A stretch of DNA of 64,000 bases from assembly GCA_011109175.1 (NCBI GenBank), contig RDEW01000011.1, positions 1,360,209-1,424,208 on the forward strand. Reading direction: 5' to 3'. Below are positions 1 through 64,000 of this stretch, piece after piece. A program made the position numbers and the translations under genes. The notes below the pieces were generated by a model. The model saw only the letters and a program-made list of their open reading frames with translations. It had not been told where the DNA came from and made no database searches. The stretch is from Dicyema japonicum. Lineage: Eukaryota; Animalia; Dicyemida. Numbering within the stretch: position 1 is the first letter of the stretch; each line of letters begins with the position of its first letter.

Positions 1-247
1 GATTCATTCCTCTTTCTATACCAACCTCCATTCATTGAAGCATTAAAGTCACAGGGTCAAATAAAACAGAGGGCCACACCTCTACAAATCCTCCAAAAAT
101 AAGAACACGTGGCTGTTTAATATAGGCAATGATTCCCGAAGAACACTAAAAGTTAAGGATTAATCGTAGTAGCATTAAAATTATTCAAAGCGGGAAAATA
201 AAGTAAGATTTACAAATGAATTGATAAAGCGGGAAATTTAAATAAAA

Positions 248-804
248 TTAACAAGAAATATTTTTCGTCATCGAATAGGCGTCCTCTCCGTCAGCATAAT
301 ATTTGGGCTCCAAATGAGTCACTCTAGAATTTCTAAATAAGCCAACTCGAAGCCCAAAGTATTTTTGTATAAATTGAAAGCAGCTCTATTCGTGATTCGC
401 ACGTGGAGAGTTAACTCCTTTGCGCCAAATGATTCACCCATTGCACGCGATGACAACTCCATCAGTTTACGAGCCAGTCCTGACTTCCTGTGAGATCTTT
501 GGACTGCCAAGGACGTAATATGACCACGTGGTGGATTTATTGTCTCCTCGTCCCTAAACTATTCCCAAAACAATAACATTTTGGCTAGAGAATAACCGAC
601 AATTTCTCCGTCAGATTCCGCGACGTATGAAATCTAAGAAATGACAACCCACCATGCCTGAGGCCACGATAGGAGATGATACATGTAGTACTTTATTTGA
701 TAGTTCTCAGGGAGGCACAGAAGATTACAGTGCTGTATTTTAAGCAAGTCGTTGACCTATCACAGTCATTATTAAATTACTTCAGCTCGACGGAGAATAA
801 GCAT
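248..804 (-). CDS. NAA10: N-alpha-acetyltransferase 10 (NatA catalytic subunit, ARD1), 5 exons
   Basis: Removing introns 757-780 (24 nt), 634-657 (24 nt, GC-AG), 554-577 (24 nt) and 324-346 (23 nt) gives [63 protein letters not shown]...[22 protein letters not shown]...[45 protein letters not shown]. This is colinear with NAA10. Confidence 0.96.
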
Positions 805-1374
805 AACAGCACGAGATAATTGTATTTAAATTTATTGTTTTAAATATATTAATGGTTGTAATTATTTATTATATTATCCATGTTTTCCGTGGACTTGCTC
901 ATATCCTGGGTTTCATGTGGTCTTGTGAAGGAAACTGCAGACAATCGTGACCAACAGACCCACCTTCTCTACCTTGCAGGCAACTATTTATTAGTTTGCC
1001 CGGTAGTGGCTACGGGATGAGCGCCAAGCTTAAGTTTGCAGTTCATTATGCAGTAGAAACTGAGAGATCATTCTAATATTCATCAAACCATAAGCTACGG
1101 ATGCGTCCAGTGCATAATTACCATAACCTTATAGGAGTTTTTCGGCTTCGTAATGATTCAACATTTTTGACACCATCGTTAGGAAAACGAATGGGCGAAA
1201 CACCGGGAGCGGTTGGAAGAATAGTAAAGGATCCATCAAAATCGGGAATTCGGTTGCGACGCGGTTCATGGATCCCGGAAACTGAAATGATTTTCACATC
1301 GCCTGGGAAATGCCATCGCATGCAGCAAATAACACTGTCTTCTGCAGTTGGAACCTTACTATTTGTTAGTATTT

Positions 1375-2900
1375 GCTGTTAGTTAGTTAAGTAACCCCAG
1401 CCTCACTAACTTGTAGGAAGCCAGCAGCTATTAAGTAGGACGCAGAAGATGTTGGTCGCTCCCATGGATCGGTCAGTCCTGGCATTGTAGAGGAACGTTG
1501 TAGGTGATTTGACATTCAAATAGGTGAGTTGATCTGAGACATCCAGTAATTGTCCTGAGCGCGATGTTTGTACATTTTGTAGTTTGTCAATAGAAGCAAG
1601 AAAGGCAGGGGTTGACCAGCAATGACTTGCATAGTTAATAGTTGTTCGAATGAATTGTTTATATATGATGGTTATTCTTTGCTTTGGCCAAGGGAATGTC
1701 TTGACACAGCTTTAGGTAGGTTGATCTTGCGAGAGGCCATTGTACAATGATCCTCCACATGTTTAGAGAATGTTAATAGTTGGTCATAAACAACTCCAAG
1801 TATTTTGGGATGTTTCGTAACGGTGAGTGTTTGTCCATGAATTGTTAAAATTGATTGAAAATTTAGTTTTCAGCGGTTGGACGTGAAACAGTGACGGTGG
1901 ATTTCGATGGAGAGGGGGATAAGTGGTTTGCTCCGAGCCACTCTTCAAGAGTGTTCAAGTGGTTCTGAACATCCTTCGTTGCTTCGTTAACGTCTATGTC
2001 TTTAGAAGCAATAATCAGTCATCCGCATCAATAGAAGTGTCTTGGAATTGGTTGGAATGTCTCTTAGGTGCAAGTTGAATAAGAGGGTGAAAAACGAAGT
2101 CTTGGGGAACTCCATTTGGAAAGAATCGGTAGTGAAATAGACAAGACATAATTTCAGCTCTACCAATTCTTCCAGAGAGGAAATTTGTTGGCCAACTCTG
2201 AAGACGTGGAGAATTTGAGATACAAGAATTTTGTTACTTAGGCCTTGATGTTCGATCAAACCATGGTTAGGTCAATTGATGAAAGGATAGTCAGTTTGGG
2301 ATGATCAGTATTGTTAAAACCATCAGCGATATATTGAGTTAGGGTAGAGAGATGTGTTGATGTTGAGTATTGTGGACGAAAGCCATGTTGAAAATCAGGA
2401 AAGGGAAGATACTCCGATATTAGTTTCAATACAACACGTTCAACAATTTTCGATTCTACAGATAGTAGTGAGATTTGTCTGAAAGATCTCGGATCCGAAG
2501 GATCTATCTTGGGCTTCAGATTGGGATTATTTTAGATTTTTCCATATTGCAGGAATTCGTCAGTTGTTGATTGACACAGAAATTATGTTTGTTATTGCTT
2601 TGAGTCCTTGCATTCACATTTGCTTTAAATGTAGTTTTTGGCGTTTTTGATGAGTTTTTCGACATCAGACGTACTGAATCCTTTGAAGAGTTTAAACGTT
2701 TTTCAATTTGCATAGACGGGAGCATTTGTTCATATCGATGTGACCCACTTTTGCGTAATGGTCCATTATGACATCTACCTGATGAGTGAAATCACGTGGT
2801 GTTTGATTCTTGTCAATACTGGTCCCCACGAGGGCATGTATATGAGAAGCATGGCTCGATGTACTGTTTGTACACGCTCATCAAGACTGGGTGAGTACCA
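1375..2900 (-). mobile_element. Decayed non-LTR retrotransposon (Ingi/Vingi-like), RT and 3' end
   Basis: Fragmented RT motifs (QHGFRP, YPKILGVVYD-like, LLFNLHLRDIP). The 3' terminus at 1380-1445 is a reverse-complement match to 58380-58445 and ends in a (TAAC)n-like tail. Confidence 0.75.
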
Positions 2901-2924
2901 CTTATCCATATTCCCGATAAACTT

Positions 2925-3850
2925 TTAAATACGTTCAGTTTCTTCTCGCATTTCAATAAAATGTTTTCCACGTGTCAAACAGAGATGCATATCAATTGTC
3001 ACACCCAAGATCCTTTGACATCTGTTGAAAGGGATGCCGACCTTGTTTAACTTCAAGGTGACTGTCTTCCTCCCCAATCTTTTGTCAGAGGTAAATAGTG
3101 ACGTAGATGACTTCTCTGCAATCACCACGAGCCGGTTTTCCATTATCCATGAATTAAGTCTGTCCAGGTTAATTTGTATTGTTTCTGCGGCCTTCTGGAT
3201 GTCCTGATCTTGCGAAGCCAACACAATATCATAGCTTAGGAAGTCGAACATCATTATCAGATTCAAGAGTCGGGAGATCAGCCCGAAAGAGGTTAAACAG
3301 AGCAGGGGATAAAGGAGATCTTTGAGGGATTCCGTTGGGGAGGAGCCGTGAGATTGATTTCAGATTTCCGAGGCAAACACGTCCCCTTCGTCCACTTAGG
3401 AAGTTAGTGATCCAAAGCTTTAGCTTCCCTGGGATCTCCGATTGAAATATTTTTCTCGATAGAATAGTGTCTCGGCTTGGTTATGAATCCGACTCGAATG
3501 AAGTCGGTTAATGTTTGCAAGTATGTAGACGTGGATCTCTCATTTTTGCATCCATGTTGAAAAGTCTCTCTGGTAAAAATTCCTTTATTCTCCCGAGCAC
3601 AAGCCTCTCCAGGATTTTTGTCATGGAACATAGTACAGTACGACCCCGGTTTGGGGCAGACCCCAGGGGTGGTCCACCCTCGGTTTTTGGAGCACTATGA
3701 TAAAAATGGTGCCCCAAACCGAGGTCGCACTGTAGTAACATCGGTCTACAAGACGCTGGGTCATCTCTTGTTCTAAGCTTTCTTTTTTCTTTAATCAAGG
3801 CCGTCTTCCCTTGACGAATTTAAGAAATGTTTGGGTATACACCAAGTGCC
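2925..3850 (-). mobile_element. LINE reverse-transcriptase fragment interrupted by a MITE
   Basis: ORF pieces LSYDIVLAS and RILGVTID. Excising 3636-3732 plus one TA restores SCRPMLLLCSMTKILERL, the YRPISLL..SKILER RT motif. Confidence 0.8.
3636..3732. mobile_element. 97-bp pogo/Tigger-family MITE with TA target duplication
   Basis: TIRs CAGTACGACCCCGGTTTGGGGCA and TGCCCCAAACCGAGGTCGCACTG, TA on both flanks. Removal restores the host LINE reading frame. Confidence 0.9.
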
Positions 3851-3882
3851 CCATTTAGGGGTTTATTAATAATAATACACTC

Positions 3883-3966
3883 AATCCCATAAATGTTGAC
3901 CCAATTCCCATAAATGTTGACCCAATTCCCATAAATGATGACCCAATTCCCATAAATGATGTCCAA
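3883..3966. repeat. 21-bp tandem repeat (CCCATAAATGTTGACCCAATT), about 4 copies
   Basis: Directly visible, no spacers. Lies just upstream of a Tc1-like remnant, so possibly subterminal repeats. Confidence 0.85.
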
Positions 3967-4025
3967 GTTATATATATAAATAATACACAAGTAAATCTAT
4001 ATTTTAAAATTTTAATTTTTTAGAT

Positions 4026-4268
4026 TTGTTATCAACTAATACAGATATGAGAAGTCGCAAGGTTTTTATGAACGAAAGTCTATTTATCACTTCGATCAGT
4101 AAAAAGAGTTTGAATAGGTGTATACAAAAGTGTTACAACATTTTATTTACTCCCTTTTATTCAACTGACTTGAACCCAATTGAAAACTTTTTTTATTGTG
4201 TGAAATCTCGCCTAAATGTAATTAGACCAAGAGTAATAACATCCTATTTCACGGAGCCGTGGTATTAG
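4026..4268 (+). mobile_element. Tc1/IS630-type transposase remnant
   Basis: FTPFYSTDLNPIENFF matches the PYSPDLNPIE motif around the catalytic Glu. Confidence 0.7.
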
Positions 4269-4339
4269 CTCCGCATAGGCAAGACACACTTTATTTAAGT
4301 AAAGAACAGTTAATTTTAACTAATCGTAGAACCAAGGAA

Positions 4340-4546
4340 TGATCTTTATTTCTTTTTTCATTTTCTTGTGTGTGTGGCCTTTTTTAGACAATCCAGTTTC
4401 GCAGTGAGAGCCCACTGATGACGGCGTCACTCGTCAAGCCTTTTTAGCATCGTAGATGCGTGGAACCTTCCACCAGGTGAACAGCAGCGAGATTTGAACC
4501 CGTAGCCTAAGTCACTTTAGCCCGACACCTAACCACTATGCCACCC
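4340..4546 (-). mobile_element. tRNA-derived SINE
   Basis: Minus strand GGTGGCATAGTGGTTAGG (A box) ... GGGTTCAAATCTC (B box) ... CACCTGGTGGAAGG, A-rich tail. Head is homologous to 51218-51302. Confidence 0.7.
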
Positions 4547-4549
4547 ATT

Positions 4550-6586
4550 TTTGCCAAAATAATCAGTTATTTAGTTTGTCGTATATTATTTCATAATTTT
4601 AGCCGGAAATCATAGAAGTCTCGCAGCATTTATAATGCCACATGTGAAATTTTTTCTTCCAAATTGTTTAGCAGATCCTTTGTTTCCTCTACGACATTTT
4701 CAATATTCTCCGTTTCTGAATATCCACTATATTATTTTCAGACTCTTCGCACTCTACATCAATTGTTTCGTCTATAACATGATCTAGAAGTTGATCTGTT
4801 AGACAGTCTATCGCATAAGAATCACGGTTCCTGTCGATTCTCTTCCAACAATTAACAATACATGCCGCATCTATTTTCGCCCAACCTTTCGAAATTAGCA
4901 TGACATGACGCTGTTTAATTTTGCAATAGAATGTGCAAAATCGTGTTCGACATCTTGAAAACACGAAAAGTCCATTAAGAAACTTGAATAATAATTCTTA
5001 ACGGCCTTGATTATTCCCATTTCCAATGGTTGTAAATAGGGCGTTGTATTTTTTAATAAAAATTCGATATTTGAACATTCAAAAACTTTATGGATCCAGC
5101 ATTGTCAAGCAATAATAATTTTTTCTGTTGTTTTTGCGAAACAATTCATTTATTAGTGTAAGTCAACTCATAAAAGTCTTTCCAGTCATCCATGCATTTT
5201 TTGAAGGCGAATGCAATAACCCAAAATCTTGGACATCAAAATTTTTTAGGCACCGAGGTTGCTTATACTTTCCAATGATCAATGGGTCAAGTTTTTCTCC
5301 AATTAAACTGCAGCATAAAAGAACAGTGAGTCTTTCTTTTCCTTGTTTATAGCCAAAACACTGTTCGCCTGTTTCGACAAATGATTTTTGGAAGGAATTC
5401 TTTTTATAAAAAGCGCGGTTTCACCGCAATTAAATACATTTTGAGGTCCATATAGATAAATCACATGAGGCCTTTTCTCCACAAATTGAAATCGGAAATT
5501 TATCCACCCGAAGTTTTTGAAATACTTCAAAGACTTGGTCATCAAATTTTTCTTTATCGGCTTTAAATGCCTCATAAAACTCAGAACTAGTATTGCCGCG
5601 GTGTAAGAAAGGTACAATATTTAGTTTGATTCTTGAAATAGTTCCTTGTCTTGTACATTGTGATTAATTGCCTTTCAGATAAATTGTTCCTCATTATTAT
5701 TATTATTATTTAAGCCAAAGAAACACCGTCTTAACCAATAACTAATATTCAGGTGATCCCGGCATCTCTCAATAATCGGGCCATTTTTTCTCGATGCTCC
5801 GACTGTGATCCCACGCATTTTCTATACGGACGGGGGTCTTTTTTCCTTTCCTCTTCTGAAATTGCCTTCAGTTCCCTCTATGATAGACTCGAGTGCTCTG
5901 GGGGCAATTTCTTTATCTGTATATTTTTCTAGTAACTTTTTTGCTCTTGACTGGATATCTTGAATTTTTGTTAGGTTCGTTGCCGACAGGTTAGATCCCC
6001 ATGCAGCACATGCATAGCCTATCGTTGGCTCGACATACTGCTTGTAGAGGGTCCCGATACCTGGCGGATACATTCCTCCACAGTTCCAAAGGAAGGCCTT
6101 TACAAAATTGATCTTCTTTGCACAAGTTGATATGATAGATTCCACATGGGCTGAGAAGCAGAGGAAAGTATCAAAAGTTACTCCCAGTATCTTCTGCGAT
6201 TTCTTTTGTGGTATAGGTACTCCATTTAACGTGACATCAATTGTTTGCGTTCCCATCTTTCTATTCTTAGTAAATAGAGTGACTGCTGACTTTTCGGAAC
6301 ATGCATTTAATCGATTCTCGCACAACCATCCAAATTTTTTAGCAATTTTCAATTTAGTTTCGTAATCCATAACCACAACAAAATTGAAAATAAAACAAAA
6401 AATAATTAATTTATTATAATTTTATTATCTTAAAAATTTTAAATAAATTATTTTACGGTGGCCCAAAATTTCCATAATTTTATATTGATTTTTCATTTAT
6501 TCTGCCAAAATGTTGATTTAAAAAAAAGTGCCCCCAAATCCGACGCTGCCCCACCCCTGGGTCTGCCCCATTTTGGGGTCGGACTG
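4550..6586 (-). mobile_element. pogo/Tigger (CENP-B-like DDE) transposon, degraded, with internal LINE insertion
   Basis: TIR CAGTCCGACCCCAAAATGGGGCAG ends at 6586 next to TA. N-terminus MDYETKLKIAKKF; motifs VFNCGETALF, PLIIGKYKQPRCLKN, NAWMT, LLLDNA, CIVNCWK; RQTKITDYF-like C-terminus near 4560. Confidence 0.85.
5692..6330 (-). mobile_element. 5'-truncated LINE with (TAA)n tail inserted in the pogo transposase
   Basis: KILGVTFDTFLCFSAHV and LYKQYVEPTIGYACAAW (post-RT region). (TAA)n tail at 5692-5710. Confidence 0.85.
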
Positions 6587-6589
6587 TAG

Positions 6590-7430
6590 TCCTTGATCTT
6601 GCTTCCAAGATTATTTGAATAAAGTAGCTGTCGGCATTCTCCAGCGAACTGAAGCTATCCAAGTAACAATTCTTCGTTTTATCTTCTGAGATTTCACGAT
6701 ACAATTTCCAGTTAGCACCTTAGTAATTGTAGCTGCTAGGAATTCTCCTCACGTTGGCTTCTCTTTTGATCTTCACCACAATTGGATTATGGTCGCTTCT
6801 TGTTTCGTAGAGGACTGAACAATCAATTTTTGATGAAAGCGACGATGAGCAGAATGTTACGTCCGGTGAGGTAGGTTTATCTGTCTCTCTCAGTGGTGTC
6901 CTTGTATTTATCGATGGATCATTCAATATCGTTAAGGAGTCCGTTTGCGATGATAATAGTTTCCCTCTCATGTCAACTAGTTGAGTTGACAGCCATAAGG
7001 GTTGCTTCGCATTCAAATCCCCGCAGATGATGAAGACAGTCTTGATATGTTTGGCATAACATAGCTCTTCGGGCAGGAACCAGGAGGCGGATCGTAGATA
7101 TTCACAAGGAATAGTCTTCCTTCCGTTGTCCCGAGCGAGATTCCAATTATTTCTGTTACATCATCCCCAGCAAGTTTCCTCACTTCCGAGGAGATTTCTC
7201 TGCATTTCAAGTTCTTTTTTAATAGAGTGAGCAGACCTCCTCTTCTTTTTTCTCTACGGTCTTTCCTGATAGCTTGGGAATGTAGGGGTAGGGTCATTTA
7301 AAGAGATTTTGGTCTCTTAAATCATCGCAAAGTTAATATTTTGACGAGCCAGGAGTGAGCGGAGTTCCTCTGATTTTTCCTTTAATTCCATTTTTGTTTA
7401 GCTGGAGAGCCGTAAAATGCTTTTCTCTTA
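6590..7430 (-). mobile_element. LINE apurinic-endonuclease (APE) region
   Basis: RKDRREKRRGGLLTL, VNIYDPP, GDLNAK, TSPDVTF and SDHNPI motifs. Confidence 0.85.
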
Positions 7431-7469
7431 GATGGACTGAGGATTTTTTCCGGGAAGGTTCGATCTTAC

Positions 7470-9369
7470 CCAAAGCTCAAGATCCTTGAGGGACCCATTT
7501 GGAAAAAACGTGGTCACTGATCTAGTTTTTCCAGCAGTTACTCTTCCTCTTCTTCCATTTAGGAAATTTGCGATCCAGATTTTCAGGTTGTTTGGAATTT
7601 TTGACGTAAAAATCTTCCTTGTCAAAAGCTTTCTTGGGACAGTGTCGAAAGCTTTTTCTATATCGATGGAGCACAACAAAGACTTCTAATGAAGTTTGCG
7701 CTTTAGTCCATCCTTGATGAAATTTGTAAGGCATGCGTTTCTGTGGAGTGTCCTTTTCTGAATCCGTGTAAAAGGTGCATCAGGAGAGTATAATTTGATT
7801 AGTTCAAGAATCAGCTATTCCAAAAGTTTTAATTTAACACATAGGAGAGATATTGGTCTATATGAGGCTGGTCATCCTTTTGGTCGCTTGGGTTTCAGAA
7901 TTGGTCGTATGTTTGATAGCTTCCATGTGGAAGGAATACAATTTTCGTTGATTGAAAAGTTGAAAATTTTTGTGAGGGCCTTGATAGCATAGGGGCCTAT
8001 GTTTTTCAGAACTATTGCAAAGATTCCGTCCGGACCACAGTAATAAGTCGACTTTTGACCATATTCTGTACGTTCTCCACAGAGAGGACAATCGGGGATG
8101 GCTTTTTTAGGTTTAAGGGCTAGGATGGATGAACCTTCGAATTCTTTGTGTGGAATGAAACTCGTAGAGGTGTAGTACTTCATAAGTTTGTTTAGGAAGA
8201 TCTTGTTGTCCATTTCATCACGTGTCGCCGTGTTTTCAGCGTTAATAAAGCTTCTAAGTGTTTTCCACATTTTTGTAAGGGAGTTCTGCTTGTTTAAATT
8301 GGACATGAGGTTTTTCTAAACTTTCTCTTGTTTCTTCTTTGCATTGTTCCTGATCTCTCTTTCTAATGAACAAATTTTCAATCTTGTTTCTTAGGATTGT
8401 ATTTGGAGGCTCTTTAGGTAATTTCTTTCTTTATGAGTGGATCGGCTCTGGGGGAATTCTTTCCTGTTGTCAGTGGCCTTCTTTTAATACAAATTTTCAT
8501 TCCTCGCGTACCACTCTATTAAATTAGTGTAGTGCTTTATCGATGGAGTTGAAATTGTATAAATGAAAGTCAAGTAGATAATAGTCGACAAAATTTGAGA
8601 ACTTTTTCCAGTCGACATTTTTGTAGTCGGTAAATAAATCAGGTTGCTTTACAATTGACACTCTTCCTTCAAGCGTAATCATAACGGGATTATGGTCACT
8701 GCTAATCTCGTATAGCACCGTCCATTTTGTTAATGTTTCGATGTTTGGTGAGTAAAGAGTGAGATCGGGGGACGATGTCCTGTCATTCGCTCTGTAGGGA
8801 GTCCTTGTATTGAATGTAGAGTTGTTTAATATTATCAGGTCATCCAGATTCGATAACAATTGGTTTCCTCTGACATCCCATGGTTGGTTCTCGAACCATG
8901 TCGGATGCTTTGTATTTAGAGTAACATATTTTTTGATTTGTCGATGTCTGACAGGGAGAACCTGAATTCCTTGGGCATGAGTTGAGCGGTGGCACATACA
9001 CATTCAACATGTTTATGTTTCCGATGCTTGTCTTGACTGAAATACCAATATATTCGACGGGAGACTTGAGGTTGACAAAAGTTTCGTTTGCGTACGGAAT
9101 TTCTTTTTTGATAAGGGTAAGCAGTCCACCACCCCCCAGCTGTGCGGTCGCGCCTGTAACGTGATCGTTTGGGAAGACGGGAGTGGAAGAAGACGGAGTC
9201 AGTCTTGTTTCTTGGAGTAGGCAAATGTCAGTATTATACCTTTTAAGAGGTTTCTGAGTTCGAGGATCTTTCGTTTCACTCCATTTATGTTTAGTTGAAT
9301 CAAAATAATGGGTTTTCGAGGTCCAGGATTTGGGTTCACATCGCCGGAAAGCATTAGGTTGGCTTCCAT
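7470..9369 (-). mobile_element. Ingi/Vingi-like LINE (2A-like peptide, APE, RT), 3'-truncated and frameshifted
   Basis: Begins MEANLMLSGDVNPNPGPRKPIILIQLNING; then SSPDLTL, SDHNPV, GPDGI, PILKPKRP, YRPISL, SIDIEKAFDTV. Confidence 0.88.
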
Positions 9370-9498
9370 GATAATGTATATATTTGAATAAATTGTTGTC
9401 GAAAAAAAATTTAATTATTTTATTAAATTTTATTAATTATTTAAATATTAGCCGCCGAAAAATATTATTTTTTGTTGTCAAATATTTTTTATGAATAA

Positions 9499-10051
9499 AT
9501 GGAAACTGGGAGTCAAGTATAATATATTAAAATTTTAGTTACTCCAACGAGTACTTCATTCGTCAGATTTGTCAAATATCTGTCCCGAAGTCTTTAACGA
9601 ATCTCCACTTCAAGCTTATAATTTATTAATGATTTGTGGCCCTTCAAACAGTGGGAAATCTCTCTTCATTCGTAAAATTATAAAAGACTGCGGAAATATC
9701 AAAACACTTCTTATATCGAACAGTTCCAATGACTGCAATTCAGTTCTGAGGCCGACGTCCCCTTCCGATGAACTTATTGGTCTATACCGACTAACTCTCA
9801 TCAAACCAGACATTGAAGTACTCATAATTGACTCTCTAACCAAAATCCCCGAGTCTATAATAAGGTCCCTCGTTGGAAGTGGGCTTTTAGTAATAATGGT
9901 GAACTATTATAGTGCTAGTGGGGTTTGGAGAAGAATGGTTACTCACTCGGTTGAGACCGCTGTTAATGAAGGAATCTTGACAGTTACTAATAAACAGACA
10001 AATAAGCAAATTCAATTTAAAATAACTAAAAATGGACTGTTTTGTGATTAA
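9499..10051 (+). CDS. XRCC2: XRCC2-like RAD51 paralogue, about 176 aa, one 22-nt intron
   Basis: ATG 9499 and intron 9517-9538 give METGSQLLQRVLHSSDLSNICPEVF (compare XRCC2 ESGTELLARL..LKEIEPNLF). Walker A GPSNSGKS, Walker B VLIIDS, C-terminal WRRMVTH...FKITKNGL (compare WQQLVKH...FIIGESGV). Confidence 0.8.
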
Positions 10052-11689
10052 ATTTTTAAAATTAGTGCTTTTAACCAATCTCTCTTTTGAATTACTCGTA
10101 GAAAGTATCGATTGATTGAATATTTGAGAATACCTCTCTACTTGTCCCTTAATCCATGGACAGTTTAGTCTCCCTAATACACGTTTGATGTTGAATTTTA
10201 CACAATTTTTCCATCTTTGAATTTTTAGATTGTACGTTGAATGACTGAATGTCGATTAAATAAAATTCTTCAAGTTATGAAATTTCTTATGCAGATTTGG
10301 TTTTGACTAACACTCCGTATTTCGAAACGTATCAAACCATGAATACGAATCGTTAATTTCATAATCTCTCCTTATATCCACGAGATCTGTAAATATATGC
10401 CTGGGTCTTTGCGATTATTGGAGTAAATGAAGGTCTCTTGGAAATTGATCACGACCGAAATGAGAGGAGATTATTCCCAGGGAGATATGGAGATTCCAAT
10501 TCCTCGTGTTAGCTTTCCAGACTAATCCCTTTTTGGTAACTTCCAGGTATTAAGGGAAAATTCCAGCATCATCCCTTTCTACCGTCGTGTGGAAACTGGA
10601 TGTCCTCTGTTCCTTTTACAATCTCTCCGAGTTGACAGTAAATTACATTTTTGAATGTCCTGAATTAGTACACTGTACGTCTACAATGCCACGACTGCCC
10701 GATCTATGTGAGCGACTAACATTTGCTGCGTCCTACTTTTCTCCTAAAAGTTAGTGAGGACGGAGTTATTTAGCTAACTAAGAATAATTGGAAATTCCAC
10801 GAATTCTATTACTAAATTTCTGCTAAATGGGGTCCCACAGGAATAACACTGGTTCTCGCATATCGTGACGATATAATCGTCGCAAGAAGAGACCACCATA
10901 TTCACCCAGTTGGTAGCCGCTTACAAGATTTACTGGACAGCTTGAGCAGTTGGCTTAAATTAGCCATCCTTCTTGGTGCCTCCTCCCCCATTTTGTTATC
11001 AAAGATCTGATGACACATAAGAAGGGAAGCGATTTTAGATTCTACGATCTCCAAGGTTTCAATCACTACGGGTATTGATTTAACCTAGTCTGTTCAAACC
11101 AAGGCTCTGGATTGTTATGACCTGTACTCTGACTCCTCAGATAACATGGAGACCTGAATGGCTAAAAAGACTCCCTTTCCTTCAAGAAAAGTGTGTGGAG
11201 TTAGAGGGGATGGATCCCTCCCTTTAGTAAATCCTTAAAGAGTACATGCGGACAAACTTAAGAATGTGTAAAATAATACTTGGATAAATACTGTTGAGAA
11301 TGCTTGGGAGATGTAGGTTTGAGGAGAATCAGTTTCTCCTTAAACAGAGGATCAACAGTCTCCTACACTAAGAACGACCACTAAGAACTGGTCCAATTAT
11401 TGATTAAAAATGTTCAATTTTTTTGCTGTAGATCTTATTAGTAAGCACAGCCTAACAAGGTCACATTGAGATCTATTAGTTAGCGAATTTAATGGAGAAT
11501 ACTAAGAAACGAGGTTTCTAAAACCACCACCCTAAGTTCTGTATTTGGGGACAAAATATCCTCATGAGACACGCGTAACAAATGGGGACTCGAATAGGGC
11601 AGTAGAATGGAGATAGAAGTCGTGCTCAGAAAGCCTCATCAAAATGAAAAAAATGAAAAATTGAAAAATCAACATGTTACGAAATAGGT

Positions 11690-14600
11690 ACTACTAAGTC
11701 CGCCTGTTAGGCCTGGACTGTTCATCCCGGTACCCCTTTTCTAAGTAATCCATCATATGTCTATTTAATTTAGCGTCCTGATTCGAATATCATCCCTGAT
11801 CGGCCTGACAAGTTTGTTCTCTTCCTCTGTCAGGCCTTCATACAATTTCTTCCAGAGGGCTAGTTTTATTGCCGCCCGCCGTGTTTTCTCCAGTCGGGCG
11901 AGAATCCTTTCTTTCGAGGGGGTATAGAACCATGCTTATCCTCAAGTAACTGGATTTTTCCGTCGAGAGTTTCATGCCTCTCCGATCGCATCAACCCTGG
12001 ACTTCGTCGATAAACGCTCCTAGTCGCCGCTCTGAGATGTATGCCTTCAGAGATGAATCCAGGATTAAAATGTCGTCCGCGTAAATCATTAGTTTGGTCC
12101 TGACGTTCTGCGGAGACGGAAAATCTTCCATAAATATGTTAAATAACAGTGGACTAAAATAGATCCCTGTGGCACTCCTCTTTTAAACGACATTCCATCC
12201 GAATAACTTCCACCGACTACCACGTGAGATATCCTCCCAGTTAAATAGTCCTTCAGCCATAGGAACATTTTTTAATATTTTATAACGTACTAGCCGACAA
12301 AATAGGCCTTGTGCCATACACTGTCGAACGCCTTTGATATGTCGAGACAAATAAGGCTCTTCTCAAATGTATTTATAATTTCGAAGTTTAGTGAGTAAAT
12401 ACAATTTCCACATGATCTTCCCGGGCGTAAACCAAATTGATCAGGTCGTAGAAAGTTGATCTCCTTCATATATCATTTCAATCTCTTGAATACAATACGT
12501 TCCATAATTTTTGATGTAGAACATTTAAGCTTATTGGCCTATAACTGAGAGGATCCTTCCTCGTTTTTCCAGGTTTGAGGATCATCTTCACAATAGATCG
12601 TTTCCATAAAAGAAAAACGTGTCCGAGCCTAAAACTCGAATCATATATCCTTCGTAGATCAGACAATAATTCATTAGATCTTTCTTTGAACATAATCATA
12701 GGATGCCATCAAATCCTGGAGCCTTGTTTTGCATTCGCGAATGCTGTTCTGACTTCTGCCATTGTGACTTTCTGCCAAAGTACCCAGATCTTCCATAGAG
12801 TAATCCATGAAATTAGGCAACTTCTCAGAAAATTTTTCATGTATGACACGAATAGGATCGACATCCTGTATTTTCTAGTTGATTTCTGAATACTGAAGGA
12901 ACTTTTTCCATTGGAATTGTCCTTCCCTTTTGATCGGCAGTTCAATGTTTTTTGCTTTTAATTTCCCATTTGTTAGCCTCCTGTACATTTTCCAGAAACA
13001 AGGGTTTTTCCAGTTAACATTAGAGGCTGCATTCTTCAATTTATTTTCGGCGTTTACTCTCCAAGCTTCTTGTAGCATTTTTGATCACATCAATTCTATA
13101 TTTCAGATTTTCCTGTCCCACAGATCAATACATCGTCTGTGCTTCGCCTTCAGAGTATTTCTCTCGCGAATAAGATCCCATATTAAGGTGGGCAAGAATC
13201 TTTGTTCTTCAGAAAGCTCTTCGAGTAAACCTTCCTTCCATATAATCGTAGATACGTCAGCATAGTGTTGGATAATTCCCAGTTGAAAACGTCCAACTCA
13301 TTAGGTGTAGAAAAAGAATTAGTCTTCAATAATAAAGTCTCAGACAAATAATGACGATAATGCACCCAGTCTATCGACGAGGTATCGTAGTATGAGAAAA
13401 TATTTTCTGCAATGTTTGGTTTTAGGTTTATAGTTATTTCCTGAGGAATATGATTACTCCCTATGTTCCAAAGCAACATTGGTCTGTCCACATGATCTAG
13501 GAGCTGTGGAGATACTAGAATCAATCCCAACATGTCAGCTCCGTTGTATGAGAAATGGTTAGGTTCTTCAGACGTCAAGACTTCAACTCCAATTTCGCTA
13601 TCGTCCGTCCCCGTTGTTTTTGCAACATCCGTAGCTCATATTCTTAGCATTCAGGACTCCTACCAAGATCGACATAGGGTTTGTTTCGAAAAATTGAACA
13701 ATTTTCGCAGAAGATCGGGCCAAGTCCTTAGAGTATATAGCCCTCCTACGCTTATCCATGTTCTTACTACCAAGACATCCACCTTGGCAATCCTCACAAG
13801 TAGTGCTAGTTCATCATGCCTTTTCACCAGGGAGCGGGCATTCACCAGCACTATTTTCAAATTTCTTTTCATTGTTTTTGTTGATGGTCTGCGCTCTCCA
13901 CAGCCAGGTCCACCAGACTCCAAAAATCCACTTTCAGCATTTTACATAGATTGTTCAGACCTGAGACAATTTCATTTAGCTCCCGAGACACCGACTCGGG
14001 GACTCCTGCCTTGCTCTGCTCATGTTTATGTTTGGCGCTCCGATCCACCGATCCATCATGAGTATGTGAACTATTGGTTCTCATAATCTCTTCTGTCTGT
14101 TTGACCATCTCGGAAACTTCTGACTCCCTCTGCAAATTTTTCCTTTTAGCGCTCCGCTCCACCGGCCCATCAAGAGTATGTGAAATATTGGTCCACTTCA
14201 TTTCTTGCGTTGGCTTGATTCCTTCTTTTCTAGAAACTGTTTGTCTGGAGATCATTTTCTGGATGCCTCTCTTATAGCCGGACATCCTCTATAGCGGGCA
14301 TTATGTCCTGGTCCACCACAATTGATACAATTGGTCTTCCACGTTCGATGAATATTCACACAAGAAGATCATGTTCCCCTCCACACTTGATGCATCTCTT
14401 CTTTTCCTGCAATGTGCGGCGATGTGGCAAATTCGTTCACAGTTGTAGCAGATAGGAGGGGGTATCTTCATCCACTCACACAGGATCTTGTTCGATCCAA
14501 TGTAGAAACCATAACGTATCAGCGATGTGGCCTCCGCATTACTACTAACCGAGGCTCTTGCCATAGGCATAGGCTGCGATCCTCTTGACATTCGGGTTCC

Positions 14601-15550
14601 CTTCGAGGTTAAGGGTGCCATCTCCTGAAGGTAATCAATGAGGTCGTTCTCACTCAGCCAGAAAGGGAAGTTCCTGAGGACAATCTCACAAGGTCTTGTT
14701 ATGAGCGTTCTGAAGTGGTGGTTGTCAGATCCAAAAGGACAGGTCTCATTTATGGCCTCGATATATTCGGCCATGTGGTTATTGTCGCGGAAGTCCAGTC
14801 GGAAGAAGCCCGGTCCTTTGTGGCTCATCCTCAAAGATCCATATTGATCATAACGGTAATCTCAGGTTTCGTTACAGTCCATGAACTGGTTTTCGAAAGG
14901 AAATCAGAAAAATTCCCGGAAGACCCTAGTAGTTACTGATTAATTATCCCACTGCTCACCATCGCTGTAATAATAGAAAAAGTGATACTCCAAAGGCGAG
15001 CCCAGGATTTCATAATGAGACACCCTTTCGGGTATTATAACGTGGTTCCGTAAGGGGAGATTCTAAGGTGACTACATCTGGAAGTTTAGTGCTCAGATGC
15101 TTAATCAAGCGAAAATGATACAATGAACCTTGGTATTGTTCTTAGGGAGGACTGGGTTTTGACTCTATTTGGCATGATTTTTAAATATTCCCTCGCTGAA
15201 GCGGTAATTTTCCAGGAACTCTGGAACTGAATCTCAGGTTCTTAAAGGACGGATAATCTATAAGTCATGACATCAAAATGTCGTGAGATAAAAAAGAAGC
15301 CATGGATGCCAAAATAGCTGATTCGATAGCAGAAGGCTCAGATTGAGACTTATTAGTTCTTAACTCCCTTAGATATTTCGTATTCTAATGCCTAGAGTGA
15401 CCAATTATAAAGTTCATATGGCGGTCACAGGGAAGATTAACCATCTTGGGGGTACTTTCAACTCCAAATTTACTTTCCTGGAGCACTCTGTTCTCATCAA
15501 AAAAGGCGGCCTGTGAAACACGTAAGAGCTTTTAACAACGTGTCCATTCA
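11690..15550 (-). mobile_element. Two-ORF LINE (Jockey/I-group-like): gag-like ORF1 with zinc knuckle, then APE-RT; decayed
   Basis: ORF1 CYNCERICHIAAHC; APE start IVLVNARSL and GSNHIP; RT ILKPGK..YRPISL, DISKAFDSVWH, GVPQG, IYADD. Confidence 0.85.
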
Positions 15551-15620
15551 AAATGGCCTCTAATTAATTTTTTCAGGTTTTGGGTTAGTCATCAATAAAC
15601 ATAACGAGATTTTAGCGAAA

Positions 15621-15808
15621 CGACATCTTTAGGTAAAAAAGTCATCTTTTTTAAATCTTATAAAAATTGATTTTAAGGGATTTTAGGGGTAAGTTGTACA
15701 TTTTACCAAGGTCCTCGACATCTTTAGATAAAAAAGTCATCTTTTTTAAATCTTATAAAAATTGATTTTAACGGGTCCTATGGGTAAGTGGAACATTTTA
15801 CCAAGGTT
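15621..15808. repeat. Imperfect 95-bp tandem duplication upstream of the DnaJ gene
   Basis: CGACATCTTTAG.TAAAAAAGTCATC...CATTTTACCAAGGT occurs at 15621 and 15716 with several substitutions. Confidence 0.85.
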
Positions 15809-16057
15809 TAAATTAAATTTTATTTCAAAACAACCGTTAATCAGGAAAACAAAGTGATCCGACTTGCAATAGTCCTAATTGTGAGAAGAAACTAAGGAAA
15901 CTTATTTTAGAGGAAGTAAAACTCAAAATTTGTTTTTGGAGGTAATAAAAAAATTTGTATAATACAGTTTAATAATTAAAATTATTAAAATTTTTAAATT
16001 TATTTTAAATAAATTAATAAATTAAAATAATATATTTTAAATTTACTTGAATACAAA

Positions 16058-16612
16058 ATGAATGTGATACTGATGTTAGTTGTTTTTACGTCATCAAACA
16101 AATTTGACGACCTTTACAAATTCATGGGAATTCCAAAGACCGCAACCCAAACAGAAATTAGGTCAGCCTATCGTAAATTGGCTCTAAAATATCACCCTGA
16201 TAAAGTCCCCCTTGAAGAGCAAGAAAATGCCACAGAGATCATTATGGACCTTTACTTTGGTATAATGTTTGGTCGTTAATTGCAAGTAAATGACATTCTA
16301 TCGGATCCTGAGAAGAGACAGACTACGATAAATTCGGAATCGGAGCCTTCATCCAATCAGAAAAGGATAACAGTTACTACTCGATGTTCAAGGATGCCTT
16401 CTACAATTTTTATTATCAGATTTTCAACGACAATGATGACTTTTATGTTGATCCTCGCTTTTTTGGCTTCGGATTCGAAAACAAGTTTTATGTTCACAAA
16501 AGAGTGGGTTTGTCCCCATTTTAGTAAACTTGTAGGGAAGGGGCAAAATTGCCATATAAGTAGATTTCCTGATGGGAAGACTAGGATTGTTGTTCAAACA
16601 ATATGTACTTAA
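16058..16612 (+). CDS. DnaJ/Hsp40 protein, DNAJB9 (ERdj4)-like; one apparent 1-nt deletion near 16320
   Basis: Hydrophobic N-terminus; J-domain with [13 protein letters not shown]; 27-nt intron 16260-16286; ILSDPEKR then DYDKFG in a shifted frame; F/Y/D-rich region. A probable 28-nt intron near 16508-16535 gives a C-terminal [20 protein letters not shown] with two Cys, as in ERdj4. Confidence 0.75.
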
Positions 16613-16689
16613 CTCTTTTTTATGTTTTTATTAAAATAATTTTGTGTATTTGTTGATCATTTCGGATTGGTCCTCGACTTATTCTACTC

Positions 16690-17460
16690 TTTCTAACGTG
16701 TGGTACTTGGACGATGCGTCATGAGAGGACAAACCACTAATGTACTGGATAGTCTAAGAGAATGATGACACAATTCAAAGAGTTGGGAAAACGCTCATCT
16801 CATCAAAATGCGAGATATGTAATTTCGGATTCCAGTTTTCCGAATAGAAGTCGATCATACCATTGTTTCGTAAAACTAATTCTCATGGCCGCAGAGACCC
16901 CAGCCAACCAGTCGAAATACTTGGATGTCCCTTAACAAAGGGAAGAATCGACAATGCTCTTATAACATGAGGCCAACAATTACAGTCAACGTACACACGG
17001 CTGGAAATTCTAGAAGTACGTACGTCCATCTTCCTAAACGTCTTACCAACGTCAAGTTTCAAGACCAAGGCCGGCAACCCTAGCCGTCCGCTTCAGAGGT
17101 CTTGAAATTTGTTCCCTAACAGACGTAGCACGCCCCGCACTCCAGCAAACAGTAAATCGAGATGATTCTTTATCTTGCTACCGAATTATCGACCAATGAA
17201 ACAGAGTATACATAAGCTTGGCCCTCAGAAGGGCTGCAAGGAACCAAAACCCAGATGAAACAGAAGGACTACTATAAAATCATATATGAAGATAAATTTG
17301 AGAGATTATTTAAAAATATGAACCACTGCGTCTGTCTGATCGCTGGGAGATCTAATGGAAGCGGATTATGGATTGACGCTTTCCTGGCTTGGAACATTGG
17401 CATCCATCCGGACGATGAGAGAGTCCACATCCGTCTGCAGTTTAATGACCGATTACTATA
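16690..17460 (+). mobile_element. CRE-clade non-LTR retrotransposon remnant
   Basis: NVWYLDDA RT motif; KCEI, EILGCPL-like and SGLWIDAF..NIG segments resembling the CRE copies at 34.5-37.1 kb. Confidence 0.65.
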
Positions 17461-17658
17461 ATCATCATGCTCCTCACTGCAAAGGCATAAAAAGCAGGCT
17501 CTTTTTTGTCTAATGACAAGTCGTCTAAATTCATATCATCAGTAAGTTTAATCTAGCATCCCTTCTACTTCCAAGTTTGCAAACATACGGATTTCCACTT
17601 TTTACGATGGCTATAGCTGTTGTCCTCTTGACTCCAAGATCTCGAGCAAGCTGTATAT

Positions 17659-19480
17659 CTGTGATTCTTAACCGTGGTGCATGTGCACCATTTTTGGTAC
17701 ATGAAAAATACTCGAATGGTGCATGGAAAAAAAATTGGTACATGTTATTATTTTTTAAATATTTTTTATTATCAGTGATTAGTTCATTACGATGGTTAAC
17801 CATTATCATTTGATACATATAAATACTCGTGTCAATAACATGTCTGGTGGTAATTCTCGTACTCCGCGGATTTATCGTAAAGATTATCTTAAATATGGAT
17901 TTATCCCTTCCAGTGGAGACAAATCTAAGCTTTTTTGCATAATTCTTTGGCCAATAGTTCTATGAAATTGTCAATATTAACACACCATTTGAGGACTGGA
18001 CATCCAAATCTTGTCGGATCTTCGCTTGAATATTTTCAAAATATAAAAAACAAGATTGATGAACCTACTACTCTTTAAAAGTTAATCACTCATCATACTC
18101 TTGCACGAAAAAGTATTCCTTTTAACCTATATCATAGATGGGTCACTTGCATCCTACAAAATTGCCCATATCGTTGCTAATAATAATGCTACCCATGTTT
18201 CGGGTGAATCGTTAATAATACATTCTATCGCAGTTGTTCCACAAGATATGTTGGAACATAATCCATCTGAAATTTTACAAGTAGTGCGACCATTTTGATG
18301 TTCCTAGAATTTACCTTTGAGTAATGATGCGATTCGTCGCCTAATTGACGAAATGGCTGAAAGCGTCGAAGATTCCTTAAAAATATACTTAGAAAAACTG
18401 TTTTTTCCTTGCAGATTGACGAATGTCTGGTATGTGATAATAAATCTATATTAATGGCCTATGTTAGGTAGGTATTTTAAATAATATTTTGTTTAGATTT
18501 TTTGACGAACAAGTAGTTTTTTGTGAAGAGGTTTTGTTTATTAGACCTTTGATAACAGATTCTACCGGAGAGTCAATTTTTAATGTATTGAAAACGTACT
18601 TTGAAGAAAAACAAATCTCGTCATAAAAACGATCAATCGAATTAAAACAAGTCCAAAATCTGATAGGATCTTTAGGAAATTTTGTATATATAGGAATGAA
18701 GATTAAGACTCTTGTATCATAATGAAGTTTATTTCTGTTTTTTGTATTCTTTAGGTTCGCTGGTTGTCCAAAGGCACTGCTTTACAAAGATTTGTAAACC
18801 TTTTACCAGCTATTTTGGATTTTCTTGAATCGGGTTTGACGTCAGAGTTACAATAATTACATTCTCTGAAAAGTTAAAGAATTATAGACATAACTTTGAA
18901 TCAGGAAAATACGATTTTTTATATCCAGCATGTGAAGCATTTAATCATTTTGATATAAAAATTTTTGTTGACCATCTAATTAATTGGAAAAGGAAATGAC
19001 AATCAGATTTGAAGACGTGATTAATATGGAAATACCAAGATGGATGATAAATTCTTTTCGAATAGCATTGTAGAGGTACAAATGGATTGATTTTATAGAG
19101 GTGCAAATTATTTTTATAGAAATTAGCGAATTTCGCTCGCAATTTTGAGAGGGAACAGCCATGCAGTGAGGGCGGCAACTACCTGACTTCTATTGTTTAA
19201 ATTTACATTATTTTTTTAGAAATTAAATATAATTATTCTTACAAGATTTTGTTTGAAAACCAGGATTTGTCTACCTTTTGGCGAAAAAAGGAATTTAAAG
19301 ACAAATATCCAAATATTGGGAACAAATAATTAAAATTTTATTATGTTTTCCGACGACATATCTTGTGGAATCAGAATTCAGCGTAGTAAACAGGATTTTG
19401 AGCGATGAACGTAACAAACTTGATATCTGCTCGCGAGGAGATGTCAGATTATTTTTAACACGCTTGAAAACATCTGTTTA
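17659..19480 (+). mobile_element. hAT transposon (Buster/Charlie, ZBED5-like), degraded, with micro-introns
   Basis: Left TIR CTGTGATTCTTAACCGTGG. Motifs YLKYGFI, NSSMK..L.HHL, LSND.I.R.IDEMA, LQIDE, LMAYVR|F, LYHNE|VRWLSKG, FPTTYLVESEFS. Confidence 0.85.
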
Positions 19481-20129
19481 AAACTGAAACTAATGAGAAG
19501 AATAAATACACTTTTAAACTGTCGGATACAAAGGTTATTCAGGAAGCTTCCTGCATTGATGACTCTAATGAAAAAATTGTCCAATTTTATGGAATCCCTA
19601 AGTTAATTTGCGACACTGATTTAAATAACCTGATTTTAGTCTGAGGCAAAATATCAAGCATGAATTTGTTATAAAATGTTGGAACACACATCAAAGATCA
19701 ATCTCAATGATCAAAGCGATGAAAAAGTATCAGAAATGTTAGAGGAATTTTTAAATAAGGAAAAAATCTACGATGAAATATAATAGTGAATCGATAGAAA
19801 ATTACATAATAAATGGAACTATCAAACAAATTAATGATTTGGAAGAATCCATTTTAGATATCGCTCCGGATTCTCAGAGGTTTAGAAAGAAACTACAGCT
19901 AAACATAAAAATGAAATTTGGATTTGGGAGTAGAATTGAACATTTTTTGCAAATACAGCGATACAAATAAAAAACGGAACAGCCAATTTCTCAATTTTTT
20001 TAAATAATGATTAATTTTTTTAATAAAAAATTGAATTGTAAACTATAAGCTTAACTTTTGCCTTTTACAAAAATCCAAACGTCAAAGATTTTGGTAAGTA
20101 TTTAAACCCAATTTTTTCAAACAAAATAA

Positions 20130-20390
20130 AAAGAACAAAAATAGTTCAAAAATTAGTATGACTTCCTTGAGCATTTATTGCTTCTAAGATTCTACTCCGC
20201 ATTGATCCAACAAGCGATTTCCCATATTCTATTGAGAGATCGTTCCAAATCTTTTTCAATTCTTTGAATAGGTCACTCCTTTTTATATAAATTCGGTTTC
20301 CTTTTTTGTTTCATGAAGGTTCACACGTGCTCGATTGGATTTAAATCAGGACTTTGAGGGGGCCATTGTAATAACTAGGGCAAGTTGTTT
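20130..20390 (-). mobile_element. Tc1-like transposase C-terminal remnant
   Basis: Minus-strand WPPQSPDLNPIEHV motif at about 20325-20366. Confidence 0.75.
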
Positions 20391-20539
20391 CTAGCACCTA
20401 AAAAAATTTTTTAGCGCTAAAAAATTACAAAATCTAGCAATTATGATTAAAAAAATTAGAACTTAAAATGATAAAATTTGTTATAAAACGTGTGGTCTTG
20501 TGGTGAGCAATTGCATCATCATGGAGCGTCGTTCATACA

Positions 20540-20887
20540 ATGGAACACATTACACCCAAGAGACAGGACACTACATGCTCTACATGCGGTTTTGCCAATG
20601 CACGCAAATATGGACTTTTCTGCTCGTCTTGCGGTGACTTTTTCCACTTTGGATGCATAAAGATTTCTCAGCGGGCTGCGTGCTCGCTCTGCCTGTGGAA
20701 CTGCAGTGTCTGCATGGGCACTGGTTGGAAAACCCAGAGGATCATTCCAAACGAGCCTCTAGACTTCGATGATATGGACAACCTCTTGCTCTTCTTGTCA
20801 GATCTAAGGAAAGCCAGGAAGATCCCAATCAGGATCCCAAGACCCGTCCGAATCCCCGCGGCTACATGCCTGCTGAATAATCATTAA
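20540..20887 (+). mobile_element. PHD-finger ORF, probably the 5' end of a CRE-clade retrotransposon
   Basis: C4HC3 spacing CSTC...CSSC..FFHFGC...WNCSVC, followed by IPIRIPRPVRIPAA resembling the RIPK/R.AR..AA segment before CRE RT domains. Truncated by a hAT fragment. Confidence 0.55.
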
Positions 20888-20889
20888 GA

Positions 20890-21130
20890 GTGCAGTCGGA
20901 TGGATGTTTTTCCAACTCTGTGCATTGCATATCGTTCATTACTCACAGTTGTCTACTCAATTGGTAGTCGTGAACGATCTTTTTCAAAGTTAAAACAAAT
21001 ACAAACATATTTGAGGTCTTCCATGTCAAATCATCGCTATCAAGTTTATCTTTGATCTGCATTTAAAAGATTCATGACAAGCGAGTTGAAAGAAGCTGTG
21101 GTACAGACTTTAGCTGACAGCACTGGACAT
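20890..21130 (+). mobile_element. hAT transposase C-terminal dimerisation-domain remnant
   Basis: DVFPTLCIAYRSLLT...SRERSFSKLKQIQTYLRSSMS. Confidence 0.75.
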
Positions 21131-22220
21131 GGAAGTGACTTTTGTTTATTTTTTAATAAAATAAATAATGATGCACCTCACTCTACTTGATCTTTTTTCA
21201 TTCTCATGTATGACAACATAATTTATTTAGTCACGATTAAGTCCATAAGGGACATCACTATCATACACTCCCGAGCAGCAGAAAGCTTTGGCATGCTTTT
21301 GGTGGCTTTGGCATCTAGGATTAGCCTCAGAAAAGGCTTGAAAATTCACGTCAGTTCCGCTTTTGTCTGTTTTTGAGCAATTTTTCGATGCACTCCTTTG
21401 GAACACAGCTGAACAATAGAAGCTTTGGGTGGAAGTAGCCTAGCAACTTGGTCTTTGATGCAGATATGGAAGAACTGTCTATAGAAAAGGACCATACCTC
21501 CTAGGCGAAATTAGGGTTTCTAAGTCTCCAACAGTTCGTTCATCAACATGGGAGGTATACGAGGCCTCTCATCGTCACTAAGCCATGCAGAAATGGGTCA
21601 CCACCAATCCTTCAAACTAATTAAAAGCTGGGTCAAGTGGCCAGCGAACAACTTATGGTTTGGGACGTAAACAAGCCTGTTCAACGATTTTAATTAACAA
21701 CTGGTAGATAAGGACTTGCATACACATAAATAAATTGGGAATCTCCCAACAACATAAGCCAATATTCTGAAACCCATTCCTTCGATTAAGATGCTCCTTT
21801 CTGCGTTCCTGTAGGCGACTCATTTTCGACAAATCCTAGTATTCTGAACCTATTATTATTAAAGAATTAATTCACGCTTAAATTAACCATAAAGTCACGT
21901 GCTTAGCTTCCTGAAGGACGAAAGGTCATGTCTTCCTTCTCGTGAGCTCGGGAGACATAGGAAACCTACAGTTCTGAGCAAGTGTAGATGCATGTAGAAT
22001 CCAAGTTCAAATCCCGTCCGCCCCAAAAGTGAAAGAACTTGGGGGATCATCTATCAAAAGCTGCACGTGTAGAATGTTGCTAATAACGAACTCTCGTTGT
22101 TATTTACAAAGTTCGAACAAAAAATTGTCGCGTGAGTCACCTACGATGTGATGGCATTGCACAATTTATGTGAAAAAGATCCGCAAAATCCCTGTCCCTT
22201 TTTCATTGAGACGTGGATGA

Positions 22221-25200
22221 TGTCGTGCATTACTACTTATTTCCAGCGATGTCAAACCGAATCCAGGACCGCCATTGATTATTGCCCAGATCAACATAAA
22301 TGGAATTCGAACAAAGATTATTGAACTTAGGAGGTTTTTTCATTCCAATTCAGTGGATATCGCTTTAATTCAAAAGTCAAAGCTTACTCAAAGATTCAAC
22401 TCCAACGTTTCCTGGATATTACGTGCTCCGGAAAGACCGAAAATTTGGAAGAGGTGGAGGCTTACTTACTATTGTCCATAATCAGATTAATGTTGTGGAC
22501 CTTTCAAATTACACACCGAGCTTTATCGACACTGAAGATCCATTAGAACAACTCACAGTGAAAATAAAGTTACACTCACTCCGAGTGACTATAGCAAATG
22601 TCCCTCCAATTTCTTTATGCTAATTTTGTCCTAATGCTTAAACATTGTTGGAAAAAGTTATGATTTGTGGAGATATGAACGCCAAGAGCCCAATTTGGTA
22701 CACAAATCAACTATTGGAGCAAAGAGGATCTATTATGTTAGACAACATTGACGACTTGGTAATCCTTAACAACAGGAATAAACACACAAGAACTCCTTCA
22801 AGAAATGGTGACTCTCCAACCTCACCAGATCTGACTCTTGCCGCCCCATCAATCGCTTCGACTATTACATGGGATGTTATCTACGATTTGCAAACAGATC
22901 ACAATCCAATACTATTAAAATCCTGGGAAAACAAGATTAATGGAACTCGCAATACTTTCATCAACTTCTCACGTGCGAATTGGCTTGAGTACATGATTTT
23001 TATTGAAGACTCCCTATGTTCTTTCCGAATAGAGAAGTTTTCCTCGATAGATGCGACCGTTGGATTTATTAATGAAAAGATTTTGCAAGCCCGAAAAAAG
23101 TTTATTCCAATGGGGCGATTCAAGACTTTTTCAGATAAATTCGACACAGAAACGAGGGTCCTTATTGCGAGAAGAAATTGACTGAAAAATTATAGATAAA
23201 ACAACATCCTTGAATACTGAAATTACAGATCTGAATAAGGAAATTACCAAAAGGATCAGAAATAAAATAAAAAAATGGGAGGCTGCTTTGATGTCTGTTA
23301 ACAGAAACACAAAGACATCATCCCTATGGAGAACACTACGGAAACTCAAACAGATTCCCATACAACATACACTAGGAATTAATCATGACACACTTATTAA
23401 ATTTTATGTCAGTTTAAGCCACAAACCATATTTGAAACTGGAGCATCAACCGAAACACAAGAAGAAAAATTATCCATACAGTCCGTCTCCGTTTCGGGGC
23501 ATTTTTCATTTGGAGTCTATTTTCCAACATTAATTTCCAAATTTGGAAATTTTCTGGAGCCCCAAACAGGGGCACCACATTCCAAAGAAAGAATTGCAGT
23601 ACTTCTATGTTGCAATTATGAGGATGAAAAACTTGAACCATTGATTACTGGAAATTATAATAAACCTCGATGTTTCAAAAATTTCGATGTTGAAGATTTT
23701 GGTTTTTTACATTCAGCTTCCAAAAGTGCATGAATGACTGGGTACATTTTTAAAAGCTGGTTATGCATGCTAGATGAGAAATTGGTTACTCAACAAAGAA
23801 AAATATTATTACTACTTGATAATGCAGAATGTCATAAAACTATTGAATGCTCCAATATCGATTTCTTTTGCCTAAAAATACGACACCCTATACACAGCCA
23901 TTAGATATGGGGATCATACAAATATTCAAAACTATTACTCAATTTTTTTAATCGAATTGAAAAAAATCGTGATGTCTTAAATATTGATGATCGCCTAACT
24001 GATGAAATAATGACCGAAGCTGTAGATGAAATATTAGCCGAGGCTGATGATGAAGAAACTATTGAATGCGACATTTTTATCTATAATGGAGATATAGCTG
24101 AAAACGAGGACCTGACAGAGAAACATTCTGGAAACTTTGAATACTCTGGAACATAACATTTTCTGCATAACACCAAAGTTATTAAAAAAATTCTACGAAT
24201 TCCGAATGACAGTAATGAGAAACATCCGAAATGGTTACAAAATTGGAGGAAAAATAACCGATTACTTCGTTAAAGAGCGACTTGGTAGATATTATTAATC
24301 ATAAAATAAAATCTCTTACCTTTTTTTACATTTATATGGTTTAAAATAAAAAAACAATAACCCCTGTTTTCGGAGCACAAAGTGGCCCAAACCGGGGTTA
24401 CACTGCACATCGAATTTTTTAAACCACTGGAGGTATTTCATGCAATTAAATACATGAAAAATACAAAATCCAAAGGGGCGGATGACATTTCAATAACTGA
24501 ATTGAAACACTTGGGGCAATAGCAATCGATGCCCTTACTGAGATTTTCAATTACTCAGTGAATAGAAATGGGATTCCCTCATTATTTAAAAAATCACTTA
24601 TACATCCAATACCTAAAAAGAACAAAGCCTTAGACGACCCCCGGAATTATCGTCCAATATCGATTCTTTGTGGCCTTTCAAGAACATTAGAAAAATTAAT
24701 CCTTCACAAGATTAGTCATTCGCTTGATTTTGCAAGTTTCCAACATGGCTTCAGATCGGGATACTCAACTTCAACTCACACAACAAAACTAACTCAGTTT
24801 ATTTTGGATGGACTGAACTACTCAAAACCACATAAAAGAACGGTACTTGTCGGTTCGGATATCGAGAAAAAGTTTGACTCGGTACCGAGGAAAACTCTAA
24901 CATCAAAAATTTTTGACACCGATATCCATCCAAAAATCCAGATGTGGCTGGCCAATTTCATTAATGGTAGAAGAGGCCAAGTTGTCATAATAATAGAAAA
25001 TCAATACAACGATACCTCCCCAATGGGGTCTCTCAAGTATCCCTTATATCACCAACCTTTTCAATTTATTTACAAAAGACCTTCCAAATCCAAACATCCA
25101 AAATACCATTCTTCTGTCTTATGCCGACGATCTCATTGTCGCTGCAAGACACCAAGACCATAAAGAAGCTGCACGAAGGGTTCAGGAGACCGTCGACATT

Positions 25201-25912
25201 ATGAAACCATGGTTCCTCAAAAACCACATGAAAATATCCCCTGGGAAGTCGAGCACTACGATTATCTTCTCCTACAGGAAACATACATCCTTCGATCCTA
25301 AATTAACTTGGAATGGAGAGCTTATCCCAGTTAATAGGAACCCATCAATCCTTGTAGTTACATATGACCCGTTGATGACGTTCACACATCATGTGGACAC
25401 AATAATTCTAAAAGTTCAAAAAAAGATAGGGATCCTCAAGACCTTTGCTAGATCGCCAATATCTTCACTTTCTCATCTCAAATTATTATACAAACAGTAT
25501 ATTCTACCGACAATGGAACATGCATGTACGGCGTGGATTACACCCTTGTCAATATCCACGCAGAACAAATTAGAGGTCATGCAAAACCAATGCCTCCGGA
25601 TCCTTTGTAAATGTGACAGAATGACGCCTACGTCAGAAATGAGGAACACATTAGATCTCAAAAAAGTTATGGAACATCTCGGTGACGAACAACAAAAATT
25701 CTTGAAAATGGTGCGATCTTCTGGTATCCCCCTTGAAGATGAGTTTCTTGCCTACCAGAAGTATGCTCGCAAATTTGAGATCAAACCTTCCTCTTTTTGG
25801 ACGATCATAAAAAATTGCAGACAAAGTCGAAACAAAGGAGGACGCACACCGGGATCACTTAATTAGACGATAACTTTTTCCTCTATCCTGTGTTCCCAGG
25901 GTTATAATAATA
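22221..25912 (+). mobile_element. Near full-length Ingi/Vingi-like LINE (2A-like, APE, RT), interrupted by a pogo element
   Basis: LLLISSDVKPNPGPPLIIAQINING; GDMNAK, TSPDLT, TDHNPI; YRPISIL, QHGFR, DIEKKFDSV, SYADD; (TAA)n tail near 25903-25912. Confidence 0.9.
23479..24405 (+). mobile_element. Internally deleted pogo/Tigger transposon
   Basis: TIRs CAGTCCGTCTCCGTTTCGGGGCA (after TA) and GCCCAAACCGGGGTTACACTG. Motifs KERIAVLLCCN, LLLLDNA, QPLDMGII; homologous to 4550-5400. Confidence 0.85.
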
Positions 25913-27025
25913 ATTTACAAATTTCGAACAAACCTAGATTCTTTGACGTTTACTTTGACCTAGTTATCTCCTTTGTAGAAATTCTCTTTGGTTTGGTACC
26001 TCACTTTCAGAGACTTATAAGAACCCTATCAGTCGCAGCTGTGTATTGGTCTCTTACTGGTTGCCGAGGCTGTGGTAATTAGCAATTGGGAGAACAATTG
26101 AAAATTAGCAATCTAGCCCTTGCTCCCCTCAATGCACTGACAATCATCATTCTGCAGATCAATTAGTTGTAATTACTTCAACGCTTTAAAAAATTTTGAA
26201 AAATCCAATTACGGTTAAATTACCCACAAAGCCACTAATGGCGACAAATTCACCTATTTTTAGCCACTGACTCGCTCTTCTGTGCGAATAACTGTGCACT
26301 TTGGGGTTTAAGGAAGCCGGAAATATTGAGCGAATTAATTCATCAGAATTTGAATAAAATAGCATTAAATAGCAATTTATCCATGATATCCTCACTGATG
26401 GGAGACTCTCCATCGTAAGCACAGATTATCACAATTCTTTTGATAAACCGAGTCATATTCTAACACGTGTCATAAATTAGCCTATTTTAAAGTTTTAGTG
26501 AAAAAATCGTAGGGAATAAGTTTAGTTAAGACCACAGGCTAAATTTTGGTTACAGGACTTGGAATAAATTAATGGCGCAAAGTAACAGCTTATGAAGGGT
26601 TGACTGTGCACTTGAGAACCAATTTAGTTCTAAAGAATCTATCTCAGATAATTCTTAAAGGAAGATATTCAGATTTAAGGGGATTCTTCCTGAAATAGTC
26701 AAGTCCCCACATTTAGAGACAGAAATTTAATCTGTATCTCATTTTAACACTATTAACAAAAGTCCAAAAATAGCCACTTTCCCAAACAGGCCACAAACTG
26801 GAAGATTTTCCCACTTAAAAACCCAATTCAAGGCCACGTGCTAAACCCTGAACCGAACCTCCATAAAACCACCAAATCCCCCAGCCACATCCTAGTAGAA
26901 TCCCTAGAATAGGCCACAAAGCCTAATCCACTAAATCTGATTAATTATATCCTAAGAGAGCAAGAAAAAGAAACACGTGTTAAATATCAGTCCTCAAATG
27001 TCAGTTTTAAAGAATACAATCATAA

Positions 27026-28010
27026 TTAGTACTGATCCGAAGACTTGGGGCTCGATTCCGATGACTTCCTCGCCAGAGCCTTCGCCAGGTCCCCAATAAC
27101 CGCATTCTGTCGGTCCCTCTCCTTCTTTGGCACAGTCTGTCTCAAAGTGTTCATTATATGGAGGGTCTTTTCGAAGTACACCGAGCTCAGGGACCCTCTC
27201 ATTGAATTCTCTTGATTCTCCACCATGCTTCCCACGTTACTTAGGTGGCTCTGCAAGTTCGGAAGAGACATCGTTTGGTTCATCTTTGTCACCACCACCA
27301 CTACCTCCTTAATCAGACTCCCTCCAAGGTTTATGCCCACCGTGTTGCTCAATTGCATCCATAACATTATGGAGGAGACAAGCTTGTACTGACACTTACT
27401 CCCACTCTTCTACAAAATCAGTAAATACAAGGCGAGGACCGCAAATACCGCAGCATCACTTACATTTGCCTCGAATATATGGATCGAGTCCCACCCGGAA
27501 ACCATTTTGTTGGACCCTCCCCCGATTTTCTTGATCAGGATGGCTCCACCAAAGTTGTTCACGTCCTTCTTCTCCATGTCCCACAGATACACGGAAGAAT
27601 AGGCCCCTCCGTAGTATCTAAGAGTAACTCCCGCCATTACAGGTCCGTGTAGGCTGTGAAGACCTCGTTGAATCTAACCTCCAATTCTCTCAGTTCCGGT
27701 GAAGGAAGGAGCCCTTTATATTCATCCGTGTACTCGTTGTTCCACGGTGACCTATAGGAATCCGCGTCACGGTTGTAGTCACACGTGAGAAATTCCTTTC
27801 CGCCAGAATCCTTTCTTATAGTCAAAGGTCTATCCACCAAAGCCAGTAAAGGCTCACAGATATCAGGTTTCTATGGGGTCACTAGACAGCCAACCAGCTT
27901 TATGATGTCACACATAATCTTGTTAATATTCTGAGGCGGAAGACGCCTGCACAGGTCCAAGGCACACTCAATCTCTTTTTTACTCTACGAATAAAAAGAA
28001 CGCTCACCAT
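27026..28010 (-). CDS. CAPZB: F-actin capping protein beta subunit, 6 exons
   Basis: ATG 28010; introns 27985-28007 (23), 27871-27894 (24), 27618-27640 (23), 27410-27463 (54), 27284-27304 (21). Protein includes CALDLCRRLPPQ, FLTCDYNRDADSYRSPW, SSVYLWD, WDSIHIFE, NLGGSL. Confidence 0.96.
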
Positions 28011-28793
28011 TTGAAGAATTGATTAATTAATCAAAATAGGATTTTATTATTGACTTATTTAAATTTATATTTTATTATATTAAAAATTATAATCATTGTC
28101 TAATTAAATTCAAATATATTATTATTAATTAAAAATTAAAGCATTTCGACTTTTTTGATCGTTTTTCGAGGGATTCCACAACTGGAGAGAACTGGATGAT
28201 TTCTCTTCTTCTGGTTTTGCATTGATTTGGATCAATCTTGAAGGACTTGTGAAAAATGGAAACCGTAGGAACTAGATACAATTAATTATTGGACTTCCTT
28301 CTTAGTGTATTCGGAGGTAATAGACTAACAAGATAAAAACTGGTGATTTGTGATTAAAGCGGAGGCAGAGCGGATTAAGGATAAGCCTTCATAATCTTTA
28401 GGCTAATGTTCTGGAAGAGCCAATAGGGCGTTTTAGCTCTTCCTTATTCCTGGAAGACACTGAGACACTGAACCAAAAATCTGAATGTGCTCCTTATTCT
28501 CGGTTAGTCTGTTGGTAGATGGGTTAAGCTTGTGAGTCTGTCCCACAAAGCTCATGATGGATACGACCCCTCGTCCCTGCTCTCCCAATGTGTTCGGAAT
28601 AATGAGAGACTCTAGGGACTCTAATTTCGGGACTATAAAAATAAAGACCTTTCAAAAAGTTAAGCTGGCGAAGTATCTATTAAAAGAACTCTAGAGGAAG
28701 TTCTGTTAATGGAAGAATGAAGTGTGAATGGGATTTATGGCTTAAGTTGTAACAAGAGGATTAGTACTTATTAATTCTAACACGGTCTTAGTA

Positions 28794-30020
28794 CAGTCGG
28801 ACCTCGATTTGGAACACTGTTGGACGTTATCGGGAGTTTCCTTGATGATGATAACACAAACTTATTCGTCTCCTATTGTCTAATACTGAATTAACTGTAC
28901 GGGTTGGGAACACGACATCGATGTTTTTCGGGGCAACAGTTGGAATACCTCAGGGGACTCTCTATTTGTCGTATACCTGGAGGCGGCACTGAGAGCTCTT
29001 AGAACAAAATGTGAAGGATGCATGCCGATGGAGATTATAATGCAGATGACATAGATTTTGTATCAGAAAATGATCAGAAACTTGGACTTTTTAGAGGAAA
29101 TCCCCAAAGAATTTATGAATTGGTCTTTGCGAGTTAATCAGGAAACGATGAAAGTTGAAAAAAACGAGGAATCACGGGGGAATTAAAATATATTGAAAAA
29201 GTTGAAAAAAAGGAAATTGGCATCCTTACTTGGTGATAGTGAGGACATGATGTATAGGATAGTTCTAACCACTGCCATGTATAAGAAAATGCAGAAGATA
29301 TGTAGTCGACGAAAACTAATAAAAACAAACCTAAGAATAAGGCTATGCAACTCGTATATAAAGCCGGTGTTTATGTACAACTCGGGTCATGGGGATATTT
29401 CATCATAGATTTCTTCCTCGTAATAATTTCTGATACTTTTTCATCGCTTTTATCATTAAGGATTCAAAAATTGGACAATTTCATTAACACGTGACACATT
29501 CATCAATTTCATCGCAAAACATGAATTTTTGTCACCCGTTTTTGTCTTTTTTAATGTTTTTACCACCACCCATTTGATGCCTTAAAAGTCTCAAAACGTA
29601 ATCTATGTGCAATGCTTAAACCAAAGAGTCAATATGGAGATTATCAGTTTTTAAATGAGTGAGCCTGACTTGGACATTTTGCAGTCTCAAGTGCTGAAAT
29701 AATCTGAGAATCTTTGAATCCGACAATTTAGAAGAGTATTCTTTCTTCTAATTGGGTTCAGTCATTGATAGAAGTTCCCACCAATCACAAGTGACCTATT
29801 ATCTTTTTTTATTCGAGCTATAGTTACAATGCTCGTTCATAACTTTTGTGCTAAGAATCCGTGAGAATAGATTTTTTTGATGAGAGAAAAGCTTTTTCAA
29901 AATTTTTTGGTATTTTAGGCTCATTTGAGGTTTTTATCTAAAATTGTCTTTTCACTCCAACCGAGTGTTGAGGGTGTTTCAGAAACCAAAGTAAGGTTTC
30001 CCCGAATCAAGGTCGGACTG
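28794..30020. mobile_element. pogo-family element with TA flanks, containing an RTE fragment
   Basis: TA-CAGTCGGACCTCGATTTGGAAC ... CCCGAATCAAGGTCGGACTG-TA, the same TIR family as 3636, 6586 and 23479. Confidence 0.8.
28890..29405 (+). mobile_element. RTE-like LINE fragment
   Basis: GIPQGDSL..VVYLEAALR, ADDIDF, KLASLLGD, RIRLCNSYIKPVFMYN; homologous to 32.3-33.6 kb. Confidence 0.75.
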
Positions 30021-30724
30021 TAATAAGGCTATTTCTGACCTAAATTTATTTATTTCTGGTTAGTTTCAACTAAGTATTTAATTAGCTCTAATTTTGTGAA
30101 TATAGGTCAAATAATGGGGTTTTGTAAAACTTGAGATATTGCTGAGTATAGTGGGGATCACGTCAGAAGAGGAAGGAAATTGGAATGAGCTTAGTCTCTC
30201 GGAATCCATGACCGAGCAAACCTTAGTAATGATGATTTCTTAAGTGGTTTTATAGGCGGGCTCCTGTAGGTAAGCCAGGTTAAGTTTCTGTGGAGTTATT
30301 TGAGTGATTTTTTCTTGTGATATATTCACGGTCACCTAAGAGCGTACCTAAGTTCCTAATGAGTATTTGCTAGTACTTCAATTGTTATTTCTGATCTTGA
30401 ATTCTCCTTTGGGGACCATTCAGTTAATTCCATTGGAATCACTCCCAGTTGATGAGTGAGACCTTCCAAGGCATCTATATAGCCTCTTTGGAAGCATGCA
30501 CAGGATAGACATAGATTTTTCAGTAAATGTGCTCATAGAACAATAATTCTTGTCTAAAATATCTTAAGGAAGGACCTGCTCTTGATGAGCTTCTGTCATG
30601 TTCACGCCATCGTGAAAGTTTGTTGATCACAAAATTAACGGTGGATTATGTCCTAACGTTTGTTACAATCAAAATGAGAACTGCTAGGACTATAATGCTA
30701 GGAATTGATATAAAGTAACTAGGT

Positions 30725-31465
30725 CAGGAATTTCAAACACGCGGCCTTTTGCAATCAGACATGCGCACAAAGCATTGTTGACGACATTGGACGCTTATTC
30801 TCCCATCATTAAGAGACACAAGAGAAAACCAGTGGATTTATGTCAATGGGGTCAAATTGAGAGGTCGCGGCGAGGTCAAGGACATTCACACGCTTTAACT
30901 TTACGCTCGCCCTTATATACGAACGTTCCAATTCAGTCAACTGCTAAAAGCCATGTTCCATTCTATACAGCAGTCCGTTGGTTGTGCACACAAAGTACTT
31001 GTATTAGCTGAGACCATAAATCGCTTTATTTTTTAGATGAAAGGCAAAACAGAGATGAAATAAAAAATGAAAATTGGATCCAGGATCTAGGTTCGCGGTA
31101 GGCATTACTGCATATTTGAGGATCTGAATTTGAAATTACAAGCCAAAAACAAATCATCACTCACTTGTATGACGACATCATCACAAAACTAAGCTTATGG
31201 AAGTCACGTGAAAATTTTGTTTATTTTCCTAACTGCAAAGAACTCAAACCCATGCCAATTCTGAATTTGTACTTACATATCTCGAAGTGGGGGTACCTGG
31301 CGTCTATTCATACCTTCCTGAAAAGGTTACAAACTTGAGAAAGTTTTCAACGAGGATTATGGCAATGTTCGGTTCCACCTATGTGTGCGAACAGTTGTTT
31401 TCCTCCATGAAATCAGCAAAACCTTCTCAGAGAATAAGACTGAATGATGAACACTTGTCATCTTA
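30725..31465 (+). mobile_element. hAT (SPIN/GTF2IRD2-like) deletion derivative
   Basis: TIR-like CAGGAATTTCAAACACGCGGCC; C-terminal MAMFGSTYVCEQLFSSMK...RIRLNDEHL. Confidence 0.75.
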
Positions 31466-32309
31466 GCCCGCAGACTGCCCATGAAGAAATGATCTTTAAG
31501 CTACGCAAACCAAATGGTTGGCGATCAAACATCATGGCTAAGGTTGAGCTTCTGTTATTGTGTATCAGCATTCTCCACTCCGTTTACAAAGTTTATTAGC
31601 AAGAGAAGAATTTTATTCTTTACCTGAACTCTTTAAGTTACTCCCGATCAACTGAGTTAAATTTTTTTACATCCACCCACATTGACTTCAACTCATTGCC
31701 ATGTTGCTAGCTCAAACACTCGTTAATAGAACCGAACATTGCCATAATCCTCGTTGAAAACTTGTTTTTGCCCCCTGACATGCCTCATAGTACCAAGTTG
31801 ATTAGTAAATAGGAACCCGTTTATATCTACAATTTTTGACTTCATTCGGCACCATTAATTTGTATAACATGGATCTGTTCGATTATGTGAGAAATAGTCC
31901 TAAAGTGCATGGATCATTCATATAATGCTCCCTATTCTAAAGCTCCTGTCTCTACCCATATCGAGCTAAAAATTTCAGAACGAAATCGCCGTCGGGAAAA
32001 CTAAGACGGTGTCTGGATTGTGTGAATCGAAAATTTCTAAACAGAAGAATACGAGTTACTCAGAGGACTATGGATTTCTTATTTAAAGAAGTAGTCAATA
32101 AAAATGGAGGACTGCCCATATAACTATCGCTATGTCTTGGTCTTTAATAAAAATATTGTGTCACCTTAGTTACACATGACATTACGGTTACAATAAAATA
32201 AACTTTACAGGACTTGATCTCTTTTTTTCTTTTTTAATTTATTAAGCCAATTAAAGACAAAAATTAACAGTTAGCAATTACTGGCTTCTCTCATAATCGA
32301 GAACGCTTT

Positions 32310-33650
32310 ATCCTGACGATTTGCAAGGAAATACTCTCAATTACCCAATTTTCTAACACTAAGTGCTCTACAAAAACCGGGCAAAGCTAAAGGCCCCTTA
32401 ATGAATTTAAGACCATCGTACTATTGACGACTCTACGCAAGACACTATCACTTAGAGTGTTGAATAGGATTGGACCTGACATTGAGAACTTTCTCTCTCA
32501 CGGTCAAAGCGGATTCAGGTCAGGGAGATCTACAGCTGATGTGGTTTGGAGACATTGATAGCTATGTGTAACACATCAAAAGTACAAGGGGGCTACTGGC
32601 ATCCTTGGCATGGACATGTCCAAAGCCTTTGACTATATACACAGATGGAGACTTTTTGATATCTTAGAGAATCTGGTTGACGAGGACAGTGTCAGAATGA
32701 TCCGTCTATTACTTGGAACAACACAGTTAAATGTACGTTTTGGAAATTTGGAGTCTGTCCCATTCGAGACAACGTTCGGGGTACCGCAGGGAGATTCCTT
32801 GTCACCAGTATTTTTTGTGACATATCTGGAGGCGGTACTCAGAGACTTCAGACTATTAATTGGCGATCTACCTCAAACTGAAGTGATTATTCAGATGATA
32901 TCGACTATATATCCAGCGACGAGAAAACATTAAACTATATACGGACAAGGATGCCAAATGTCCTAGAAGGTTCATCAAACTCAATACGGAAAAGACGGAG
33001 ACAACAACCATACGCCGTGAACTAACCCGAACTGATGAAAAATTGAGATACTGTAAAAAATTGGGGTCGTTGCTCGGAGACGCTGAGGACATCACTAACA
33101 GAAAAATATTGGCCGTCGCCTTTAGACAAATGGGAGTAGTCTGAAATCATCGTAAACAAATTAGCACACAATTACGTGTAAGACTATACAATGCCTTCGT
33201 GAAACCAGTCCTAATGTACAACGCTGCAACCTGGGGTGTCTCAGAAGCGGTAATGGACAAACTAGATGCCTTCCATCGCAAACAACTCCGACTGTTGCTT
33301 GGCATCAACTGGCCAAAAAAATTACAAACAAAAATCTATACAAAATATGTAATGCAAGACCATTGAGTCTGGATATCCTTGAATCAAGATGGTGTCTATT
33401 TGGTCACATCCTTTGGATGAGCCAGATGACTCCTGCTAGAATAGCAATGGATAACTATTTCTGCCCAGAAGTGAATACCTCGTTCCGTGGAAGACCTCGC
33501 ATAACTTTGCCAGAGATTCTACACAAGGACCTGACCAATGTAAGACGAAAGCTGAAAACAGGAGATGATTGGATACGCTCAGAATAATTGCCAGTAACAG
33601 TGGAGCATGTAGGAAGTTAGTTAAGAGAATTGTGGGAGAAAGAATAACCT
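32310..33650 (+). mobile_element. RTE-like LINE, RT and C-terminal region
   Basis: ALQKPGK.KGP..NLRP, QSGFRSGRST, DMSKAFD, GVPQGDSLSP, RLYNAFVKPVLMYN, LFGHIL, RGRPRITL. Confidence 0.85.
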
Positions 33651-34469
33651 AAAGAAAAATAGCGGAACCTTAATTAAATAAATTACTTTTTGGTTCTTCG
33701 AAAGTTTTATTAATAATAAGTGCAATCACGGTAAAAGAGTCTACGATTAAACTCAAACTGTTCGTTCTGGAGCACCTGGCTTCCTTCATAAGCGTACAAT
33801 TTTTTCCTACATAGCAAAATAGACTCTTCTACCTCTGACTCGACTCTAGTAACTTTGTTAACGTCCCATTTATTTGTCCAGTGGTTTTTTAGCATAGACC
33901 GCACCAAGGGAGGTGATTTCCCTTTGATCCCACATCTCAATGAGGTGATATAGTAAGAATATTAAAGGACAAGAGGCGTATAAATATCAGTATATTGGAA
34001 ACTCTAAAGTTACTTGTATCAAATGAGACAAAAAACAGTTGTGGAGAGAATGAAAAAAAGAACAAGTTGAATCTGAAACAGTAACATCTGAAAGGAAGAT
34101 GGCAACCTTGGTTTTTGAGGAGTCAAGACAAAGGTACCGTTGCTACTTCTCTAAATGTGATCTTAATAAAGGAGAGTCTTAATATGAAGGAGTTGGTCAA
34201 ACTGGAAAGATACTGTGATTAAAAGACCAGCGTGACTCCACATTGATAGCTGTCTCCTTAATAATTCTTTGAACCCTCCCGGTATGGCCCAGTATGGAAA
34301 CAAAGTCGTCAGTTGAAAGCCCTTTATTCAAAACTGAACTTATTCTGTAGACATATGAGCCCGTACTGCAAAAAAGTGTAATCTGTGTAACATTTAGCAA
34401 CTGAGGAAAATGATCAACTACAACTAGACATAATGAGGTTATCCACGTACTTTTGTGCATCAACTATGG

Positions 34470-35421
34470 GGTATCACATTCTAGACTGTTACGGACTCAT
34501 AAAGTGAAGTCTGCTGTTTGTAAAATTTTTGATAAGGGAACAGTAATCGACACATCAGTTCAATGCTTTCAATACAATAGCATTCGCAGTGATGAAATCA
34601 GAGACTAGTGTTTCCAAGATCCCGGAATTTAGCAGGATGGTGAAACTCTCATATGGTTCTCCATACACAATTATCTTCGGACAACACACATCGAATCCAA
34701 GACTGGAGTCTAACAGAAAAACCCTAATAAAAAACGAGACTGGGACCAATTTTTATGCTCAAATACTATTGATGAGAAAAAACCTGTACTTGATCAGCAT
34801 CGTCTGACTTGTCTGGCTTCTGCATCGACGAACGAAAGTGATGCCTGGCTCAGAGCATTACCATGCACCTCACTTGGGATACTATTGGATGACGACGCCA
34901 GGAGAATTAGGGTTTCCGCCTCCCTCAGAATAGATGTTTGCACGATCCATCGCTGTAGATGTGGTAGAATGGTCAACGCGAAAGATCTTGACGCTCTTTC
35001 CTGCGAAAGAGTGCTGGAAGGAGTCCAAGACACGCCTCCTGTCCGATTGGAGCCGCTTGGATTTGCCCCAGCCAACCAATGACCGGACGGAACTACTCTT
35101 TTATCATGGGAAAGAGGTAGATACCTTGTCTGGGACGCCACATGTGTGGATAGCCTCTCTCCCTCCAACAGCAGCTAACCCAGGTTTTGCTTCAGAAAAG
35201 GCTGAGACCATAAAGATGATGAAATACGAATGTCTCGGTGGACAGCTCATTTTTTAACCAGTCACCGTGGAAACTTTAGTAATCAAAGGAACCAAGTCAT
35301 CGACCCTAATAAACAGAATCAGATTGGTCATCGCAAAGAAAAAATAATAGAAGAGAACATTTCTTTACAAATCGTCAGGGGAAATGCGTTCTCAATTCTG
35401 AGCGAAGCCATGGATTGCTAA
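34470..35421 (+). mobile_element. CRE-clade retrotransposon 3' fragment with restriction-like endonuclease
   Basis: [52 protein letters not shown]. Confidence 0.8.
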
Positions 35422-35606
35422 GTGTTAGTTTTAGTTTTTAATATTTAAAAATAAAAAAAATTATTTAAAAAAATGAATGTTATAAACGGGAATCTATTCC
35501 CCGTGACTGGTTCTATAATGTGATTGCTTTTTGTCAATTAAGTCAAAAATTCATATGTTCTTTAAAATTTTTTTTGTAGATAAATTTATTTTGGTCAAAA
35601 AATAAG

Positions 35607-36690
35607 TTAGTTAGTTGCCGCCCTCACTGCATGGCTGTTCCCTCTCAGAATTGCGAGCGAAATTGAGATCTCCAGTGCATGAAGTGATCCGATTTTCAAG
35701 ACGTCGGAAAAACTTGAGTGTAGATGGGGAGTAGGATCCGGAAGTCTCCATAGTAAGGGGAACAAATTTGACATTATCGGGAAGGTTGACGTATTTTTCG
35801 AGTTTGGCCTTCTCCGCCTTGACCGGCTGCAGAGCAGGCCCTCGAAGCGCACTCGTGAAGATTGTTCGGGGCGAACGTGTCTGTACATGTCACGTCCCGA
35901 ACAAGTGGTTTCCCGGCCTCAAAGGAAATATGGTCATCCCGTCCGGTCGTTTTCCGTCACTTCTGCATAATCCGACCGGTTCAAGAATGGCCGAGTATCC
36001 AGCAGCATCCATAGCCCGCTTGACAATCTCATTCAGAGCCTTGTGCCTTGAGATCTGCCAGCGCTCCTTTTGCAGGCGAGAGGGTGCAGGCCATAGCAGT
36101 CTATCAGGATGCCACATCGGCACGGGTGAAGTACACATACTTTTAGTCCCAGTCGCAGAGAGATACCACTTCTAACGCATTCATCAGTCAGAAAGGTGCC
36201 AAGAACTCCATTTGGGATGGCGTTTAGCCAAGCTCAGCTCTCAGGGGAAGCCCCCGAAAGCAAACAAGCGCGTCGGTGCTGATTGACTGATTCCAGTAGG
36301 AGTCAAATGATTTCCAATATAATAAATTGTCCAGGTTTCGCTGGCAGTCTTGTGAAGGAGGCAGGGGGAGGTTGGTGGCATTCTAGGCTTCTCGTGCGTG
36401 GGTTATGTCTTGGTCAATTGAGAATTCGGGTAGGGAGTGTAGAATCCTCCTGACCAAAGGTTCGCAGGCCGTGAGTAAAGACAGATGTGCAGGAAGTGAG
36501 ACGTCCAAAGTACGACGGATTCCAAGATCCCTAAATCTAACTGTGAGTGTAGCTTGCTTCCATGTAGCATCGTCGAATTTGACATTAAATGTTTTCTCCG
36601 TCGAACTGAGGAAAATGCTCAAACTGCTCCAGCTGGGAATAGTACGGGGCTGTCCTGAGTAAATAAGCGATTCTTTGAATGTTAAGACTT
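35607..36690 (-). mobile_element. CRE-clade retrotransposon 3' fragment
   Basis: YLLRTAP, WKQATL..RF.DLGIR, RHKALNEIVKRA...EPVGLCRSDGKRPDGMT, ISLAILRGNSHAV. Confidence 0.85.
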
Positions 36691-36699
36691 CTTTTCTGA

Positions 36700-37120
36700 C
36701 GGGATGACCCTTTTCCCTTCACGTCTGGAAGATCTTTGGTCTGGGACGCAACTTGCATAGACACGTTCTCAAGCATGAACATTTTTAAATCTGTTCAGAC
36801 ACCTGGAGCAGCTGCTTCGACCGCGGAAAACCTAAAAATCAAGAAATATTCTTGCCTCGGGGATCGCTACCGATTTACTCCTGTTGCGACCGAATCATCG
36901 GGAGCCGTTGGTCCAATGACGGCTGAATTCTTGCAAGAACTCGGAGGATTGCTTGCCAGAAAGAAAAGGGATCAACGAGAAGGGTTATGGCTAAGACAAA
37001 AGATTGGAATAGCCATACTCCGAGGAACTCGTTCGCAATCCACGCAGCAGGCTTCCTCAACTGACATTTGTTTAATTGTTAAAAAAATTTTTTATTTAAA
37101 AAAAAAAAAAAAAAAAAAAT
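36700..37120 (+). mobile_element. CRE-clade retrotransposon 3' end with poly(A) tail
   Basis: DGMTLFP..SGRSLVWDATCIDT..KIKKY..FTPVATE..IGIAILRG, then an A-run at about 37097-37119. Confidence 0.85.
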
Positions 37121-37129
37121 TTTATTAAA

Positions 37130-38323
37130 CCTAAAACCGCACAGTTTTCAATGGAGTTGAAGGGAGCATAGATTGAATTCCGCCCACTACAGATGGATAT
37201 CGCCTGGGAATACAAAAAATCAAAAACATAAAAGGAGCTGTTTTGAATGTAGAAAATCTGAGAAAAATAATCTAAGTTTGATGATTTTGGTTCAACTATA
37301 ATTGTTGTCTACTGCACGTCGTAGGAGTTGATCCGGGAATAACGGAATCAAGAATAAACCAGATCAAGTACCTGTTTCGCATATTATTCGTCCACCTACG
37401 AAACAGTCTACTGTCGTAAATTCTCCATTAATGTATCTCCTCATCACGCATCGCTTATCATTTTTACCGGGAGAAGACCACGTGAGATATGTCTGTATAT
37501 TTAGGAATAAATATACAGTCAGATAATCCTCTACAGTCATGAAACGGTTGTTCGCCAGAAGTGAATGTTTTAAAAACCTTTTCTGGGAACAGTTCAATAT
37601 TATAGAATACCGTGAACTGCACAATTTTCAAATCCGTTTGGAATGAAAATATATCCGTTGTGTTAGCGACGACAGATCTGAGTTGAAGTCCCATAATCTC
37701 GATAGGCCTTATAGACATAGTTGGTGTGTGCCCGAAAGGTGAGCATGCTGTCGTAGGGGACTAAATATAATTGTAACTAAACTATTTATTATTTTGCCTG
37801 AAGTAATATTCAGTCCATTTGGAGAAATTTGGGCTGAAAATCAATCTGATTCTTACCATCTTCACAAATCCAATATCCTTTGTTATCCTCATCATCTGTC
37901 CTCCACAATCCATTAATTGCCATCATTGGACTCCTTCCCATCCGAAGGGGCGAGGATCATTGGGATCCAGTTAGAATATGTCTTAGAATGTATATCATTA
38001 ATACAATAATGGAATCTGTGTGTTCTACGTAAAATGCATCGGTATTTCTACCCATCCTATATACCCGAGTGTCTACACGATAACGCCTAAATAAGCGATA
38101 TGTAACTTGCTATGGCATCACTCTCTTGTTGGTCTTCAATATAGATAGTATACACATCCACATCACCACAATATCACGACGACATTATATAAGAGTGTTT
38201 ATTATGATTGTAGATCTGCCCAACCAATCTGCATCATTGAACGAAATTGCATCAACAGTCCAACTGAAGATAACTAAAATTTTTGTTTTGATTGAAACCT
38301 AATATTATCAGCCAAAAAGTCAT
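37130..38323 (-). pseudogene. Secreted protein with repeated C-type-lectin-like domains; several indels/stops (pseudogene or assembly errors)
   Basis: Signal-like MTFWLIILVIFSWTVDA after a 25-nt intron. Domain 1 IYIEDQQES...TYSNW...NGLWRT...WICE; domain 2 TYLTWSS...KRCVMRRYINGEFTTVDC...IICE; start of domain 3 YSQAISICS. Several 23-25 nt GT-AG introns. Confidence 0.55.
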
Positions 38324-39978
38324 TTTCTATAATATTTTAAATTTTCTTAAATACTAATTTTTATGGCATTTTTAGTGAACATTCTATTATTGAATTCTCT
38401 TTAGTAGTCAAAGACGTCTATTCCTTGAAATTGTGGAAACCGTCTGTTAGTGACACCAATTCATCCTCTGATAGGTTTCAGAAGAGAGGTGGAGAAGTAG
38501 GTCTACCTTTTTCAATCCACTTTTTTTAATTTCCATCGTTCGGGAATTAACTATAAACTCCCTTGTGAACGAAAAGTCACAGCCATATTGAGATTACGAC
38601 ATTAGTGCAGTCACCACCTCAACCATACAACAAACCAACCACTTAGCCAACTGTTAAGCTCATAAAATTCACAAATTATAGCAAATGATGTCATCGCAGA
38701 ATTAAAGAGTGCAACCTGAAAAATCAACAGCAACGTCAACCTCATTTAGTGTCCCATTACATAAGCTCCAATAGTCCATCTAACCCTCTCCCTCTTTGAG
38801 ACAATTTCCAATCTATGTCCCCTTAGAACGGTCCATGGACGTCATGGATCATCATAGAGTGTGAGGGATCCCGATAAGAACACTAATAGAAGATGAGGGG
38901 GATATTGGGAGATGCCAGGATCACCTAATGGTTATGTCTTTCTTGTTAAAGCTGCAGAGTCCCTCAAGTACTGAAAAAGATCACAAACTTTGAGACCCCC
39001 TAAAAGAAGAACTATGTGAATACAGGTAATGGATGGGAATGTTGGAAGAACACCGAAAATGTATTAAATCTGTGATGAGGAATGCCGAGGTCACATAACT
39101 AACAATGTACTCACATTAGTTATGTGACAATGTACTCACATTTTAATAAATGGGATTATTGATATCCTTCAGAAAACACTAAATATTCAGACAAAGTTCT
39201 GAACCGAAATTGTTTTGTAGGCAAAATATATTTTGAATTTACTTTAATCATCAAGAAAGTATAGTGATTAAAAATAACCGAGATACCATATGTCCTTTCT
39301 AAAGAGCCATTCTTGATTCTCATCCACGTCGGGTAGGACCTCCCCATCGTCGGTCTTGGGTCACTTAGTTTGGAATTTTCTCTTTTTCCTTTAACCCGGT
39401 GATCATGTGATAATAATTTTGCAAAGAAAATTAAAAAAAGTAAGGAAAGGAACCTAAGCCAAGGGAATTATAAATAAGTCATCAAACACTGGCTTCTTGC
39501 ATAAAGCATTGGACTTTTAATTAGCCAGTAAGATTTTTTATAGCCTTGGTTTCCTTTGATATCTACTAAAAGAGCAAGGAATTTATAGAGGCGGCTTTCG
39601 AAGATAGTCAGTTAAGTATTCATGCAAAATATTAGAGATGAAGTTTATATGGGGTCACTTTTCGAAGTTTGATGTACCGATTTCTATGTAATTTATGGGT
39701 CTTAATTCAAATAAAGACACGTTCCAACCTTCACAAACGGTTATTCGGTCTAAATTACAGAGTCTCCTCTGTTATTGGCTAAAAGAAACGATAATTCTAC
39801 CAAAAAATAATGATTCTTCACTTTCAGCCCTTCGACAGTGTAAACTTTATCTGCACAAAGTTACCAAAATTCGCTTATTACTAAATCAACTAAAACCTTA
39901 TCTAACAACTTAAAAAGCAAAAAACAAAACAGCCAATAACGAAGGTATATTAAACAGAAAGAGGTAAGAATTAACTAA

Positions 39979-41372
<1,394 letters not shown>

Positions 41373-41949
41373 TTTCGTTTAAAGAACAAGAAGAGAATAT
41401 TACTTGGAAACAAACACGAGTCTATTTGAAAATTTGAATTTTTTTATTAAAATTAAATTAAAATTAATTTAAATTTTAATTCTAATAACCGACTATTTCT
41501 GATAAAAGGTGCACAACCCAATTGTGTTGAAACTCAAAAGATCTATTTGTTTGTCAAGCTGTTCTACGAAGTTCAAGAACTATTCAAAGACAAACTGGAT
41601 TGGTTTCAGCACGTTTGTGGAAAGTTGTTTATCGGGCTTTCCTGTTGAAGACTTTCCTATTGACAAGGGAGCTCAGATATTAACCTAGATAACTGAGAGC
41701 CGACAGAATGTTTATCCCCCGATAGTCTTACAAAAATATTCAATCCGAAACTATCTTCGAAAATCCTAGAACGTGTGGCACCTTCTAGAAGACACTGAGA
41801 AGTATCAACAGTCTTATAATCTAAGATGGCAGCGGATTGAAGCCGTACCCCTATTTCCTCTACCTGCAAGGTACCTTGAAATAATCTTATGAAATACTAT
41901 GTGTCGATCAACCACAAGAATATCTCTCCCACTTTGCATGTCAAACAAT

Positions 41950-44880
41950 GTGGTCCACAACAGACGGCATATACTGCATTATTACTCCCTGTGATGTGGA
42001 AAAGACTATCAAATTTATACGACTCCTTTAACGCGAAAACGCACTTACGGACGGCTTTGGTGTCTACGATATGCAGAAAGCCTTCCACTCCTAACAAAAA
42101 ATATTCTATTTTTTCTACACGAATCCAGAAGATCTTGAGTAACATTAGACTCTCTAATGACGTTATCCAGTCACATGGAGGAAGTGTTAATCAAAGAACT
42201 TCTAAAGTTGAACGTCCTAACGCTATTATAAAAAAGAGCCCCTTCTCACCTAAAACTTGTATCAGCAAACTTTATTTTAATTTATTGTTCCGACAATTGA
42301 ATATGCCTGTTCTGCTTGGAAATTCCCTCTTCGAGGTCGAGTGTATAAACTCTCTCAGACGGAAGATCATGCGGGTAATCCTTAAAGCCTGCAGTGATAA
42401 GAGAAAATTGTACAAGAGTTTATAAATTGAAAATTGTGTACCACGAAAACTCATGCAATGAGAATTTGAAGTTCATATTAGAATAAACATCGTCAGCTAT
42501 GAACTAAGTTTTAAAAAATTCTATCAGGATAACTATATTCTTATCAGAAATGTCTCTTATTAAAATGATGAAAAAATGGTGGGTGATTTAACAAAATATA
42601 TAACAAAGCTGAAACCTAGAGAGAACATCCTAGGTGATGTTCATGTGGCTGTATTTGTTGATCAAAAACATGATGCCCATAATGTGAGGTTATATAAATG
42701 ATGAAGTCATCGTTTTCCAATATATAATTTTTCCACATTTTCTTTGTTTAAACTCCTCTCTATGATCCTATTTTTAAATTCATCCAAAAATCAGTATTGT
42801 TCATTTTGGAAAAAGACTTAGAAATGTTACTTTTTTAAACAGCCATTTTATTGAACTATTTTATCATAGTGCTTTCCATCTTCAAATATCATTTTACATT
42901 ATATGAGAATACAACAAATACCTCTCACTCTCTTCAAGGATAGTTTAGTCAAATCAATAATAAATTTATTGTATTTTCTCAGCAGAATAATATTTCATGA
43001 GTTTTGGTTTATTTACGTTTGACACAAACTCGCTTTCCAGACTCTATGATTATCAAACAAATAAGAATTTTACTCTTGGTGTCATAAAAAATCAAAACAG
43101 CAAGCAAAAAATTAAATTAATCAAATAAATCAGTATTATATTTCGAACTTATCATTAAAATTTAGAAATTTATTTTAAATATAAATTAAAATCCGAATTC
43201 TTAACTGTAAGCAAATTTTTCTGAGATAAAAGACGAGTGAAGGGTTTTGTTTGCAAATTAATAAAAATGTTTTCTTTAAAAAACAATCTCAGTTGGATGG
43301 AAGATTAATTTGATAAATGTTAATATATAAAGAAAAATTTAGTGACAAATAAATGAGCAACAAATCATTCAGAATAACCGATATTATGGGATGGGGGGTA
43401 TATTCTAATTTAATGAGAAGGATGATAATAGACAAAATGACGATAATTCTTCAAAATACACATCCTTTCGTTTATGTGACATTTTAGGATGGAATGTAAT
43501 TTATTAGTAATTAAAGGAAAATAATAATTCTGCGGACAACAATCCACCAAATCCTTAAATAATTATCTCTAATCATTAAGCTCTAATAAATACTTTATTC
43601 ACTTGACAATTCATAGCATCATTATTAAATCAACGTTATTATCTCAACAACCTTGTAATACGGGACAGTTACCTTAATCCATGGTTTAATGACCTATTCA
43701 TATTGTGTTACACCACCACTTGATTGGTAAATGATATGTCTTTTTTCACCTCAAACCATAGACTGAATGGCTGACTCGTAGTTTTAATTTTAAAAAAGTC
43801 AGGAACAGGAATTGATCCGTTGTTATCTGTCTGAAAGTTTTCAAAGTAGAAATGTAATTCCCTTTGTAATATTACTTTTTTAAATTATAATGGATCTTAT
43901 AAAAGATTTTTTGTGTTTAATCTATTTATCTAAATTGAATTATTTGTCAGGACCTAGAGACCTCTCAATCGTAGCTAGGAAGATTTTTTGTGATGTGGAC
44001 AAGACTATCAAATTTTTACGTTCCACCATAGCCTGTGGCCAGTCGGTGTCTGTGCTATTCACCTCAAGCATCTACGACTTCAAGCACATACCGTGTCATC
44101 GAGGCTATACAACTATTCTATCAATTCCCATGTAATACCAAATAGAGTAAACCTCTCTAATCAGCAATTTTTTGAACCGGCCAAACACCTCAATCAGGTG
44201 CGTGATTGACTATTCCTGAATTTGCTGTCTGTGTCTGCATCCATGTCTCAGTTCACCCTATTTACTATGGACAGGAGATTTAAAGGTAAACTTAAGATAT
44301 TTATCGTAAACATTCACATTCCTAATACGCGAATCCAGAAGATCTTTGGAGTGACATTCGACTCTTATGACGTTCTCCAGTCACACGGAGGAAGTATTAA
44401 CCAAGGGTCTTCGAAAATGGAATGTCCTAAAAGCTATCATAAAAAAGAGTCCCTTCCCACCTACTCCTTGTATTAGCAAACTATATCTTCAAGTTATTGT
44501 GTCGACGATTAAATATGGCTGTTCTGCTTGGAGATCCACTATTCCTTATGAACTTTCTCAGGCGAAAGATTATACGACATATTTAATAGACAGCTATCCA
44601 TCCATAGTCTTTTTCAGATATGGCGACGTTGAGAAATGGCAAGGCTTCCTACGTATCTGCAAGGAGCTAGGAAACTCATTCAGAAAAAGGGCGGTCCATG
44701 CGGAAAAATTCACATCGGCAATAAAAAAAGTTCACTCCGATAGAATTCCTCTGCACGTAAGAGAAGACACTTTAGGATTGCTGGCAGAGCATTCGAAGAG
44801 AATTCGAGAAATGCTGGAGGCTGGGATCACTTACTTAGTGAGTTAACACTTTTTTGGTGGTCTTGGGGTTTATAAATAAA
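41950..44880 (+). mobile_element. Two related decayed LINE RT fragments (about 41950-42450 and 43950-44880) flanking an unassigned AT-rich block
   Basis: 42110-42330 and 44325-44550 are homologous (KIFGVTFDS..TFSSH, KYGCSAW). Confidence 0.6.
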
Positions 44881-46029
44881 TTAGAAAGGTGCAGGATGTC
44901 CGCTCTATCGGCCAGTTCTCTGTCTAGTACGTACTTGTGGAGGTCACTGTTAAACATCACTTAGTTCTTGTTTTTAACAGCAATCTTGGATCAATAAATA
45001 AGTTAAACATCCATCTATTATCCACATGTTTAACCTTTGGAAATCATTTACTCCACATAGGAATTAACTGCCAACTGATCTTTATTCCCGCTCTCCTCAT
45101 GCAAATTAGTCATTTTTTCTATATCCGCATTTAATGTATTCTCATAATGTTAAATTAAAATCGATTTCTAAGTAATTTATGTATTTTGTGGACCTTAACG
45201 CTGTTATTTATTATTTATTTCCCCCGGACCCTTCAAGTAAAGAAACCGGTGGCTAACAAAAACGTTACAGCCAAGATCGGACGCAGCCAGAACTCTGTTA
45301 TTCCAGCCTATTGGTTAAATGATAGTAATTGAAATAAGGCTTTACGTTAATTGTGGGCATAACCTTATTTGGTATTCTTGGATCTTTCCTCTTCCAGCCT
45401 CTTGGATAAAATAACAAATTCAGAAAACCATGGGATGAATTCTCTGATAAAAGAAACATGGATGTCGTTATAGATTGGATCTTAATAATAATAGCTATTG
45501 AATGGTTCAGACATCAAACCATTTTAGACACCATTTTTAGTCCAAAATATAATCTCTCTTCAAGGCCTTTACTGAACCTATTTTAAAGAATAATTTGGAC
45601 TCCACGATTACCTCCGACCCTTCGTAGCATATCTACTAAGTGCCACGTGCTATATGAATTTGTCTGCATGACCAAATACTTATCGCTAAAGCGACTAAGA
45701 TGGTGATAAAACTCTCAAAGAACGTCTACGAATCACAATTGGGCGACTCAATTCCAGACCCATGTTGAAGGAGAAAGTTTATATCAGGAAAGTTTGACTA
45801 TAATTTTTTTGGCGTATATTATGTGATTAGTTCAACCACTAAGAATTCTAAAATAGTTGTTGTTAATCTGCCGTTTTAATTTGATGGTCAATGGTAAGCT
45901 TGCAAGTTGGTGACCACGGTATTACTTTCCATCGCCATGAAGTCATCTCCCTTGTAATTAAAAAGTGGGTTTAATATTGAAAACCAGGATTAATTTTATA
46001 TAGCATTCTATCTTCTATATCACTTAAAT

Positions 46030-46290
46030 ACCTGGGAGTTCGATTCCAACACCGCTACCCACCGTTCTAACTCTGCCTTCTTTTTCAAAACCTGTCAGTT
46101 AGTCCACCGTCTCAGGAGACGCCAAATTCCTAGAAGGGATCATAAAAGAATCTATCTCTTCCCTACTCCACTGGAAGGGTTCCCACAATGGGGATATGGG
46201 TGGACAGATGCTTGGACAGGATGTGTCTCTCTCCAATCGTGATAACTTTATTCTGGTCGATTGCGGGGGAGAATTGAGCTCTGGATAGAA
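46030..46290 (+). mobile_element. Degraded tRNA-derived SINE, same family as 51218-51610
   Basis: B box GTTCGATTCC; shared blocks TTA.TCCAC...AGAC, TCTCTTCCCTACT, GTTCCCACAA, GATATGG.TGGAC. Confidence 0.65.
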
Positions 46291-46605
46291 TTTTGATGAA
46301 TTTGAATTTCGATTACGAAAATGTTCAATCGTGCAAATTTTAATGAACCACAAAGCTGGAATGTGGTTTGAATGTCGGTGATGTTGCCTAGGAACTTTGA
46401 AATGCATGAAAAACTGAATTTTATAATTTTGTTGCAAGGTTAAGAATTTCAACAAAAAAGCACATAAAGTCATCAAATTTCAGTTTTAAACAAAAATAAA
46501 ATTATTAATAACAAAATTGTATTTATATGAATATAAAATTATATTTGTATTAATTGGAACTAATTAAATTTTTGCCAAAATTGTGCAGGGATTGAATCGA
46601 ATCCG

Positions 46606-48032
46606 TTATAATATTGGCCTTGGAACATTTGATTTGGCTGAATGTCCAGTGTTCTGGGGAGAGCTATGACTAAAAATGAGTGAATCGGACCAACCAGCTG
46701 AATTCAGAGAATTTTTAGTAAAAAAGTCATTATCAGCGCTGAAAAGGTTATATTTGTTGATTTCTTGCGGATTGTAAGCTTTCAGGATATCCTGAGTCTC
46801 CAGGTCGGTCTTCGCCAATAGTTCAAGTTGTAGTGGGGATTGTTGAAGGAGTTGACTGGGAAATATCTCAACAGATTACCGTTTACGAACTGATTGAAGT
46901 ATTCAGGAACCCCAGGATCCACAGTTGAGGAGGTCGCCTCCTCTAGGTAGCTGTATTGAGGATATATTTGTCTACGTTAGTCACAAATTTACTGAGTTGG
47001 AGTGTTCCGAGAAAATGTGTGCATTCCAAATTGGTCGTTCATTTCGTAGTTTGGGAGGGAATATTGATTTTCCGAGACATCTTTATTCATCTTCCCCTCA
47101 CGTCTCCACTTGGCTCTCCGATTAGAGAACCAGACCTAGGATTATGTGATCTAATAATACTTGAATCCTTGCTTCGGGGATCTGCAGTTTCTCGGCTATT
47201 CGCTCTCGAATACTGATGTCCGGGTAATGGGACTTTTGAAACTCTGGGAGTTATTTTGGATGATACCCTCGTCCATGATTTTAAGCTGAATGGCGGAAAA
47301 CGAGGTTCTGTTTCTCTGTGCCTTCTTTTTCGCAGAAACATTAGCCAAAGTCCTGTCTAAGTAGCTCGTGTGAGTATTATTTGTGGAGGAATCGTCAAAA
47401 ATCTGCTGGTTGATCCCCCAATTGTAGTCATTTGGCTGAGAGATTGAATTTAGGGAGTTATTAGCGAAAATGGACGATTGAGTAGAGTTTGAATCTTTAA
47501 TTTTGCTGATACTAAAGTTCCTCAGTACTCTGTTAATGGAAGAGATCTATTTTTAGTAACAACGACAAACGCTGGGGACATTTTCTGAGTTGCAAACTCT
47601 CTCATTGACTAAGCGGTCCCTGATTTCCCATGCGAATATGGATGGACAGTCCCTCTTGTACCTTGCGATGTGTTGAATTACATGAACAGTTGCGACACGT
47701 GGTTTACTCCCACCAATCGTTCAAAACATCCCGTTTCGTGGTATCGACATAAAATCTTGGAGACACAGCCATTGGAAACTTGAAGAATCCTCGATATATC
47801 GCAGGCCCTGGCTCCACTATAAGCCAGCTTGATTATCTCCTGTCTGGTCTTGTTGGGGAGAGGTCTACCATTCACAAAGTTCCCTCCCAACTGATTTGTC
47901 CCATGGTGGCTTTTTCGAACTCTCCGTTTGTCTAAATTAAATGCAAAACAAACTGTCTCTTCCATCCGACGCCGAATCCTGACTTTCCTCGATGACCTCG
48001 TTATGGGGGAAGACTTCGTTCTGTTCACCCAT
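46606..48032 (-). CDS. PAX6: Pax6 (paired domain and paired-type homeodomain); 3' end uncertain (stop at 46782 or 46606); frame break near 47720
   Basis: ATG 48032; introns 47932-47953 (22), 47547-47570 (24), 47244-47266 (23), 47136-47160 (25), 46972-46992 (21). Paired domain [14 protein letters not shown]...[17 protein letters not shown] has the Pax6-specific I42/Q44/N47, then [13 protein letters not shown]. Homeodomain QRNRTSFS...HYPD...[18 protein letters not shown] (S50). Confidence 0.95.
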
Positions 48033-49119
48033 GCCTTAAATAGTAAAACGAAGCATATTAATCGGTGATCGTATTTATTGAGCAGGTAATAATTAACATA
48101 ATCAGTTTTACAGTAAAGTGACTTACAGTGCTGTAGATCTTCCAATTGAATTAATTCAGTTATTTTATGTCAATTCGTTTAGTACGTTTTTCGCTCGATT
48201 TGGTGGCTAATCGACAGAAATTGTAATTCACAGTTTTGAAGGGGAAATTTATTTTGAAGGAGATTTCTCTGTCAAAAGAAGTCACGATTCGCCCAAACCA
48301 CTTCCTTGATTAAGCTGATATTTTAGACTCATGTTGACTGTTTAATAACTATGACAGCTGAATTGCCAATTTAACGCACCGGGGAGCAAAATCTGATGAC
48401 AGAATCATTCACATGCTTTTATTCCCTACGTCAATCAAAATTATTCTGTAACTATAGTTCACTAATCATCATATTTGACAGTCTACTGGACTAAGTTGGT
48501 CTTTCGTCAAATTATTTCCTCGGGCACTCTTTAGAATCCACCAATTATTCCGTCCACGTGACAAAATTGGTCTTCTGATATAGTTTTACCTAATTTTCAA
48601 ACGAAATGGCAGTTCGACGACTAATTTGTCTGTCAGGGAAAAACAGGTCGGTTCTTAGTTGACATAATAACCGTTCAAGTTCAGTTTTTTCTTACAAATG
48701 TGACCTACGGAAGTGACTCAACCTTACCTGCTGAATTAGTCATTTGGGCTTCCTAATCTCCTTCAAATTCAGTATTTCAAATATACACGGAAATGAAACT
48801 TTGAGAAGGAGATGGAAGTTAAAACTTAGTCCGTTTCTTTATTCTCTCATGACGGATACAAACCATGGTTCGTTGAAACTGCGATTCAGAAGACATTGGA
48901 TAACCAAAGTAGCCCAAATAGACGTGTTGAATCCCATCTACTCCAAGTTGAAGAACCCTTAACAGAGATATGTCCCCTGAAATGTACCAAGGGAATTATT
49001 AGTTAAATTATTCTTGATGATTCTGTTCGCTAATCACTTTCACCCCTCTATTTGAGGCCGGACTCTTGAAATCACCAAGGTTTCTTTGGTTGGGGTGGTG
49101 ACGTCGATGGACGATTCTA

Positions 49120-50300
49120 ATAGGATTTTTATTTAGCCTTAAATGTCAGAGGTCTAAATGACTGGTCGAAGAGGCATCTAATATGTCATGACCGGCCAAA
49201 TACCGAGGTTCAGTCTAATACCTTCAAAAGACAAATGTAAAAGAAGGCCTCGATGAATGTCATGGGAGTGCATAATTCTACTTCCTTCTGACAACAGACA
49301 CTGTGGACGCGGCTTACCATTCTGACTATACAGCAGATTCCAGGAATAATGACAGATTCGATCTAAAAGATTGATGTTCGTCGTCCCTTAGAATGATACC
49401 GATTCATTTCAGATTAAACCCAATTCATGGATAAAATTCTCTTCCTCCGTGGATACTTGGTTAAAAGCTTCTCTTCCTTTCCCCCGTTTCTCTTTCATTC
49501 ACTAAAGTGATGTAACGTGTCCCACATGTCTCAAGTGGCGTCCAGATGGCACAAAAGGATCGTATTTAATAGCACCCCCGATTGATGTTAAATTCCCATC
49601 TTCCTGGCCTTAATGACTTTTATGAGCCTGTCAGATAATTAATTTCACTTTCTCGAGTACTTGTCGTGTGATTGCTTTTTGAGTAAACACTCAGTATTTG
49701 ACATTTCTGCGGTTTTATCAAGACTTTGTCTAAAACGGCTATCAGGGTTTTGAGTAAGCATAATGAGTTCTGGTAGACAGTCCTGTAAATTTATGTGGTC
49801 AAACGAAAAAATTAATCCTACTCACTTTTCCCATTTCCATGTCACTAACGATTTGGGGGACATTGGGGTTTTTGAGTATTCGTTCAAGGAAGACGTGACG
49901 GAATGTGTTTAGCTGCCTCGATGTTATGTATTTTAAACAATGTAAAGCCACCAGAAGCTGCAAGTTAATATTTATGATGATATTCGCTTAACCACGTGGT
50001 TTGATTAAATCTATGAATAGGTGGTATCACCTCTACTTCCAGGATTTGTTTTCTGGTCCCCAAGTTAGAAGAAGTAGATCAATTCGAGGTGAGGTTTTTT
50101 GGTAATTCGATGTTAGGGACAAATAGGGTGAGCTTCAAGCTGGAAGAGGTCGAAATTTGGCTTGAGGAATAAATTTTGATATTCTGAAAGATCAGAACTT
50201 TGAATAGTAGGTAACTAAATGATTATATACTTTTGATGGAGGACAGCTTCCAAACCTTGATTTGACCACCAAATGACCTTAAATTTTCATCATCTTCTTA
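49120..50300 (+). mobile_element. Heavily decayed L1/Tx1-like LINE
   Basis: ALNVRGLND endonuclease start near 49135; scattered RT-like remnants after it. Confidence 0.4.
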
Positions 50301-50709
50301 CTCGAGACTTTCTTCCGAACTTCGATTTGATGATTAATATCATCAACGCTTCACTCTAAAATAGAAATTCTAACAATCGGGGACACTAAGTTTACCAAAA
50401 TGATGTGGACTCCAATGGAAGAGAGGGGACAGCGAAAAATTCACTTTTCCTCTCCAAACCTGAAAAGGGGTATCGTGGACACAGTAAAGACGGTCAGGTA
50501 CACACAAACTTTGCGGTGAGACTGTTGGCAATTACAAGGGTCTTTGTTGAAGATCCCTAAACAATTTGGCTCGATGTAGAGAGTGTCCAAGACCGTATCC
50601 CGGAGAAAAGGCTCGGACTTTATAGACACATAAGCCGTAGGGACCACTTTACTTTGGAAGATTTAAGTTTTCGAAAACCGCCAAAAATAGAAAAGGGAAA
50701 TTCAAATAT

Positions 50710-51123
50710 TCAGGAGAAATCATTAAACATTTTTTCAGCCGGGATTTGGTTATTGAGATCACTTCCAAGCTTAAGAAATGAAATGATTGCTGCCCGGTCC
50801 TCGTAGTTTAGTCCCTTAATTTTCTTCTTACTCCCTGGAATGTAAGACTTAGGATCCTCCAAGTAGGGGTCCAGCGTGGCTTCACTCCAAATAATATCTG
50901 GCATTAAATTTAAAATAACCCTTTTCTTTGTGGGCTTCAGAAAATGCATAATTTTCGCAAGTCCCGGCCCTTCGACCGAAGATTCCGTTCAAGTTTGGTC
51001 CGTATTTATGGGGACCTTTAGCGTGGATGTTGTGACAGTGGGAACAATATTTGATAAACAAATCACGTCCACGTTTGTAATTATTCTATATTTACCCAAT
51101 TTTATACAAACTAGATCGGACAT
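50710..51123 (-). CDS. Cytochrome c (class I, mitochondrial type), 121 aa, divergent: Lys at the Met80 position
   Basis: Introns 51086-51111 (26 nt) and 50898-50919 (22 nt) give MSDLNNYKRGRDLFIKYCSHCHNIHAKGPHKYGPNLNGIFGRRAGTCENYAFSEAHKEKDIIWSEATLDPYLEDPKSYIPGSKKKIKGLNYEDRAAIISFLKLGSDLNNQIPAEKMFNDFS*. Motifs CXXCH, GPNL.G..GR, W59, YL..PK.YIPG are present. Confidence 0.93.
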
Positions 51124-51217
51124 GTCAACTCAAAATCGATTAAATATTAAAATTATTATTTTATTAATTTTTATTTTAATATTTTATCAAAATGCATATA
51201 TCGATGAAAAGGATTAC

Positions 51218-51610
51218 GTGATAGCATAGCGATTAGTGTCGTCGCTCGAGTCGCGATTGGGTACGGGTTCGATTCCCACACAGATATCTACCTGGTTGAA
51301 GGATTTGTTATGCTCTGTGCCCCTGATCAAATCCTAGGAGGCATGAGTTAATCCACTAGTCCCAGAAGACAACCAATGCCTGGTCGGTTGCCAGAAAGGA
51401 TCTCTCTTCCCTACTGTTCCCACAACTGCTGATATGGATGGACTTGTTGCTAAGAAAGGACGCGTCTTACCGGACCAAGGGAACTGAATATATCCTACAT
51501 CACCAGAGCTGGATATAAAAGTGGTGGATATCTGGGAACTTCCTATCTTAGGGGTGCGTTTTTAGTTTCCTACAATCTAGCGAGACTGGGGGTTAATAAT
51601 TTATTATTAA
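51218..51610 (+). mobile_element. tRNA-derived SINE
   Basis: A-box-like TAGCATAGCG, B box GGGTTCGATTCCC, TACCTGGTTGAAGG, body shared with 46030-46290, TAA-rich tail. Confidence 0.7.
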
Positions 51611-53259
51611 TGCAGTAGTATATACAGCATAGGTTACCTGGGATATTTTGAATTTTTGGAATTAGTGAGGATCGGATCTATTAAAAGAACACCTTTAGAA
51701 AATCTAAAAGATCTCAGTTCTTTCCAAAGTACCTCTTAGTTGATTTTACTATACTGGAGGTCTTAGATGACCTTCAATCAGTAATTTTATTTAATTCGAA
51801 ATTTAAGTTATGGCTGACATTTTCTTCTTCGTGGGAGACTTCCTTTTTGGACAAAAATGAGGTTTGACCCTTGCATCATGGTCCAATCCTTGCTTGTATT
51901 TAACTTATCTTACTATCCTCTTGAATCACATGATGCTCTAGCACAACGGTTCTCAACCATTTGTATCCCCATTTTGAAACTTCATCTCCCGTGGGTTAAT
52001 TTAACATGCATTTAACTCGTAGACAAAAATTCTATAATCCAATAATTATTGAATGTGGCTAATGTGATCATTCGAACAGAATATTCAACGTTTAAATCAG
52101 GATTAATTCGACTTGAGTCGAAAATCACCTCAAGCTTTCACTTTGAATAAGAGAGCTGACTCAGCAAGATACGAAGTGGAAATTAAATATTATAGATTGA
52201 GTTAATCGTCCAATTAATCCAAAACTTATTTGAAATTTAATTTCATAAAATTTATTATTTTTGAGGTTTATTAATTTATCTCTTTTGAACAATCAATGAT
52301 TCGCCAATTGTATGGAAAAGCCTTTTTGTAGTAATTTCAGATATCCTCTATGAAGTTTCAAATCCTTCTAATGAAAAGCAACCAAAAGGCAAACAATTGT
52401 TTTCTACTGTATTTTTTGAGAATATTCCCGTTTATATATTTTCCTTTAATTTTTCAGTTTCATTTTTAGACGGATGCATGTTTTGAAATAATACAATATC
52501 CGTGATGACTTCATTTGACAAAGTAGTGCTGCTCATTAAACAATACGACTCTATTCTATCACTAAGACATTTATGATATTTGAAATTTTTTTCACGTTCA
52601 TTAATATTTAGTGGTAGCCATCTAAAAATATTATTTAAATTTTTCAATTATATGTCGCTTATCGTGAGGATGAAAAAAGACAAAGAGAGCAGTTGGTTTA
52701 TTGAGGGACTTTCTTGCAAATCGTAGGGAATGCGTTTCGATCCTGAGAGCAGCCAAAGTTCATAGAGAAATATGTTTAGTAGTTTAACGATTTCAATTAT
52801 ATAGTAATTTCTAATTTCATCGATCAAAAAAAACATATCACCCAGTTGGGCCAATATCGGTGGTTGAGAAACAAACTGCTTTAGCTTTAAAAAGAATGAT
52901 AAATAGAAAAAAGGGAAAAGCCTTCGAACAAGTAACGAATGGGAGAATTGAACCCAGGACCAGTGTTGCAGGCATGGCAATTTACATGGGTTTCAATTCT
53001 AAGTGAGAACACTCACATCACTGTGAGAATTCATCACATAAATCTGAGAAATTTTAACATCACTGCGAGAATCCATCATATCAATTTGAGAAATTTTCAA
53101 AAACAACCAAAACCATAATTTAAAAAAATTAATGAATATAAAACAATTCACAATCAACACTTCCAATTGCTTTGAGACCTTCATCAATTTAAAATTAGTT
53201 AAAATTTTGTAAAAAGTTATTCCTATTTTATTCATTGCGAAGCAAACACTGATGTTTTT

Positions 53260-53850
53260 TTATCTTAAAGATTTAACAAGTAGGAATTTTTTCTGCAAAA
53301 TCTCTTCCACAGTTGTTTCGCATTGAAACGTTAAATCCAACCTAGTATAAATATGTTGGCTTGAACCATTGTTGTATATGTTAATGATAACTTGTCTACT
53401 TTCATTTGAAATATTCTCCGACATTAACAAAATACTAAATTAGTGATAAAAAAATATTTAGAGCGACGTGGTCACTGCGAGTAAATATGATCAATTCTAG
53501 CCTAGATGTTAAAAATTCTCGGATTGAAGTGACGTACTACCCACTTAGTCGTGAAAACCCTTTAACCGCTATAAAATTGAAATCATAATGTAGTGCCCAC
53601 ACATATTAACTAACGACCCTAAAGTGTCCCTAAGCTGATAATTTCGCTTAAAAGTTAAAAATAGCAAATTTTCTCTTTCTTGCGTATTTCTAAAGAAACT
53701 CCTCGGCGGTCCACATTCGATGGGATTGGTATCGAGACAACTATAGTGGTAAGCAGGAGGTCTTTGTCCATCCTCAAAAGCCTGAACTTTCTCATCGCAA
53801 TCATAACCCATGACATCCGTGAAACCCAGTGACTCCCCCAATTGAGCATC
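53260..53850 (-). mobile_element. Tc1/IS630-like remnants
   Basis: CAGTGACCAC terminus near 53478 followed by HTH-like MSENISNESRQVIINIYNNG; separate PPAYH..TNPIE motif at about 53715-53760. Confidence 0.45.
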
Positions 53851-53987
53851 AACCCATCAATTACATCGGCGAAAATAAATAGTCAGAACTTAATACATGT
53901 TTATTTAGATAACATGGTTTTCGAGACTTAGTGACCCTAATTTACAAATCACAAATAATTCACACTAAAATATATAATTACAATTTA

Positions 53988-55872
53988 TTAGTTCTTACGT
54001 TTCTTATTCTTTACACTCACTTCTATAAAATTAAAATACACATTCACTGGAATTATAATTTGATGGGTTTAAATCCCCAGTTTTCTGTAATATCCCATCA
54101 ATGACCGTTCTCAGAGCATTGAAGGTCGTAGAATATCTCAGAAGAGTGTCTTTCATAATAAAAGTCAACCAACCATTCGGAATGCCTATCAATTTGATGT
54201 TGGAGGATGACTTTCTGATCTCTTTAAATATCTTCCTTTCCCTCTCACCAATCAGAGAAACAGCCCTTAGCCTTAAAACCCTGATAACCTCCCACTCTTT
54301 GATGCCCTAGCTGTCCTCCCAATACGGTGGATGTACAGTTTCAAAGTTGACGGCATATTATAGTTAATGACCTTTTAATATAACATCAATTCCACAGTTT
54401 CAATGTTATCAACATCCAACCCACGTGCCGCCAAATCAGTGGCTAAAAGGACATTGAATCTTTCAAGTTTGAATAAACTAAGCATCTCACATCGCTGAGA
54501 CTGAGTCAAATCCCCATGAAGTTCCCCCACTGATATTCCAAACAAACCCAAAACCACGTGCAACCATCTCACTGCCTTTTTGGTCCCAACAAAGACGATC
54601 ACCCTTCTTTTAAACACATTTCTCAACAAACCTAGAATAAACTACACAAAGCAACATGCAAGTACAGTCGGACGATCTTTCTCATGTCCCGGCCTAATCC
54701 TAACATACTCCTGACTCAAATTTCCAACAGATTTGTCATTAACAACCACATTTACTGGGGACTTTTGTATAAGGTTGGAAAGTTCACGTGCTTGGTCGGT
54801 CATTGTAGCAGAGAGGAGCATAGTTTGTCTATGGGAGGACAGAGAAGTCATTATAACTTTGATTTGCTCATAAAAGTGATCATCCAACAGTCTAAATAAG
54901 CAAATAACTGTACCTATCAGCCTCGTCTAGAATTAGAACCTCTATGGTTCTCAAATCGACCTTCCTGTTGCTAATTAAATCTATTAGTCGTCCCGGAGTG
55001 GCAATGAGAATGTCTGGGCAGCTCACTGCATCGTTCTGTTGGGGATCAATTGGAAGACCACCTAAAATAACCCACGTGAACCTACCAGTGACAACTGATA
55101 TATTAATCGTCATATATTTGGCCAATTGGGAGGTAACGTGATTGACTTGAATGGCCAGTTCCCTTGTGGGCACTAAAATGAGGACACGAGTAATGTTGTC
55201 GTAGTTCTGTATAAACAGGAGTCTTTCCAATGTGGGAAGAATATAGGCAGCGGTCTTTCCTATTATAATGAGGACTGAAAACCAGATCCAGTGGGTGCTC
55301 GTGCACAAAGATCCCTCCCAGAAAGGGCAATCGGGATGACTTTGGACTGAATAGGAGTTGGAGCTGTGATGGACAAATCATTTAGGGACTTTATAACAAG
55401 AAGAAGATACTTTTAAAAGAGGTCTTGATAGACTAGTCTCCTCAAAGGTGGTAAAGCTCTCGCATACATTCTTACAACCCTTGAATAACCAATAAACAAA
55501 CAGGCAGGGAACCAGTCCTTACTGTCACGTGTAAATCACTGTTTTGGAACCCAACTAACTGAAGATTCTTAAATGAAATTATAAATCAACATTTTCCCGC
55601 TCATTTTTGATTATTGTATCGAGTTCCTGGAAGCACGTGCTTTCTTTGAGCTGAACGTCTTTTCTATCATTTTTTGGGAGGCAGTTTTCTTCCTTAAATC
55701 ATAAAATGATGATTACATTGAAGTCAAATTTAAAATCAGGATTTATATCAGAATCATGATTACTTTCAGAATCCCCATCGATTTTGTATCTCTCACGCTC
55801 TTTTCGTGCATCTACTAGCGAGACTTTCTTCTTTTTTCCGTGTTTGGTTGATTTTTTTGAACCTTGTTTCAT
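53988..55872 (-). CDS. DDX27: DEAD-box RNA helicase DDX27/Drs1, about 13 exons
   Basis: Twelve 22-25 nt GT-AG introns join [115 protein letters not shown], ending KNKKRKN*. Confidence 0.92.
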
Positions 55873-56069
55873 ATAGTGAATCAAGTAGAAGTAAATTTAT
55901 AACCCCACAAAAAAAACACGATGTTTAAATATAAAATATATTTAAAAATAAATTATATTTAATATTAATATATTAAACAAATCAAAAACAAAAATAAAGG
56001 CTAATGTCACCATTTATTATTGAGAGCATTCGAAATTTTTTTTTAATTTTTTTCCGGTAGAAAATCTCA

Positions 56070-57290
56070 GGCCCATAATCCAATAACTTTACGGAAACTA
56101 CTATCTCTGATTGTTCTGGAAAGAAGACGAAGATCCACGGTGGATTTCGTATGGACAAATAGATGGATGTGTGCCATGACGTAGAGATTCCAGAAGGCTG
56201 TTCACATACTGGGAATTGATCTATCCCGACCGTTTGATACTGTACGCAGAGGGAAACTAATGTTGTTACTTGGTACGTTGCTGGAGGAGGACAGTCAAAG
56301 GATGATCCGGGTCCTACTTGTGGACACTGAAATACAAGTCTGGGTCGGTTCAGAACGATCCCGTAAATTTGAGACACATATTGGCACTCCTCAATAAGAT
56401 TCTTTATCTCCACTACTATTCGCTATCCATCTGGAAGCCACCCTTCGTGATTTACGAGCCAAAACTGGGCCGACTTCGATCACAACTAATTTACGTGGAT
56501 GACGTAGACTTTGTTTCGGAGGACATAAAGGCGATCAGGACTGTTCTAAATCTTGCTCCCTGAGCATTCGCGGAATGTTTCTGAAAATGAAATAACAAAA
56601 GACAAAGGTCACAAAAGAGACACTCAATTTACAGATGAGAATTGGAGAAGAACAAAGAAAGTTGGCTCACTACTCGGTGATTGGGAAGATGTTCAGCGAA
56701 GGAAATTGTTATCGATTCATGCACTTAAAAGACTAAAGTCCACATGGCTAAAAATACTAACACGTCTCAACATCCATAAAGGTGCGTCTATGCAATGCAT
56801 TTATTCTGCCTATTTTGATGTACAAATCAGGAACGTGGGAATTGAATCAAACTTTTACTGAAAGCCTTAATGTTTTTCAAAAAAACGACTGAAATCCTAT
56901 TGGACATACGCTATCCGAAGGTGATCAGCAACCAGAACCTATACACCACCTGTAAATCCGACAGCTTGGGGACCACTGTAATGAAAACTCGATGGGGATT
57001 ATTTGGGCATATTGAGGATGGATCCTCCTGCTCCCGCAAATGATATCATGGAACTATACTTCCTAAGTATTGGTTCATTTCGGTGTAGACCACGAACAAC
57101 ACTTCCTCTGACCTCAAATAGCGACCTAAAAGTGCAAAATGCAACTGGAAAATCTTGATAACTTAGACGATTTCCGAAAAATCGCAGTCTCAAGAGGAGC
57201 GTAGAGGCGTCTGACGGCAAAGATTATCCGGGGTGCGGCACAAGCGACGTCAATTGATTAACTATATTGTTGTTGCGAATGTGCATTATT
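56070..57290 (+). mobile_element. RTE-like LINE, decayed
   Basis: GIDLSRPFDTV, YVDDVDF, KKVGSLLGD, LFGHILRM; (TAT)n tail near 57285. Confidence 0.8.
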
Positions 57291-57399
57291 ATTATTCGAA
57301 AAAACTACAGTTTCAGTGTTATCAACATCCAACCACGTGGATGTCACAGCACTAATATACAACACACCCATAAATAGAAACACAATTCCAACAATGGAG

Positions 57400-58445
57400 A
57401 AGTTGGCCCACATCCCCCAGTACAGAATCCTGGAAAACCTAAAGAGTCCCTTTCATTTTATCGACCAATATTCAATATCAACGTCAACAGAAAAGTCCTC
57501 GATCTCTCTTTTTACACCAAATAGAAGGCTATCATGTTATTCCGCAAACTATTCTTGAATGGTGAACTAATCCCACACAAGAATCAAGCTGAGATTCTGG
57601 GAGTAACATTTGACACCCTCATGACCTTCAGCACTCATGTGTCAAACGTATTCAGTGTTTCGGCATGAAAGCTTAACTTTGTGAAAGTGCTCGTCCCAAA
57701 TCTTCATAACCGGTCATTATCCACGTTGTACACCCATCGAGCAAACTATAAGTTATGGATGTGCAGCTTGGGGAACAAAACTTGCCAAAAAACATGGATG
57801 AGACCAACTCCGCTCAATCCAATATGACCGAACAATCTCTCGAATAACAGGACTACCAATAAGGGCAACCCCATTTGAGGTCCTTGTGAGGAAGTCGGGC
57901 GACATATTCACCCAAAATGGAAAACCACCAGAAAACGGTGCTATCTAAAATTTGTCGATTCCACAAACAGACGTTCCTTCCTTGTATTAATAATTTATGA
58001 CTGTTTGTGCTGGGCTTACCAAAGATTGTTAGCCTGGGAATAATAACATCCGAGAATCATTAACTAATTCCTTTATTCCTTAAGACAAGCTTATACGAGT
58101 TACCCAAGGAATACTCGATTATTATTATTCGATGATAATGAAATACTACACCCACCCCCTCCTCCGATAGACCAATCAGAATCCTCTCTTCTGAGAGACG
58201 TCTGGGTAAACCTGACTCGTCTACAATGTGGGCACCCTCTCTACCGACGTACGATATCCTCTGTCCCTCTTGTAACCTCTATGAGTTGACAACAAACCAA
58301 TTATTTGAATGTCATGAATTAGCACAACGTTCGTCTACAATACCGGGACTGACCGATCTATGAGATTGATCGGCATCTATTGCATCCTATTTAATAGCTG
58401 CTGCCCTCCTACAACTTAGTGAGGCAGGGGTTACTTAACTAACTA
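57400..58445 (+). mobile_element. LINE 3' fragments, including a CCHC-like C-terminus and the terminus shared with 1380-1445
   Basis: ILGVTFDTLMTFSTHV, SYGCAAW; LTRLQCGH..CPSC..TNQLFEC; 3' end GTGAGGCAGGGGTTACTTAACTAACT. Confidence 0.75.
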
Positions 58446-58635
58446 TACGAGTTACTTCAATTTTGACCAAATGGGATTCGATTCCAGACATTGTTGCATC
58501 CAATGTTTCCTTATTTCTGAAAGTTCCCATGTCCTATTTCTTATGAGTTCATCAAGAAAGGGGAGGAAAGGTTATAACCACATGTGATGGTGACACCAGC
58601 TCAACACTCCGACCTATTGGAAACTTTAATATTAC

Positions 58636-58768
58636 TTGAAGATTTAGAGATTTCGAAGGAATAACAAATTAATGATTTCTTAATTGAAATTAGCAAACAT
58701 TGAAGATTTAGATATTTTGAGGGAATAACAAATTAATGATTTTTTAATTGAAATTAGCAAACATTGAA
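58636..58768. repeat. 64-bp imperfect tandem duplication
   Basis: TTGAAGATTTAGA...GAAATTAGCAAACA twice, with a few substitutions. Confidence 0.85.
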
Positions 58769-60499
58769 TTTTCTCTACCATCCTTTATTTTCAAGTGAAA
58801 TTTTTAAAGAACCTCGTCTTCCCTTAAAAGTGCACTTATTTGAACCATCCACATTATGAGTCTCTTCAAAATGTCATTATCAGTGATTAAATGAATTTTT
58901 ACTAATCAAGTAGACCTGGGGGACAGTTGGAATGCCATTGGTCATTCCCCGAAGGTCTGGATTTCTCTTGGAGTCTTACGTCACCCGTCAATACCTTCAG
59001 GAGATTTGAGCCACCCAATGATTTTGGCTATGAAGGCAGCATTTAAACGGAAGGCCACTACTTCTCCCTCTCAATATAAGTTTACTTTCAAGTGGAGTGT
59101 GATAATTTGAGGGTGTCTTTATGCTTCCACCATAATTTATCTTTCCAATTCACTTGCTGGCTCATTGAGCCATTTCCTGGCAATCATCAGCGGAAATACG
59201 AGAGCAGCCAGCAGTTACTTTTTTGCTAAATAAAGTTCCCCTTGCTTCTGTTGTATTAATTCAGACTTTTCAAAAATCGAAAAATCGTTAGAACTTAATT
59301 ACATAATAAAAATCAATAAAACACAAAATCTTATTTCAAAAGACCAAAAATTAATGAAAAAATGAGGGACTTTATTGCTTTGGATTCTGAGGAGTCCGAA
59401 GTTCATCCTCCGAATGGGCAAATTTGCACCTGTCACCAAATCTACAGTGATTGTGTAACAATATGTAGTCACATAACCTAGTTTTATAATTCCTAGGTTC
59501 TTTCTTCTTTTTTGGAGAATCCGTAGAGTTCTCCTCTTTTTTTGGAACTTTGTTTTTTTGGAATATCTTGACTTTTGTATAGTGAAACTGATCATTACCT
59601 CACAAATACTTGGCGCTAACTATTTAAGCAAATATATAACCGTAGGTAACGGCAAACGAAAATTAATCGAATTTTCAATGTAACAATGAAATTTGATAAT
59701 TAGAAAAGCGTCTCGTTTTATTAACCCACGTGCTAATTCTCTTTCAAGTAATGGAGCCGAGTTGTTTGGGGTGGTGACGTACCTCCACGCATGAAATCAC
59801 TTTTCTTCATGATGGATGAAAGCTCCCTTCTCGTAAACATGGACGAGGTGACGGATTCAGGAGACATTGGAAACCTGAGTTCAGTAAGAAGTGTCTGATG
59901 TTCAAAGTATTTTTTTTCAAATTCCGCCCCACTTTGAAAATCAGCCATGTTTGTAAGAATTAACTTCTGATAGCCGCGAGATTACAGTGAAGGGATCGGG
60001 GGTAAATAGAGAATTAACTGTAATTAAGAGAGGTTACTACTCAATAAAACTTAATTTTGAGTAGTATGGCAGACTGGAGTAAATTAGTGCCATTTTATTG
60101 ATTTAATCACAGTAAATCACAGTAAAACCTCTGGAATCCACCACTTTGAGGGAGTCCCAAAATGTGGGAGACTGAAGGAATTGATAAATAATTAATAATT
60201 AGAAAAGTAAATAATTAGAATAGCATCTCGTTTTATTAATCCACGTGTTAATTAAACCACGTGCTATCAAACATAAACCACCAGAATTGGACCGCTATTT
60301 TTAGTAGATTATTCGCCAAAATTCCCTCCTCATACTGCTTAACAAAAATAAATAATCAGTTGTCGTCTTAGTGGATTTTTTAATTCGTGCTATCGCATAT
60401 TTCCTCGTGGATTTGTTAATTTCGTGTTTTTTTCTAAAAACATACTGTGGCTTTACGTATTCGTTGCTATTGGATCATTTAGTACCTCAAACATGTCAC

Positions 60500-63220
60500 T
60501 ATTAGTTAGTTTCTCCAAACCGACGTCTTCCAAGCCTCCAGTCACAATTGTTGAGAGCTCCAGTAAATCCCTGAAGACATGAAGTTATTAACCCGACCTT
60601 GCTATCTTGTAGGAGTTATGTATTGTCTTTGATTTGGTTTTATCTGAAGGAGGNTCGGTCCACAAAACAGGTGCGTTATGGTATGGATTATCTTTCTTTA
60701 GTTTTTTGTTAAGTCAGGAAGTGGCAAGGGTGGTCTGGTTCCGTGGTTTCATTAAAGAATTGAAGATTCCTCATGCGAAGATTATCTTCCACTGGGAGAA
60801 TAGTGGGTTTCCAGTGGAGGTGGTCGGACGATGTGATTTTGTTGCATCCAATAATTGTTCGAAAAGCACCTTTTGGACTCTGAAGTTTTTTGAATGTTGC
60901 AAGCTGCGATTCCTCATGCGAAGATTATCTTCCACTGGGAGAATAGTGGGTTTCCAGTGGAGGTGGTCGGACGATGTGATTTTGTTGCATCCAATAATTG
61001 TTCGAAAAGCACCTTTTGGACTCTGAAGTTTTTTGAATGTTGCAAGCTGCATAGTTCAAAGTGTTCCCGATAAATTGTTTGTAGATTGTTCTGAGGGTTG
61101 CTTTGTCCTGGCCAAGGATGGATCCAGCCACCGTAAGTAAAGCGTTCCTTTTATTATTTGCTTTTGTAACTACGTGGTGCACGTGTGAGGAGAATTTGAG
61201 TCATTGGCTGTAGATAACTCGAAGTTTTGAGATAGGGAAGAATTTTCCGATGATTGTCAGTTCTGGTTTTGAGTTTAGCTGGCCTCAGTCAGAGGTGAAT
61301 ATAATGACGCTGTACTTGGAGGGGGAGATGTGGTTCGTAAATAACCAGGACTCTAGAGAATCCAGGTTTGTTTGGAGACGATTGAAGCGGAAGTAATATT
61401 TTTATCCCCGGCCGCGAGGATCAAGTCGTTCGCGTAGGATNATGATTTTCAGTTCTGGTTTTGAGTTTAGCTGGCCTCAGTCAGAGGTGAATATAATGAC
61501 GCTGTACTTGGAGGGGGAGATGTGGTTGGTAAATAACCAGGACTCTAGAGAATCCAGGTTTGTTTGTAGACGATTGAAGCGGAAGTAATATTTTTATCCC
61601 CGGCCGCGAGGATCAAGTCGTTCGCGTAGGATAGTACCATCGTATATTCCAGATCTGGTATGCTACTCAAGTGGAAGTCAAACAAATCCGGAGAGAGGGA
61701 AGAGCATTGTGGGACTCCGTTTGGGAGGAGAGATTTCTTTGACATAAACAAGGTACGTTCCAATCAAAAAAATGATTTTGAATGAATGGGGGAATACTCG
61801 TTGTGGTTATCTTGTTGGAAACAATGTGCAGGGAGGTCCTGTCGAAGGTCTTGGAAATGTCAATTGAGGCAAGAACTGTGTGGAGTGGCGGTTTATGATT
61901 ATTGAATTCATCCGCAATATAGTTAACTTGGTTAGGTGGGTTGAGGTTGAATGCCAAAAAATCGTGCGGGGAGTTGGAAAGATTTAGGTGAGGGTATATA
62001 CAGTTGATAATGTATCCCTCGAAGATTTTTGATTGGTCATGGGGGTCCTTCTAGGTTTGAGAGTTGGGATTATTGTGGATTTTTTCCAGACCATATACAC
62101 AAATCCGAATTTAAAGACGCTCGGTACATGTCTGTAAAGGGTCACTGTCCATTTTTTGAGATGATATATGTATATTCTGTCTGGCCCATTTGCAGGAAAG
62201 TTTTTTGCATTCATTATCAAAGAACGTATACCCAACCAGTCTACTTTGATTGGTGGTAGTACTCGGTGACTAAGGAAATTCACGATTTATCCATATTGAT
62301 CTGACAAAAATTGCTGTAATGGGTCATTAGGTCGTCTGTTTGTGACATTTGTTTGTTCCAGATTCGTGGGAATTTGTCTAGCGTCTTTCCAGTGTTCTAA
62401 AATTCGGTAGGCTTGTCCGATAGTCCAGACGTAAGACAAACTCTTCCACCTTGACCTTTTATTTTGAAGGATGTGGTCGGAGATCATCCTGTTAATGCTG
62501 AGTAGTCTGCAGGGTGAGTTTATGTCCTTGACGCCACTCCTTTTTATAGCAAGCCTTTCTTTTATGAGGCCAATAATCTCCTTGGTGAAGAGTGGTTTGC
62601 CGCATGGAATCCCTTGGGTACGTATTTTTGGTCTTCTATGAGTGTGTATTTGTTGAAATATTCAACCATAGAGGATTCCTGGCATTAAAATCCCCGAACA
62701 CGATTATGTTTTTCAGAGACGAGAACCAAGAAAGGTCAGGTCGATATCCTTTTGAGCAATTGGAGGAGAGGGAATATATACGTTGATGTTGATTGTTATT
62801 CCTGGCATTAAAGTCCCCGAACACGATTATGTTTTTCAGAGACGAGAACCAAGAAAGGTCAGGTCGATATCCTTTTGATCAATTGGAGGAGAGGGAATAT
62901 ATACGTTGATGTTGATTGTTATCAGCAATGAGATCAAAGGCCATCAGGTAAAAATGTGATTCTTGTCAATACTGGCGGCGTGGGTTGTGTCCATTCTATT
63001 TTGTCTCGACTGAATTCCACATAAAGTACCTCGGAAATCCTTTAGGTTAATTTTGGTGATGAAATTTTTCCATCGATCCAATTTTCTTTTGTTGATTTTA
63101 ACTCTGTAATTTCACTAATAAGGTGGATAGTTTGGTCGTAGGAATTCTTTATTTTTTGAATCGGCGTCTTGTATGAATACGATAATTTCCTTAGAGAAAT
63201 GGATTATAGTCTGCAATGAT
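60500..63220 (-). mobile_element. Decayed APE-RT LINE containing probable assembly duplications
   Basis: FGDFNA, GPDRI, IIPTLKP, SIDISKTFD, GVPQCSSLSP, SYANDL, YKQFIGNTLNYA. Near-exact tandem copies at 60765-61050 (143 bp), 61251-61632 (192 bp, N at junction) and 62675-62920 (123 bp). Confidence 0.8.
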
Positions 63221-64000
63221 TCGTCCATGCAGGAAGTGCGTCGGCACTTGGGAGCAACACCGAGGAAAGATGAGGTGGCTGCTCAAGGGAGGTGGGATCA
63301 CCTGACGGCCCCTACTTTCCTTAGTTTTTGTCGGTGATTTTTGGTATTTATATTAAATTAAAAATTAAATGATTCTTCTTGGAATGTGTTTCACTGATAA
63401 CCTTATTAAAAAATTTCACCGCGGCATTTGAAATTCTCAACGGAAAAATTCGGATAGCAATTTTTTCCATTTCTTTGCGAAATGAATCCAATTTTGCACG
63501 TTTGTAATTGATTATGGTATTCCGATGCCTAACAAAAGGCGAGAGTACTTCGATTGAGAGAAGAATTGGTTATGGTCAGAGTGGAGGTAATATATAACTT
63601 TCCCGGATATCCCGTGCGACTCAACGATCTAAAGGAGCTACTACTGTCAAACATTTTGAAGAGGAGATCAAGACAGTTTCCACGTCTACAGAAAATAAAA
63701 ACAAGTCTATTCCTCACGATCTTCCAGCTTTTGAATACTCTGGAAATGTGTTTGTACATCTCTGTTACATCGAGTATGGGAGCCATCTAAATTTATAATG
63801 TGATGTACTCGTTCGACTTGACGGGGTCTATCAGATTGAGCCACAAAGCCTCGAATTCAGAAAAGTGGAGGACAAAAGGAACTTTTGTGAATANAAGAGG
63901 AGATCAAGACAGTTTCCACGTCTACAGAAAATGAAAACAAGTCTATTCCTCACGATCCTCCAGCTTTTGAATACTCTGGAAATGTGTTTATACATCTCTG

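Follow-up and report, generated by a model that had tools for sequence, protein, structure and literature searches.

The 64,000-nucleotide stretch of Dicyema japonicum DNA that we analyzed (the window) encodes, on the minus strand at positions 51123-50710, a 121-residue mitochondrial-type cytochrome c in three exons separated by two GT..AG introns of 26 and 22 nt, and in this protein a lysine occupies the place of Met80. Ligation of the heme iron by Met80 is a textbook invariant of eukaryotic cytochrome c, and cytochromes c that lack it are normally examined only as mutants, at alkaline pH, or in the course of apoptosis. The reading that we favor, with a probability of about 0.55 for the statement as a whole, is that this gene (here called the Lys80 copy) specifies a non-respiratory paralog with a closed, low-spin, low-potential His/Lys heme. 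We consider it likely that the Lys80 copy is a real, old, and selectively retained second cytochrome c, that is, a functional gene. If so, a constrained natural copy in which Met80 has given way to Lys would offer a model of Lys ligation in ready-made form and would suggest that cytochrome c is able to take on a second stable role. The parts of the gene are listed here in window coordinates, with residues in horse numbering.

51112..51123, minus strand: exon 1, ATG plus three codons (MSDL); the junction is deduced from the sequence.
51086..51111, minus strand: intron 1, 26 nt, GT..AG, phase 0, after codon 4, with no counterpart in the canonical paralog; predicted from sequence logic alone.
50920..51085, minus strand: exon 2, 55 complete codons and the first base of the codon that intron 2 splits; residues 1-55.
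50898..50919, minus strand: intron 2 (predicted), 22 nt, GT..AG, phase 1, splitting codon 56.
50710..50897, minus strand: exon 3, the rest of the split codon (G plus AT, Asp), 61 codons, and TGA; residues 56-104 and a 17-residue extension.
50815..50832, minus strand: remodeled distal loop, Ser78-Lys79-Lys80-Lys81-Ile82-Lys83, with AAG (Lys) at 50826-50824 in the Met80 column.
50713..50769, minus strand: C-terminal tail, LGSD...NDFS, with AEKMF at 50739-50725 and its Met codon at 50730-50728.

The codons of this model add up to the full protein (4+55+1+61 = 121 residues), and exon 1 is the only route to a start codon for exon 2 because an in-frame TAG lies directly upstream of the latter. The gene was searched one exon at a time. 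Exon 2, which contains the Phe10 recognized by holocytochrome c synthase (HCCS), the heme-binding CSHCH (51046-51032), GPNLNG, and FGR, matches the Pfam family PF00034 with 30.2 bits against a cut-off of 21.3. Exon 3 alone gives no Pfam match, which we attribute to its length because the last exon of the canonical copy gives none either. Against the solved human, horse, and yeast cytochromes c, exon 3 aligns with E = 2e-7, and its ligand loop is placed without gaps (IPGSKKKIKG on IPGTKMIFVG), so the AAG codon sits at the Met80 column and Phe82 has become Ile. Gene model and ungapped alignment thus agree with an earlier note on this DNA, which had described an intact 121-residue cytochrome c with two micro-introns, Lys in place of Met80, and Ile in place of Phe82. 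The Lys80 copy retains CSHCH, GPNL, Trp59, Tyr67, and PKSYIPG, and in its HCCS motif, F-I-K-Y-C, Phe stands four residues before the first Cys, as it does in both the canonical copy and human cytochrome c; what it lacks is Met80 as the sixth heme ligand. Judged by these features, it is a homolog and structural member of class I cytochrome c and not a canonical His/Met respiratory carrier. Its introns, one of them at the ancestral site, and its intact frame set it apart from a processed or decayed pseudogene.

A genome-wide search with each exon and with the PF00034 profile, covering 67,542,437 bases in 377 contigs, returned exactly two cytochrome c loci, the Lys80 copy and one canonical gene. 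The canonical copy (G000:C334:1075720-1076078, plus strand; L002:1307-1680) has CSQCH, GTKMVFAG, and Met80. The earlier suggestion of a non-respiratory paralog had pointed to a second, canonical cytochrome c in the genome as the thing to look for, and this Met80 copy supplies it. The intron of the canonical copy (23 nt) coincides in site and phase with intron 2 of the Lys80 copy (phase 1, codon 56), which indicates a duplication at the DNA level and not an origin of the Lys80 copy by retroposition. The two proteins also have in common Ser73 and a derived AEKMF tail. In the canonical copy the tail is an 11-residue C-terminal extension ending ...SAEKMFK, which aligns gap-free with the ...PAEKMFNDFS of the Lys80 copy, and EKMF occurs in none of the 154 homologs that were fetched. 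From this distribution, the tail is a feature of the dicyemid lineage that is older than the duplication, and we propose that the animal's own cytochrome c gene would have been duplicated after the AEKMF extension had been gained. Orthologs with Lys80 in related species, which had also been envisaged, did not appear: searches with exon 3 found none from another dicyemid. A word search with the exon 3 open reading frame gave no candidate in a collection that seemingly contains no dicyemid cytochrome c, a blank that has no bearing on expression, and a full representative search with exon 3 gave nothing above 58% identity and no ortholog, in a set whose clustering at 50% identity could hide one.

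Micro-introns like those of the Lys80 copy are usual in this genome (20-26 nt, the intron of the canonical cytochrome c included), and exon matches in the HCCS and cytochrome c1 genes are spaced by 8-23 nt. The published assembly of Dicyema japonicum (67.5 Mb in 377 scaffolds) has very short introns, with a mean of 38 bp, and the genome is reduced to about 5,000 genes (PMC6736024). A nearby case of tiny introns lies in the window at 54375-55308 (minus strand), where DEAD-box helicase exons (DEAD, E = 4e-22; Helicase_C, E = 8e-16) have very short gaps between them. An open reading frame at 47681-48145 (minus strand), some 2.5 kb downstream of the Lys80 gene, contains a paired-box (PAX) domain (Pfam E = 4e-28) and is an exon of a Pax-type transcription factor. 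Just upstream of the gene, at about 51240-51330, there is a tRNA-like T-arm motif (GGTTCGATTCCC, plus strand); ARAGORN reported no tRNA and Rfam no match in this interval, and the motif may be a tRNA-derived repeat. A U4atac-like Rfam match at 51537-51663 (plus strand) reaches 20 bits where the gathering score is 53 (E = 0.69) and is most likely due to chance.

The replacement of Met80 does not stand by itself. The 36 columns at which four outgroup cytochromes c and the canonical copy show no variation include 26 that the Lys80 copy preserves; the other ten have changed, as L35I, T40A, A43C, Y48F, T49S, N52H, T78S, M80K, V81K, and F82I. Asn52, Tyr67, and Thr78 are described as an "entatic triad" that secures the bond of Met80 to the iron, within a hydrogen-bond network that also includes Thr49 (PMC12188557). 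By this comparison the changes cluster on the network that supports Met80 ligation, and the fold, the heme attachment, and the crevice residues 70-79 are kept. Residues 81, 82, and 83 are Lys, Ile, and Lys; with residues 78 and 80-83 all different, the point made earlier that a single base error is not the explanation holds. His52 (Asn elsewhere) and Cys43, an additional third Cys in place of the usual Ala, at 50932-50934 and 50959-50957 of the window (minus strand), are both near the heme edge. The surface of the protein has changed as well. A ring of lysines (Lys72, 73, 86, 87, and others) docks cytochrome c to complexes III and IV. Lys27, Lys72, and Lys79 are kept in the Lys80 copy, and Lys86, Lys87, and Lys88 are replaced by Asn, Tyr, and Glu; Lys73 is Ser in both copies. 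The net charge is +3 for the Lys80 copy versus +7 for the canonical copy. A functional shift away from respiration, as had been anticipated, is what these replacements suggest, since Met80 and Lys86/87/88, which the shuttle between the complexes needs, are lost.

What kind of heme protein this would be can be projected from known cytochromes. If the Lys80 copy is expressed, as we infer it to be, we predict that the one holocytochrome c synthase of the genome hemylates its product, which would adopt the class I fold. Hemylation should proceed because the spacing from Phe to CXXCH is intact and the genome contains one HCCS gene; the enzyme reads an aromatic side chain at position -4 from the first Cys and accepts C-terminally truncated cytochromes c (PMC4158909). 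Lys80, or a neighboring lysine at the flanking positions 79 or 81, would then bind the iron, so that the "alkaline" conformer would be built into the protein and its potential would lie some 400 mV under the normal value. Lys binds iron more strongly than Met does at neutral pH (PMC7193304), and the potential of a Lys-ligated cytochrome c is about -137 mV (PMC12188557). The M100K variant of cytochrome c550 is more stable and has 20-fold-lower peroxidase activity, as cited in PMC7193304. A natural c-type heme with His/Lys ligation is found in heme 2 of TsdA from Allochromatium vinosum, in which an adjacent Met displaces the Lys on reduction (PMC6879331). With Lys as a competent ligand and with the precedents of c550 and TsdA, a closed, low-spin, low-potential His/Lys heme is the form that we favor. 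The expectation in the earlier note that Lys at the Met80 position opens the heme and raises peroxidase activity runs opposite to this literature, in which Lys is the stronger ligand and the c550 variant is the less active peroxidase.

A protein of this kind could not pass electrons on from complex III to complex IV, a task that would be left to the canonical copy; its own work would be redox chemistry at low potential, outside respiration, in the intermembrane space. The canonical copy presumably supports respiration, and the genome also has a cytochrome c1 gene (G000:C345:201200-202500, minus strand) that is divided into small exons and in which CSTCH and the Met-ligand motif are preserved. 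An apoptosis signal had been listed among the possible roles. An apoptosome role finds no support in the genome, where no NB-ARC (Apaf-1 type) domain was found, a weak negative given the incomplete assembly. The molybdopterin oxidoreductase (sulfite oxidase) domain was likewise not found in the same incomplete assembly, another weak negative, and the two blanks argue weakly against roles with an apoptosome or with sulfite oxidase. Three Erv1/ALR loci are present in the genome.

The strongest competitor, which was the main idea of the earlier note and which we regard as unlikely, keeps the Lys80 copy as a functional paralog and gives it an open heme, either five-coordinate or bound to water or hydroxide, so that it would act as a peroxidase or bind small ligands in the manner of the cytochrome c-2 of Plasmodium falciparum. 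That protein, a divergent and dispensable second cytochrome c, accompanies the canonical copy in the reduced genome of a parasite, and one protein ligand alone binds its ferric heme (PMC10175771). It therefore offers a precedent for a retained non-respiratory cytochrome c with one axial ligand in a setting like that of the dicyemid. The absence of Met80 and the replacement of Phe82 would suit an open heme, and His52 in place of Asn offers a possible distal acid-base residue. In the intermembrane space, where the pH is mildly acidic, the Lys may also be partly protonated; in a yeast cytochrome c variant, the transition from water to Lys has a pKa of 6.5 (PMC12188557). However, Lys80 is itself well able to bind iron and has a further lysine on either side, and Lys at the corresponding position of c550 gives a closed heme with 20-fold-lower peroxidase activity. 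The crevice at residues 70-79 (PKSYIPGSK), moreover, is conserved here, whereas it has fully diverged in cytochrome c-2. For these reasons we prefer the closed His/Lys heme.

A different objection is that the Lys80 copy might have no function at all, and here the comparison of the two dicyemid genes is informative. Over 113 aligned codons they are 50% identical in protein and 55% identical in DNA, with identities of 0.62, 0.72, and 0.32 at the first, second, and third codon positions. The proportion of synonymous differences (pS) is 0.92 and that of nonsynonymous differences (pN) is 0.32, the former being saturated, which precludes a formal dN/dS between the copies. Third positions are thus randomized and first and second positions conserved, from which it follows that the duplication is old and that purifying selection has acted on both copies for most of the time since. 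In a neutral simulation, the ATG, a stop-free frame, and the four splice dinucleotides persisted together at d = 0.1 in 10% of cases with substitutions only and in 0.1% with indels, and at d = 0.2 in at most 1.6%. Long neutral drift of the Lys80 copy is excluded. The two copies have not evolved alike: identity to four outgroup cytochromes c is 40-53% for the Lys80 copy versus 62-70% for the canonical copy, and the sites at which only one of the copies agrees with an outgroup number 3-7 for the Lys80 copy versus 12-27 for the canonical one. The much faster evolution of the Lys80 copy that these figures point to would also fit a long period of relaxed constraint.

We think it improbable, on this evidence, that the Lys80 copy is a silent or recently dead duplicate, without function, whose frame is still open by chance. 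Its strongly accelerated and asymmetric evolution and the loss of the axial ligand and docking lysines are what such a duplicate might show, and loss of function within the last d = 0.05 or so is compatible with the open frame, since in the simulation with substitutions only an open frame persists at d = 0.02-0.05 with a probability of 0.3-0.6. Against this stand the saturated third positions beside conserved first and second positions, the lack of any stop or frameshift, and the intact ATG and all four splice dinucleotides. The 26 of 36 invariant sites that are kept tell in the same direction, the other changes being mostly conservative or confined to one functional patch, as does the retention of the gene in a genome of about 5,000 genes. 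A functional and selectively retained gene remains our preferred account. Eight sequencing runs were found for the stretch, none of them on record as RNA. Its sampled words were present at 98-100% in four runs of one study, at 51% in a small 2017 run of Dicyema japonicum from a second study, and at 8% in three runs of a second organism. The 2017 run could be a transcriptome, and the runs of the second organism could come from a relative with which a part of the stretch is conserved.

The Met of the tail had been proposed as a relocated ligand, acting as the sixth ligand either always or through a switch from Lys to Met on reduction. The Met-bearing EKMF tail is indeed present, and its Met is the sole Met of the Lys80 copy besides the start codon. 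TsdA heme 2 demonstrates that a Lys-to-Met switch on reduction occurs in nature, and the Lys80 homologs of the alga Spirogloea muscicola also carry a short extra tail containing Met and His. AEKMF is equally conserved, however, and aligned without a gap, in the canonical copy, which has Met80. The tail must accordingly be older than the loss of Met80 and have some other role, and it did not arise to replace the ligand. The switching Met of TsdA, furthermore, adjoins its Lys, whereas here the two are 36 residues apart. We therefore rate ligation by the tail Met, which would have to be a co-opted residue of a pre-existing tail, as very unlikely and continue to favor a lysine as the probable ligand. 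An artifact, be it an error of sequencing or assembly or DNA of the host or of a contaminant, is hardly credible, given that five adjacent residues differ and not one base, that words of the stretch recur in runs from two studies, and that micro-introns and the AEKMF tail, common to the canonical copy, mark the organism's own gene.

Lysine at the ligand position is not confined to the dicyemid. In 317 domain alignments from the 154 fetched homologs, the ligand column has Met in 303 and Lys in 6 of the 14 exceptions, which makes Lys the commonest substitute in a sample that is biased because the query itself has Lys. The homologs with Lys80 comprise a nearly identical pair from the streptophyte alga Spirogloea muscicola (P0135 and P0151, GTKKDMEG), which have the short extra C-terminal tail with Met and His already mentioned, one protein of the green alga Ostreobium quekettii (P0153, GTKKPVPG), and three proteins of bacterial type (P0100, P0046, and P0089); GSNKRLKG is a further loop sequence among them. 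P0100 and P0135 are 44-47% identical to the dicyemid exon, and none of the six (P0135, P0151, P0153, P0100, P0046, and P0089) has the AEKMF tail. Low identity and the missing tail indicate that these homologs arose independently and are not orthologs of the Lys80 copy, and the green algal examples suggest that the same solution arose more than once. Our search of the open-access literature yielded no description of a eukaryotic cytochrome c that naturally has Lys80 and nothing on the Spirogloea, Ostreobium, or bacterial-type Lys80 homologs. We suggest, tentatively and at less than even odds, that the dicyemid protein is a natural, genetically fixed "alkaline-form" animal cytochrome c, permanently ligated by His and Lys and retained for non-respiratory work next to the canonical carrier in one of the smallest animal genomes, and that it forms with the algal and bacterial Lys80 homologs a recurrent functional class that has not been described. 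On this view the AEKMF tail of both copies would be a second dicyemid-specific addition to a protein that is otherwise highly conserved.

The place of the Lys80 copy among known systems is best seen by comparison. With the canonical cytochromes c of human, horse, yeast, and its own genome, it has in common the class I signature, CXXCH, the HCCS-recognized Phe, the conserved Gly and Pro residues, Trp59, Tyr67, and the crevice residues 70-79, and with the canonical copy of its own genome it further has in common the phase-1 intron in codon 56 and the AEKMF tail. It differs from them in Lys80, the altered residues 81-83, His52, Ser49 and Ser78, Phe48, the loss of Lys86-88, and an extra intron after codon 4. 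Engineered or alkaline Lys-ligated forms, such as yeast T49V/T78V/K79G (PMC12188557), have a Lys amine as the sixth ligand, which in the dicyemid copy is only predicted; the yeast variant and the dicyemid copy are alike in that the Thr49/Thr78/Asn52 network is weakened in both. These forms, among them Paracoccus versutus c550 M100K (cited in PMC7193304), are man-made or pH-induced, whereas in the dicyemid Lys ligation would be genetically fixed in a natural animal gene. TsdA has natural His/Lys ligation in common with what we predict here, but it is an unrelated bacterial di-heme enzyme, and the dicyemid copy has no adjacent Met. The closest published analog of the dicyemid copy is Plasmodium cytochrome c-2, whose sequence marks it as an HCCS substrate and which is not expected to work in the respiratory chain (PMC10175771). 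The two proteins have parted from the canonical design in reverse ways, as cytochrome c-2 keeps Met80 and has a diverged crevice at residues 70-79, and the dicyemid copy keeps the crevice and has exchanged Met80 for Lys. By these differences cytochrome c-2 is an analog and not a fellow member, and the duplications that produced the two are independent. Taken together, the dicyemid and Plasmodium cases would suggest that in the reduced genomes of parasites a divergent cytochrome c with a task outside respiration is retained beside the respiratory one.
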